Positions 1-64,000 of a DNA stretch of 64,000 nucleotides are shown here, piece by piece. The position numbers and the translations under genes were made by a program. Every line of letters starts with the position of its first letter. Positions within the stretch are counted from its first letter, which is position 1. The notes under the pieces are model-generated. The model did not search any database. It was given only the letters and a program-made list of their open reading frames with translations, and had not been told where the DNA came from. The stretch is taken from the NCBI GenBank assembly GCA_965112155.1, contig OZ218111.1, one strand, 5' to 3'. Origin of the DNA: Podarcis liolepis. Its lineage: Eukaryota.

Positions 1-134
1 GGATTGGGACAGTGGGCAAAGCTGTCTCTCCTGGGGTGGCTGCAGACGGGAAGCACCAGGCCTGGGACTTCTCCTTCTCCCAAGACACCAGGATGCAGAC
101 ATCCTGTGAAGCTGAAAGCTGGATGATGCAAAAC

Positions 135-485
135 AGAGGAAAGAAAGTCATTCTTCCTGCAAGGCAGATTCAACTGTGAAACTCGCTCCCACAGGAGGCA
201 GGGATGGCCACCAACCTAGATGGCTTTAAAAGATGGGTGGAGAAATTCATGGAAGAGAGGGCTATTGATGGCTACTAGTAGACAGGTTGGCTGTGCTCTG
301 CCTCCACAATTGGAGGCAGCAATGCTTCTGAACTGCAGTTGCTGGAGACTACAGGAGGGGAGAAAGTCCCCTTGTGCTCGGATCATGCTTGCAGGCTTCC
401 CACAGGCATCTGACTGGCCACTGTGAGAACAGCATGCTGGACTAGACGGGCCGCGGGCCTGATTCAGCAGACTCTTATGTTCTTC
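135..485 (+). mobile_element. CR1/L2-like LINE 3'-end fragment; related copies near 25790-26460, 35270-36130 and 57530-57860
   Basis: The motifs ctcccacaggaggcag.gatggcc...gatggctttaaaaga...ttcatgga.gagagggctat..atggctactag recur in several introns. Confidence 0.65.
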
Positions 486-717
486 TGATTTCTAGGGATA
501 GTAGGGTCTCCTGGGACTGAGCCAGAAGCCTGAGTAGGGAGGAGGAGCAGTTTGTGGGATGGGAGATCAGCCGCAGGGGGTCTGTGTTGGGGCTTCAGCA
601 GCTGCTGTTGCGCTGGCAGGATCCGCCTGTGTGTCAGAAGTGGGTCACCTGTCTAGGTTGGAGCTCCTCTTACTTCCCCCCTTTTCCCTCCTCTCCCTTC
701 CCCGGTTCAATTTCCAG

Positions 718-3615
718 GCCAGCTGGAGGTGATTCTGGACCGGCGCCTCATGCAGGATGACAACCGTGGCCTCGGGCAAGGCCTGAAGGACAACAAGCGG
801 ACCTGCAACCGCTTCCGCCTCCTCCTGGAGCGACACAGCGCGGCAAGCAAGGTACAAGGACTGGGTGCTCAGCACCCCTTGCATCTGGCCACTCTGCCCA
901 GGCACCTGTCTCTCCCTTGCTAGTTGACTTGGGTTTTTCAGAGTGCCAATAAGCGTGCAGAGTTTGATCTGATACGCTCAGAAGGACACGAAATCTGAGG
1001 CTCCTTTGGGGCCCAGGCCAGCCCTACAGCTCAAGAGTGGCACTGGGCTGCTTCTGCTTGCCAATCTCCTGGGCATCAGCACCTCTTGCAAGCACCCCTA
1101 AGGAAGGATTTTCCTTTGTGTTTGGGAAGCCACAGCAGTTCTCACATGGATGATCCCATAGCTGGGAGTTCATCTTGCATGATAAAAGTCTTACGTTCTA
1201 CCACCCGTCCCAGGCTGATGGAACCTTGAGCTAGCTCAAAATCCCTACATTTGCCCTGTTGCATGAAGTATTACTCCATGCCAGGATGTTCAGCATATTG
1301 CCCTTTCCCTCACTTTTCCTTGGAACTCCTGCCTGCAGCACACTGCAGAGCACCCATTTGTTCATTCCAGCAGCGCTTTAGTCAGATCAAACAGGCTAGA
1401 CACAAAACGCTTACAATCTTTGTCTGCTGTGTTTGGGAAGAGAAAGGAGAAGTGAGTTTCTTCATCCTGGGGACGGGATTGCTTTGTTGTGTTTCAGCTG
1501 AAAGGCTCCCGAGAATAAACAGATGCATGCAAGTACAAAATAACGCTGGATGATACAAATTCAAAACATTCCAACAGTGTTTGCAATAGTGATTTTGGCT
1601 CTCAGAGGGCAAACTGCAGGGTCTCCTTCGAACAATTGCAGTAGAGACGTAAAGGTGGTTCCACCAGTCAGCCGCTGGTAAAAAGGCAGAAGACTGAGTG
1701 TGGAGAGAGTGGGGTGGTCAGTTTCTCCTAGGGAGAAGCATGAATGCCCCCAGAGATCAGCCCTGGGGTGTGTGAAATGGAGCAGCCGAAGAAAGCAGTG
1801 AGCAGTGAGGGGAAGAAACACCATGCAGAGTCAGCAGAAGGAAGTCCCTGGCAGGCTGGCTTCAAAACAAGAGAAGTGGGAAGCAGACTGTTGCCTTGAG
1901 TAGCATGTAAAAGAGAGGGGGGTTTTGGGGGGTGGAACCTAACCCCCCACATGTGCCAGGAGCCCCTCCAGCCCAGGCGAGACGGCCTGTTCCTGGCCTC
2001 CTTGCTCTGCAAGGGCTGTGCGCCTTCGGATCGTGTTGTAACATGGCTGTTCTCACCGCCCCTCTCCCTGCCCCCATTTCCACCCAGAGCTCCAGCTTCT
2101 TTTCCAAACTGGCCTCCATGCTTAGAGACTTGGTCTTTCCCATCCACAAGGCCAACAGCCAAGAGGTAAAGCCCGGCCCTGTCTGGTGTGCTAGCTGGTG
2201 GTGACGTAGCTGCTGGGCCCACCTCTGTGCCCGTGTGTGCGTGGTAGCCCGGCTCCTAGCTCAGTGGCCATCATAGCTTAGAAGGCGGGAGGGCGGGCTT
2301 CCTGTGGGTGACCTCCTGGCCCCCGGAGCATCTTTGGCCCCTGGGGGTGGGACACCCACCTGCCTGTCATTGCTGGGCTTTCCTTCCTTCCCAGGCGGAA
2401 GCTGACCAGGCAACGAGTTTCCCATCTCTGCTCAGCCACCTGACCTCCATGCAGCTGAATGCTGAGGTGCTGGTGATGCCTGTTGCCCAGGAGAAGCCAC
2501 CGCCCCCCACCCTGAGGCCCTTCCTGCCCCTCTCGGGCCCCCTGCCTTGTGACTTCCATCTTCTCAACCTGCGCACCCTGCAAGGAGAGGTGAGTTGTCC
2601 CCTGGGTGGGGATCAATCACAGCTTTCTATAAGCGCAACAACAACAACAATAATAATAATATACCCCACCCATTTGGCTGGGTTGCCCCAGCCATTCTGG
2701 GTGGCTTCTATAACATAATAAAACATCAAACATTAAAAAGCTCCCGATGCAGGGCTGCCTTCTTAAAGTTTTCAATATCTTCTAAAAGTTGTATAGTTAT
2801 TTATCTTCTTGACATCTGATGGGAGGGCGTTCCACAGGGCAGGTGCCACTATGAAAAAGGCCCAGGTATACTGGGCTGAGGCAATTTAGGGCATTAAAGG
2901 TCAGCACCAACACTTTGAATTGTGCTCAGAAATGTACCAGGAGCCAGTTAACATTAGAAGGGACAAAAAGAGTCATTTGCCCAGTGTGGGAATCACAGCT
3001 CAGCCTGACCCAGCCTCTGCCTGCTTCTCCCTCACTGGGCCCTGCTTTCTCTCCCCGCCCACTTCTGTGACCAACACCCATGCCTTTCTCTCCAGGACGA
3101 TTCACTGCCCTCCACTGAGACGGCTCTGATCCTGCACCGAAAGGGCTTTGACTGTGGCCTGGAGGCCAGGAACTTGGGATTCAACTGCACCACCACCCAC
3201 GGCACAGTAAGCGGGGAGATGCCATGGGGCCTCTGAGGGAGAGAGGGGCAGGAATGGGCAACCCATGGGAGAGGGAGCAAGAGCTCTGGTGCTGTGGGGA
3301 GGGTGGAAGGATGGGTTCCTTGGGCTACTGCAGGAGGCAGCCAATGATGCTGGGCTTTGCTTTCTTGACTGAAGGGTAGGCTGCTTCCCTCTGGCATGCG
3401 TGGACTGGAGTCTGCTTTTGCGCTGACCCCCCTCTCTTAACCTCTTGTGTCCCCACCAGCTATCCCTGGGCGGCCTCTTCCAGGGCCTTGAACTGGCCTC
3501 CCTGCAGCCCTCCTCCTTGACACTTATGTACCCGCTGGCCACGACCTCCCCCAACAGCACCTCTGTCCACCTGGACCCCATGGAGATTGCCACTTTCCGC
3601 CTCCGTCTCGGATAA
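718..3615 (+). CDS. MAN2A2: Alpha-mannosidase 2x (Golgi alpha-mannosidase IIx), last coding exons only; the gene begins upstream of the window
   Basis: Exons 718-851 ([26 protein letters not shown]), cassette 2088-2165, 2395-2589 ([11 protein letters not shown]...[13 protein letters not shown]), 3096-3206 ([17 protein letters not shown]) and 3460-3615 (...[16 protein letters not shown]). All are AG/GT-bounded and in phase. The sequence matches the recalled GH38 MAN2A2 C-terminus. Confidence 0.96.
2088..2165 (+). CDS. MAN2A2: 78-nt in-frame cassette exon of MAN2A2 ([26 protein letters not shown])
   Basis: Pyrimidine-rich acceptor cccag|, donor GAG|gtaaag, phase 0/0, no stop. Resembles the recalled FFSKLAAMFRGLIF insert of long mammalian MAN2A2 isoforms. 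Confidence 0.75.
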
Positions 3616-5170
3616 GACGCCTCGCTGGCCCAGACTGGATTTCATTGGCCAGTTAGGCATTGGACTGGACGTTAGCACTTCCCCCCACTGGTATCCAGGG
3701 CAGACAGGATGTGGCCCAGCACCAGGAGGCTGCCAGGATCCAGAGACTCATTATTTATTTGTCTGCTCCTAAAAGACAGTATGGCACCAAAGGCCCGGCC
3801 AGACCAGGCTGGCCTGGCATGGTGACGCCTCCTGAGCAAAGGCTCCACAACACCCCTTGCAGTTGGGTGCTAGATGCTGGAGGTGACTGGCTGTGCTGTC
3901 AGGATGGGATGCTGTGGCAACAGGTGCAGCAGCAAAGATCTTGGCTCAGTCCCGCCCCCTCAGCTTTCATGAAAGGAGATCTCTACGTTCGCACCCTGGA
4001 GGCTCCGTTTCACAGCTCCTTCAAGAGGGAGGCAGACTCGATGTAGCAAATACTGGAAGGACATTACAACTTGTGAGCTTCCTGGAGTTCAGAACAAGTT
4101 TTTAGGAAACAAAACCAAAATAAAATGTTTTTTAAAGTGTTTGGCTCTCGAGTTGTGCTTTGGGCCTGGCTTCTCGTGGTCCAGATCTCAGGAAGGGAAC
4201 GTGGGGGCGGGGGTAGTTCTGTGTGGGTGTGCACAATCCTCTAGATCTGCAAAGCCAGAGCAGAAAGGTCATGGAGGACGTGTGACCAGAGGGAGCCACT
4301 TGACCCCTCTCAAATTCTTGAGACTCACCCTCTCTCCATGGGCATAGCCAAGGGGGGCAGCTGCCCCCCAATCAATACAATTCAATAAATACACATAGCA
4401 AACAAAGGTTCTGTCCCCCCCCCAACAAAAATTCTGGCTATCCCCATGCCCCTCTCCCTGCTTAATTTCCAAAATGAAAAGTGCATGAGTGCCATTGCCT
4501 TATCAGGAAGACCTTCTTGAGTGTCAATGTCCCTGCTGGGAATGGATCCAGAGCAACTTTGGCTGGCAATTTCCCTTCGCCCCTCCGGATTCAAGTTTGC
4601 AGTGGAAGGATTCAAAATGCAAAGGCATGCTGGACACTTCATGCTTTTTTCAGGGCAAAATGCTAGTTTTCAGCCCAGAACAGCCATTTCAAACTGCATG
4701 GGGAAGGGGAACCCCTCTGCTTCTTTTTGCTCCCCTTCTCTCTGTCCCAAGAAAATGGTGGCCAGGAGGAGGTAGGGATTGGGGTGGGGTGGGGTGGGAG
4801 AACAAGCAAGACAGTGACAGAGTGTGTCTACTGCTGTCTGTACAGCCAGGTGGTTTAAAATCTCTCTCCAGTGGTTTTTAACAATTTGTCAAGCGGGTGC
4901 CGGCATTCCCACTTTACAGGTGGAAAAACTTACTGTGCTGCGATTTGCCCAAGCCATTCTGCCCAGTGTGGGGGTTCAGCACTGCCACTCCCTTCCCGCC
5001 TCTAGCCATTATGGCTCAATATGAGGGAATCCCAAATGACACCCTGTAACCCCGAGCAGTGCATGGGATGTTACCTATTATTAATCAAATTTATATATTG
5101 CTTCATACCTGGGGGTCTCAGGGCGGTTCACTTGAGTAACTGGCTAATTACCAAAGGTTAAAATAAAAAA

Positions 5171-5289
5171 GTGTGCATGCACACGAAAGCTCATACCAAG
5201 AACTAACTTAAGTTGGTCTTTAAGGTGCTACTGGAAGGAATTTTTTTATTTTGACTATGGCAGACCAACACGGCTACCTATCTGTAACT
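5171..5289 (+). mobile_element. Penelope-like element terminal-repeat fragment; second copy at about 53174-53235
   Basis: gtgtgcatgcacacgaaagctcatacc...gttggtct.taaggtgctac motif, present twice in the window. Confidence 0.55.
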
Positions 5290-8200
5290 GTTACCAAAGG
5301 TTAGGTTTACTTGGGGTTAGGGGAGAGAGATGTGGGAAGGATATCTCCCTGGACGCTTTCCTTCCCCCCAGGTACAGCTGTTAAGGAGGGCCTTGCTCTG
5401 GCTGCAGGCACAGAGGGCACCTGCCAAGACTGCAGCCCTTGCTGGGGATTTCAGGCACCAGTTCCCTCCCCTCTTGGCAGCGCCTGCCTCTAGGGCACCT
5501 CGGGTTGTCATGGGGACCAGCATCACCAAAGCTCAGGCAACTCCCCAGGAAGGGACAGAGGCAGCGCCTGAGAGCTGCTCTCTCTGTCCAGTGGGCATGC
5601 TGGTCACTGCAGAGCCACGTTCCACCTGCAGCACTGATCCGGCACCAGAAAAAGTCTTCCTGGGCATGCTTTGAACAAGCTGAATGGTCTCTAGTGGCTC
5701 CTGGATGGTTGCTTCTTGCTGCACAATGGGACAGTGGATAGAACAGCTGCATTGACCCCAGGATAGGAACCAGAAAAGGCGGCTTCCCTTTGTGAGGGGA
5801 AGTGATCCGTGTCTCATGGGGCAGGCACCAAGGCGGCCAGAACCAGATTGTACCTGGGTTTGTAGAGACCCTGGCCAGAAGGAGAGCAAACTGATGTGGA
5901 CATCAGCTGCGGAGAGGCTTGGGCTGTGATAGGTAGGCTGGTTCCATGTGCTGCGGCTACTTTTTGATGCTTGAGAGGGGAATGGCACCTTTGAGCTCAG
6001 GCATTGTGGGGTGGGTGGCAGCCCCTGAAGGATGGGTGAAGGAGCAAGAGGTCACATGTTGTTTCCTTACCTGTGGTGCAAGGTCTCAAGTGGGGATCAG
6101 GAGGGGTGGCAGGGCAAAGGTAGGGCTTCCCAAGTCGACTGGAGCACCTGTCAAGCAGCCAGCCTCTCATTGCAAGGAGCAGTGCCTGGCAAGCTAGCAG
6201 CTTCTTGGCCTCAAGCCTGCTTCCCCTGCCCCAGTCAGTAGACAGGCAAGAGGACTCATCTCTCCTTGCAAATGTGCTCAAAAGGTGAGAGACACCGCAC
6301 TGCTTTATTCCCTAAACTCCTAGTATAAACAGAAGGCAGGAGCTCTCTCAGTGAAGGGCCAATCCTGCAGGAAGTGTGAAGGGGCACCCCTTACGAAAAA
6401 TCATGCTGGGAGCTCTGTGGGCTTAGGCCACTGGCAGGGAAAGCAGTAAGGGAGTTCTCAGGATGTGCCTCATGGGGTTTTATGCACCTCCAAAAGGAAA
6501 GAATGGAAACTGGGGGTAGAGCAACCGCCTTTGCACATTGAAAGGTCCCAGATTCAATCCCTGGGGGCAGCTCAAGGGGAAAACCAAAAAGGTCAGGTAG
6601 CAGGCAGTGGAAAAGGTAGAACTGCAAAGTCATCTGAATCATTAACTGGAAGTATGACAGGACATAGGCAAGCATGCACAGATCCCACCCTTAAAAGAAA
6701 TATGGCCAGTTAAGAGAAAAAACAAAGCCCTAATTACAAACCTTTCTGAAAGGACTTGTGCCAGCTTTATGAATGATTAATGCAATCTAATTCTGATTGC
6801 GGTCAATGAGAAATGAGGATCTGAGCAGAACTCCTGGAAATGAAGTATGGAGTGGTTATGGCCCAAAACCTTTTGGGGGAAGATACCACCAGGGATTGAG
6901 CCTGGGACCGTCTGTGTGCAAAGCCTGAGCAGTGGTCCTCCATTGCCTTCCTTCTCAGTCAGCTTATTCAGAGCAGAGGAGGTCCCTCTGCAACCCACAT
7001 CTGTGATAGGCAACCGGTAGATAATTCACACTTAAATGCAGTCTTCAGTTTGGCAGCTCCCTCCACAACGTTCAAATAACATAACCAGGAATGAGTCTAA
7101 AGGGATTCTCTATCCAGTTACTTCTTCAGTTTGACCCAATGTTTCATGTCCCAAAATTTCACAATAATGGATTATTTTTTTAATGGACACAATCAATGTT
7201 TTGATTCTATAGAGCAGCATCCAGCAAAGTGTGAGAATCTCTGGTTTAATCACAGAGCTCCCTCCTCCCTTTCTTCTCCCCATGCACCCCCTAAATCTGT
7301 TCCAGAATCCCTGCCCCACTCTGAATGGTATTAGGGGACAACACAGACAGAGGGAGGGGAAGTTCCATTTCACAAACAGGACAATGGAACCACACATAAT
7401 CTCTCTTGAAGAGTCAAACCGCTGCATTGGTAGCTCTGAAGTGACCTTCCATGGAGCCCAAGCCTGAGCAGTGCATACAGAGGTCCTTATCTCCCAGGTG
7501 ACAAGACCACCCTCTTGGCCTTGCTGATGTGGTCCAAAGGAAAGCAAAACATTTGGCACCAGCTTGGCTGCAAGTGTTGCCAGAAGCAAGTGTACGAGGT
7601 GCCATTCATTCTTTGTAGGGTTTACTCCTTTTCTTGTCCTGAAGATATCCCACAAGGCAAGGCAGTGGAGGTTTAGGATCAATGTCTTCCTTCTCCTACG
7701 TAGGCTACCTTCTCAGGTTGATGAGCCACATCTGACCCTCACTCCCTCTACTACAGCATGTGCAGAAACTGCCTCCTGACTGTTGGACCCACTACTGGTC
7801 TCGTCCGCTCAATCTGCTGGACCCTGTCTTCACATGCAGGGAAAGTCCCTAACTCATGGAGGGTTTGAGACCCATCAGTTACCCTCATCAAAAGGTGTAG
7901 CTCTAGACAATGACAAAACCCTGAGTGTTACAAATGCAACCAAGAACACCAGTGACACTATTAGGAAGCCAAATGCAAACTTTTGTTGCCTACAGCTTGG
8001 GGGTTTCCCACAGGGTTAGGGTTCAGCACCTGGTTGGCTACTGTGAAAACAGGATGCTGGCTAGATCCAGTAGGCTCTTCTTACATTCTTACAGTAGATG
8101 AATATTATCTATCCCAGTAAAACCCATACCCAAGAGAAGTGCTCCTGGATTCTTGGCTGTTTGTTCTGTAGAAGCCTGCCCCCCGCCCCCAATATGGGAC

Positions 8201-8614
8201 GCTGCCCAGAAAGTGCTTGCCTGTCTTTCCTGATGTTGAACACAGCAGGTGCCTGGATTCTGAGTGGAGGCCTGCCTTGGCGTAAAAAGCCCCCTGGGCC
8301 TTTCTCCTGAGCTGAAGACCCCGCTGGGGAGGCTCCTGACCACATCGTTTCTCCCCACTACTAGGCCAAACTCTGGCCCCTCCCATTAGCCAGGTCGCTT
8401 CCCTAATGGATCTTCCCTGCCCCCAGCTTGGCAAGGTCCCTGCAGAGGCAAGCCGTTAAGTGCAGCCTGGCCTAATGGCGCAGGGAGGTGCTTGATGGTA
8501 CCCGGTAATGGATGCGGGAGCCAGGCAGCTCTGTGTGGTTTCTTTGCTTTCCCTCCCTAGGAGGAGACAGTCAGAGCTGCCTCAGCCTTCAACACTGCTG
8601 CCGCTGCCGGGAAG

Positions 8615-10296
8615 ATGCTGCTCTTGCCCTGCCTGCTGCTGCTGGCCTTTCTCAGGACAGGTACCTGCATCTGGTCTCCCTTCTCTCCCTTCCCCACCAG
8701 CCCAGTAGCCCCCCAGGAGCTCCAACTTGCCGTGCCAAACCCACACTTTGAAACTGCAGTCTCTATAGTCTCCCAGGGGCTTCTCAGCCCATGTGCAGAT
8801 CTGCTTCGAGCAAGACTCCCGCTCTCAGGGGCTTCAGGGCCATCCTAGAGCTAAGTAAAAGCCCTGTTTGCAGGGTGCCACTTGCTCTGGGGTGTCCCAC
8901 CAGCTGGAGGAAGGAATCAACCTAGGATCCAAGCATGTTGACAAGGAATGATGGGCCTGTGTTTGTGTGCATGACAATTGGAGTGTGTGCATGAATGTGT
9001 TTGAGACAGAGAGTTAAGCTTGTGTTCATAGGCCAGTTTGCCTGCAAGTGCTCTGCTCAGTTTCCCAGTCAGTATGAGGAAAACCTTTCCCAGCTCCTTG
9101 CATCTTCCAACCCAAGGACAACTTCACCAGACAGACTTCTGCGCGTTGCCAATGCAGATCTGTCTGATTGGAACTGGGTACCCTCAAATCCCTTAGCACA
9201 GAACCAGTCACTTTCAGTCTTTAGTGGGTTTGGCTTTACTCTTTATGGGAAACAAATGTCCCTGGACCCTGGGTACTGGTTGTCTGAGGTCTGATCTGGC
9301 TCAGGGCAGGAAGTGGTTCTCCTCTAGCAGAAGTGTCCGCGACTTTGCAGCCTTTTTTATTAGGATACTTTCCCTCGCTGTTCAGCCCGCTTCCACAGGA
9401 CTGCCAACCACTCTATAGCCAGGCGACCGAAGAGACGCTGAAACGGCAGTCCCTGGGCCTGCCTGCCCCCTCCCCGGGGTCCTCCTGTGTGGGCTTTCAG
9501 CAGGGCTGGAGCGGCAGTATCCTCCCCCCTCCCCGCAATTCTCCCGCGAGCCCCGGCAGGGAGGGCAGCCCCCCCCCCGAGCACCCAGCTTGTTCCAATC
9601 GCTTCCTCTTTCCAGCTGGTACCCAAAACGTGCACCTTTGCGAGGGCTACCTGGACCCCGCCGGGCTCCACCACGCCGGCTTCTACTGCCCACGCCTCAC
9701 CGACCCCCCGACCCACGCCTACTGCTGCCTGCCTGCCGCCTCTCGCCGCTTCAAGTCCTGCTGCCCACGGCCCGAATTTGAGAGGCTCCGCGGCAATGCC
9801 TCGGCTTCTGCTCCGCCAGCCGCGCCCCGGTGAGATGCCCTTGTGGGGGGACGGGGGGGCGAGAGGGGTGTTGGGGGTTCCCCTCTTCCTCCCGTCCTTC
9901 CGTCTGAGCCCGCTTTCCCTCCACAGGAGCCCGCTGGGGCCGCTGTTGGGCGTGGGGCTCTACGGCTGCCTCGTCCTGGCCCTCATGACCGTCGACTTCC
10001 TTCACTTCTACCGCCTCCACCAGCGCAGCTTTCACCGCCTCCTCCACCGACGAATCCTCGGGAGGTGCCCCTGCAAGAAACAGGAAGCCGGAAAGAAGGC
10101 ACGCGGGGCGGGCGCGGCGGGAGGTGGAGCAGCTCCGCTCCCGGACCGCCCGGTCTCTTCTCCGCTGGGCGCTCCAAGGGAGGCGCTGCCAGCACGTGGG
10201 TCGGCTAGGGAGCGGCTGTCGCGCTCGCGTGGCGTCACTAGAGCGCGCCATGGAGGAGACGGCGGTGAGTGGGGTGGGCGGTGGGAGCCCAGCTGA
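8615..10296 (+). CDS. Shisa-like (SHISAL1/KIAA1644-type) single-pass membrane protein, about 209 aa, three coding exons
   Basis: Exon 8615-8660 encodes the signal peptide [15 protein letters not shown] (phase 1). Exon 9616-9829 encodes the Cys domain [22 protein letters not shown]...YCC...FKSCC..EF plus an NAS sequon (phase 2). Exon 9927-10296 encodes the TM segment [23 protein letters not shown] and a basic, Pro-rich tail. All splice phases match. The 3' end is the least certain part. Confidence 0.85.
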
Positions 10297-13200
10297 CCCC
10301 CAAACCGAATCGCTCATCCACCCCGCCCCTCTTATCTCCGCAGGTCCCGGAGCTCCGCCGGGAGGGCAACGAGCTCTTCCAGACAGGCCGCTATGAGGAG
10401 GCGCTGGCCGCCTACACCCGGGCCCTCAGCCTCTGCCCTGGGGATGGCGAGGAGCCCGACCCGCACCGCGCTGTCCTCCACCGCAACCGCGCCGCCTGCC
10501 ACCTCAAGCTGGTGAGTGGGGAAGTGGGGAAAGCGGGAGGGTTGCCTGAGTTATGGGAGCCCCCCAAGGGGCAGTGCCAGCCTGCCTACCTGCCGCTCAC
10601 TTCTGCAGGAGGAGAAAAGTTGGACACTCCTGGGGAAATTCTAAGGGATTATTGTCTTTTCTTCTCGTGTCTTTTCTTCTCAAAATTCTCAAATGACGTA
10701 GTACGCATCAGAAGGTAGCAGGCATTGTGTGTGTGTTTTCCCCTAAATGGCCACAGAGCTTCCCTGTGCCCCCAGTGTCAACGTTTCTGTGCATCTCTCA
10801 TTTTAACTGTGCTGAGCCCCTTTAGGTGAACTCCTTTTCACCCTGCTGCTCCTTAGAAGCTGAGGTGCCTTTATGCACAGTCAAGGGGAGCCCTCAGGCC
10901 TGGCTGTCTGGCTGTGACGGACTGAGAAGACAGTGGCCATATAGTGAGAGGCCAGCCTGATGCCTTGCCTCCTCCTTCTCCTCCTGTAACCTGCAGAGAA
11001 TTTAGGATTTGACAGATGTCCCCCAGAAAGGTGGTCAGGGCTGTCATTTTCAGCCTGAGCTCCTCTTGAGTATTTTCTTCTCCCCTCACTCCCCTGCCCC
11101 GCTCCCCCGCTTATATTTCCTTTCACCGATGCCTCTCTGGCATTCTGCTTCTTTTGCAGGAGGACTATGTCCAGGCAGAACTGGACGCTTCTAAAGGTGA
11201 GCTGCAAGGGGTGGGGTGGGGGATTACTCTCCTTCCAAAAGTCTCTTTCTCTGCAGAAGCCTCTTTGCTGCCTCTTAATACTTTCTTGCCTGTTCACAGC
11301 TATAGAAGCTGATGGGCATGACGTGAAGAGCCTCTTCCGGCGCAGCCAAGCCCGGCAGAAACTGGGCCGCTTCGACCAGGCCCTCCTGGACCTGCAGAGG
11401 TGTGTGAGCCTGGAGCCCAAGAACAAGGCCTTCCAGGAGGCTCTGCGCAACCTTGGCAGCAGCATGCATGAGAAGGTAGGAGAAGCATTGGGGGAGTGTG
11501 GGCATTGCCAGGGTAGGCGCCTCCCTTGTGGGGCAGCCTAGCTCTCCACCCAGGAAGGATTCTGGGCTTCAGGTGTGTACTGGGCTTCTGAAGTACGACT
11601 GTGGGGTTTCTCACCAACTGCCTGTTTGCTTCAGATGACAGCCATGTCCCGCACAGACTCCAAAGTGGAGCAGATGTTTAAGTTGCTGCTGGACCCTGAA
11701 GAAAAAGATCTGGACAAGAAACAAAAGGTACCCCTCTAATCAGCAAGCAGGTAGGAGGTGTGATGTGCCCTGATGAAGAGCAATTTTGGGTGTGCTGCAG
11801 CTGTACATATATGGGATGCAGTTGTAGAATTAGGCAGTCTCCAGTTCTGTTTTCTATTTCAAAATGCAAGTTTTGCATTTCCAAATTTGCCTGTAGGCAA
11901 AAGCCAGAGGAAGGGTTTCTGATGCCTGGATCAGGATACCTGAGGGAGGAAGGGAGGAGGACTTTGAGTCATTGTACCGTAACTTCCTTTTCCGTGACTG
12001 ACAAAACCAGAATATATTAGGGTGGTGCTTATTTTAATACGATCAGTCTCAGTCTAGAGTGATTCATTCTGTCTCATGGGGTTTGTATACCGCCCTTCAT
12101 CCAACAATCACAGGGCGGCTCATAACATCAAGTCATCCTAATGTTGATGGGCGTTACAGTGCAGCAGCACCTGGAGGGACTCTGCAGGCTTCCCAGCTCT
12201 GCCCAAGGAGGAGATCCCCACCCCCATGGCTCTTAGAGAAACAAGGACAATGGAATTATTATGGGCCAGAATCTCCAAACCTCTCCAGCTCTAAATTCTG
12301 GGTGTGCCCCTCCAACAGCTGTGTGGCCTGATGGGGAGCGGTTAAAGCGAGCCCCTTTGTCCAGCTAACTGGCTCTTCTCCTGTCCAGGCAGCTCAGAAT
12401 TTGATTGTTTTGGCTCGCGAGGAGCCTGGTGCTGAGAAGATTTTCCAGAACGACGGGGTGCGCCTCCTGCTACAGCTGCTGGATACAGGTCGGGCAGACA
12501 CGGTGCTAGCAGCTGTGCGAACCCTCACTGGCCTTTGCAGTGGGCATCGTTCTCGGGTATGTCCACTTTTTAAGATGAAAGCTTCTTCACTCTTTTTTTT
12601 GGGGGGGGGGGTAACAGGTTCAGTCCATTTACTGACAAGTTATGCATAAAACTCTCTCCAAAACCTGTTGCTTCAAGGGCATGCCACTTCTCCGAGGGTG
12701 TGTGTGCCTGGAACATGTCCCTGACCTTGTACTGCCTCAGGAGGTTAGGGGCGAACCAAGTGGTCTCTTCTGTCCCCCTACAGTACAGAGCCATGGCTTT
12801 CTCTGCCTCTGCACCTTCTTATAGGTTGCCACTCCATCCTCCTGGCAGGCACAGAGTTGAGTTTTCACCCATGTTTCAGGCTGGGGAAGGGGATGGAATC
12901 ACCCCTCCCTCTCTGCTGCTCCAGTGTTGAGAAGAAACCTCAGGCTTCCTATTTGCTGGAGTCTGGCTAACCACCAGTGATTCACCAAGAGTGCTCCCCA
13001 ACAGTTCCTTTTCCAGTGACAAATGGGGTACTGCAGGGCCTGGTGTTGTTCAACTTCTTGGAATGGACACCCTTCAAGTGGTGGACTCTCCTTTATTGGA
13101 GGTTTTAAAGCAGAGTTTGGATGGCCTCCTGTCAGGAATAGTTTAGCTGTGATTCCTGCATTTCAGAGGGTTAAACTGAAAGACGCATTGGGTCCCTTCC

Positions 13201-16200
13201 AACCCTACAATTCTATGATGACTTACCGTGGTGGACAGAGGGCTAGCAAGACTGTTGAATACATTCTGCAAGATAACCTAGATATTCCTCTAGTATAAAA
13301 AACCCCCCTAAACTCTGTCTCCTTGGGTAGGTTTATGGGTCCCCAGAGTTCCTACTGACAAGCCACAGTTGCACTTGTGGAGTTGCCTACTAGGCAGGTA
13401 TCCAGTTCTGCTCTGAGCTATGTGGGGGAGGTAACTGGTTCTTGAGAGACAGGCCTGGATTCCTCCCCAAGTCTCAGTGGATGCTGCCCTTCTTTCAGAC
13501 TGCAGTGATCCTGGCTGAGCTGGGGCCCCAGCGCCTCTTTGCTATCCTAGAGATGGAGGACGAGCAAGTCTCGCTGGCAACCTACAGCCTGCTGCAGGTT
13601 ATGTTTGATGCCCTCAAGGAGGGGCTGCAGAGGGATGTCCGTGGCAAGGAGGAAGCTGTGGTCTTGGGTGAGTCTCCTGGGTGCCTCCCTGCTGGGCTCA
13701 GCATCCACTTTGTGTTGTGCCAAGCTCATCTTCGTGCTGATGCCTTGGGTGGAGCTGGGCTGCGAATGCTGGCCTGGAGAGAGGAGGCTCAGACCTCCTC
13801 AACTCTGATTCTGCTCCTGTAGATACATCCAAAGAGCTGAAATTGCTCCTCAAGCAGCTGCTGGAAGCCCTGACCCGGGAGAGCATTTCCTCCTATGGCC
13901 GGGACAGCATCCTCAACCTGCTGATCAGTGTGGTGCCCAGGAAGTCGCTGAAGGACCCCAACAACTGCCTGACCCTCTGGGTCATTGACCAGGGTACGTC
14001 TAGCCCATTCCTGAGCCCCTCCTCTTCCTGGCCTGGGTCCCTCGCCAGCGCCAGTGAGCATGTCTGTCCTCACTAGGTCTCAAGCAGATCCTGGAGGTGG
14101 GGGGCACAGTGAGCCACAGCCCCGGGGGCCTGCGGGTGACAGAGAACACCCTCATGAGCGCAGCCGTCCTCCTCAGCAAGCTCTATGGGGACCTGAAGTG
14201 CGACGGGGAGCGGGAGAATTTCCACCGGCTCTGCGAGGACTATGTCAGGTAGGCCTGTGACTGACTCGGGGGCTGCCCACTGCTGCTTCTGGTAGGGGGT
14301 GCTGGGAAGGCATGGGGGGCCAATGAAGTGGTGGGGAGTGATGCTCAGCGCTTAGTTGCTGACAGACATCGAAAGCGTCATAACAGCCCATCAGCTTGGC
14401 CAGAGACACCCAGTTACTGTAATTCATGTACTGGTTGCTTCAAGACTGGATTACTGTAGTGCGCTCTATATGGGGCTTCCCTTGCATCTGATCTGGAAGC
14501 TGAAGCTAGCGCAGAATGCTGCAGCTTGATTGCTGAAAGGAGCAAAAACTTGTCAGCATATAGCACCCATGCTCAGAGATCTGTACTGGTTGCTGATTTG
14601 CTACCGAGACAAGTTCAAAAGGTTACTATTAGTATGCAAAGCCCTTAATAATTTACCTGTGAGACTGCCTTAACCCAGATACGCTCACTCAACCACTTCC
14701 ATCTGCAGAATTGGCACTGTTCCAAGTGCCATATAATACCCGTTCTGCATTTATAATAAATGGATCTTCTAGTGTGGTGATATCAGGCAGGCACCTTCAT
14801 TCTACTCTTTTTGACGTCTACTGAAAGCATTTTTGTGTAGGCAAGCCTACCCATATATTTAAAACGCTGGTGTGTTTTTAGTTTATTGCTGGTTTTAATT
14901 TTTAGAATGTGTTGTTTGTACTAATAATCTTACTGTTTCTTTTTATAAACCACTTTGAGGTTTTCTACAATCACGTGATATATAGATGTTATGAAATAAA
15001 TACATAATAGTGGGTGGGAGGAGGACTTTTGCTGCCAGAAGGTGCCGTTGGTTGATCTCGGATTTCTTTCTGGTGCAGAGTTTGGGGTTTCAGCTTTGGA
15101 ATGTCTGTGGTAGCTTCCTGGCTGCTCCTGACGGGCCGCCTTTCCTTCACCTCCCAGGGGCTGGTTCCAGGACCATGGCGTCCCTGGGAAATTGCGGGCC
15201 ATCCAGACGGCCTCCTGTCTCCTGCAAGGCCCCTCCGAGGCTGGGAACAGGGTGCTGGAGCTGAGTGGCATCATGGAGAGCATTCTGGCCTTGTGCGCCT
15301 CGTCACAGGAGGCCGACCAGCTTGTGGCCGTGGAGGCCCTGATCCATGCTGCCGACAAGGCCAAGCGGGCCACCTTCATCACTGCCAATGGGGTGACACT
15401 ACTGAAGGAGATCTACAAGCACAGCGAGCGCGACAGCATTCGCATCCGGGCCCTGGTGGTGAGCAAGAGGCAGCAGATCTTGGAGAAGGAGGGAGACATT
15501 TTCTGGCTGCAGTGGGACCCCACACTGTTTCTCTTTTTTATAAAAAAAAATTATTAAATTTTCCAACATACATTTATAGTATCCAATCTAAATTTATCAC
15601 ATATTTTCTCTTTTAGACTTCCTTCAACCTCTCTGACAATCATCCATTATTCAAATTTTTAAATACGCATTTCCTAATTTTATATTGCATTTTATAAACC
15701 TTCACACACTTAGTTTTCATCAATACAATAGTCCTCTATCATTTACAGAACTTCTTGAAATCCCACTAGCATTATTTGCTCATCACATACACATTTCAGA
15801 TAGTCTGAAAATTTTCCCCAGTCTTCAATGAACTTTTGATCTCGTATATATCTGATCTTTCCTGTTAGTTTGTCCGGTTCAGCATACTCCATCAGTTTCA
15901 TTCTCCATTCTTCGAGCGTCGGCAGTTGTTCCTGTTTCCATTTTGGGGCAAATAATATTCTCGCTGCTGTTGCTGCATATTGGAAAAGTTTACAGTCCAT
16001 TCTATTTATTTCATTTCCTACTATTCCTAGAAGAAAAGCCTCTGGTTTCTTAACAAACGTATATTTCAACATCTTTTTCATCTCATGATATATCATTTCC
16101 CAGAAGCCCTTCACCTTCTTACAATCCCACCACATATGATAAAATGTTCCTTCTTTTTCTTTACATTTCCAACACCTATTACATGTTTTATACATTTTTG

Positions 16201-19200
16201 CCAGTTTTACAGGTGTGATGTACCATCTATAAATCATTTTCATAACATTTTCCTTTAACGCAGTACATGCCGTAAATTTTATATTTTCATTCCACAGTTT
16301 TATCCAATCATTAAACTGTATATTATAACCCAAATCTCTGGCCCGAACACTGTTCCTCTTCCATCTTCCCAGACTGAAGGAAGTTCTGGGGTCAGGTGGC
16401 AACTGCGGCACATCACGGTTTCTCTTTCCAGGGCCTCTGCAAATTGGGCTCGGCGGGGGGCACAGATTTCAGCATGAAGCAGTTTGCGGAAGGCTCTACC
16501 CTGAAGCTGGCCAAGCAGTGCAGAAAGTGAGTGAGCGCTGCTTTCTTCCCCCATGTCCCAGGCGCTTTAGCCTCTTCTGTGCCACGTGACTGCCTTCCCC
16601 TTTAGAAGGAGGTCAGGCTGCCTGTTCCTTTCTCAAAATCTTGGGAGCTGGTGGGAGCTGACGGATGACAAGAATGAGTCCCTCCGGCAGCTGCACAACA
16701 GACCATGCCCCACTGAAGCCTGGGGTGGTGGGGCTTCCTATGCTCCTTGCCCACTAGGGTCTCAGCTGGTAGAGGCACTATCATGATTCTCCTTCTCCTG
16801 CTTCCAGGTGGCTGTGCAATGAGGCCATTGATGCCGGCACCCGCTACTGGGCAGCTGAGGGACTGGCCTTCCTCTCCTTGGATGCGGACGTTAAAGAGGA
16901 GCTCCTGGAGGACAAGGCTGCCCTGCAGGCTCTCTTCTGGCTGGCCAGGGTGAGGTCCTCTTCCAAGAGGGAGGGTAAAGTGGATGAGTGGGTGGGGTAC
17001 CTGTGGGAGAAATGGACACCTGGGCATGTCTAGAGGCTCTTTTTGCCTCTGCCTTGTTTATGTTGAATTTCCCTTGCTTAGGAATAGCAACCCAGCTGTA
17101 GTATACGGTACCCAGTAATTTTTAGAATTGTAGAGTTGGAAGAGGTCCCAAGGGTCATCTAGTCCAACCCCTGCAGTGCAGGAATTACAGCTAAAAATCC
17201 CTGACAGATGACCATGCAGCCTCTGCTAAAAAAAACTTTCAGTGAAGCGGGAGTCCACCACCTTCTGAGAGAGTCTGTTCCATTGTCAAACAACTCTTAC
17301 CATCAGAAGGTTCTTCCTAATGTTTAGTGGGAATCTTCTTTCTTGTCATTTGAATCCATTGGTTTGGGTTCCTACCACTGGAGCAGCAGAAACCCACCTT
17401 GCTCTGTCTTCTATGTGATAGCCCTTCATATATTTGAAGATTTAAGATGTAAAATGCTGTTCTGTAGCAAAATTTCCCGAGTCTCAGTGAAGTGTCTCTA
17501 CTGTACCACTTCAGATCCATAACTGGAGCTTCACATGATGAAATTCTTCCCCCACTTCAACAGCACCCAAGAAGAAAAGGATTCCTCCACATAGGAAATG
17601 AGTGTTTCGGAGAACCCTTTGCCACAACACACCTCTTCTCTGTGTGTGAATATCTTGTTTGTGCGGAAGCATTTTGATTATATCTCCCCACAGTGGGCTC
17701 TGTACAGCCCAGAGACATGCTGGTTGCCTCCAGGAGGACCAGCCCAGGGGGGTAGAGTTGGCCCACCCAGCCCCTTTAGGGCTTTCAAATCCAGACCAGG
17801 CTCTGGAGCAGGGGTTGGCAACTTCTGGCCTGTGAGCCAAACTTGGTGCACCATTTTGGGTAAGCCATGCATGGCCACCTGATGTTAGGTGGGGGGGGTA
17901 AGGGGGGGCCTTCAAAGGAAGACTTGAGAGCTTAAAGGGGATTGCTCCTTTGCTGAGGCAAGGCTTGTTCCCAGCTTCTCATCAGCCTTGCTCAAGTTGG
18001 CGGGAAAGGGGATTCCATTCAGGAAAAACTGCTCCTCCTAGCACTGCTCTTTCAGTCTCCAGTTTCCAGAGGTTTCAAGAGCAGGGCAGGGCAGCTCCCA
18101 AAAAGCCTTTCACACAGCACCATGCTGTGCTTTGAAGTCGGGAAACTGAGGCTTTAAAGTGCAGCATCACCATTACATCTGGTGATTGACAGGTGGGTGG
18201 CCCCACCTACCTGCCCAACTCAGTCCGTCAGGGGTGCAGAGATGTTAAGAGATCACTTCTGATCAGCTTCTGGTGTTCTATGGCTGGGCTGTCTTGTTCT
18301 GCATTAGCTGACGCTTCTGAATAGTACTCAAGGGCGCGCACACTTTACTTTGCCAGGCAGTAGCCAGTGCACAAGTGGTGGCCCTTGGTCCCAAAGAATC
18401 ATGAAGGTCCCGACTGACCACCTTCTTCTGCTTCTTTGTCTTTGTTCCTGCCACCGATCTGCTCCCCTCAGTCAGAGAACCGAAGCGTCCTCTTTGCAGT
18501 GGCCTCCACGCTGGTGAATTGCACCAGCAGCTACGACCAAGAGGAGCCTGACCCCCAGATGGTGGAGCTGGCGAAGTATGCCAAGCAACACATCCCTGAG
18601 AAGCACCCAAAGGTGAGAGAGGAGTGTCATGAGGGGGCCAGTGGAAGCCTTCTAGCAGGCTGGGGGGGTGTGGCTGGGCCTGGCTCCTCTGCCCTCCTCA
18701 GGAATGTTTTTTTGGATAATGGGGAGTTGAGGTTGGAGTGGGAAGCTTTTAGAAATTTGTGATGAAAAGACCACAATTGTGTGAGATGCCGGTGGATGGA
18801 GCAAGGAGGGTGAGAGGAGGAGTAGGAGGTGGATAATAGGCATCCCACGGCCTATTCTCATCCTCTCTCTCCATCTCTTCCTGCCCAGGACAAGCCAGAG
18901 TTTGTGCGCCAACGTGTGAGGAAGCTGCTGGCCGCCGGTGTGGTGTCAGCGCTCACCTGCATGGTGAAGAGTGAAAGCCCCTCCTTGAGCCCCGCCTGCC
19001 GGGAGCTGATCTCCAGGTGAGGCCAGCGGCCACAGGCCTTGACCCCTGTAGAGCTTTCATAGAAGGGAGGGGACCCAAAGGGTCATCATGCCCAACCCCA
19101 TGCAATGCGGGTATTGCTGTTCACAGGCAAGTCCTCCAGACCTGCTACACAGAGGAGACATGCTGGCCTTCTTACCTGTGGGTTTCTGCTTAGCCAAAGA

Positions 19201-19259
19201 GCTCAGAAAATTTAGTCGAGCCAAGATGACGCCTTCCTGTAATCTCAAATTGCTGTGTG

Positions 19260-19294
<35 letters not shown>

Positions 19295-20739
19295 TGGAGA
19301 GAGTGTTCTGGGTCCCACATTCAGTGCCTACTATTGTGTGCTTCAGGGTGTTCCTGGCTGTCGTGGAAGACCCTGAGGACCGAGGGGCTGTGGTGGCTGC
19401 TGGAGGCGGGAAGGTGAGCCTCACACATGCCTACACACCCTCTCCTGTTTGGCTTTGCCCTGCATCAGTACTGGGGCATCAAGGCTTTTCACAGTCAAGC
19501 AGAATATGGATTTTATTCCACCACTAGGCACTCATCCCTCTGGCCCTGGAAGGCACTGAAATAGGGCAGATGAAGGCTGCGCAGGCCCTGGCTAAGATTA
19601 CCATCACCACCGCCCCCGAGATGGCTTTTCCGGGAGAACGGGTGAGTGTGGAGTGAGGGCAGCATCACAGCAAGGGGTCGGGTTCCCCTTTCCTCTCCCC
19701 ACCGCCCTGAGCCTTTTCTCTCTCCTCCTGCAGATCTACGAGGTGGTCCGGCCCCTGGTGGGCCTCCTGCACTTGAACCGCAGTGCCCTGCAGAATTTTG
19801 AAGGGCTGATGGCTCTCACCAACCTGGCGGGGACCAGTGAGCGGCTCCGGTAAGGCTGGACAGGCAGGCAGGCAGGCAGGCTGGCCATCTCCCTGGGTCC
19901 CAGCCCTGTCCTCTGGAAGGGTTACATTCCTTGGAGGCAGGGGCCATTACCTTCTGCCTCCTCCTGCAGGCAGAAGATTGTGAAGGAGAAGGCCGTGCCC
20001 ATGATCGAGGGCTACATGTTTGAGGAGCACGAAATGATCCGCTTGGCAGCCACTGAGTGCATGTGCAACATGGCGCTGAGCCCAGAGGTGAGCAGGGGTA
20101 CTGGGCCACCTGGCTGTGCTGGGGCCCCGGGAGGTTTATCTCCACTCACATCTCTCTTTTGGGCAGGTCGGGGAGCTGTTCCTGGTGGAGGGCAGTGACC
20201 GGCTCAAGCTGCTGGTCCTGTACAGCGGGGAGGACGACGAGAGGCTCCAGCGGGCAGCTTCAGGGACACTGGCCGTCCTGACCTCGTTGCTGCCCCAGAT
20301 CTGCTCCCGCATCCCTCAAGTGGTGAGTACCGCCTGGAGGGTGGGCTGAGCCCAGCAGCTGCCCACTGGGCATGGCAGACCTTTGGAGGGTCTCCAGGAA
20401 GTGGGTGGATGCCGGGTTTCCTTCCTGCTTGCTAACTGACCTCTCACTCTCTTTCCCCAGACGACTCACTGGCTGGAGATCCTGCAGGCCCTGCTCCTCA
20501 GCCCTGCCACCGAGCTCCAGCACCGCGGGGTGGTGGTAGTGAGGAACATGGTGGCTGCTGACAAGGAGGTGGCCGAGAAGCTGATGGAGAGCGAGACGAT
20601 GGAGATCCTGTCTGTTATGGCCAAGGCCAAGGACAAGCCCCAGATTGCCCAAGTGGCCCAGGAGTGCCTGGCGCAGGCTGTGGCTTATGGCTTGATCAAG
20701 CCCAACCCTCCTGCAGTTGCCGAGAAGGAGGGGGACTGA
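10250..20739 (+). CDS. UNC45A: Protein unc-45 homolog A (TPR + central + UCS myosin chaperone), 20 coding exons
   Basis: Exons 10250-10264, 10344-10511, 11160-11196, 11300-11475, 11635-11727, 12389-12556, 13499-13667, 13823-13993, 14077-14248, 15158-15458, 16432-16526, 16808-16949, 18472-18612, 18889-19016, 19347-19413, 19528-19641, 19734-19849, 19970-20087, 20167-20322, 20461-20739. Motifs [36 protein letters not shown] and [14 protein letters not shown]. Synteny with MAN2A2/RCCD1 favours the A paralogue. Confidence 0.97.
14400..15005 (+). mobile_element. Degenerate L2/CR1-clade LINE 3' fragment in UNC45A intron 9
   Basis: Decayed RT C-terminal motif (ctggattactgt..gcgctctatatggggcttccc, LDYC..LY.GLP) followed by an AT-rich tail. 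Confidence 0.6.
15536..16346 (-). mobile_element. 5'-truncated L1-clade LINE (ORF2 C-terminus + 3' UTR) in UNC45A intron 10
   Basis: AT-rich block with an open frame of about 200 codons containing the CWKC-x8-HMWWDC knuckle. Flanked by a 14-bp near-direct repeat: acactgtttctctt (15522-15535) and acactgttcctctt (16347-16360). Confidence 0.88.
17124..17440 (-). mobile_element. CR1 3'-end fragment
   Basis: agaattgtagagttggaag...gtcatctagtccaacccc motif. Similar copies lie at about 51920 and, in the opposite orientation, at about 13050-13215. Confidence 0.7.
19254..19290. repeat. (TG)n microsatellite in a UNC45A intron
   Basis: TG dinucleotide run seen directly in the sequence. Confidence 0.9.
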
Positions 20740-21837
20740 GAGCTGCCCCCTCCCAACCTGCTTGGGCACACTGCGCTGTCGCTGCTGCTGGGCACAAGCA
20801 CCAGGGCACAGGAGGGAGGGGGCTTGGGGCTGCTGGGACCAGGGGAGTGAGCCACAGCGATTGCCGCTGGCACCCTTCAGAGCCACAGGGGCTGGTGCCA
20901 CCATTTTGTGGCACAGAAGGCAGCTCCAGGGGCTGTTTTGCAGCCTCTTGGTGCTCTTAGCTGTCTCTCACCTGGAGGAGGGTGTTGCTGGGCTGCTGCT
21001 GCCACACACCTTGGCAGCGCTGGTGGTGACGGGTGGTGGGCTCCCCAACTACCCCTAGGCTTGGGGTCACGGAGCTGCTTGTGCTGCATGGCTGCCTTTG
21101 TTTAATTTCCTGCTGCTGGAAATCACAGCCTTCCTGTCCCTCTGGAGCTGCTCCTTCATGGTCTGAGGCTGCAGCTCCTGAGGCCTCCTCCCCTCCCTTG
21201 GGGTAGGAAGAAACTGCCTTACTGACAATCCATTCCTCTTGCCCTCTGTGGCAAACAGGACCACCGTTTATTGTAAGCAAAGATGATGTGGGAAAGAATG
21301 TAAACTGTATGAAAAGATTATGGGAAACTATACAGATGACTTTTTCGGTAAATCTGATTTCGTGTGTTTCTCAATATTGCATTGACTGAATGGGGAGGGA
21401 ACTGAACTAGGCTGTATGTAAATTGAGGGGATGGGACCCATCACCATTTAGGGATATGTCTGACCTCCAGAGTGACTCAGGAGAAGATGATCAGACCCCT
21501 TCCCACTTGGACCAACCTCCCTCCCACAAGGAAGAACAACCAAGCCCGTGTCCTATGGTGTTGCTAGGCCCAGGAGCGAAGGCTGAAGCCCCCTCCCTCC
21601 TGCTTTACATTAAACTCTTGAAAGCAGCCACTCACTTGCCATGTACTAATAGATGGCATACTTTTGAGGGTTTTAAACTCCCCCCCCTTTATACTTTTAA
21701 AAACCAAGCAGGGGTGGGATGGGGGCTTTGCAGCACATTCATAATTCAGGCCAGCTGCCTTTGCACTTTAAAACTGGGCCTGGAGCTGGTTCTAGGTGTC
21801 ATGGCATGAACTGTCATTTGCAGGAAAGAGTAAGATA

Positions 21838-22094
21838 CAGTGGAACCTCAGGTTGCAGACATAATCCGTGATGGAGGCACGTCCGCACCCCGCAGCGTTT
21901 GCATCCTGAAGCGCCGCGTCTGCACAGGCGCTGGCACAATTTGGCACTTCTGCGCATGCGCAAAGCGTGATTTAGCACTTTGCACGCACGAGTGGCGAAA
22001 CCCAGAAGTAACCTATTCCGGTACTTCCAGGTTTCCCGCGGTCCACAACCTGAAAACCCATAACCTGAAGCGTCCGTAACATGAGGTATGACTG
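21838..22094. mobile_element. Tc1/mariner (Tigger/pogo-like) MITE
   Basis: Imperfect TIRs CAGTGGAACCTC...GAGGTATGACTG flanked by TA on both sides. Confidence 0.8.
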
Positions 22095-22960
22095 TATCAC
22101 CTCATATCACCTCATGCGTTGGGGAAAGAAAGATTTTAGTTTTCAACCCTTGAGAGAGCCATGGACCGATCTGATGTGGGCGCAACAGGAGTTGCTGTCA
22201 GGTTACGTTTCTCAGGTGATCTGGAGGGTCTGCCATCCCACAGAGGTTTTTGAAACTGCAAAAGAATGAAGAATCCTTCAAACTCCTTTGCAAAGAAGTG
22301 CTCCTGGTTCTCTTCACTAGCTGTTTTCTTCACTAGCAATACCATCAGCAGTAGCTGGGCAGAGGTACTTCAGCCCCCGCCCCCTCTCCTGCCAAAGCAG
22401 CGCCTTTTGCCAAACAGGGAAAGGGGACCTGGTTTCAGGCTTGCCCTGGTTTTCTGTGGTCCAGCTTCACCAGCTGCTTGGCAGTAGTAGGGGCATCATA
22501 AGAGATCCTCTCTACTCCTGGTTTGAATTATTTAGGATATTCTCTCCACAGCTTCATTCAAGGTAACACATGTAACACAAGCATCAAGCTGTTTCTCTGG
22601 TAAGGGGCAGGGAAGAAAAGCCTTGAGTGATTTTAAAAGCAGAGTTAATGTGCACTCTTAGGCTTGCCTACTGAGCAGGAAGCCCAGGGGGACATAACCC
22701 TGGTAATTATCGCAAGGACTGTAGCCGTATGTTGAGGAGTTCCTTCTACCACTGTCTTTCTCAGCTTCATTGTACTGGGGTGGGGGTGGGGAGGCAGTTA
22801 CTGTGCTCCTGTGTGCCTGCTCTTGGGGCACCCTGGGTTGCTTGTAGCTTATGACAGATGTGAAGGAACAACCATTATTACTTTCTAAGAAGCACTATAA
22901 GTCCAGTACTGCCCCAGTTCACTGTCTCAGGCACCTACAGCTTTTTTATATTGAAACAAG

Positions 22961-24386
22961 ATAAAAACACCATGATACTTTAGACCACATCTTGGTCTGT
23001 AGGCAGAACCCAAAAAATCACGCATACACTGTTTTGTGGCACCGCAATGGCGCAAAAACATGGTTAAAAAACACGGGTCCTCAAGGATCCTTATGCTTTT
23101 TGCACTAGATCAGCCCTAAGTCACCATCAGATCAAATTATGGCCATGGGCACAGCATGCACCACAAAAAACACGGATCCACGGCTTCCTGGCAACACAGG
23201 CCCAAAAATGTTTTGAAGCACGGATCCTCATGCTTTTTGCATTGGGCCACCCCTAACTCACCATCAAATCGCGCATCATAGCCTGCACTGCAAAAATCAT
23301 GAGTTGCACCACAAAAATCACAAAAAGGCACTCACCAGCACTGTTAGTGTCACTACTGGGACATTACTATTTGAGCCAAGAGACGAATGTCCGACTATAT
23401 ATTTTACTAAGATATGGTTCATCTTCAAGAAGAGATCAAAAACATGCCGAAGTATTAAAGAGGAGAAAAAAATATGAAACTGCTTACATACTGTCAACTA
23501 ATATCCAGATTCAGCAAAGACTGTATGGCAGACAGTTAAATCAGAGAAAGGACAGAACTTGAGTCCATCATAACAGAGGTCTACCTTTTGGGTAAAATTT
23601 ATAAACTACTGTATTTTTCGCTCCATAAGACAACACTTTTCCTCCCAAAAAGTAAGGGGAAATGTCTCTGCGTCTTATGGAGTGAATGCGTGGCCCCTGG
23701 AGCCGAATTGCCCATCTTCCAGCGTCATAACTTTTATACGCCTGTTGTCTTTGCCCATGGAGTTTTCTTGGCAGGGATACTGGAGTGGCTTGCCGGTTCC
23801 TGCTCCAGGTAGATCACGTTTAGTCAAAACTCTCCACTATGACCTGTCCATCTTGGGTGGCCCTGCATGGCATAATTCATAGTTTCTTTGAGTTGTTCAA
23901 ACCCCTTTGCCACGACAAGGCAGTGATCCATGAAGGAGAGTGGTGACCTAACTATGGCTTACTGTGAAGGAAACAGCAAGGACTGGTACCACTTGTTTTT
24001 GGGCCACGGTATGGCCAGGAAGCCGTGGATCCGAGTTTTTTGTAGTGCAGGCTGTGCCCGTGGGCATGATGTGTAATTTGATGGTGTGTTTGGGGTGACC
24101 CAATGCAAAAAGCGTGAGGATCCATGAGGATCTGTGCTTCAGAACCATGTTTTTGGGCCACGGTATGGCCAGGAAGCCATGGATCTGTGATTTTTGTGGT
24201 GCATGCTGTGCCCATGGCCATGATGTTTGATCTGATGGTGGCTTCAGGCTGATCTAGTGCAAAAATCATGAGGATCCGTGTTTTGTTAACCATGTTTTTG
24301 CGCCATAGTGGCCCCACGAAACAGTGGGTGCGTGATTTTTTTGGTTCTGCCTACAGACATGGTCAACAGTATCATGGTGGTTTTAT
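22961..24386. repeat. Long imperfect inverted repeat (arms about 22961-23298 and 24033-24386) with internal 154-bp subrepeats; foldback-like DNA element
   Basis: gtctgtaggcagaacccaaaaaatcacgca on the left pairs with tgcgtgatttttttggttctgcctacagac on the right. The motif gggccacggtatggccaggaagcc occurs at 24001 and 24155. Confidence 0.8.
23740..23937 (-). mobile_element. RTE/BovB-like LINE fragment
   Basis: gatactggagtggcttgcc...gatcacgtttagtcaaaactctccactatgacctgtccatcttgggtggccctgcatggcat matches recalled antisense BovB 5' sequence. Confidence 0.7.
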
Positions 24387-24649
24387 TTAATTTGAATGAA
24401 AAAATCATATGAATTCATGAGGATACGTTAAAAATCATCTGGATCCGCCTTTTACCCAGTCCCGGCACTAGCCATCAACTTTGAGCGGAAAGAGCAAGTT
24501 GTTTTCGGGTGGGGGGGGGGAGGGTAGCGGGACACCGGGGCGGCCCAAGGCAGCCTCCGCCAGAGCCAGAGAAAGGGTGGAAACTGCCGACTGAGGCGCC
24601 TCTTGTACTCGACCCGCCGCAAGAGGCGCTCGCCTTCCGGGCGGCGGAG

Positions 24650-27600
24650 ATGGCGGAGGGAGCTCGGGGAGGCGGCGGCGGCGGCGGCTGGTTCCAGTTC
24701 GGCTTCTGCTTCGGGAAGGCGACGGAGGCCGGGCTGGAAGTGGCGCCGCTGCTGGTCGGGGGCGAGGCCGGGCCAGTGCGCTGCGTGAGGCCGAGCTGGA
24801 GCTTCTCCGGGATCGTCCGCTTCGGCGGTGAGAGGCACGCACTAGAGTCCCGGGGCCATGCGGGGTTCATGCTTCGCCACCCCTTTTACTTAGGCTGAGC
24901 AGGAGCGGGGAACCGCGCGCTCCAAGACATATGGAAGGGACAGACTAAGGGGTCCCGGCCGTGGGGGAGATGCTGCTCTGCATCCCCCATCGTCACCTCA
25001 AACTCCTCCCCTGCTTGCTGGGGCTGCGGGAGATACAACCCCACGACGCCAGGCAGCTCACAGGAGCCCCATCCCGTCGATAGAGGACAGCGGGAAGTTT
25101 CTCCATGAGCCTTGATGGTGGCCCCAAGCCGCCTTTCGAGGTTGCTGCCTGATCGTCCCTGGCGGGGGTGGGTGGGGTGATTTCCTCCTTTTCTGTGGCC
25201 CCGATCTTATTTCTTTGCCTCCTGCTCCGCATGGACTGAGAGCTCCAATCCGCCCCATATTGCCTTCTGTCTCCCGCAGGGTCGCCCCCGGTGCTGTTGC
25301 AAGGCGCGGTATGCGCGGCGCTGCCCGAGGACTGCCGGGACGTGCTGCCGTCGGAGACGCACGTGCTGGTGCTGCGGGAGGCGGCGGTGGAAAGCTGGCC
25401 GGTGGAGGGTTCGGCCCTGGTCCTGGAAGGAGAGCCGGCGTGGAGGTGCAAGATCCTCCCTGAGGAAGCAGCGACCGTAGGTAGGTAGGTGTGCTGGCAG
25501 AAGCGCCGTCCTGAAAGAAGAGGAAGCTGTTGCTGCATCCCAGGATAAGCCATCCCTTCTGCCCCTAACCCTCTTTCTCTTCTGCCCCAGAGCTGCCCCT
25601 GGTGCCTGGCGGGTACGTGGCCCCTCGGCCCCCTTTCTTCACCCCTCTGCCCTCCACCTTGCAGGCTTGCAAGCTGGCCCTGGGCTACGAGCATGCGGTG
25701 CTGCTCAACACAGAGGGGGCCCTCTTCTCGTGGGGAGGCGGCAGGTGAGTCTGGGGCAGGTGAGGACTAGCGTTGCCCTCCTAGCAGGGCTATGGTTAAA
25801 ACTAGCAACCGACCTCCCGCAGGAGGCAGTGATGGCTGGCAGCTTTAGAGGAGGGTTGGGCAACTTCATAGAGGCAGTGGCGTAGCGTGGGGGGTGCAGG
25901 GGGGGCCCGGCCACACTGGGCGCAACATCTGCGGGGGGCGCGCTCGCACTCACAGCTCTCTGCCCCTACCTGGCTCACTGCAGTGCTGGCTGTGTGAATC
26001 CGATCCGAGCCGCTGGGTCGCGGCCCACTGTGGAGGGGGTGGGTGCCAGGCGTGCGGTGCGGAGAGAGAGTGAGGGACTATCTGGGGGAGGGACAGTCCA
26101 GCGGCCGCCCAGCACAGCGCTGAGCGCGGGATAGAACTACACCAGACCCGACCAGGTAGCAGCAAGAAGAAGCTGGCAGCGGCGGCAGGTTAGGGGTTAG
26201 GGGGCGCAAATTACTTGCCTTGCCCCGGGTGCTGACAACCCACGCTACGCTGCTGCATGGAGGAGAAAGCTCACAATGACTACTAGCCATGATGGCAAGC
26301 TCTGCCTCCATAGTTACTGGAAGCCAGTAGAGGAAGGGAGAGGTGCTCTTAGGCTCAGATCCTGCTTGTGGGTTTCCACAGGCATCTGGTGGGCCAATAT
26401 GAGAACAGGATGTTGGACTAGAATGGTCATTGGCCAGATCAGGCAGATCTCTTCTTAGGTTCTTACCTAGTGCTAGGTGGGCTTCTGCATTGGGGGGAGG
26501 GGGAGGGGAAGCATGTGGCTCCTCCTCCTCCTGTTTTTTCTTCCCAGGCACGGGCAGTTGGGCCATGGGGAGCTGGAGAGCAGGACAGAGCCCCAGCTGG
26601 TGGAAGCCTTGTACGGGGTGCCCCTGGTGGATGTGGCGGCTGGAGGATGGCATTCAGCTGGCATTAGTGGTAAGGGGGCAGGAGGGCATGGTCTGTAGTG
26701 GCCCATCTTAAGCAATGACTAGCTAGGGATTCCAGCACCCCAAAATAGACTTGCTGTGTGTTGCTTTTGTGTGTTGCTTTTTTACATTTACATTTTGTGT
26801 GTTTGTGTGTTGCTTTTTTACATTGGTAATAACAATAGCAACAAAAATATCAACAGAATTGTTGATGCCAACCTCTTGAGGCTTGTTGATGTGGTGTCAG
26901 GGGTTAACTGGGCTCCTGCTCCTTGAACAGAGGCAGGGACCCTGTGGCTGTCCACATATTTTTGTTGGACCTCCCCCCTCAATGGCCAAGGCTGACTTAA
27001 GACCATCAATCAGCCACTGCCGCTGCTTAAATTGTTCATGGGGGTTTTGAGAGATGCATCTCCCACAGAAGTGAAGTTCCCTTTTCTTCACAGCTGTTAA
27101 AGATACTGCTAACAGTTACCTCCTTTGCCCTTATTTAATTTTTCTGTCTTAATCTTTCTTAAAGTTATAAACCCAAAAATATAAAGATGGGGGTGAGGCT
27201 TCTGCTACAGCACTTCCCATTCCCATCACTTTCAAATAATAAACTCCCCTCTGCATGGGAAGCCAAATCCCCCATAAGGCCAGAACCAGCTTTCACTGGA
27301 GAATACATTTTGCCAGCCCTATGAGGCCTCTTCCTTGGGGAAAAAGGCCACGTTGGTCCTGGACAGAGCTCCTAGCTGCTCTCTTTCTCACTCTCTGCCA
27401 GAAGCAGGTGATTTGTACGTCTGGGGCTGGAATGAGACGGGACAACTGGCCCTACCTTCCAAATCTGTGGCTGAGAGTAGAGCCACCACGGCAGAGGTGA
27501 AGAGAGGTGAGGCCACTCCTGGGACAGAGCTAGATGCTCTGTTGGCAAACTTGGCCCAGGGCAAACATACACTACACCCCACAGCTGTTGCTGGGGTATG

Positions 27601-28514
27601 AGTTGACTTTGGCAGTTTTATTTATACTGGGTTGTTTCTAGGGAACACGGAGTTGAGCTTGGCAGAGCAGGAGGCAGCACAAGGACCCTGCAAGGCTGCA
27701 TTCATTTCGATCCAAGCCTTCCCTGCTTTGCTGGATATGCCAGATGGGGCAGATGTCTGTAAGATCAGCTGTGGTTCACGACACACCGCTGCTGTGACAT
27801 GTAAGAGGACGCTGGGTTTGTCTTTCAGTGAGGGGAGCACAGGGACAGCAGGATGAAGGCTTCACTGCCCAGTACCTGAAAAATATCCTGGGGCTGTTGC
27901 TGTCCGCCTGAGCCTCATTTGTGGAAAGGGAAACATCCAAGAGTGAAGGACAAACAAGCGTAAAATGTGTGTGATGTCTAACACAGTTTATGTGTAAGGA
28001 TGCCCAGCAGCCCTCCAAAAATGCTTACTCTCAAAATTGCTGCACATGGAGTTCCTAAACAGCACAAGCTCTTTGGTTTTTGCATGGTTGGGAAATCACA
28101 ACATAGCGTAAAAGGGTCCTGAGGGTTTCTCCTTTTCCATTGTTTCTTGGATCTGCCCCATTCCCCCAAAGAGGTGCTCAACTGTTATCCTTCAACAACC
28201 TCAGTTAAATGCAGGTCATCCTTGTATTTCAGGTACAGGAGAGCTCTACACCTGGGGCTGGGGTAAGTAAGCTGGGGGGGGGGTGGATTACAGCTGCCCT
28301 TAGGGTTAGTACTCCGCCTTCTCTTCCTGCTCCAAGGGCAAACTGGTGCCATTAGCTCTTCTTGGTTGCAGGTAAATATGGCCAACTGGGGCATGGGCAG
28401 ACAGCCAGCTCTGATGAGGCAAAGAGGGTGTCCTGCTTTGTGGACTGGGGTCTACGTGTAGTAGACGTGGTATGTGGACCATGGACTACCTATGTACATG
28501 CTGTGGCCCAATAA
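24650..28514 (+). CDS. RCCD1: RCC1 domain-containing protein 1, 8 coding exons
   Basis: Exons 24650-24827, 25280-25480, 25591-25744, 26548-26669, 27402-27506, 27642-27800, 28233-28262, 28372-28514. WFQFGFC N-terminus and RCC1 repeats ([54 protein letters not shown]). AATAAA at 28857. Confidence 0.95.
25875..26255. mobile_element. hAT-like MITE nested in a CR1/L2-like 3' fragment, RCCD1 intron 3
   Basis: TIRs CAGTGGCGTAGCGTGGG...CCCACGCTACGCTGCTG and an 8-bp near-TSD catagagg/catggagg. Confidence 0.75.
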
Positions 28515-29875
28515 CAGCTGAGATGGAGGGCAAGAATCCAGAAACCTTTGGGAAGACAGCATGGACAGGACCTACTCCTACTGCTGCTCCAGTCCAATGC
28601 TCTACTGTCTGAGTGGAGGCTCAATCCGACTTTATCCAAGTCCCAGATCAGGTGTAGTGGCTTCATCTAATCCTCCCTCCACCTGCCTTCCAGTAACAGC
28701 TACTTCAATGGACAATGCAAGGGCATCTTTAGAAAAAAGAGGGAGCTGTTTTAGCACCTCCAAGAACACAACAGAGGCAGAGTTATACAGAGCATATTTT
28801 ATGTAGCGCTAAATTGCCATGATGGACAAAACAGATGTTGGAACAGTCATTTTGTGAATAAAGCTATTGCTGCCACTGTCATCCTTACTAGGCCTGCAAC
28901 ACAGTCATGGTTCTTCGGGCAAGAAGCCAGATGCCAGGCAGCAGGACATTGCGGTAGAAGTGGAGTAGAGTTAGACTGCTCTCCTCAGCTAAGAGCCCTC
29001 ATCAGAACAATACAATTGATTAGTCATTATACAGAACAGCAGATAAACAAGATGTGAACATACTGTCGTACAAATAAATAATAAAAGGACACTGTAGTGA
29101 AAACAAGGTGCAAATCTAGCCACGATGACGGGGAGGGTGGAGGTGGTTGGCAGAAGCTTCTCCTCCTTCCCCATCCCCAAGAGGAAGGCAGGACTAGCCC
29201 AGCTCAAAGGCAGCAGCAATAGGTCAGCCCTGTCCCATTTGTCATAACTAAAGGTGAGCTGTGCTTCTCTCCAGTGGAACAAGACCTCTGGAGCAAGCAT
29301 GGGGACGCGTCCTAAAAAGCCCCAGGACTTGATCACTTTTTCCTACTGCAAGCAAGTTTAGGGGCTGCCTGCTTTCCCTCCCCACTTCTGTTGCAACTAC
29401 TCCCTCCCCCAAAAGCAACCGCATAAGCACCAAGGAGGGCAGTAAAGATTCTGCCCGCATAAACAGGATGGATTGAGTGCTGCCACTGTGGGCTCTCTCA
29501 CACCCTTTGCCTAGCAGAGGGCAGGAGCCAACGTTCCAGAGGCTTGCAAGAGTATAGGTTGGGGTGGGCCAGGATCCCTCTTCCCTTGCTGCTGGAACCC
29601 TAGACGACAGCAAGTTGTGCACTAGAGTAGGCTTACTTATAAGAAACCCTTTGCAACATTTACATTTTATTCTTTTTAATATACAAAAAAAAATTGTTTA
29701 AAAAAATCAGTGTGGTAAAAACAAGGAACAAATAGTTAAAAGTGGCCCTGCCTCCATTGCCACGGGCAACAGGGCCAAGCAGGGAGGCACACGGCTTTGC
29801 CTAACCCCAGGAGGGAAGTCCAGTGGTGCCAGCTCCTTTGGCTACCTTCCTTTGCCGCTGTGTACAAGCTCCCCG

Positions 29876-32800
29876 TCAGCTCTCAGCATTGGAAACCGTG
29901 GAGTTAAGGATGCGGGATTTGAAGTCAGATCTGGAAGCCTTTGAAAGTTCTTGCTGTGAAAAGATAAATTCTATGTGATGTAACTGAGCAAGCTGGATCA
30001 AAGAGCAGTGGAGACCCTCTTGTGAGTGTGGAAGTCCCAGCCCAGGGCAGAAGGGAAGGTGTACCAACACCACACAACCCACCTTCCCACTGACACCAAG
30101 CTCCATGCAGGTATATTGCAGGCAAACACATGCAAGGGGAATAAAGAGGTGCTTAACCCCATTCCAAATGTCCCCCCTGCCAGTGTCCAGGTACATTCTT
30201 TCCCTCCCCACTGCTCTATGCTTGTTCACACCCCTCCCCAAAGCTGCTTTCCATTCCATAAAACACATACATGGGGCTAGGGCTTTATTACATAGGCTCA
30301 CATGCAACCTGAGTTTATCCATAAAGTGCCACCGCAAGCCAGGTGTGGGGCCAGGTGCCGTCCATGTTTGAGACCAACCAGGCAGAGGAGAGTGGACAGC
30401 TGGCTCGTTGCATTAGGAGGTTGGCTCAGCTAGGGAGGGGGTGCTCTTGGGAAGGAAAATGTGAAATGATTACCGTTGTACTGCATGCTTCATTACAGTT
30501 CAAGGGTGGCTCACAGCATCCTGGGTGGCCTGTGGCTCCCCAAGGGAATGAGTGGGGCAGGCAAGGGCAGTTGGCAGCCCAGTTGCTGAGAGTGGTGGCT
30601 GTCAGGTTAGAGGCGTTGAGAGAAGAGGGAAATTACCGCAAACTCGGAATAGGTGCTGGCAACAGAGTTAATGCTGCAGGTGCTCTGGGCAGGGGCTGCA
30701 GGGATGCACCCACCGCTCAGAACTGTTCTGTTGAGCTGAGCGACGTTCTCCTTGTTGTGCTCCATGGGTCCTGGGCGAGGGGACTTGGGGGCCATGCGGC
30801 TGGGAGTCCGGAGAGGCTGCGGAGGCAGAGGGGAGCAGCACTGGAGGTTAGAGCTTTTGACAACAAGCTTCCTGGAGCCCTGCAGAGAAGCAACACAGAA
30901 AAGGTTACTGAGCAACCAAGAACCAGTAAGCCACAGGGGTGGGTGGGGGACAACACAGAACAACATTCTACGAGGGCACTGCATTCTTCTGACTTGGCAT
31001 AAAAGTGGCCTCTTTTCTACTTGCAGTACCCGTTGCTTAAGATGGTTGGGAGGAAGAAATGTATGCTGCCTAAATAATGTGTTACAAAGCAAGTAATAAA
31101 CATTAACACTTTTTTAAAAATAAAAATTTTCTTGCACTTCAGTAAACCATGAGGTTGCCCCCAGCCCTTGCTGATAATTTCCCTCTTGGGTCCATGCGTA
31201 GCTATAAAGATTTGCACCCAGGACTGAATGTTGGAAACAGGAAGAATTTAGATACCAGCAGCTGCTGCTTACTTTTCCTCCAGAGAGTGCTGGGTGGGGT
31301 GTTGGGGAGTGGAACAGAGAGCCCCCAAATGCTGAACGGATGGTGCTGTTCGGGGTAGCTGTGGTGTTAAGCTGCAAGAAAAAGCCATGAGTTAACACAA
31401 GTGCGCTCTCCCTAACTCCAGGTGGCAAAAGCACTTTTTTTCCACCCCAAGCACCTAGCAATAAAACATCTCTTCACAGTGGAGGTGCAGCTCCCCCCCT
31501 TTTTTACACCATCTCCAACCCTATCAAATATTGGAAGGGTGTGTGGATACATATTAAGAGCAAGCAGAACTGTGTATAATGCTCTGGATGTGGCTGCACC
31601 ATAGGATTTGGTTTTTTTATATAAAAGAAAATATTGTGCAAAAGGTCAGGATTAATAAAGGGTTATAACTATGCTATTTACTATTACATCATCTCCTGAG
31701 GAGTATACCTTGCTAGACTATCAATCAGTAAACATACTGTAGTTCTACAGAAATTTATTAGGTTTGCCTCCTTTCCTCTTGTGTGAGCTTTGTGATTCAC
31801 ACATCTTTGCTTTTTATCTCAGCTATTCCTGGAATTTGCGTTTCCACTCAGTATTTTGCACAAACAGGTTCTTACAGCCACTGTGAGGGATTCTCAATTC
31901 TCTTTGGCTCCTTCGGCATTTTTTCCTTGGTCAATGAAAATCATTTGGTTTTATTGCACTAATGTTTACATTTCCAGCATTTTTATTTCATTGCTAATTT
32001 GTACACCACTTTTCTACATTACTGTGCAATCGAAATGCTCAACAAAAGCCACACTGCCATCCCATAACTATTTCAAGAATAACCAAAAAAACCACCGAAA
32101 TTCATAATTCATTGCACATGTGGAACTAGGGAATGAACAAACAAACAAACAAAGTGCCCCTTCTGCATGAAGCATCACATGGCAACACGGACCTTCCGCA
32201 CTTTGCTGGGTGTGATGAAGCCCAAGCCCCGTCTCTTGTTGGGGGTCCGTGGGGTGCTGCCATACATCATCTCCTCCTCAATTTGGCGGGACTTCTTGAG
32301 TTGCTGGAAGAAAAAGGAATTGGGTGATTGGTATCCACAGAAGCCCCAGAAGGGGATGGCAAGCGAGTTAAGATTAGCCACAAAAAGGGAAGGCAGCAAG
32401 AAGTCCTTCATGTCTGGCTACAAGACTGGTGGGACTGAAGTCCTCTGCAGGCATCTTCTCTTCAGCCTACCTACCCACTGCCAGAGGGGTACTGATGACT
32501 CCTGCTCAGGTTGCCCAAGATAGCCCAGCAGCTAATTTTAAGCTTCAAATTACTGGGTGGTTCTCACAGCAGCATGTGTCAGCTTTGGGACCATTGTTCC
32601 AAAATATATCTCCCTCTCCCCTGTACTTCAGACGCACAAAGCAAGGCCTCAAACACCCAGTGCGGATGGTTCAGCTCATTCCCATCCTTTGGAGACCTTG
32701 GCCAAGCCGCCTGTGATTTCAGTCACCAGCCAGAGAAGAGAAAAAGGAGTCTGTTTTTCAGACTAAAGCAAGGAGGACAAAGGGGTCCTTGTTAAGTGAC

Positions 32801-35800
32801 GCGGAGATGGAAGCTGCTTGAGGGCTCTCAACTTGTTCACTCACTCGCTCCTGCTTTTCCTTCTCCTTCTCCATGTGGTGGAGCTGCCATTGCTCTGCCA
32901 CATACTCCATGAAGCGCTGCCCATTCACCAGGAAGGCCTGCTCCTGCTCCTGCTCCCAGAGCTCCACACGCCCCTTTAGCTCCTCCTCCAGCTGCAACAA
33001 GAGACAACTGGCTTCAGCTAAGCTACACAACCAGGGTGCAAAGCAAACAGCAGGCTGGTTGGGCCTACTGCCTCAGTCCCTCCCAAGGGCAGAAAGGGCC
33101 ACATGCCTTTGGAAGAGTCTTCTGAAGTTTCCCTCGCAGCTTCTCCTCTTTCAGAAGGTTGCCCCCTCGGTTGGTGAAGCGGCTGGGGTCCGTCGCCTTC
33201 CTCTGAAAAGGGAGAAGTTGGGAAATGGGCAGGCCTCTTGTGCTTGGGAAGCCACCCTAGGCTGGCCCTCAGTGGCTTCCCACCTGGCCCAGCACCAGAC
33301 ATCTGGCCACTTGTGTGGCTTCTGGCTGTACCTCAAGCTCCTGGAAGAGGCGCCAGTTCTTCTCCCACTTGTGGATGGATTCAAACAGCTCTTGATGCCT
33401 TTCGTAGCACTGCTTTAACCGGGAAACTTCCTCTTCATGCTGCTGCAGCAGCTCTTCAGTGAAGTCATCTGGGAAGAAGGGAAAAACAGGATGCCCAGTA
33501 GGAAGAGGTCACAGTCAATCAATCTATACCCAGCAGCAACAGCTGGGGGAGGGTCTACTTGCTCACCTTCATAGTAGGGGTAGAAGGCTCGCCTCTGCTC
33601 ACCCCCATAAAAACACTTGTCCCAGTAGTCTGCCAGTTCAGCCCGGGTGGCCTCCACCACATTTCTGATGTTCTGAAACTTCAGCTCTTGCAAACGATCC
33701 ACTTCCAGTTTCAGCTAGACGGGGAAGAGCAAAAGGTCAACACACGCCCTGATGGCACTGACCCCCTCTCCCCTCCTGCGTGCACCACAGAACATGAGGG
33801 AGGCTCTCATGGTGCACTGGGATTCGGAGCAGGCAGAGGAAGGTTTGAAACAGCTCCCCTTTGATCCTGAGCGCAACTGCCCAGCACGAAGCACCCCTTC
33901 TCCCTGTTGGCTTGGCACAGGAACCACTGCTGCTGGTCCGAGGCCTCAGGCCTTTAGTATTCCTTACAGCATCCATGATGGCGGCTTTGGCTCCCACCAT
34001 GTAGGGGGCAAAGGCTTCCCTTTCCTCCGCAGGCACCTGCAGCCGCTCCCACAGCACCCGAATCCTGGAACGCAGCTCTTGGCACAAGGCTTCCTTCTGA
34101 GCTCTCCTGCTCTCGAGCTAGGGACAGAAAGACCAGCCTTAGCCAAACTAAAGGCAGCAGAAGAGATGGGATGTCACAGGCAAGGCCCCCCCAGATCCTT
34201 CCCCCAGACCCCACCCTCTGACCTGCTGCAAGAGATCCTTCAGGGCAGCAATGTTGTCCTCCGAGAGACAGAAGGCGTCCTCCTCCTCACACACGACATC
34301 TCGCTCAAAGCTGGTGTCAGGAGTGTGCTCCAGCTCCTCCATGCACAGGATGATCTGCCTCTTGGTGTCAAGGAACTCCTTCTGCCGGCGCTCCTGGAGG
34401 AGCAGGACAAAGCAGGACATTACCCATCAAGCCCCAACCTCAGCCTCCCCCCCTTCGCTCATGCACACACAAAGTGTGCCCACCTTTTCAGTTGCTAGTC
34501 CTGCCAAGTGGCGCCGGAAGTGGTCCAGCTCCGCCAAGCTGGGCACAGCCTCACTGTCAATGTCATAGGGAGTTGTGCAAAGCAGGTCACACATCTCCCG
34601 GTCTCGCTCCTGCAGCACCTTCAGCTCCTGCTTTCTCTCCCGCTTTTGCTTCAGCATTACTTCCACACGGGTGCGCAGGTCCTTCTCTAGCTGCAGGATG
34701 GTGGTCTCCTCGTCCTCCTGTGATAAAAACAGTCCTCCTGAGCTCAGCAGGACCACCCTCTAAGAGATGGCGTCTGAGCCACATTCGCCAGCCCACAGTC
34801 TCACCTCGAAAGGAGCCAATTGTAGCTCCTTGCAGAGGATCACCAATTCCTTGCGACACACTGCAATGCTCTTCAGGAGACGCTCTTTGAGGTTCTCCTC
34901 CTCCGCAATCATCATGTCTAGCAAGCCCTGGTGGAACAAGAGCAAGCAGCATTGAACCCAGAGCAAGCAAGGACACTACAGCAGCTGCAGAGCCCAGTCA
35001 ATTTAATCTAGGAAACCCCCTCCCCTGGTGCTTGCAGCTCCACATCAGTAGAGCATGTCAGAAGCCCCCGCTGATCATTTTCAAGAAAGCCCTGTACATG
35101 TGGGCTTGCTTTTTGTGATGATCATGCACAAGTCCTTCACCAAAGAGAACCTGTTAGGACAGGGGCTAAAAATAAAATTGCCTATATTGTAGCATCTTCA
35201 TACAAATGTGGTACAGCTGAACTTGGACTGTGAGGTTGTTTTGGTTCCTGCATCTTAGAAAAACTGTAGAGAAAAGGGCAACCAAAATGATCAAGGTGCT
35301 AAAGCAACTCCCTTGTGAGGATAGGCTACAGCATTTTGAAAAAAGGTGATAACGGGAGGCATGATATTGTTATAAGAATTTTAAGGTCTTAGAGATATAT
35401 GTTCATAAATGCACCAAGGAAACACATACATAAATAAACATATAAACCACATGTCTGAAGCAGCACAGGAAGACCGTCCTTAAACCATTATGACTCCCAA
35501 GCTGACCAAGTGTTTCTCTGCAAGGAGGTGAAAAAACCTTCCCATTGTCTCAGGAATTAAGTAATTACCATCTCAAAGGAATGGCCAGACTACCAGGAAA
35601 GGCAATCAGATAAGGCATTATCAGATAACCTGGCAGAACAGCATTCAAATTTCTGTTGTAGACCGCCTTTTCTGTGATTTAGGTATGATGTATGAAGGGA
35701 TGGTTTTGAGCTCCAGGGCAGGGAATTTCAAAATGGCTATATAAGGCCTTGTGCGCCATTGTTCGGGGTCCTCCTCCTCTCTCCTGCTTGTGAGGGGAGC

Positions 35801-37552
35801 ACCCCGCTGCAACAGCTTTAATAAAGATCAGGCGTACGATCTGCTTTGCTTCTCAATATTCTCTGGTTGGCCTTTTATTTTCTCCTACCAATGGAGAACC
35901 TACAAAGGACTCTATAAGGGCTCTTGTGTACCCCATAGAGGAATAAGGGCAGATTTTGTTTACAATATAGTAGTAGGAAATTACACATGGTGTGGAGAAA
36001 GCAGACAGTGATAACCAAACAGGTCATCCAATGAAGCTGAATGTAGGGAGATTCGAGACAAACAGAAGGAAAATTGTTCATGCAGCACACAGTTAAACTG
36101 CGGAATTCGCTCCCACAGGAGGCAGTGAGGCTACTATAGGTGAGAAGGGCCACAGTTCTGGTAGAACACCTGCTTTACATTCAGGTGTTCAATCCTTGGT
36201 ATCTCCAGGTAGGGTTGGGAAATCTGAAGAGTTGTTGCCAGTGAATAATACTGAGCTAGATGGACCAAAGTACTAAGGCACTTTCCTGTGTTCTGTTGCA
36301 TGACAAGATGGGCTTTTGGTCTAATCCAGCCACAGAACTCATCTTACAGGTCTCGACCTTGAACCGTGAGGCCAGGTGAGCTTCCTCTATTCTCTGTTCC
36401 CCCCACCCAGACTGCTTAATGATTTTTCCATCTTCTGTAGCAATTGCAATGCTCTATTGTCAGATGCTGTATGATTTTATTCCGCGGTTTATTCTGCTCT
36501 GAGATGAAGGGTGGTATATAAATCAAACTACAAACAAACAAACAAACAAACAAACAGATTGATAGCAATACAACAAAATACGAAGAACACAAACAAATGA
36601 AACAAGCAATTAAATTATGGTTAAAAATCGATATGAACAGTTAAAGTAGACATGCCACAGTGACCTGAATGAAGAGCCTCTGACCAGTTTGTGAGCCCCT
36701 GCTCCAGAACAGCATTTTTCAATTTTCAGTCTCCAGATATTTTTGGACCTACAGCTGCCATCAGCCTCTCTGACCACTAGCTAAGCTAACTGGGGAGAGT
36801 GGAAGTTGTAGCCCAGAAGCACCTGGTTGAACAGTGCAATGGGGAACAGGGATGGCATGTCTCATTTAGTCACTTGAGGCAAAATGGAAAATGCCACCCT
36901 GCCCTGCTGCCTCCAGCTGCAGTGCCCCGCCCTGCCACCCTGGGGGCTATGAGGCAGCCTCACCCTGCCTAATATCTATGCCAGCCCTAATAGGAAAGGA
37001 CCATGTCAGCTCAGTGACAGTGCACCTGCTTTTGTATGCAGAAAGTCCAACCCCCAGGTCAGGCTGCGAGAAGACCCTGTCTGAAACCCCAGAATTGGCT
37101 GCCAGTCAGTGCAGCCAATGCGGGGGGAGATGGGCCACTGCTCTGAGTCAGCATAAGGCACCCCATGGCCTCGCCCTTGCTCAGCTGGCAGGATCTCTCG
37201 GCCCTGCTCACCTTGACGTGCTTCTTCACCACTTCGGTGCGCTGCAGGCGCTGGTCCTCGGGGATGCCGATTTCCTCCCAGATGTCGCGCAGCTGGAACA
37301 GCGCCTGGTTCAGGCAGGCCACCGACTCGCTGGCCAAAACCTCGCTGCGAGAGAGGGAAGGTAGTCCGTCAGGGGCGGAAAAAGGAACCCTCCCCATGAC
37401 CGACCAGCCACCTGGGAAGAGAGCGACGCTCCGGGGCAGAGGCCGCTCCTGGCTCGCAGCGAGGCGACTGCGGAGTTACACCGGACGGGCAGCCGCCTGC
37501 GAACCAGAGAGTGCCCCCTACTTCGTCCTCCAAATGCCCACCTCTTCCTCAT
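29876..37552 (-). CDS. PRC1: Protein regulator of cytokinesis 1 (MAP65/Ase1 family)
   Basis: Minus-strand exons 37552-37542, 37344-37212, 34927-34805, 34717-34484, 34393-34223, 34117-33968, 33714-33567, 33468-33332, 33202-33107, 32991-32845, 32303-32193, 31371-31273, 30816-30637, 29953-29876. Motifs MRKSEVLA, RFTNRGGNLLKEEK, YGSTPRTP and SINSVASTYSEFA. Confidence 0.97.
35368..35964 (+). mobile_element. Solo LTR (597 bp) in PRC1 intron 2
   Basis: TGT...ACA termini, 4-bp TSD ATAT (35364-35367 and 35965-35968), TATATAA at 35738 and AATAAA at 35820. It interrupts a CR1-like fragment. Confidence 0.85.
36531..36556. repeat. (CAAA)n microsatellite
   Basis: caaacaaacaaac... run seen directly in the sequence. 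Confidence 0.85.
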
Positions 37553-37679
37553 GGCCGCGGGTATCCGCCAAGGCCAGCCAGCCCACTTCTCTCCCTCTTG
37601 CTCTCTAGCTCGCTGCTGCCACCGCCGCTGCTTATTCGGCTCCGCGTCGCGCAACTCCGCTAGCCGTTGCGCCTCCGCC

Positions 37680-37810
37680 TAGAATTCAAACTCTACCCCG
37701 CCGCCCCCTGATTGGCTTCCGTATAAGGCGCCGCCACGCCCCCAACTGCCAGACGGACGACACCTCCCTGGCGTTTATTCCGTCAGAGCGTTCGTTCTGC
37801 CCAATGAGAG
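37680..37810 (-). promoter_or_regulatory. PRC1 promoter: CHR (TTTGAA) with an upstream GC-rich CDE-like site and CCAAT boxes in a CpG island
   Basis: ttcaaa at 37685-37690 (minus-strand GGCGGGGTAGAG-TTTGAA), attgg at 37711 and ccaat at 37802, about 130-250 bp upstream of the ATG. Confidence 0.7.
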
Positions 37811-38333
37811 GGAAGCGCTGTTTTCACTGTAGCCTATCGGAGGGTAGCAACGTAGAAGGAAGGAACGTAACAGTTGCACAAGTACGGTGCTTTGCGCGAG
37901 GCGAATTTCAATGCGTCAAGCATCTCCTCTGACATAGCGCTGCGGAGGAGGAGCCGGCCCGGTCAAGCGGAGCGTGGATTGGAGTGGGGACCCGCCCACC
38001 GGCTTTTCTAGCCCCTGCTTTAAAAGTAGGGTTGGGGCCGGACGGAGCGGGTCCTCCCTCTGCAAAACGGGCCCGGGGATTCCCCGGAATGCGCACTGAT
38101 TTTGCTGGAGGGGATGGGTGCCACCCACCCACCCCCTGGTCTCTGCCCAGGCCAGGGGGAGGGGAGGAAAACGGCAACGGCCAGGCGACTGCAGCCAGCA
38201 CGGAGGGAGCAGTTGCCATAGCCCCGGGACCCCTTTCGTGGGCCATGGAGGCAAATGAGGCGCTGCCCCACACCGTCAGGCTACCGCCCCCACCTGCCTG
38301 CCTCCTTCCTGACGACCAGGGGTGGTTCTAGTC

Positions 38334-38468
38334 CAGGCTTCCTCAACCTCGGCCCTCCAGATGTTTTGAGACTACAATTCCCATCATCCCTGACCACTAG
38401 TCCTGCTAGCTAGGGATCATGCAAGTTGCAAGCCAAAAACATCTGCAGGGCCAGGTTAAGGAAGCCTG
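38334..38468. mobile_element. hAT (URR1-like) MITE
   Basis: TIRs CAGGCTTCCTCAACCT...AGGTTAAGGAAGCCTG, internal gactacaattcccatcatccc motif, and an 8-bp near-TSD ttctagtc/ttctagcc. Confidence 0.8.
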
Positions 38469-40819
38469 TTCTAGCCTGTCAGTCCTAGAGCGCCAGTGTG
38501 CTTTAGTGGTTGGAGGTTAAGTCTGCTCAGCACATTCTATGACTGCTCTCAATCTAACCTACCTCGCAGGGTTGTTCTGAGGGTAAAATGGAGAAGCGGG
38601 TAGAAGCACACGCACTGTCTTGATATCATTGGAGGAAGAAAGATGGGATAGAAATGTAATCAATAAAAGAAAAATTGGCTCTGGTTCTACCTACTTGGTC
38701 TTTCTGCCAGTCCCAGTGGGCACCAACCACCAGCGTTTTGCATTGCCCAGCATTCTTGACAAAGGCACACTTTCCCCTTCAGGGGGTCTTGAGTGCTTGT
38801 CCACAAGGCTGTGCATCTCTTCTGCCAAAGGGCCAAAGTCTATGCTGTGCTGTGCTGTTCCTCCCAAAAATTGTGTGACTTGCACTCCTGTTTGCTTGCA
38901 CAGCGGGTGGCAGGCACTACCACCATTGCCATAGGAAGGTGATGCTGGAGTGCCATTGCTGTGTATGCCAAAGGGGGAAGATGGTCCTGGGGCTTCCACC
39001 CTCCATGGGGTGTCATGACTCTGGCAGCTGATGCTTGGTGGGCACTGCCAGTCTTGCTATCCTTTCTGTTTTTGGTGCATTTCCTTCCGAGGGTTGTGTT
39101 TGTTCCGCCTGAGCCCCCCTCCCCCATGACTGTAGGATCTGGCGGCCAGCCATTCTCTCCACTCCTTGCTGTAGCTTGCGCATTGGATTACTCACCTTCC
39201 TTCCCAAGGGAAAAATATCCACACCTCGTCTGAGTAGGCAGCTTCTCCTGCAGCAAAGAAAGTCGAGAAAGCAAGCAGATAGAGGAAAGTGCTGCTGTGT
39301 GTTTCCCAGAAGCAGAAAGCGTTTTTTGACATACTGTCCTAGGGTCTCATTTGGCCAAAGGTCTGAATGGCCTATGACTCTTATCTTCCACAATACACCA
39401 GCAGACATGAGCTTTCTTTGCACCATCATGCAGTTGTTTTGTACGGTGACAGTTTCTCTTATCTCTTCTGCCTCTTCTAAACAGTGGGGGGGGGGTGTCC
39501 TATTTTCCTTCCTCCTTTTTTATTATTACCTGTCCTTCACCCTGAGGTCCCAGCATAGGTTCAGCATTAACAATATTAAAAAACAATACAACTTACAACC
39601 ATAAAATTAAGGTGCACCCTAAAAACACACCTCAAATGTCAAAAGCTAGGACAAAGAAGTGCATCTTCAGCATTATCCAAAAGCTGTACAATGAAGGCAC
39701 TGGATGCACCTCTGTAGGGAGTTCTACAGCTTAGGGACTGTTGCAGAGAAGGCCCTCTTCTGGGCTGCCCCCCTCCACCTTTGACGGTGGAGGAACTACC
39801 AAGAGGGCCCCAACTGCCCCCAAGACGGTCTGTAGGGAAGGAGGTAGAATTTCTGATATTTGGGAACCTCCCTTCTCTGTTGCTTTTTCACTCTTGTGCT
39901 TTTATGTCGTGATCTATTTTATTTGAAATTCTTATTTTTATGTATCCCTTAGCCCTAACACTTTAACTAAAAAAAAGCATATAAAACCTTAGTAATAAAT
40001 GCAAATAGTTGTTTAGTCATTTTGGCAACTGGAGCTCAGTTTTCTTTTGGATCTTGCACAGACCCTGAGGCTGAAAGAGGCTCTTTTTCGTTGAGGGGAG
40101 AGGGTCTGCAATGGCTTCCTCTTCTCTCCTGTGTGCTGAGGCAGTCTCCCTGGGGGCCAGGGCCCTTCCCAGCTCCCACTGGTTTTGTGCCACTCCCCTA
40201 CAGCTACAGCAGCCTTCCTTCCCTCCCCCCCCCCCCCGCTTCTTGGTTGGCTTCACTGATCTGTTGGCAGAAGCTCCAAAGCACCTTAAACCGGGTAGTC
40301 AATGACAAAAGAAGCAGTTTCCCTGCCAGCACACTTTCCCCATATTGAGACGGAGGGAGAAAGAAGAAAGAGCAGGTGCTCAGACCAGTTACCAGACACA
40401 TCTTTATTGCACTGCTCAAACTGGCAGGAGGAGTCACGTTTGCAGGTGACCACCTCTCCCTGCATACTCCCAGTGCTATGGCAGGCCAGGAGGAGTCGCA
40501 GTGGAAGGAGGCAGTGGAAGGCCAAGTGTCTCCAGGGTGGGTGAAGGAAAGGCCTCTCACTGGACAGGAGGCAGCCCAAAGTTCAAAGCAGTGGAGAGTC
40601 AAGCTCCTGAAAGAACAGCCCGTTGCCTGCCATGGGCGGGCTGAGCAAGAAGGAAGAGACGTCCAAGCCCAGATTTCTTGCTGGGTAGAGAAACAACTCG
40701 CCAGCTGCCAGCCTACAGGAAGCAGTGGGGAGACTTTCCAGGTAGCATTGCTGCAATATCTGAGGGCTGCCACAGCTGCTTGAAGTATGCACATCGCCCA
40801 TGCCTTGCTGCAGAAGCTC

Positions 40820-43800
40820 TCATGCCCTTGTCTCTATCATTGATTCCAGCAGCCGGGCACTGTTGGTGATGGCTGTCGTCAGGAAGATGAACCTGATCCC
40901 TGCAAAAAGGGGAGCCAGAGAATGAAATTGCAAAAGGCAAACACAGGCTGCCTGGAGTCTGGTGAGAACAAAAGCCTCCACTGGCTTGCTCTAAGAGAGG
41001 CAAAAATAGCTAAATTCAAAGCCTTGAAAATATGTTAATTTAGGAAGCTTGCATGTGTTTGCTTATCTGCATAATTTATTAAACAATGTATTACAAGGAG
41101 CTATACAGAGAGGCCTCTCCAGCTTCTGATCCCTTTTTCAAACTTCATAAGAGCTAAATTCTTGCTTTCCTCTTACATTTAAAATAGTCTTTAAAAAGAT
41201 GTATTATGCCAAACAAACAGTTATCTGGGATCATAAAACAGGGAAGGCCCACTGCCAGTTCCCAAGACGCTGCTGCCTCTGGCTCAAGGATTGCTTTTAC
41301 CTCTTTCTCTGCCAAGGAAGCGAAGAGCTGAGATCTCAGAGAAGGTGCAGCCACCTAAGAAGATGGCCAGAACGATGCGCTGGGAGTCCCAGGCAGGATT
41401 CTCCTCCACAGTGGTATCTGCAAGGAGAACAGAGGAGGATGCAGCTGGTCTCCCTTGGTTTAATTCCAAGGAAATGCTTAAGCTCTAGGCAGGCATGAAC
41501 ACACAACTGAAGCAGGTGTATTTGTGTGTGTTAGTGTTATATATCAGGGAGGGCTGGGGGGGGGGGCTCTGCCTCAATCCCCAGAGAGCTGCTCTCAGTC
41601 AGTGTCCTAGATGGTATGAAGCACCTTCCTCACTTCAAGCTCTGGTGCTTGATAATGTTGTGTTTTACAAAAATGTATTAACCACCTTGGTTAGTTTTTT
41701 CAAAAACTCAAGAAGGCATGCTGCATTTTTTAAAAATAATGAGTATAATGTCTAACCACCACTCCAGAGATACAACAGAGGGAACGTACACAGCTTCCTG
41801 TACTGCTCAGGCTATGGCGAATCCCCACACCACTCCATGCCCAGAGGACGTATGTTATCACATGTGGGGGAAATGATAACAAGAGAATACCCCATGGGGT
41901 GAAAGAGTATTGACAGAGCATGTTGGTGCTGCCCACTCTTTGCTCTCAGCCACTGACCTGCCACAGAAAATTCATTTCCCCCGAGGAGCCGCACCACCTC
42001 CTCCAGGCCCAGCCAGCTCTTGCGCTCCAGCACCTGCATGAGGCAGCCAAGATGGCAGTAGAGTTAGCAGAAGCCACAATAAGGGACATGGGCACTGGGG
42101 CCTCTCTTGGGAGGCTGGCCAGGGCCACACGGGAAGAGGGGAGATCTGGTTTGCACCTGCTCTATCAACTTGCAGCTCAGGGGGATGTAGGCACCGCTGA
42201 AGACGTACGCCATGTCCCGGGGCACTTTCAGGTTGTACTCGCCATCCACACGGGGGATCTGGAGAAGGGGGAGAGATTTGTCTTATCAGGATGCCTGCTG
42301 CCCCACACCGACCTCACGGCTCCACCCCCCGCATAGCACTCACTAGTCCCAGCTTCTTGCTGATGCCTCGGAAATTGCTCTTCCTGGCTAGTGAGTTGAA
42401 GGCATCTGAGAGCTTCCCTGGAAGAGGAGGGCAAAAGGAAGCTGGTCATTGGGGCCAACAAGGTTTCAAGGAGCACTGAGCTCGTCTGCTCTGCTGAGGA
42501 GCTGCTCCTTCCTGGCTCATCAGGATGCCCCTCCACAGGACACACAGAGGCTCCAAAGGGAAACTGCTGCTGCAGGATGCTGTACCTGCCGCTCTGTCTG
42601 TCACCAGCTTGCTGACTTTGTTCTCCACGGCTGTCAGGGTCTCCCCTGGCACCTGCTCTGTCAGGAGCCCCAGGTGCTTCAGGTTATGGAAGGTCAGCAG
42701 ATGCTCTGGTCCATAGCTCTAGAAGGGAAGGGTGGGGGGAGATGAGCATAAGGGCAGAGGAGGACTGCAGGGGATCACAACAAAGGGGAGCATGAGTCCA
42801 GCAGGACCAGCACCAGCCAGGAGGAACTGCACATCTACAGAGGCTCAGGAAAGCCAATTTCCCTCTCCTCCAGCCCAAAGGAGGGCTGCTTCCTTCCCAC
42901 CTCACCTGGAGGTACTGGGTTTTCAGGGAGCGATAGTCCTTGGGGGCGAACCCTGGAGCAACCAGAAGAAAGGAGATGTGAATGCGCTGCAGCACACCCC
43001 TGCACGCTCCCATGGCTCCCCTCCTCCTGCAGCAGAGCACCCACCGTTCTCCGTGATGGACAGCAGGCACAGCATGCGCAAACTCTCAAGGGGGGAGACC
43101 TGCAAGGAGGGAGAAAGAAATTTTAACTTTTTGTACAATTATATGATCTGGTAAACCCAGACACCAACTGAGGTCAGTTCTTGCATTTTCTCCCCACCCC
43201 GGGCCTCTCCCTTACCTGTCGGTCAATGTGCTCTTCAATGAAGCTGATACTGTCGCGGAGGTCAAATCCTTCCAGGAGGGCTGCAAAGGCAAGCGGGGCA
43301 GGGGGCGGGGAGAGCAGAATCAGCCCATTCTTTCTAACTCTACTAGAGAGTTTCAGTATGCTCCCCCTCCCCTCAAAAAAATCCCTTTGCTTCCCAGCAG
43401 CATATCTTGCAACAGCCATGCTCAGAGGCACTTGTAAACCTTCTGGGTTAGAAAGCACAAACTGTTCCATAAGAATCCATCAGTTGAGGCTGAGAACCCT
43501 CTTAACTGTACCGGTTTTGAAACAGAAAGGAGCCCTGAGATTGGCAAGCATGGGGGGTTCCCTCTCCGGTCACCCCATTGTCTCTCTTGCCTTCCAGTCT
43601 AACTCCCCAAATTCAGCACCTGAGTATTATCATCAAGTTCAACCGCTATAGGTCTTCAACTGCAATAGATAAATTCTTGATTGTTTAGTGGTCCAAATCT
43701 TGGGTGTAGCAAGCATGGAATTTCAGTTGAGGGGAGAGAAATAGCAACAAGAACATCTAAGGCACTGAGGGCTTTTGGTTTTTTTTCCAAAACTCAGGAG

Positions 43801-46800
43801 GCAGTAAGATATTCTAGAAGCCTGAAAAGATGTAAAACCAGCTTCCTGGCTTCTTCAGCTACTGAGCACCTGGATTTTTACATGCCTGAAAATGAGGCTC
43901 TTAGGGCTCAGGAAGCTAGATCGAGTGGGGAAAGGTCAGAATCTCACCATGCTCTGTCTTCAGCAGCTCCTGGAAATCTTGCTTGGTTTTTTTCTTCATG
44001 ATGGATTCGCATGCTCCAATATCTGCAGGCACAAGAAGACTCGAACTAGGGCAGCACTAATCAAGGGAGGCACTGACCCAGAGGAAAAGACAAATCACAA
44101 GCTGTTGCTGACAGGGGATGGAGTTTACAGCACTGCAGGGGTGCACAGCACTCTTCCCACCCTCTCTCCTTGTGCCACTTCAACCCCATTGTTCTTCTGC
44201 TCTCCATGGGCAAAAGGCAGGATGTGGCTCATGGGCTACAGATTCCCCACCCCAGAACGAGGCTACCGGGTCTGTAGAAGGAAGTCAGTGATGACACTCT
44301 GCTGCTCCTAGCTGCTCCTCCCCCATTTGATGTTGTTGCCCCAGGAGGGAGAGGAGGAGACCTACGGAGACTCAACAGGCGATGCTCTTGCTTCAAGCCT
44401 TTCAGTTCCTGGGAGACAAAGTTCTTCATCTGCTTGATGTCCATCCCTCGCCGTCGCTACAAAGGGAGAACACTTCTTGCATCCTGAGGCATCCAGGAAT
44501 CCTACCCGCCCCCCACTGCCCCTCTCCGCTTATCCCACTCACGTCATACTGCGCCTGCAGGTTCCGGGCCTTCTGGCTCAGGAAACCGAAGACACTGGAG
44601 AAGTGCTCGTTGCGGATCTGACTGAAGACCTGCAGGGAGAGGCAAGTAGGGTGGCCAGACAGCACCTAGCTCCCCCCACCCCCATTTAGGCCAACCCTCA
44701 GCTCACAGCACTAGTGCTCCCACCACTTGCCCCCACAACAGGGCAGCACCTTCTGCTGCTATCGAGAGGCCTTAAATTCCCTGACCAAGCCTGCCTTCAG
44801 GAGGAGAAGGGAAGGCAGACACTCACCTTGTCCTGAGCATTTAGCAGGACTTTGATGCTCCGATCGGAGGAGGTGACATCTGGGCCAAAGTCAACGCTCC
44901 CTGCAGAAAGTGAATTCACCAGGGTGCTCGCTTGACAGGACATCTGGCCTGCGAGCAGCCTCTGCCCCCAAGTGTCAGCTGATCAATGACTGTTCTGGGA
45001 GGCAGGCAGGCCCTCCTGACCTTTGGAGAGGTAGCAGGTGGGGAAGCAGCCCCCCCAGGAATGGAAACTTACCACACTTGATGCGGAAGGTATCGTCCAC
45101 CAGGCCTTCGTACACAACCTGGGAACAAAGGGCTGTGACATAATCCACGTCTGAAAAGAGAGCCAGGAGAGGGGTGAGATGGGCAGGTGGCAGAAAAGAG
45201 TATCAGAACAGAAGGGGACACCTCCTGGGAGGAGAGGGGGTGTACACCCTAGGCTTCTTCCCCACCCACACCCATAAGAGGAAAGGGCCATCCTAGGCAG
45301 AGAAACTGCCTTGCATGCAGAGGGCATCAGGTTCAATGGCATCTCCAGGCAAGAGCTGGGAGAGAGACTCTGCCTGAAATCCTGAATAGCTGCCCCTAGA
45401 GCTAGGTGGACCAAAGATCTGAATTCACTGAAGACAGGGTCCCACGTCCAGGAGATCTGTTTTGTTTTACAGCATTTCATGCATCTCAGCTTAGCAAAAA
45501 TAGCTGTACTTGCTTGAATTACACAGATGAATGCTTAGGCTCCTTCAGAAACTTCCAGTCACGACCTTGGGCCAGGACTCCAGGCATGACACCAGGCCCC
45601 ATCTGCCCGTCTAACAGAACCTACTTCTCATGCCCTTACCTCTGTCCACAAGGAATATGTGACCAATCTCTGGCTTCCGGCCCACACTGTCAACGTCGCT
45701 TTCCTCCACCACTTCACGCCAGAGTTCATGGACCATCTGGGAGAAGATCAGACCTGCCCGTCAGCCCAACCAGTGTAGCTGGGAGGGGCCCCCATCAAGG
45801 AGGCAGGAATCCTGCCTCTGACCCCAACAGCCCTGTTTAAGTGACTTGACAGAATCCAGCTGCTTGCTTGTCTTGCACTAACTTTGCTACCCACTATGAT
45901 ATGATTCTAAGGTCTCACCAATGTGGAGGAAAGCTCTTGGAAACATTTGTATTCAGAGCTCTTTCTGCTATATACTCAATACATGCCCACCCCATCCTAC
46001 CCAGAGACTTTCTGCTCTCTGGACCAGGCCCCTCTCACATTCTTTCAGCTGATCCTCCTGTACCAACAAGGCCCCACCTTAGCACACCGGCCAATTCCGT
46101 AGGTCCTGCTGAATGGTCCATAGAGAGAGTTCATCAGTTGCAAGGCCTGGGCCACGGTGCTGATCCAGCGCTGGTCTCCTTCCTACTGGGGCACAAGAGA
46201 AGGAAGCTGTGATTGACACAAGAGGGTGGAAATTGAAGTTGTGCCTAAAATTCTTGAGCTGGTACTTGCGATGTGACACTGAGGCAAACAAGGGGGAGGA
46301 GGGCAGTGTGAATAGATAGGGACATTGCAGGAGTCAATACTGACCAGGAAATAGTCACGGAAGAATTCCGGGAGCTCCATGCTGATGATGTCATCGTCCA
46401 AAGGGAGTAAGTAGAAGGACCACTCATCCCAGGTCACGTCTGCCAAGGAACCAGGACAACACAAGGGGGATTTTGCCTTTGACCCCTGATACAACCTCTC
46501 CAATGCCTTAAATTAGCTGCTTGGAGTAACTCAGGTGACTGGTCAGAGGTGTTTTTTTAACTTTATTTTAAACGTAGCAATATTACTTATTCATTCATTC
46601 TTCTTATACCCAACCCTTCCTCCTGGTATTGCCCAGCATAGTGAACAATCATCTTAAAACATGATCAAAATACCTTAAAAGATGAAAAACTAACCACAAA
46701 TTAATACAACACAGATCAATCCCATACACGGAACAATGAACACTGGCATATTCAGACTGCAATCTTATGCCATTTAACTGGAAGTTAGCCTTATGAAACA

Positions 46801-49357
46801 CAGTGCGTCTTACTTTTGAGTAAGCATGAACAGGACAGCATTGCTCAAAGTTTCTGAGCTTGGGGAAGGGGATGCCGGGGAGCCAATCACCAGCTGAACT
46901 GCTGCTTTCCTCAAGTACAGCCCCCTCCCCACCCGCTGACTTTGATCCTGATGTCCTGCCAAGCAAAATCTCTGTTCTCCGTCTCTGAAACTCACCCCCA
47001 TAGATCCCCTCTTCTTCCAGCACCATCTCACATGTGTAGAACTGGAAAGGGTTGGAGAAGACAATCAGCTCCGGGCAGCCTTGGGAACAAGCAGTCTAAG
47101 TGTCCCTAGAACCCCCTTCTACTGAGAAAAACTGATGAGACTCCTCCAAGATCAGAGGAGGGTGTTTTACAGGCACAACCAATTTTAGCCTCTAAACTGT
47201 TGCAGAGAGTGAAATTGGCAGTGGCTAAATTGAAACATGTTAAGCTCAACCAAACGTCTGGGGGCTTGGGAGATAAAAGAGACCCCCCTAATTCTACACC
47301 CACATACCACCCACTGCCCAGACTACACAGGAAGCTGCCTTATAACAAATCAGAACATTGGTTCATCTAGCTCAGTATTGCCCACAAATCAATGCATCTT
47401 AGAGCTGGGCAGCCCAGGCAGCAGCCACAGCCCAGACTGGGAAATACCACCCAGCCAGAGGGACCAGCCAGCCAGCAGCACTTCAGAAGGTCCACACATC
47501 ACAACATTGCTGAGCTACCCCTGGACTACTTGGAAGGTAAATCCCAAGAAACCCGACCCCACAACTCCCGGCTACAAGAGACTCGCCTTCTGAGGACTGA
47601 AGATAATCTTGTACTTGCGGGTCCGGCCAGCTGCCTTATCGGCGTTTACTATGTCTAGGGGGAAAAAATGAATCAAGGAGCAGGCAAGGCTGGCCAAGCC
47701 CTTTCTAGGCAATCCAGGAAAAGGCTGTCCACATTTTTTTATTTAGAATATTTTTAATTTAATCTCAAGGCAGCTTTGCAACAGATTGTAATAATACAGA
47801 ACACCCCAGGAACTTGCACAAAGACCCCTTAGTCCCATACTCTTGCAGCTTGGGGTGTGTGGTAGAAATACCTGTTGAGATAGATGCAGGTAGGCAGACT
47901 GCCAAGAACCAGGAGAAGAGACAGGCTGAAACCCACTCCCCAATTACCCAGCATCCCCCTGAATTCTGGTAGCAGCCTGAAACATTACCATAGGCAGGGT
48001 AGATAAGACTTCTGGTCTAACCTAGTCATGATACCCTTCTTCCATAATTGCTCAGGGCACTGCTATAATCAGACCACTACACGGTTCATATTCCTTTCAG
48101 AGGTGCTCAGCACAGACTGTCCATACTGGGACCTCCTGCTAAGCCTGGGAGCTAGGAAGCAGCCTTGGTCCATTTAGTTCAGTATTTTCTACACTGACTG
48201 GCAGCAGTTCTCCAAGGTTTGAGGCAGGGAGACATTCCCAGCCCTACCTGGAGATTGAACCTGGAACTTTTGGCATGTAAATCAGATCTACCACTGACAA
48301 CTACCATTATTGCTCCTCCCTCAGGCCAGCACATGCAAACCCCCAGCTTACCTGCCACGTACTTCATGTTCCTGATCCGTGGCCGCACCAAAAAGCACAA
48401 TCTTGGGAGAAAGAAACAAAACAGACAACATGAAAGGAGTAGTCTTAGAAACAGCTCTGCTCTGTCTGCCTGTGGGTGACCTTGTCCCATGGCTCAGGGA
48501 TGGAGAAACACCGCCTTTCCCTGGCAAGCAGAAAAGAGGCAGGCAGGCAACCCCATGCAGCAGGCTCAGTAAGCCCTGGCCAAACAGGGCAGGCCTCCTG
48601 CCTCACACTTACTGATCACTGGTACTGTGGGCTGGTTTATTCTCCACTTTGTAAAGTTTGTCCACTTCATGTTGCTGCAAAGAGAGATGGAAGCAGAGTG
48701 ATCAGCTCCACATCCTGCACAGCACCCCTGCTTCTTGAGGGTGGTGGTGGTGGTGGTGGGGTGACTCCCTTTTCCTCTTTCCCCATTTCCTCTGATTTAT
48801 GCAGCAACGAAATTGGACAGAAGTTGCCAGTAGGCACAGCTAAAGTGGGATCCTCCACGTTCAGTTCCTCACCCCAGCATCCTCATGTCAGTCTCCCCGC
48901 CCCTTGCCCTTTTCTCCTAGGTGAGCTTTTGTGCTTTCAGCAGCTGCCTTAAAGCCCGGGGAGTCGCAACATGGGAAGCCTTCCCACCGCTGTCCGTACT
49001 ACAAGGGGGCGGGGGCGAGAAGCTGCTCCTGCCGAATTACTGCCTGCCTGAAAGAGCAGGAAGAGGAAGCAAGCGGGGAGCTCCTCGCGCACCTTGAGGA
49101 TGGAGACGTTGGCGATGCGGTCGAGGGGGCTCATCAGGTCGGCCTCGATGAACAAATCTTTCTTGCCGGGGAGCTGCAGCGAGACGGAGAAAGAGGCGAA
49201 GCGTCATTGCCAGGCAAGGGCCATGGGGAGCAGCTTTCGCCCCAGTACCCGCCCATCCCACCTGCTCCAGCAAGTAGACCAGCTGGTCCCGCGCCAGGCG
49301 CTTCAGAAGACTGAAGTCCGGCAGCTCCGGGGCGTCGCGGTGGCCGGGGGATGCCAT
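40820..49357 (-). CDS. VPS33B: Vacuolar protein sorting 33B (Sec1/Munc18 family), 23 coding exons
   Basis: Minus-strand exons 49357-49262, 49173-49093, 48674-48613, 48401-48352, 47654-47587, 47041-46996, 46439-46345, 46182-46078, 45736-45640, 45150-45073, 44900-44827, 44629-44543, 44456-44366, 44022-43948, 43280-43216, 43099-43045, 42952-42906, 42718-42586, 42417-42344, 42258-42157, 42033-41958, 41417-41301, 40899-40820. Motifs [34 protein letters not shown] and [17 protein letters not shown]. Minus-strand AATAAA at 40403-40408. Confidence 0.97.
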
Positions 49358-49424
49358 GGCTGGTAGTGTAGGACGTCGCCCTTCCTTCCCGGAACCCCCA
49401 ACAGCGAACGCTGTTGCTGCCGGG

Positions 49425-49560
49425 ACAGCCCGGAAGTGGACCTGCTGCCATGACAACGCGGCCCAGCCGGCTTCCGTTCGCGCCCTCGTCCGCTCTTATT
49501 ATTGTTCCGACTCCCCCATTTTTCCTCGTTGAGGTGGTGGGGAAACTTCTCATTGGCTGC
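49425..49560 (-). promoter_or_regulatory. VPS33B CpG-island promoter with ETS (CCGGAAGT), X-box-like and CCAAT motifs
   Basis: ccggaagtg at about 49430, gctgccatgacaac at 49444-49457 and attgg at about 49552. Confidence 0.5.
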
Positions 49561-50668
49561 CCGGTGATGCTGGGAGGGCAGAGCCAACCGCGGCCGCATT
49601 TGTTTCCCTGCTAAGAGTGAACGCTACTTGCCTTCCTCGCAGCAGGCTGCTTCGGTGCATACTGCCCCATCCCTGGGGGAGGGGGGCTGCCCCCCCAACC
49701 CAGCCAGCTCCCTTCCTAGGCGAGCGTTCACCTCTCGGAGATCTCTCCCCTCCTTAGTCCCAAAGCAAACTGTGACCACCCTTGGGGCAGTTTCCTTTTC
49801 TAACGTTGTCAGGCCAGCCACTTCATTGCTGCATTAATGCCTGGTCAGCTCCATGAGCCCAAGGAGAATAGCATTATCATCTGGAGAAACTTTGTTTTGG
49901 TGATTTATACCAGGGGCAGCACTCCCACTCACCCCATCCTTGAAGCTGGAAACCCTCCCTCTACCCCTCACCGATAGCCAGGGAATAAACCCACCTCCTT
50001 GCAAGTTTTATAGACTGATGCCAATGCGGAGTCACAACTTGCTCAAGGCTTTTATTGAGAACCACTCTCAACATACATGCTTTTGCTATCCAGCCAAGCA
50101 AAGTGGGTGGGTGAGAGAAGTAAGATCCTGGGAACGGAGACACTCCATTATGCTCCAGGAACCATAGTGCAATGTGATCTTCTGTAGATGCCCATAATGA
50201 GCTGAGAGAAGAAGGATGCTGTGCTTGAACTGCAGGTGTGAGAGAGTTCTTTGTAGTCCTGCCCTCCAAAGGTGCTGCAATAGCCAGGCCACGTGGGGAA
50301 AGGAGTAGGCCAAGTGGTACCCTTAGGTTGCCTTCTTCTTTATTTGCAGAGACTGGGGGTGGGGGTGGGGGGCAGAGAAAGAAGTGAGCTACTTTCATCC
50401 TCTCCCCTTGTATGCCATAATGTCTACACTTGTTCCAGAGGATGGATAAGGCATCTGGCGAGGTTGCCTTGTTTCCAGCATACTTTCAGAGTATTCCAAA
50501 TATATGTAGAGGGCATCACTTTACACTGAGAGTACCTAGTGAGGCAGGATAAGAGTAAGTGGGACCGCAGACAAATTGGCGAAATTCTTCTCCATTTTTT
50601 ACCTAGTAGCTCAGCAAGCTTTGTGGCCTCCTTTCCCTTCCAGTGGATTTGGCTGCAGCTTAGCCATG

Positions 50669-52203
50669 TCACTCAGGTAGCCCTCTGGCTTTAAACAGCA
50701 GCCACAATTTTTCCTCCAACACCGGGTTTGTCCCACGCAAGCCCGTCACTACCTTCGAAGCCCAGTGGAAGTACTCCTGGACTCGGTTCTCGGACCAGCC
50801 TGGCCAAAGAGAGACAAACCCACAAGTCAGAAATTCACACTTGCATCCATACACAAGCCTGACTACTGCTTTGCCACACACTGTGACAGCTGGACTTGCT
50901 TTGCTACTTTAAGGAGGGGATCAGAGCCGCTCAAGAAGTGGGGTGGAGACTGTGTGATCTCCCTGACCTGTTCCACAACAGCATTGATGTCTACTAGCTA
51001 AACCTGTTCTCATAGGTGCTTGACTCTTCAGTTGACAGCAGTGCTCACCAGAGACTAATTTGGGAAAAGCTACATGACTTTGCTATTTGAACTCATTTTT
51101 GTGTGTGGCCGGAACTGTGTACAGCATAGGAAGGTTTTGTATTATGTTTTGTCCAAGCTGAATATTTTAAAATGCTGTACTAGATCCTGCCCCCACCAGA
51201 TTATAGATACAGAGCAGAAGTCTTAATAAATTAGTTATTGAGCTCCTGTTCTGTAACACAGAAAAGGACAGCAAGGATCCTGCCATCCCATGCCAGCTAC
51301 TCCCCCTCCTTTCAGAAGGGCTACCCAAGGTGGCTGGCCAGAGACGGACCTCGGGGTGTGCAGCGGTTGAGATCTCGCAGGTTGTACAGCTTGTCTGCCA
51401 GTTTCACCAGCTTGGCCTCTCGGCTGCTCTGAGCAGCATGTTCAATCTGCAGCCGCTTGCGCTCCTTCTTGACCAAAGTCTTGTCATCCGTCACTTCCTC
51501 CACAATTCGCCTCACTTCCTCCCCGAAGTGCTCCTCGATCTCTGAGAAGGTGGTGTCTGTGTCTTCAACAGTGTCATGGAGGAGAGCAGCCTGGAAATAG
51601 GAGGTTCTTGATGCTCAGTTTCTAAAGGACTTTGATCCCCAACACCCTGCCCTCTTCTTTGAAGTACTTTTCTGCAGGAATGCAAAGCTATTCACACATG
51701 CTTAATGGCACACTTATTATGAGTTTTCCAGGCTAAGCCTTGCATCGCTGTGCTTGGAAGCTTTAAACTAGGACAGGGAAAATATCAGGGAGGGAGAGGG
51801 GGTGCCCTTACCTGTAGTATTGCAATTTCCGTTATTCCAGCTTCCTGTGCCAGTATCTGGGCTACACCTGTGGGGGGGGGTTAGACAGAGGGGCAGTACT
51901 TAGCTTCTAAAAGGAATAAGAGAATTGTAGAAATGGAAGGGATCACGAGGGCCATCTAGTCCAACCCCCTGCAATGCAGGAATCTCAACTAATGCATCCA
52001 CGACAGATGATGAACTGGAAGTGTAGCCCCCGTCCCCACTGCATTGCGGAAGAAAGCGCACACTGCACATGCTCAGGAGACTGCTCACCGATGGGGTGGT
52101 TGATGTACGGCGTGCCTTCCGGGTCTTTGCGGCGCTGCGCCGCGTGCTTCCGTGCCGCGAAGTCCGCGGCGTCCAGCAGGCGCACCGCGTCCGGGGCACT
52201 CAT
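50669..52203 (-). CDS. HDDC3: HD domain-containing protein 3 / MESH1 (ppGpp hydrolase-like, NADPH phosphatase), 4 exons
   Basis: Minus-strand exons 52203-52089 ([26 protein letters not shown]), 51867-51812, 51590-51350 ([32 protein letters not shown]) and 50799-50669 ([14 protein letters not shown]). Confidence 0.97.
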
Positions 52204-53477
52204 GGCCACCGCCGGGGAAACGGTTGCTCTCCCCAGATGCAAAGCGCAGGCGGCCTAATGCCCAAGAGCACGCGGGGCGGGCAGGCACTCCGGTAGCCCT
52301 TTTGCAAAGGCGATGGAGGGCGGGCGGTGGGCTGGTTTGGCTGGGAAAGGAAAGGGCTGCCAACGGGATGGAAAGGCCCCTTCCGGGTTCTTTTACCGCC
52401 GTCGCCTCCGCAGGGGTGGAAATGAGACGCAGAGGAAACAGTGGCATCAGCTGGACAATTGATCTCCCCCACCGCTCTCAACCAAATGGTAGCAGCCAGG
52501 AAAGGACTATTAAATCCAATACGTGCTTCGACCTAGGCAGGGAAATCTAGGCTTAGTTGTTTTAAAAGGGGCGTGCAGATTGAAGGGGGTTTGTGCAAAC
52601 TTGACTGCAGCAGCACGCGGCCATTTTTTGCAATTAAGATAATCCCCAACTGCTCCCCTATCTTTAAGCAGCTCTGTTTCTCTATGCACCTGGGAAATGA
52701 GGTGGGAAGGGTAGCATTGAGGATAAATCACCCTACTCTCCGTGTTGCTATCAAGTACACAACCTACATTAAACCAGAATTTCCATTAAAAAACACAATC
52801 ACCATCATGTATACTTGGAGCCTCAGAGTTGTTAAATGTGGCTTTAAAATGCTGTGGTGGACCATAACCGCTGCTCCACATTCCCTTTCAGCTGAGGGTG
52901 TTTTGAATGCCCTGCAAAAGGCCTGGACCCCAAAGGCCAGTCTTCCCCAAACCTCTGTCTTGGCTACCTACAGTAATAGGTCTTTTATTGACTCAGCCTG
53001 CAGCCACACTGTTCTTTTGTTCTCTACAAAGTGTAAAACGAACAAAGGCATCACAGAAACAGGGCAATGTATGCAACTCTAGCCCTGGTAGTATGTTTGG
53101 GTCATGCTATTCAACAGATGGACATAAGGCTGACTGATACTGACAAGACTAGTTGAAACAAAATAAAAAAAATCCATGCACCTGAAAGCTCATACCAATA
53201 ACTAACTTAGTTGGTCTCTAAGGTGCTACTGAAGTAGGTTCATCTAGCAGGTAGCATCTCCAACAGGCAGCCCATTTTTCCAGATCTCTGGCAAAATGTA
53301 TTTCCCCTTTAGAGATACAGGAGACTGCATGCAAAGCAACCGCTGCTGTTCTGCTACCAGGTGGTAGCCCTTCCCATCTTGAAAGCAATGAGGGTACCTG
53401 GAGGTTCTGCAACACAAGTTCACTGAAATGAATAAAAGGGCAGAGCCCTTTCACAGACCGACTGCAATAAAGCCTCA

Positions 53478-53800
53478 GAGGTAAAGATAAAGGGACCCCT
53501 GACCGTTAAGTCCAGTTGCAGACGACTCTGGGGTTGCGGCGCTCACCTCGCTTTACTGGCTGAGGAGCCGGTGTTTGTCCGCAGACAGCTTCTGGGTCAT
53601 GTGGCCAGCACACTAAGCCGCTTGTAGTGAACCAGAGCAGCGCACGGAAACACTGTTTACCTTCCTGCCGGAACAGTACCTATTTATCTACTTGCACTTT
53701 GATGTGCTTTCGAACTGCTAGGTTGGCAGGAACAGGGACCAAGCAACGGGAGCTTACCCCTAGACTCTGGTTTAGACCACAGCGCCACGCACGTTCCTTA
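53478..53800 (-). mobile_element. Sauria SINE-like element
   Basis: Typical ggtaaag..gggacccctgacc..aagtccag...gggtcatgtggccagc...gtacctatttatctacttgca...ttcgaactgctaggttggcagg body. 13-bp TSD caataaagcctca at 53465-53477 and 53801-53813. Confidence 0.9.
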
Positions 53801-55839
53801 CAATAAAGCCTCAACCCCCACCCAATTAAAGGGGGGGGAACCTCCTTGCTGCTTTATATAAGAATGCAGTTAACTGCACATTTGTAGAATAAAACAGAAG
53901 CATTAACTTGAAATATTTAAGTATCTTATTACTTAAATAAGGATTTGAGGGTAGAAAAAGCTGTAAGAAATGCTTGGATAACAGAAAAAACTTTTGAGCT
54001 GAGACTGTCTCATATCTTTATTGCTTATAATTCACTCATGAACTTGGAAAGTGTAAAATTATTTTCCTGCTTCCACTTCCATGCCACAGAAGTAGTAAAG
54101 ACTTTTTATGTAGCATATTGGTATCCCATTTTTTCCAGTCCCATGAATTCTTCCTAAGAGCAATGCCAATTCCACAAAGGTGAGCCTTACCCAGTATAGC
54201 TTACTTTCTTTTCCTGGGCTTTTCAGCCTCACTCATCTTCTTCTCTGCTCTGAGGACAGAGGGAAGCAAAGACCATCATGTGCTTCCCATTCACCAGACA
54301 CATGCAGTGGAGCACCCCCCCAGCTTGGCTTCACCTCCTATTGATTAGAATGGGAACTCTGAAACCTCAACTTTAGAAACCTGTAAAAGTATCCCACCAA
54401 GCCAGCAAACGGGAGACCCCTCTGCCTGTAGCACAATCTTTTACATTCTGTAAAAAAAAAAAACAGAAAATTGAGGTTTTGAAGGGTAGAGCACACTCAC
54501 ATCTTCTTCACTCCTCTTACCCTACAGATCTTGCACTTTTATTGATCATCCCAAATCACTGATAGGAGGATCACAAAGTCATTTCCCTCTGACAGCAGGC
54601 ACTTCATGCTCCTCACACAGGAATTCCCTCATGCTCAGGATGAACTGGTTTGGGCTTGTTTGACATGACAGACATGGGTAGGAGCACAGAATATGGATCC
54701 CTCCTATTAGGCTGAGAAGAATTTTATCCATAAAAATCCTTTTAATTGCTTGTGCTGTGTCCTGCCACCAATCCTGCTCAGGTAACTATTTTCATGATCT
54801 GAAGGGCCAAACTGTCACCAAGGAGCAGGGCAGGAGCGTTCTGGCACCCAAATGAGGCCTCAATGCAAGAGCACAGCTTTCACCCAGCTCCAAGTAATTG
54901 GAGGGAGAGGGCAGGCAAGGCACTTCCAAGCCCTGAGCCTATGGGCTACCCTTTCACACACCAGCCACGAGACAGACATTCAAGCAGGGCCTCGCTAGCC
55001 CAGCCTGGTACCCTCCAGATATTTTGGACTATAGCTCCCATCAGCTGTGCTGGCTAGGGCCAACGGGAATCCTGAACACCAGGAGGGCAGCAGTTTAGGA
55101 GGAGCTGAGTGCCCAGGTTAGCTGGGCAGTTTGCTAAGAATTACTTCTCTGGCGCCTGCAAAAAAACCAAACAACAACCTACCAACTTCTACACTAAAAA
55201 AGTAAGTGAGCTTCCCCAACCTGCTTTTCATAGTAGGTGGCTGGGGCTTCCTCTCAAGAAGGGGTAACAGGCATCTGAGGAACTTTAAGAATCCCAAGCT
55301 ATTAATCCCTTCCAAAATGCTTTCAGAAAGGCATGGAGGCTTATCATCATGCACTTGCTTTCATAGGCCTGGGAGACCTTGCTGCTGTTGCTGCAGTCAC
55401 TACTGCTGAGTCCCTGAAGGCCACATGGCTCTTTCTGAGTCTCTCATCTGCATGTGTCCAAGGGAAATTCTAACCACCTGCATCACAGCACTTTGTAAAG
55501 GCAAAACTCAGCAGGACCCTTTATATAAGCCTGGTGTCCACCTCTCAATGCTTGATGATTCTGCTCTGAGCAGACAGAAAAAGCCTAGGCAAGGGTGGTC
55601 CCTTGTACTGCAGGCAGCAGAGTTCTCCTAGCTGCCTGGGAGCAGAATCTGAGCAGGAAGTCCCCTGAAGGGCCAGCTTTTGACTCTAGTGAGGAGGGGC
55701 GCCACAACACTTTCCACAACAGGACCCCACCCCCTTTTTAGGAGCTGGGTGTGGCCATTTTAGCTACAGGGACAATCCAGACAAGGTATTGCCCTTGACA
55801 TGCAAAAAGAGGCCAGTGCCTTCCAGCACTGCCAGATGC

Positions 55840-56856
55840 TCAGGCCTGCTGGGTTTGGGGAAGCCTGTAGAGGAAGTTCCCATCGCTGTCGAAGAACTCT
55901 CGGCCCTTCTGCACGACTTTCAGCTGGGACTCCCAGGTGCCCTCAGCCACCATCGCTTCCAGCTCCGCCGGGCTCGGCCCCCGCCAACCCCGACCTTCCT
56001 CCTCCTCGTCTTCTTCCTCCTCCTGCTGCTGCTTTTGTTGCTGCTTCTCCGGCGCAGAGGGGCCCCCACGTGCCGCCCTGGGGGCGACTGGCCGGGAGAG
56101 CGCCGCCGCAGCGCCAGGGGCGGGAAGTAGACGGCCGGCGGCCTCGGTGGCAACGACGATCCTGGGGCGGGCGCTGCTTTCGGGGGTCGAGGCCACAGCG
56201 GCGGCAGCCTTGGCATCTTGCTTAACGCTCCGCTCCTGTGAAGGGGAGAAGCGGCTCCGGAGGACTCGAAGGACGACCCCGGGTTCCACCTGGAAGCTCC
56301 GCGCCAGGCGGGAGACGGGCCACTCCGGCAGCTCCTGGCTCAGGTACCTGGCGCAAAAAGGAGAAAGAGAAGTTGCAGGGGCGCGTTGGAGAAGCGTCGC
56401 CCGCGCCCCGCTTGGGGCGGAGAGAGAGAGAGAGAGGCGGCTCGTCGCGAGCTGCCGTCGGGGCTCCCCTTCCTCCTACTACTCCTCCTCCTCCTCCTCC
56501 GCCACGTTCCCTGCGGTCGACCTCCCTGGCCTCCGCTCTTACCGGATCTGCTCCATGGCCTGGCGGGTCAAGGTGCGCTCAGGGGGCCCGCGCGGTTCCA
56601 TAAGCCTCTGCATTTTTCGCAGGCGGATCGCCTTCTCCTGGCGCTTCAGCAACCTGTCGGCGGGGAGAGAGAGAGATGAGCGTCTTGGGCAGGCGAGCTC
56701 CTGGGCCAGGGAGGGAAGCTGTCGAGGGATCGGGCCCTACCTCTCCACCTCCTGCTCCACCTCCGGCTGCTCCTCGGGCAGTTTGCCTTCTGCCTCTCTC
56801 GCCGCCAGCCGAGCAGCCACCCGCCTCAGACCCACCAAGCGTCCAGACCCGACCAT
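55840..56856 (-). CDS. NGRN: Neugrin (mitochondrial ribosome assembly factor), 3 exons, about 244 aa
   Basis: Minus-strand exons 56856-56741, 56653-56543 (RQEKAIRLRKMQRLMEPRGPPERTLTRQAMEQIR) and 56347-55840 (YLSQELPEWPVSRLA..., C-terminal VVQKGREFFDSDGNFLYRL). An in-frame stop lies just upstream of the ATG. Confidence 0.93.
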
Positions 56857-58414
56857 TGTAGCTCAGAGGAAAGAGGCTGGCGAGGCCGCGCTGCCTAGGA
56901 GCACGTGGGGGCGGGGCGGGCTCTTCCGGAAGGCGGGCGCAATCCGGAACGGGCGCCACGGAGGCCGAGCTTAGCCCATCTGAGTTTCAGTAGGAAAAGC
57001 GCGCCTCAGAGGTAATGGCCTGATGCAGAATTCCTGCAGTTCAGTGTTGTCTACACAGACTGGCAGCGGCTCTTCAGGAGAGTCTTTCACTGAATATACC
57101 TAGGACTTGCTGCATGCAAACTGGATACTCTACCCCTAAAATAAGGTCCATCCCGTTTTCCCCCTGTAAACCTTGTGGGCCTGGAGGCTTATGCTTTCCA
57201 TCCCACCCAGGAGGCTAGCCCTGGGTGGGGTAGGGTCTGCCACAGTTTGCCTAGAAGTAAATAGTAGAGCCCCCATCCATGGGCACAGCCAGGATTTATG
57301 GGGGGGGGAGAGAACCGAGCTATCTGTGATACGATTGGTCAGTTAAGTATTTTTATTTATTTACTTGATTTAGGGGGCAGCTGCTCCCCTGTCTACACCC
57401 ATGGCCCCCTTTGCATCCCTTTCACTGAAATTCAAGTATGATGAAGGGCAAAGAACAATGAATTCTTTGTATTCCTCTGCCTCTTTGAAGAGCTTGCTGG
57501 ATCTACCCACCATCCTGTTCCCACAGTGGCCAAACAGATGCCTTCATGGTAAACCTGCAAGCTGGATCTGAGCTCAAGAGCCCTCTCCCCTCCTGTGGTT
57601 TCAGCAGTTGGTATTCAGAAGCATTGCTGCCTCCAACTATGGCTGCAGAGCATAGGCACTGTGGCTAGTAGCCATTGATAGTCCTCTCCTCCATGAATTT
57701 GTTTAATCCTCTTTTAAAGCCATCAAATTCAGTTGCCATCAGTGCTTCCTGCGGGAGGGAGTGCCATAGTTTTAACTCTGCACTGTGTGCTGGACATCCT
57801 TTTATCTTCCAACATTCAGCTTCATTGGGTGTCTGCAAGCTCTAGTGCTATGAGAGACGGATAAAAACTTTTTTGGGGGTAAGGAGGTCCCTGTTCCTGC
57901 TCCCAGCAAAGACGGTAGCTGCTGGGAGAACAAGATGCTGTGCTTTGAGAGTCAAAGGAGAGAGAGAGACCCCAGATTGTATAACCGTATAAAACTTTAA
58001 TACAAAGTCGGTTACAAAAGAAACTCCATTCCTAGCCCATAGTGCTCTTCAGGATTGGGACCTGGCCTTTGGCAGGCTGACTGGCATTGGCGGCAGGGGA
58101 GTTGGCATGAAGTGGGGGCATGGCCAAAGATGTCTAATACTGTTATTAGAATTTGTTGCTGCTGCTTTGGAGTGGGGAAAGGGGGAAATGAATTTGGCAT
58201 GGAGGAGTAGGTTGGCAAGGGGCTCCTGGACAACTGCCTGGCTGGGGTGGATGTGTTGTGCCCAGGGCCATGGCACCAGACCACTGCTGCTGCTGCCACT
58301 GCCTCCACAGGGCAGGGGCTTCACTTCCTCTACTGCCCCTCTTGGCACAGGCCGCAGCAGCAAAGTCCCCCAGCTCTTCTGGCTCCTGGATTGCTGTTCC
58401 GCCAAGAGGTCAAG

Positions 58415-61400
58415 TCAAGTGCCTTTCCTGGGGAGGAGAAAGACAAAGAGATCATGAGGAAGTTTGGCTGGAGGACCTTCTTAACAGGGTCCATCCTGCT
58501 GCTGCCTGAGCGGACCTAGGATGAGGAGGCTACCTGGGCTGGTTGAGATGCAGAGTGGCCATGTTGCTGGAGCGGTGTGGGCTGGTGCGCCGGATGAGTG
58601 GAGCAGACGCAGAATTGATGGCCAGTCCATGCAGGTCAGTGCGGTTTAGCGGAGCTGCCGCAGAGGGGAAGGGATAGCTGCTGTACATGTGGCTGGTAGC
58701 TTTGCCACCGTGTGACAGGCAGTTCAGGGAACCGGAGCTCATGTACAGGGGCCGCTTGCTTGCAGGGCTGCCTGAAAGAGGAGGAGGAGAGAGGCATGGG
58801 TGGCCGGGTTCCATGCCTGTAGGGCAAGCAACATGCTGGGGGAGGGAGGAGGAGGTGGTGGTGCTGAAGAAGACCGCCTGTGCTCCCTGCTCCTCAGTGG
58901 TCTGGCTGCCCCTTGGCACCACTGCTGGACACACCTGCCAAGATACTTGCTTGCCCTGTCTCCACTGCAGGCTGTGGCCCTCATGTTGCCCCTGTTCCCG
59001 AGTCTTGGGGTTCCTGAGCACGCAGACAGGGAAAGGTTACATTTCCTGGTGTCTCAACCCTCCTGCTGCTGCTGGCAGTGGTCGTGGAGCAACTGGGGCA
59101 GCACCAGAGGACCACAAGGCTCTGACCCACAATACTCACCAACTTCCAGCTTGTTCTTGGCGCTGCCAAACCGGCGCCCTCCTGCCTTCAGCATCCGGGC
59201 CAGAGAACCCGGCTCGCCCACCATGGCCGCACCCAACCAGCTCATGTTCTTGGGGGGCTGGATGTGGAGCTGCGGCTTGAAGTGTGTGGAATAGGACTCA
59301 TGGGAAGACGAGCCCAAGCCCGACAGGGCACCCAAAATGGTTGGGATGAAGCCTTGGTTTCCCAGTAGTTGGACACGGGCTGTGGGCTGCTGCTGCATGA
59401 TCTGCTGGCCCAGCTCCTGGACGGAGCCCCCTAGGAGGGAGAGGGGGACGAGGGTCATCAGATTCTGTGGCTCTCGGTTATTAAACATGTCCTGGAGAAA
59501 GTGAGGCTGGAAGAAAAAAGCAGCAGGGTGAGGCTTGGAAAGGGGACCCCACAGGAGTCACCTGTGGCTGCTGTCAGGTTTTGAGGTGTCCCCTCCCACA
59601 CTGACCGCTTCTTTACAAAGACCCACATAGCACATCCAAAGGGAATGGCAGGCATCCACTCCCCATTGGTCATGTTTCCCCAAACCAGCCATTAAACATT
59701 TTCGTAGCCTTGGTAAGGCACAACAGTTGGCCCTTTCAGACTAGTCAGAAGGATTTCTGCTTTGCAGGCAGAGAACAAAGCCGGAGAGCAAGGCAGGCTG
59801 ATTGCAAGGCAGGAACAGGAACCCAGCTCCCTCCAAAGCCAGGGAACAATGTTTGTTCCAACCCTCCTCCTTTTCTGGAGAGAGATCTCCTCCAAGACTT
59901 TCCACCCAGTGTGTGTTTTGGGGTCTGGAAACAGCACCTGCATACCTGGCTTTCTGAGATGTTAATGTGTGGCCTCTGGACCTCCACAGGCTTGGGTTCC
60001 GTGTTGCGGAGCAGGCGTGTCAGCTGGTCGACGATGCCCAGCCCTCGGATGAGGTTCTCCCTCCGTAGGAGGGCTTTGACCCTCTCCACTTCCTCTTCCT
60101 CCACAATGGCCTGGGGGGTCATGCTGTCATATGGTATGGAGGATAACTAGGGAAAAAGGCAGCCTGGGTCAGACTTGAGAAGAGGAGCTGGGCTCATTTT
60201 AGATATTTAGATCCTCAATAGCTCACCAAGCAGCTTACAGAAAACAAAACAACACACCTCCTCCTCCACATAAGAAGCAAAACCAGATCTAATTCGGTAA
60301 GGCCAAGATTGAGGACGCTGTGTTCCAGCTTTAGCCCCCAGATCTTGTTTTGCCCTGCAGCTTGTATCCCACAGAGCCCTCTGACCAGCTCCTCTGCAGC
60401 CATGCCAGACAAAGCACAAGGCCCGCCCTCATCGCCAGGTCTGGCGGGACTCAGGCTCTTTCAAGCTCTAGGTTGCCCAAAGGCAAAAAATGACCCTTCT
60501 GCAATTGCACTGCATGTGGAAAGCCACTGGCTTCCTCAGAACTGCAAACTTAGTTCCAGCAAAAAGAGGCTGCTTGCATTTATGGCTGAATATATGAGGG
60601 CAATAGCTATGGAAAGGAGCAGGGAGGCTGGGGTGGGACTATGAGATCTCTCACTTTTCCCTGGGGCAGGCAGAAGATTTAAACCATGCAAGTTAAAAAA
60701 AAAGAAACATTCACCAGGCTCCTAAAGTAGAATAGTTCCATCTCTAGGTGCAGCAGCTGGCCTTAAAAGTCCTTCCTCCTCCCTGGTGTTAGAAGAGGGA
60801 GGGACTCAAGAGCTGCTCCTCACTCCCCCATGAGGTACCTTTGGGTTCCAGGTCTTGCTGTGGCTGTAGGCTATGCGAGTTAGGGCTGGCTTGCCCTTCC
60901 CCTTCTCCCCTGCTGACTCCCCCTGCAAGTTCTCCTTCACATCCCTCTTCTTCTTCGCAGCTGTACTCTCCCTCTGCTCCTGCTTCTGGCGAATCTCCTC
61001 CAGCTGTTGCCTGACAGAAGACACAAGACATTGTGTGTGGGTGTGTCATCCTTTTGCATGTCCATGTGTGTGTACATGCAAGGACTAGGCCTGGCTCAGC
61101 CTGCCCTGTGAGGAATGGCTTCCCCTTGCCCTACCTGGCACACTCTTCCCTGGCCTTGGAGGCCACAGTCTCTTGGAAGAGGGATCCACTGTGCTTGAAG
61201 AAGGGGTTGTACTTCTCTGTGCCCCGTGATGGGAAGATCTTTCGGTAGCCACCCAGGTGGCTGCTCTCGTACTTCTCGGCCTGGGCCAACCAGGCGGCCT
61301 GACTGCTCTCCAACTGCTCCCGCCTGCAGATTGAGAGAGTTCAGGCTGGGGCCCCGGCAGCAGAGAAATCCTAGGTTTTGCCGGGGAGGGAGAGACTAAT

Positions 61401-63663
61401 GGGCACTGCTGTCCTCTGAGTCCCCCTTGGCCTCCCCTGTCACTGGTACCCAAGCCACTTTCCTCCCTCTCTTCCCCCTGCTCCCCCACCTTGTCTGCAT
61501 GGGGTGTTGCACAGCTTCGGCCAAGGCAACCAATGACCCACATGCCAGGATCCAGGACTCCTGCACTGCCAAATGGCCCATTACAGGACCATAGAAATAA
61601 AGGCAAACCCATCTGATTGGCTCCTTGCTCCATTTTCTCCCCTCCCTCGTGGTGGTTGGAGGCTAACGTGCAACCTGACAAGGCTGCAGGGACTGGGTAT
61701 TGGGCATCTCTGAAGGCAAAGCCAGGAAAAGCTGTTTCTGGGGGAGAAGGAGGCAGCATGGCCAGGGCAAGGGAGGCACTTAGTACAGCCACAGTCAGGC
61801 TGGGCCCCTCCCAGGGTTACCTGGCTTCTCGGGGCGGCTGGTGGGCTTGGAGGAGGCGCTCCTTCACCCGCCGCTTGTCCTCTTCTAGCACCTTCTTCTT
61901 GTCACAAGCACGCAGGTTGATAAGGTTGATGGCATCGCAGAGCAGGGCATCCTTCACTTCACGGTCCAGGCGGGAGTCAGTGGTGAAGCTGGGGGAGTGG
62001 TTGACCTGGAGGGGAAGAGCAATGGGGAAGGGCCTGGGTTTTACATGCAGCTTCCTTACAAGATGGCCACTCTGGGATCTGGTTTGACCCATGAGACTTC
62101 AGGACCTCCACTCCTAGGATAGAGGCATCTATTCTGATGCTTAGTTTTTTCCAATAAATAGTTTGCAGTTTTTTGTATACAGTTGCAGCTAGTTAGGTAG
62201 GGGGTAGTAAGACACTGGAGCAGTCAGGATCACAGTGGGTGCTTCAGGGAGATGGAACATGTTCCCCAAGGGCCTGAAGTGGCTGGACTGGGAATGAACG
62301 ACAGGCTGGCATACCCTGGAGGGTGTGGGGAGAAGTTTGACATTTGCAGCCAATCAGGATTGACAATTTTAAAAGAGATCTGGAAGCATCCTGACTCAGT
62401 CTCATGTGCCTGTTTGTGTTACTATTGTCTGAAGGTACCCACCCCACCTCACCTCTGACTTCCAAGGTATTTGTAGACACCTTTCCTGCTTCTTTCAAGA
62501 TACAAAAGAGTAGACATAGGAACAGAGGAAGCTGCCTTATACCGAGTCAGACCCTTGGTCCATCTAACTCAATACTGTCTACACTGACTGGTGGCAGCTC
62601 TCCAGAGTTTCAGGCAGGAGTCTCTCTCTCAACCCTACTTGGACTGAACCTGGGACCTGCTTGCCTCTACCATCTACCACTGAGTGATGGAGACTAGCTG
62701 GATCAGGGAAAAGGGACTATCAAGGAAGAGGCTGAGACTCTTCCCAGACTTCGTTGGGATCAAGAACAAAAGAGTATTCAAAATCATAGAATTGCAGAGA
62801 TGAAAGGGTCTTCCTGCAGAGAAGCAGTGCATGCTCCCATTGGGAATTCTGCTTCAGAAGGACAACAGCACTCCACGTACCTCCAAGAGCCAAGGCTTGA
62901 GCTTCCTGTCCAGGAGGATGTCGAAGCCCAGGATCTCGAAGCAAGCGCAGCCCGATATGTGGTTGGGGAAGCAGGTGCGGTAATTGTGCTTCAGCACTGG
63001 GTGGGCAGCAATGAGGGTCTTGATGATGATGTCCTCAATGTCCCGCCACAGCTCGGCTGTGTCATAGCTGTGCTCCCGCATCCAGCTGTTCAGCGTGGAC
63101 AGCTTCCTATGGGGATGAAAATGGGCTGCAGGGATGTCAAGGCCAGACTCTGCTCCTGAGGATGGCCAAACCCCAAACCCTGATCCCCACATCCACAAAG
63201 AAAGGGGCTCAGCAGGACAACCAGGACAATCCCCTTTCAGCAGGGCATATTTCCAAACAAGCATTAAGACCCTTCCCACCTTCAGCCATGTTTTTTAGTT
63301 GGAGATGCTACCAGAGATTGAACATGGGATCTTCTCCATATAAAATGTGTCCCCTCTTCCCCTCCTCCATAATGCTGATGGCCTGAGTGACCTTGGATAA
63401 GTTTCTGGCTAAGAGGAAACCTGAACCCGTGCATTGTCCCCCACCCTGCACTGTCCTTCCAGCTTGCATTGCTTCCAGCTGCCTCTGCCCATCTAAGCAG
63501 TCACTTTAGCAGAAGGCAGCTTCCCCCAAGCAGAAGGCCCAGCTCTGCTCCTGCAGAGGGCTTGGCAAGGAAAATACCTCTTGCTGCCTGTATTGTCATC
63601 ACGCACAAAGTTCTCGTTATGCTTGTTGATGGCGTAGTTGGTCAGGTGCATACATATGTCTTC
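58415..63663 (-). CDS. TTLL13: Tubulin polyglutamylase TTLL13 (TTLL6/13 group), 3' part; the gene continues beyond the window end
   Basis: Minus-strand exons 63663-63578 (CMHLTNYAINKHN), 63106-62881 (CFEILGFDILLD..KPWLLE), 62005-61821 (VNHSPSFTTDS), 61323-61135, 61010-60839, 60146-59946 and 59491-59140. The exon structure below 59140 is uncertain (open frame to about 58535, possible terminal exon 58427-58415). Adjacency to NGRN favours TTLL13 over TTLL6. Confidence 0.85.
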
Positions 63664-64000
63664 CTGCAAGAGAGACAGTGGGAGGGTTTACTGTCCGCAC
63701 CTGGGGGCCCGTTCCCCTCCTGCCTAGGTTCCCTGGACCAACAGCATTCATCAGTCCTGCCTGAGCAGTGCCAGAACCCTCTTGCCCCCATGCCTCAGTG
63801 CTGCCTGTCATGGGATGCAAGGAGGGCAGTTCATTTTCCTGACAGCATCTCTCAAGCAAGTCCATTGAATGGATCTGGGTTGATCTTTCACTTGCAAAGT
63901 GCCACAGGGACACTACATCCACCCACCCCCTCTTGGAGAGCTCCCAGAAATCACATCAGGCACCACAACAGCTTATTATTCTACAAAGCAAATGCCAGTT

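Follow-up and report, generated by a model that had tools for sequence, protein, structure and literature searches.

A probable lizard member of an unnamed SHISAL1-related gene group located directly upstream of UNC45A in Podarcis liolepis

Analysis of a 64,000-nucleotide stretch of contig OZ218111.1 from Podarcis liolepis (assembly GCA_965112155.1; hereafter the window) confirmed a real and intact gene, predicted to encode a small Shisa-type single-pass membrane protein, in the interval between MAN2A2 and UNC45A. Very probably, this gene is the lizard orthologue of an ancient vertebrate gene, a SHISAL1 paralogue still without a name, which occupies the position directly upstream of UNC45A; its product would be a type-I glycoprotein of ~209 amino acids with adaptor-like properties.

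The coding sequence could be assembled from three exons with compatible phases on the plus strand of the window (46 + 214 + 367 nt, or 209 codons). Their exact coordinates and phases agree with the three-exon join of about 209 residues that had been proposed in the first-pass annotation. The elements of the gene are as follows (splice boundaries within motifs are marked by a slash).

8615..8660, plus strand: coding part of exon 1, with the ATG at 8615; 15 codons and 1 base, hydrophobic signal peptide
8660/8661, plus strand: exon 1 donor, CAG/GTACCT
8661..9615, plus strand: intron 1, 955 nt, GT-AG, phase 1
9616..9829, plus strand: exon 2, 70 residues, six-cysteine Shisa_N domain and N-glycosylation sequon
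9616 and 9829/9830, plus strand: exon 2 acceptor, with a long polypyrimidine tract (...TTTCCAG/), and donor, CCG/GTGAGA
9830..9926, plus strand: intron 2, 97 nt, GT-AG, phase 2
before 9927, plus strand: exon 3 acceptor, ...CCTCCACAG/
9927..10296, plus strand: exon 3, transmembrane (TM) helix, conserved juxtamembrane stretch and basic low-complexity tail
10294-10296, plus strand: stop codon TGA, inside UNC45A intron 1

Each of the unspliced pieces is terminated by a stop a few codons inside the following intron, and a TGA at 9831-9833 is met if intron 2 is read through. At the 5' end, the leader and ~15 codons upstream of the ATG at 8615 align with the N-termini of snake orthologues. An intron had also been suggested in the 5'-UTR (8505-8560, donor at about 8504 and acceptor at 8560), but neither reads nor contigs supported it. 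Two contigs spanning 8505-8560 are collinear with the genome, and apart from the correct dinucleotides nothing favours this intron, which with its 56 nt would be very short for a vertebrate. At the 3' end, conservation of exon 3 with newt, turtle and bird proteins reaches approximately ...RRILGRC and none was seen beyond ~10098; the coding tail after this point and the stop codon are predicted from the genomic frame alone. No AATAAA or ATTAAA was present on the plus strand between 5162 and 11000, and the 3' end of the predicted mRNA is therefore without a defined site.

The predicted protein shows the complete layout of a Shisa-type membrane protein. In exon 1, the leader has a Kyte-Doolittle value of 2.17, and exon 2 is without a hydrophobic stretch. 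The TM helix of exon 3 is followed by a tail rich in His, Arg and Lys, in which a PPxY motif and a PDZ ligand are both absent. Two further features could be located.

9795..9803, plus strand: N-A-S sequon at the conserved N-x-S of the family, N60 and S62 being nearly invariant in the alignment
9946..10002, plus strand: TM helix of 19 aa (exon 3 residues 7-25), Kyte-Doolittle 1.98

The six cysteines of exon 2 (C8, C24, C36, C37, C48 and C49) are spaced C-x15-C-x11-CC-x10-CC and all occupy nearly invariant columns. A comparison of exon 2 with the Pfam Shisa_N profile (PF13908), which had been suggested as a check in the first-pass annotation, gave 24.2 bits over residues 7-53 (E = 3.6e-5), above the curated cutoff of 22. 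The family profile also matched the solved cysteine-rich domain of Shisa-3 (5M0W, E = 4e-4). In a word search of 5.8e9 sequences, exon 2 matched ~60 vertebrate proteins from birds and turtles with 55-60% identity and E-values down to 8e-17. Conversely, python, turtle, newt and vole proteins matched exons 2 and 3 of the window separately and in the correct frames in tblastn searches, E-values for the python, turtle and newt proteins ranging from 6e-20 to 2e-7. In the alignment, exons 2 and 3 are collinear with bird and turtle proteins and retain nearly all residues conserved at ≥90%, including the six cysteines, the NxS sequon and the GF(Y)CPRLTDP core. In the TM/juxtamembrane region, the motifs G-L-Y-G and D-F-L-H-F, conserved family-wide, are likewise kept. 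This region is the best-conserved part between the lizard and amphibian proteins (56% over 50 residues, E = 2.5e-15). An AlphaFold2 model of exon 2 based on 24 sequences was of low confidence (pLDDT 55, pTM 0.33). The architecture first read from the sequence, namely a signal peptide, a six-cysteine Shisa-type domain carrying a sequon, a single TM helix and a tail of basic character, was confirmed.

A profile search of 1.84e9 representative sequences returned 107 matches, which were arranged in tiers and named by cluster look-ups. The nearest tier includes proteins from birds, turtles, newts (Pleurodeles, Lissotriton), frogs (Ascaphus, Ranitomeya), a caecilian and Latimeria, together with fish (sturgeon, paddlefish, reedfish/bichir and the teleosts Paramormyrops, Osmerus and Hypomesus) and mammals (Microtus ochrogaster XP_026640037.1, Alexandromys, Lemmus, gray whale and fin whale). 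The NCBI pipeline names for these proteins are 'shisa-like-1', 'shisa-like-1a' or 'uncharacterized'. Starting from the window and a snake-like ORF, a further word search retrieved an annotated orthologue of 171 aa from the olive python (Liasis olivaceus) and four unlabelled snake-like ORFs, which have the leader, the domain and the R/SPL junction of the window in common; this exon 2/3 junction is also present in the annotated python, turtle and bird proteins. No lizard protein of the UNC45A-linked group was found in the protein collections searched, and lizard annotations seem to miss this gene. The description of the gene as hidden holds at most for lizards, since the python orthologue is annotated. 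Its supposed retention in this lineage and possible loss in mammals did not stand, as predicted orthologues extend from teleosts to amphibians, turtles, python and birds and are present in voles, Lemmus and the gray and fin whales. Some unlabelled mammal-type sequences have a frame-shifted TM region in common. Because of this, some mammals may be in the course of losing the gene.

The predicted proteins of the UNC45A-linked group, e.g. those of Gopherus, Chrysemys, Taeniopygia, Serinus, Pleurodeles (XP_069077545.1), Latimeria (XP_014340380.1) and Acipenser (XP_058851396.1), have the same architecture as the lizard protein. They share with it the six-cysteine spacing, the NxS sequon, the R/(S/N)PL junction and the G-L-Y-G...D-F-L-H-F pattern, and are 51-60% identical to it over exon 2 and 52-70% over the TM part. 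Some differences were observed as well. The ectodomain evolves faster in squamates than in the other members, and the TM helix and tail of the lizard are encoded by one exon, whereas the turtle has a separate TM exon (with isoforms skipping exactly 28 residues). In snakes, leader and domain are separated by a linker of ~35 aa, which is absent from the lizard protein, and the lizard tail is longer, extending into UNC45A exon 1.

The surroundings of the gene in the window are organized as follows.

~3613: stop codon of MAN2A2
10250 to ~20700, plus strand: UNC45A, directly downstream of the Shisa-like gene, head-to-tail
10250..10264, plus strand: coding part of the canonical UNC45A exon 1, ATG and 4 codons, inside the Shisa-like exon 3 ORF in another frame
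10344..10512, plus strand: UNC45A exon 2 (TPR start), covered ~36x by RNA runs X23 and X24, in which loose ends follow 10512, and matched by the UNC45A part of a whale protein in tblastn
~51.5-52.1 kb, minus strand: HDDC3

The region from 9501 to 10500 has a GC content of 0.70 (CpG island). A gene model of the fin whale (Balaenoptera physalus KAB0400935.1, 993 aa) joins a Shisa-like domain and TM helix to UNC45A, and it shares a 90% cluster with the gray-whale Shisa-like protein. By tblastn it is collinear on the window at 9633-9788 and 9937-10014, followed by 15 UNC45A segments from 10335 to 20706. The position upstream of UNC45A on the same strand was thus seen in the lizard window and in the fused whale model; since both have it, the head-to-tail adjacency is, judging from gene order, older than the split of the amniotes. 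In birds, proteins of the UNC45A-linked type are located on chromosomes of ~20-25 Mb and SHISAL1 on far larger ones, which supports a position beside UNC45A there indirectly.

Transcription of the locus was followed in four RNA runs of a close relative, with tissues unspecified; two of these were available as raw reads (X23 and X24, ~12% of each read) and two older ones as contigs. The junctions 8660^9616 and 9829^9927, which the first-pass annotation had named as the evidence to look for, were found in no read or contig of the four runs, and X23 and X24 showed zero depth on the three Shisa-like exons, compared to the ~36x on UNC45A exon 2. In both raw runs, reads carried ...GGAGGAGACGGC before 10343, which corresponds to the canonical UNC45A exon 1-exon 2 junction. 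The two older contig runs gave unspliced, low-depth coverage of 8300-9499, and a contig of 3167 nt from run X1 retained intron 2, covered 9489-10098 and jumped to 10344 before continuing through UNC45A. Two elements could be defined from this contig.

9489..10098, plus strand: alternative UNC45A 5' leader exon, overlapping Shisa-like exon 2, intron 2 (retained) and 172 nt from the start of exon 3
10099..10343, plus strand: GC-AG intron from the leader to UNC45A exon 2; joint 10096>10342 with 3 ambiguous bases

Among the ambiguous placements of the joint, only that at +2 gives a recognised intron (AAG/GCACGC … CTCCGCAG/G, GC-AG) with the normal exon 2 acceptor. Across this junction, the Shisa-like frame of exon 3 continues in that of UNC45A. 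The exon 2-3 region is certainly transcribed in the X1 sample as a CpG-island alternative leader of UNC45A.

These results have to be weighed against other readings of the locus. One of them regards the Shisa-like exons as open frames that resemble a Shisa domain by chance, as high GC produces many long ORFs on both strands. Such a coincidence is hardly credible, and chance ORFs were rejected on the E-values of exon 2 (1e-16 to 1e-20) and exon 3 (1e-7 to 1e-15) to real proteins, with order, frame and splice phase all correct, and on the Pfam Shisa_N score above the cutoff. According to another reading, a gene that still functioned in the squamate ancestor has ceased to yield a Shisa-like mRNA in this lineage, exons 2-3 now serving only within a CpG-island leader exon of a UNC45A isoform and the intact frame being a leftover. 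The lack of junction reads, the zero depth in X23 and X24, the unspliced intron 2 of the X1 contig (9489-10098) joined to UNC45A exon 2, the lack of a poly(A) signal after the stop and the long squamate branches in the tree would all fit such a relic. It is nevertheless unlikely, as the six cysteines and nearly all family-invariant residues have been kept over ~280 My of separation from turtles and birds, the python and the four snake-like sequences are also intact, and the reads come from unspecified tissues and a small part of each raw run. The differences between the relative's contigs (~1.2% divergent, within-genus) and the window point in the same direction. Between 8300 and 10096, 18 substitutions and 3 indels were counted, with one change in 430 bp of exons versus 20 in 1367 bp of flanks and introns (one-sided Fisher p = 0.024). 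Intron 1 holds 15 of the 21 differences and intron 2 holds two substitutions and two indels, and the sole exon difference, TTT>TTC at 10032, is synonymous. Within the single high-depth leader contig, the coding exons carry only this change in 384 bp, against six in the 224 bp of intron 2 and the tail of intron 1 (p = 0.012), and for this reason the constraint tracks the Shisa coding exons and not the UNC45A leader. Coding constraint on the predicted Shisa-like exons is supported by these counts, and we infer that a spliced Shisa-like mRNA is expressed in this species.

It was also considered that the locus represents the SHISAL1 (KIAA1644) orthologue itself, relocated in the lizard lineage. 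The motif pattern given in the first-pass annotation suits both genes, and relatives of the lizard protein bear the database name 'shisa-like-1'; a relocation is still extremely improbable in view of the phylogeny. A maximum-likelihood tree of 58 rows was constructed under LG+C20+F+G4, with exon 2 and exon 3 of the window as two separate rows. SHISAL1 formed a clade with 99/99 support and both window pieces fell outside of it, nearest to turtles. A split with 100/97 support placed SHISAL1, cyclostome proteins and a second chondrichthyan group on one side and the UNC45A-linked type with the tunicates on the other, the window pieces being among the latter. Forcing them into SHISAL1 was rejected by the AU test (delta lnL 81.6, p = 4.9e-33). 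Furthermore, exon 2 of the window is only ~40-45% identical to SHISAL1, whereas squamate and turtle SHISAL1 are 90-93% identical. A search with turtle SHISAL1 revealed a separate true SHISAL1 in squamates, birds, turtles, amphibians, coelacanth and ray-finned fish; within the squamates it was found in Varanus, Zootoca, Pogona, Pseudonaja and Liasis, the last of which has both genes. The two genes lie on different chromosomes of the same species in, for example, the canary, the antbird Pithys, the painted turtle, the coelacanth Latimeria, the tailed frog Ascaphus, the ribbed newt Pleurodeles, Geotrypetes, reedfish, paddlefish, Paramormyrops and the olive python. With the tree, the AU test and this co-occurrence in many species, the original proposal of a divergent SHISAL1 paralogue was well founded. 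Monophyly of the UNC45A-linked type including the window pieces was not rejected (AU p = 0.12) and is without positive support when the tree is rooted on tunicates; the union of this type with the second chondrichthyan group was not rejected either (p = 0.07). Rooted on the long tunicate branches, the UNC45A-linked type appears paraphyletic. The squamate branches are long (1.24 for exon 2 of the window and 1.77 for a snake ORF), which could reflect relaxed constraint.

As a paralogue, the gene remains closest to SHISAL1 among the named families. The two share the six-cysteine domain, the CPRL(S/T)D core, an NxT/S sequon, the (L/I)GV..YG TM motif and a similar size, and they differ by the separate 99/99 clade of SHISAL1 and the ~40-45% identity. 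Chicken SHISAL1 is situated on chromosome 1 (NC_006088) beside PRR5 (bioRxiv 10.1101/2021.12.29.474483); this synteny was not observed in the window, where the genes are MAN2A2, UNC45A and HDDC3. SHISAL2A and SHISAL2B (FAM159A/B) are also Shisa-like proteins with six conserved cysteines (PMC8621455). They were absent among the named matches of the profile search at E≤1e-3 and are more distant from the UNC45A-linked type than SHISAL1 and the tunicate homologues. Shisa proper (Shisa1-9) resembles the lizard protein in the Pfam Shisa_N domain and the single-TM adaptor logic, but has eight cysteines instead of six, and the lizard tail is without the proline-rich PPxY and the PDZ ligand. Six conserved cysteines in the arrangement C..C..CC..CC, instead of eight, define the Shisa-like subgroup (PMC8621455). 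The lizard protein has these six cysteines together with a leader and, in its predicted topology, a single TM helix after the domain.

No study of the UNC45A-linked paralogue and no function of any member was found in the literature searched. To six-cysteine Shisa-like proteins in general, a role as transmembrane adaptors in the regulation of other membrane proteins is ascribed (PMC8621455, quoting Pei and Grishin 2012). By analogy, we infer the topology, glycosylation and adaptor function of the lizard protein. After cleavage of the signal peptide, a luminal or extracellular six-cysteine domain with one N-glycan would be connected through the TM helix and the strongly conserved juxtamembrane segment to a short basic cytoplasmic tail. 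The disulfide-bonded ectodomain and the TM/juxtamembrane region would then bind another membrane protein and could tune its maturation, trafficking or activity. Since the tail has neither PPxY nor PDZ ligand, it is not expected to act through WW-domain ligases or PDZ binding as other Shisa proteins do.

A more far-reaching idea is that shared transcription keeps the Shisa-like gene and UNC45A together and that the read-through mRNA yields a membrane-anchored Shisa-UNC45A fusion. As the GC-AG splice from 10098 into UNC45A exon 2 preserves the Shisa-like frame, a fully spliced read-through mRNA would encode a fusion; the fin-whale gene model makes one of the same kind. We consider this very unlikely. 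If true, UNC45A would, almost in its entirety, follow a signal peptide, a Shisa domain, a TM helix and ~30 juxtamembrane residues in one protein. The product would be a myosin/Hsp90 co-chaperone anchored in the membrane, with its UCS part in the cytosol, where the topology makes sense.

The novelty of these results lies in the lizard member, as the gene itself is already predicted widely in vertebrates, by computation only and under wrong names. Vertebrates carry a second SHISAL1-type gene, tightly linked to UNC45A and labelled in databases as SHISAL1 or as the zebrafish SHISAL1 duplicates. In the Shisa family census consulted (PMC10531659), a second Shisa-like-1 gene is missing from the chicken, human and mouse sets. 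With the names borrowed from SHISAL1 and a census without the second gene, orthology tables and expression studies can confuse the two. The only unusual aspect of the locus is its overlap and splicing relation with UNC45A. The last Shisa-like exon overlaps the CpG-island promoter, alternative leader and exon 1 of UNC45A in a compact same-strand arrangement, and this overlap may explain why the linkage of the two genes has been conserved.

The last part of the Shisa-like gene overlaps the beginning of UNC45A. The exon-3 ORF of the Shisa-like gene traverses the start codon and exon 1 of UNC45A in a different frame (10250-10296), and its stop lies within UNC45A intron 1. The tail encoded by 10250-10296 was conserved in none of the relatives. 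Beyond the MAN2A2 3' region, no AATAAA or ATTAAA was found on the + strand of the window from 5162 to 11000, and no obvious poly(A) signal belonging to the Shisa-like gene itself precedes UNC45A.

RNA of a close relative revealed a second UNC45A 5' end over the Shisa-like exons, consisting of the following features:

9489-10098, + strand: alternative long UNC45A 5' leader exon, within a CpG island
10099-10343, + strand: GC-AG intron joining the leader to UNC45A exon 2

By this splice to exon 2 the leader bypasses the canonical UNC45A ATG exon (10250-10264). No contig covered canonical exon 1 in the leader-bearing sample, while two other RNA runs showed canonical exon 1 only. Across the leader/exon 2 junction the frame of Shisa-like exon 3 is preserved. 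An ATG at about 9796, from which the frame stays open across intron 2, is likewise in frame with this junction.

Exons of HDDC3 type were located elsewhere, about 30 kb past the end of UNC45A, and are missing from the MAN2A2-UNC45A interval:

about 51500-52110, - strand: HDDC3-type exons, including INHPIG

Among the predicted proteins and ORFs retrieved as relatives, turtle isoforms (P0003, P0014 and P0034 versus P0004, P0023 and P0037) differ by the skipping of exactly the 28-residue TM segment. The turtle TM helix is therefore encoded by a separate, phase-preserving exon, and turtles are predicted to make isoforms that lack the TM helix and may be secreted. In the lizard, by contrast, the TM and tail parts share a single exon, and a GT donor is absent at the place matching the turtle TM-exon boundary. 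The snake copies (python and snake-like ORFs; P0305, P0302-P0304, P0106) have a linker of some 35 residues that separates the leader from the Shisa domain. Since one unbroken ORF spans leader, linker and domain, snakes may have lost intron 1 or may read through it. Four of these ORFs terminate in ...R*, the same ending that the window gives when translated into intron 2.

In addition to true SHISAL1, cartilaginous fishes (rays and shark; P0080, P0174, P0179, P0097) possess another gene of SHISAL1 type. The tree places this gene with SHISAL1 and cyclostome proteins (support 100/97), away from the UNC45A-linked type; it may represent either a third ancient paralogue or an orthologue that the tree misplaces. 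In the smelt Hypomesus transpacificus, the UNC45A-linked type (P0173) and true SHISAL1 (P0265) are probably on one chromosome, as each is reported on a contig of 17,823,525 bp.

In the mammal-type sequences P0143 and P0147 the TM segment is read in the same wrong frame (GPGP followed by APSA...), and in one of the two the CPRL motif has lost its RL and one Cys is missing as well. These features suggest pseudogenisation of the UNC45A-linked type in some mammals.

Follow-up and report, generated by a model that had tools for sequence, protein, structure and literature searches.

How a transcript ends when the promoter of the next gene begins within its own last exon is the question raised by Podarcis liolepis contig OZ218111.1, in which a Shisa-like gene directly abuts UNC45A on the same strand. 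In the window analysed, the whole stretch of 64,000 nt, the Shisa frame stays open from 9928 to a TGA at 10294-10296 and passes over the UNC45A ATG at 10250 in another frame. The sequence-only reading had noticed this, and the coordinates were confirmed, as were the end of UNC45A exon 1 at 10264, the GT at 10265, the start of exon 2 at 10344 and the lack of AATAAA or ATTAAA between the two genes. On the plus strand neither hexamer occurs from 8500 to 14754; no poly(A) signal belongs to the Shisa-like gene itself.

The Shisa-like gene and the UNC45A promoter

The coding exons of the Shisa-like gene (8615..8660, 9616..9829 and 9927..10296, plus strand) form an ORF of 209 aa; all three are intact, with GT-AG sites and matching phases, and six cysteines and a glycosylation sequon are kept. 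Exon 1 (46 nt, GT donor at 8661) is signal-peptide-like, as judged by hydropathy only (2.8-2.9 across residues 1-13), and exactly matches the start of the Podarcis lilfordi model P0072. Exon 2 (214 nt), which is single-copy in the genome, encodes the six-cysteine Shisa_N ectodomain (Pfam PF13908, 24.2 bits against a cut-off of 22). Intron 2 (9830..9926, plus strand, 97 nt, GT-AG) is present unspliced in contigs. The conserved part of exon 3 (9927..10098) holds the single TM helix (best 19-residue window 1.98, residues 93-112, aligning with the orthologues) and a basic amphipathic juxtamembrane segment, and ends at a GC donor.

The gene is a SHISAL1 paralog beside UNC45A and not SHISAL1 itself. 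SHISAL1 proper was located on contig C5 and is the closer SHISAL1 match; in the tree, which does not resolve the branching within the paralog side, 7 SHISAL1 rows stand apart from 19 paralog rows with a support of 94/96. With SHISAL1 (KIAA1644) and the vertebrate "shisa-like-1/1a" paralog the window gene shares the signal peptide, the six-cysteine Shisa_N domain, the length of exon 2 (214 nt also in SHISAL1 proper of the same genome), the single TM helix and the lack of a PY motif, while the cysteine spacing is 15-11-0-10-0 compared to 15-11-0-9-0 in SHISAL1. Family features were taken from PMC10531659, in which a proline-rich tail with PY motifs characterizes the Shisa 1-9 subfamily; the motif [LP]PxY was found neither in the Shisa-like protein up to the GC donor nor in SHISAL1 and three orthologues, and none can be discerned in the 65 residues that follow the donor. 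In SHISAL1 proper of this genome a donor lies inside the stop codon, hence a separate 3'-UTR exon is expected there, whereas the window paralog has no room for such an exon. Unlike the window gene, the orthologues of the paralog are each modelled as a protein by itself, ending at its own stop, in birds, turtles, amphibians, fishes and some mammals; among squamates, three protein searches returned only one stand-alone model, from Liasis.

Downstream, the CpG-island core promoter of UNC45A (10088..10240, probably bidirectional and assigned to neither strand, CpG o/e 0.87-0.88) contains motifs which we take to be an ETS-like site at 10088, GC boxes at 10106 and 10146 and a CRE/ATF-like site at 10230. 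Tagged 5' ends, recognized by loose ends in run X21 that match the Smart-seq3 tag, lie at about 10240 on the plus and about 10175 on the minus strand. The minus-strand tag probably represents one molecule, and an AATAAA is found on that strand at 9356. Strand invasion was rejected as its source, the best UMI match having 3 mismatches where PMC9546772 allows 1. Coding exon 1 (10250..10264, plus strand, MEETA, donor GT at 10265) corresponds to the RefSeq isoform X2 models, and exon 2 (10344..10511, plus strand, Pfam TPR) has an acceptor common to both isoforms. The joint 10264->10344 is supported by 12 reads in run X21, 2 in X23 and 1 in X24, with no link to upstream Shisa exons in any of the three. 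These data weakly indicate that the ordinary UNC45A mRNA is the dominant one, with a start near 10240. In the two stranded runs (X23, X24) the depth is 0-0.34 in the Shisa region compared to about 15-31 on UNC45A exons, i.e. Shisa-region RNA reaches about 1% of UNC45A or is absent. Given these depths, the suggested interference of Shisa-like transcription with UNC45A is possible but probably small.

A GC donor leading into UNC45A exon 2

One contig of run X1 (record 2, 3,167 nt) follows the genome from 9489 to 10098 and continues at 10344 into exon 2 and three further UNC45A exons. The joint, mapped as 10096->10342 with 3 shared letters, resolves to 10098|10344 and is in frame with UNC45A. The core promoter of UNC45A lies within the corresponding GC-AG intron (10099..10343, plus strand, 245 nt), together with exon 1 and intron 1 of that gene. 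The proposal that the Shisa-like mRNA shares UNC45A exons thus survives in part: one RNA does join exon 3 to UNC45A, however, via the GC donor at 10099 and not the donor at 10265. Since the joint is in frame, this RNA is neither bicistronic nor an NMD substrate, contrary to what had been suspected. The sequence-only reading had also taken a donor before about 10200 to speak against an overlap of the two genes, and the GC donor is such a site.

The joint was seen in one of the four runs of the first set; it was not among the joints listed for four more runs (15 of 27) and not found in raw reads, where X23 has no depth in the Shisa region and X24 at most 0.34. Template switching was rejected as unlikely, because only 3 letters are shared and the normal acceptor is used exactly. 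The GC donor is weak (5/9 consensus matches, 6/9 for the donor at 10265), 3 of 5 comparable donor sites in exon 3 would be in frame anyway, and a contig of run X3, which has the same sample code as X1, passes 10099 unspliced. Splicing is the sole ground on which the contig runs were taken to be RNA, none being recorded as such; they are unstranded, may merge antisense and sense RNA and cannot show single molecules. A DNA run with 1.00 of the words was left out of the count and may be the source sample. For X3, with a depth of 9-13 upstream and 0 in UNC45A introns, it is unlikely that the unspliced upstream contigs derive from genomic DNA, whereas those in X5, X6 and X8 may be of such origin. 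The X1 contig begins in intron 1 and keeps intron 2. Two X3 contigs (9801-9955 and 9926-10206) have ends that match exactly the k=31 bubble predicted for a mixture of spliced and retained intron 2, and from these break points we infer that exons 2 and 3 are also spliced. A splice between exons 1 and 2 was not seen, the predicted set of bubble ends 8631/9642/9613 having no match as a whole; one X3 contig has its end at 9613 instead of 9642.

RefSeq models named UNC45A isoform X1 carry this protein joint too (..K|V[PS]ELRREG), those of P. muralis, P. raffonei, Lacerta agilis and Rhineura floridana. These are four of the six species in the cluster, namely two Podarcis, Lacerta and the amphisbaenian Rhineura; Zootoca has no isoform X1 model and P. 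lilfordi a different joint. All four models start at an internal Met (ATG 9985..9987, plus strand, 38-aa extension) and not at the signal peptide. In Rhineura the segment is 6 residues longer with the frame kept, for which the chance across one indel is 1 in 3. Being predictions, the RefSeq models may depend on one another across species and on run X1. The joint of the window isoform is already present in automated annotation, where it is filed as an UNC45A isoform; the 38-44 aa added there represent the cytoplasmic tail encoded by a separate Shisa-like gene. A search for papers linking "shisa-like" with "UNC45A", which covered few subscription journals and no supplements, returned none, and literature on SHISAL1, Shisa-like/KIAA1644, UNC45A isoforms or alternative promoters and UNC45A in lizards contained nothing relevant by title.

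Comparison with orthologues suggests that similarity of the Shisa-like protein ends about at the GC donor. With the anchoring motif removed, the median z before the donor was 3.7 in 13 amphibians and 2.2 in 9 turtles, after it -0.5 and 0.2, respectively; z exceeded 3 in 68 of 85 orthologues before and 4 of 85 after the donor, a test biased by motif selection. For other species, the places of stops and donors were read off protein sequences alone, and a metagenome scan for the loci of relatives gave 81 pattern matches with 0 confirmed. The GC donor directly follows the ETS-like motif, hence its conservation might be a side effect of promoter constraint.

Collectively, we lean towards a rare sense transcript of the SHISAL1-paralog gene that joins the GC donor at 10099 in frame to UNC45A exon 2 and encodes a predicted chimeric UNC45A with the juxtamembrane segment of the Shisa-like protein; that the frame stays open beyond the UNC45A ATG is likely a by-product of the GC-rich promoter. 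The best reading of this RNA is a conserved, rare, in-frame conjoined-gene isoform. With the UNC45A promoter immediately next to the Shisa-like gene, a polymerase coming from an upstream start would be unable to terminate ahead of UNC45A; that of UNC45A exon 2 would be the first strong acceptor on its way, and the donor used would lie just past the last conserved Shisa residues. The product would be a 974-aa form with a basic amphipathic N-terminal extension of 38 aa, which might bind membranes and whose Cys-x-Cys could be acylated, or, were exons 1-2-3 all spliced, the 1,080-aa type I membrane fusion considered below. Translation and function of the chimeric UNC45A are putative.

Alternative accounts of the locus

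We regard it as unlikely that a full fusion is the main product. If exons 1-2-3 were all spliced and joined to UNC45A exon 2, a type I membrane protein of 1,080 aa would result, and its arrangement of signal peptide, Shisa ectodomain, TM helix and cytosolic TPR-central-UCS chaperone would, with the same low probability, tether myosin/Hsp90 chaperone activity to the membrane. The intact exons with their retained cysteines and sequon are consistent with it, as are the missing poly(A) signal, the lone squamate stand-alone model from Liasis and the predicted topology, which places UNC45A in the cytosol. Moreover, the inferred exon 2-3 splice and the observed exon 3-UNC45A splice come from runs with a shared sample code. 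However, no single contig or molecule with Shisa exons 1-2-3 and UNC45A was seen, exon 1 is covered by unspliced contigs only, and the four isoform X1 models begin at the internal Met 9985. Fully fused models do exist for P. lilfordi and Elgaria, as well as Turdus, Hirundo, Anser, Terrapene and fin whale, but each has its own joint; they were rejected as transcript evidence and look like gene-predictor merges of close neighbours. It is a slim prospect that in lacertid and amphisbaenian lizards the ancient Shisa-like gene no longer has a 3' end for itself and persists as the front part of UNC45A, its productive mRNA giving a single-pass protein with a Shisa ectodomain outside and the whole myosin/Hsp90 co-chaperone inside, i.e. 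a fusion in progress.

More doubtful still is splicing noise, in which stray read-through or upstream-initiated RNA is caught by a cryptic GC donor, the product is untranslated or functionless and the lizard Shisa-like gene is barely expressed. The very low Shisa-region depth in the stranded runs and the weak donor would fit, a large share of the RNA upstream has kept its introns and may come in antisense from the UNC45A promoter (minus-strand tag near 10175, AATAAA at 9356), and read-through splicing was reported for 4 of 20 random neighbouring pairs in PMC4450057. Noise does not readily explain why the same in-frame joint is modelled in lacertids and an amphisbaenian, and why the coding exons are intact and conserved up to the donor.

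The overlap itself concerns the open tail of the Shisa frame (10099..10296, plus strand, 65 aa plus TGA), which shares 5 codons only with UNC45A. An indel hiding an earlier stop, named as a possible source of error, was rejected: related Podarcis contigs have 0 gaps over most of the tail (X3, 9926-10206; X5, 10280-10510; few X21 reads only cover 10207-10279), and exon 2 is single-copy. However, an open frame of 88 codons is expected by chance with P=0.30 for the Shisa frame and 0.67 for any of the three (20,000 dinucleotide simulations, 72% GC), and three of six frames are stop-free at 10030-10293. The 65 residues after 10098 showed no conservation relative to orthologues (z about 0), which end at a median of 52 residues past the TM-end Asp compared to 99 in the window ORF (7 of 85 being as long). 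Open continuation beyond the UNC45A ATG is thus likely a by-product of GC-rich promoter DNA, and a dual-coding segment at 10250-10264 finds no support, the frame being neither longer than chance nor conserved and the observed splice removing 10099-10343. Two same-strand frames on one stretch of DNA also occur in the dual-coding exons of CDKN2A (INK4a/ARF) and GNAS (XLas/ALEX); unlike there, the overlap here is 5 codons long, and the second frame is unconserved, of chance length and spliced out. If the donor at 10265 was used, the Shisa frame would indeed, as claimed, stop at the TGA 10394..10396 (plus strand), 115 nt upstream of the next junction, a predicted NMD target that was not observed. 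It is very improbable that the whole 209-aa ORF is translated over the UNC45A promoter and exon 1, or that the donor at 10265 yields a bicistronic or NMD-sensitive mRNA coupling both genes: the frame is open and four related-species variants in exon 3 introduce no stop, this donor is slightly stronger, unspliced X3 and X5 contigs cover much of the tail and steady-state RNA under-represents NMD targets, but no contig runs from Shisa sequence through 10250-10264 into exon 2, and the X3 contig stops at 10206 and may be antisense.

Relation to known read-through transcripts

What looked like a dual-coding oddity thereby becomes an instance of read-through splicing, possibly one shared by several lizard families through conservation, and a whole Shisa-like gene found from fishes to some mammals is hidden inside the UNC45A annotation of these lizards. 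If only the short form exists, it is a modest N-terminal isoform of UNC45A; a true full fusion would mean that a UCS-family myosin chaperone is anchored in the membrane and that a gene without a 3' end of its own was captured by its neighbour after losing it.

In PMC2953495 and PMC4450057, conjoined genes and cis-SAGe are described, as in the window, for same-strand pairs at short distance in which the downstream exon 1 is skipped and exon 2 is joined; the commonest cis-SAGe pattern is that in which exon 2 of a nearby gene on the same strand is the target (11/16, PMC4450057), and new splice sites occur in 58% of conjoined genes (PMC2953495, PMC4450057). Same-strand neighbours should lie within 30 kb, and here the genes abut. 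The splice of a 5'-gene exon to exon 2 of the 3' gene is given by the X1 contig and the four RefSeq models. For the 5' gene's own transcription, unstranded contigs point to an exon 2-3 splice, and no 5' end or exon 1-2 splice was seen. Unlike the cis-SAGe described there, the window donor is a GC site inside the last coding exon of the upstream gene and not the penultimate exon's normal donor; exon 3 would be penultimate only under the SHISAL1 layout with a 3'-UTR exon. It also differs in that read-through may be obligatory, a terminal exon and a poly(A) signal being absent from the upstream gene, and in that models from lacertids and an amphisbaenian share the joint. Further parallels are Kua-UEV (TMEM189-UBE2V1) and TWE-PRIL (TNFSF12-TNFSF13), in which, according to PMC6862657, the upstream gene likewise adds an in-frame N-terminal part and the downstream exon 1 is skipped. 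Their proteins were detected, whereas the window isoform is known from one RNA contig and gene models; in both, the added part relocates the 3' partner, in TWE-PRIL via a transmembrane anchor (PMC6862657).

Locus layout and the Shisa-like gene

The 3' end of MAN2A2, recognised from sequence, lies upstream of the Shisa-like gene, whose plus-strand exons (8615-8660, 9616-9829 and 9927-10296) together encode 209 residues with a signal-like N-terminus, a PF13908 domain above the cut-off, one transmembrane (TM) segment and a tail. UNC45A follows directly on the same strand (10250 to about 20736), and then RCC1-repeat, MAP65/ASE1, HD_4, Neugrin and TTL-family genes, in that order. The first 144 predicted residues of the Shisa-like protein are identical to a P. 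lilfordi model, and the P. raffonei UNC45A protein matches the window's UNC45A exons. All coordinates of the sequence-only reading held on re-checking: the Shisa-like tail crosses the UNC45A ATG in a different frame and ends within UNC45A intron 1, and a poly(A) signal is absent between the genes, the nearest downstream plus-strand AATAAA being at 14755. Models that fuse both genes completely exist for P. lilfordi, Elgaria, three birds, a turtle and fin whale, and they show the pair to be neighbours throughout amniotes; their joints differ, and they were treated as predictor merges and not as evidence of transcripts. The HD_4 gene (HDDC3/MESH1-like; 51324-51614, minus strand) is the sole such match in the genome and lies about 30 kb past UNC45A near the Neugrin gene; human HDDC3 presumably stands head-to-head with UNC45A at the place occupied here by the Shisa-like gene, which would imply a local rearrangement. 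Interspersed repeat copies were noted at 7400-8100 and about 12080-12150, where many contigs from elsewhere map at 88-95% identity.

By sequence comparison, the Shisa-like gene is a paralog of SHISAL1 and not SHISAL1 itself. A closer SHISAL1, with an exon 2 of likewise 214 nt, is found on another contig of the same genome (C5, near 4227350, locus L007). Its stop codon appears to be split by a strong donor (TG/GT), and therefore a separate 3'-UTR exon is implied for SHISAL1 proper, whereas the UNC45A-side paralog of this lizard is without one. In a tree of 29 rows, 7 rows of SHISAL1 group apart from 19 of the paralog (support 94/96), the paralog side being largely unresolved with long branches. 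Paralog models are present in birds, turtles, a python, amphibians, coelacanth, ray-finned fishes and some mammals. Among the inspected orthologues of 9616-10098 (P0202, P0197, P0217, P0223, P0129), the vole, pangolin and whale models are seemingly intact; an apparent frameshift directly past the Cys domain is seen in the model of a capuchin monkey and in one unnamed protein, suggesting decay of the paralog in some mammals. In turtle orthologues the tail consists of tandem repeats and can reach 251 residues, whereas a short Gly-Arg-x-Cys-like motif forms the C-terminus of many bird orthologues (P0022, P0025, P0030, P0032 and bird models).

An in-frame joint between the two genes

All RNA data come from one related Podarcis-like organism, including three raw-read runs of which 6-12% each was examined. 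An assembled contig of run X1 (record 2) covers 9489-10098 and continues at 10344 with the following UNC45A exons. The excised GC-AG intron of 245 nt spans the UNC45A promoter and exon 1 as well as the entire proposed overlap, and the joint keeps the reading frame. The splice is real, at low depth of evidence; gene layout, frame and this one joint are directly observed, transcript abundance weakly so. Hence, the earlier proposal that the Shisa-like RNA shares UNC45A exons is partly supported: the RNA is joined to UNC45A exon 2, but in frame and with the overlap spliced out. In P. muralis the same joint defines RefSeq UNC45A isoform X1; gene models of P. raffonei, Lacerta agilis and Rhineura floridana have it too, which makes 4 of the 6 species of the cluster, Zootoca being without it and P. 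lilfordi having a different one. All four models start at the internal Met 9985.

Contigs break where the k=31 assembly graph branches, and the ends of X3 contigs 9801-9955 and 9926-10206 match the branch points expected if intron 2 is both spliced and retained, indirect evidence that exons 2 and 3 are spliced; the same test on intron 1 gave no support for the exon 1-2 splice. In the window, an open frame from ATG 9796 or 9835 runs through retained intron 2, the TM segment and the GC joint, so that a transcript retaining this intron might be translated into a UNC45A with TM segment but no signal peptide. The related species carries insertions of +1 and +8 in intron 2 (9830-9926), net +9.

The ordinary UNC45A transcript

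The ordinary joint 10264 to 10344 was found in 2, 1 and 12 reads of X23, X24 and X21, and loose ends bearing UNC45A exon 1 added 13 and 11 more. Depth over the Shisa region in the two stranded runs was 0 (X23) and at most 0.34 sense (X24) versus roughly 15-31 across the exons of UNC45A. In X21, 5' ends were called by two loose ends matching the Smart-seq3 template-switch tag, as its sequence is quoted in PMC9546772. On the plus strand, the tagged end lies at about 10240 (4 reads), immediately past a CRE/ATF-like motif (10230) and 10 nt upstream of the ATG; the UNC45A 5' UTR is very short (~10 nt). A minus-strand end occurs at about 10175 (5 reads, probably one molecule), and therefore the promoter is probably bidirectional. 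Unspliced RNA contigs extend from MAN2A2 to the UNC45A promoter (6800-10206; X3 depth 9-13, UNC45A introns 0). Given the 10175 end and minus-strand AATAAA at 9356, 6304 and 5245, at least part of this RNA may be divergent antisense RNA that crosses the Shisa-like gene; alternatively, it stems from read-through of MAN2A2.

Possible readings of the read-through

We slightly favour, as the most likely reading, that rare transcription through the Shisa-like exons would be unable to terminate before UNC45A and that the GC-AG splice would rescue this transcript, yielding a UNC45A isoform whose predicted N-terminus stems from the Shisa-like gene and is basic and amphipathic (net charge +7, hydrophobic moment 0.62).

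It appears unlikely that the main product is the full membrane fusion of 1,080 aa.

Splicing noise is a still less probable explanation, set against the joint's recurrence in gene models, which may share data with run X1 and whose own support is not visible. Several observations count against the favoured reading: the joint was present in one of four runs first examined and absent among 15 listed of 27 joints in further runs; an X3 contig passes the donor (10099) unspliced, the donor has 5/9 consensus matches, 3 of 5 similar sites within the exon are also in frame, and an adjoining ETS-like motif could preserve it incidentally.

Least probable is the dual-coding/NMD route of the sequence-only reading. 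Its open frame is unexceptional (P=0.30, from 20,000 simulations at 72% GC; 3 of 6 frames over the tail are stop-free), the overlap with UNC45A is ordinary and does not qualify as dual-coding, and orthologue similarity spans the basic amphipathic segment and stops near 10098, with median z of 3.7 (13 amphibians) and 2.2 (9 turtles) before and -0.5 and 0.2 after this position. Beyond the conserved TM-end Asp, the tail has 99 residues in the window versus a median of 52 among 85 models of <500 aa with the TM-end motif, 7 of them being as long. The sequence past 10098 reads as promoter DNA, because it is a CpG island with motifs that we take to be ETS-like, GC-box and CRE-like.

Judged by titles, no paper on the Shisa-like/UNC45A locus was found; the splice is already contained in automated annotation, unrecognised as such. 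Human UNC45A likewise has multiple isoforms (PMC11128996). As a candidate conjoined gene (cis-SAGe), the locus has the same-strand layout and the joint typical of that class.
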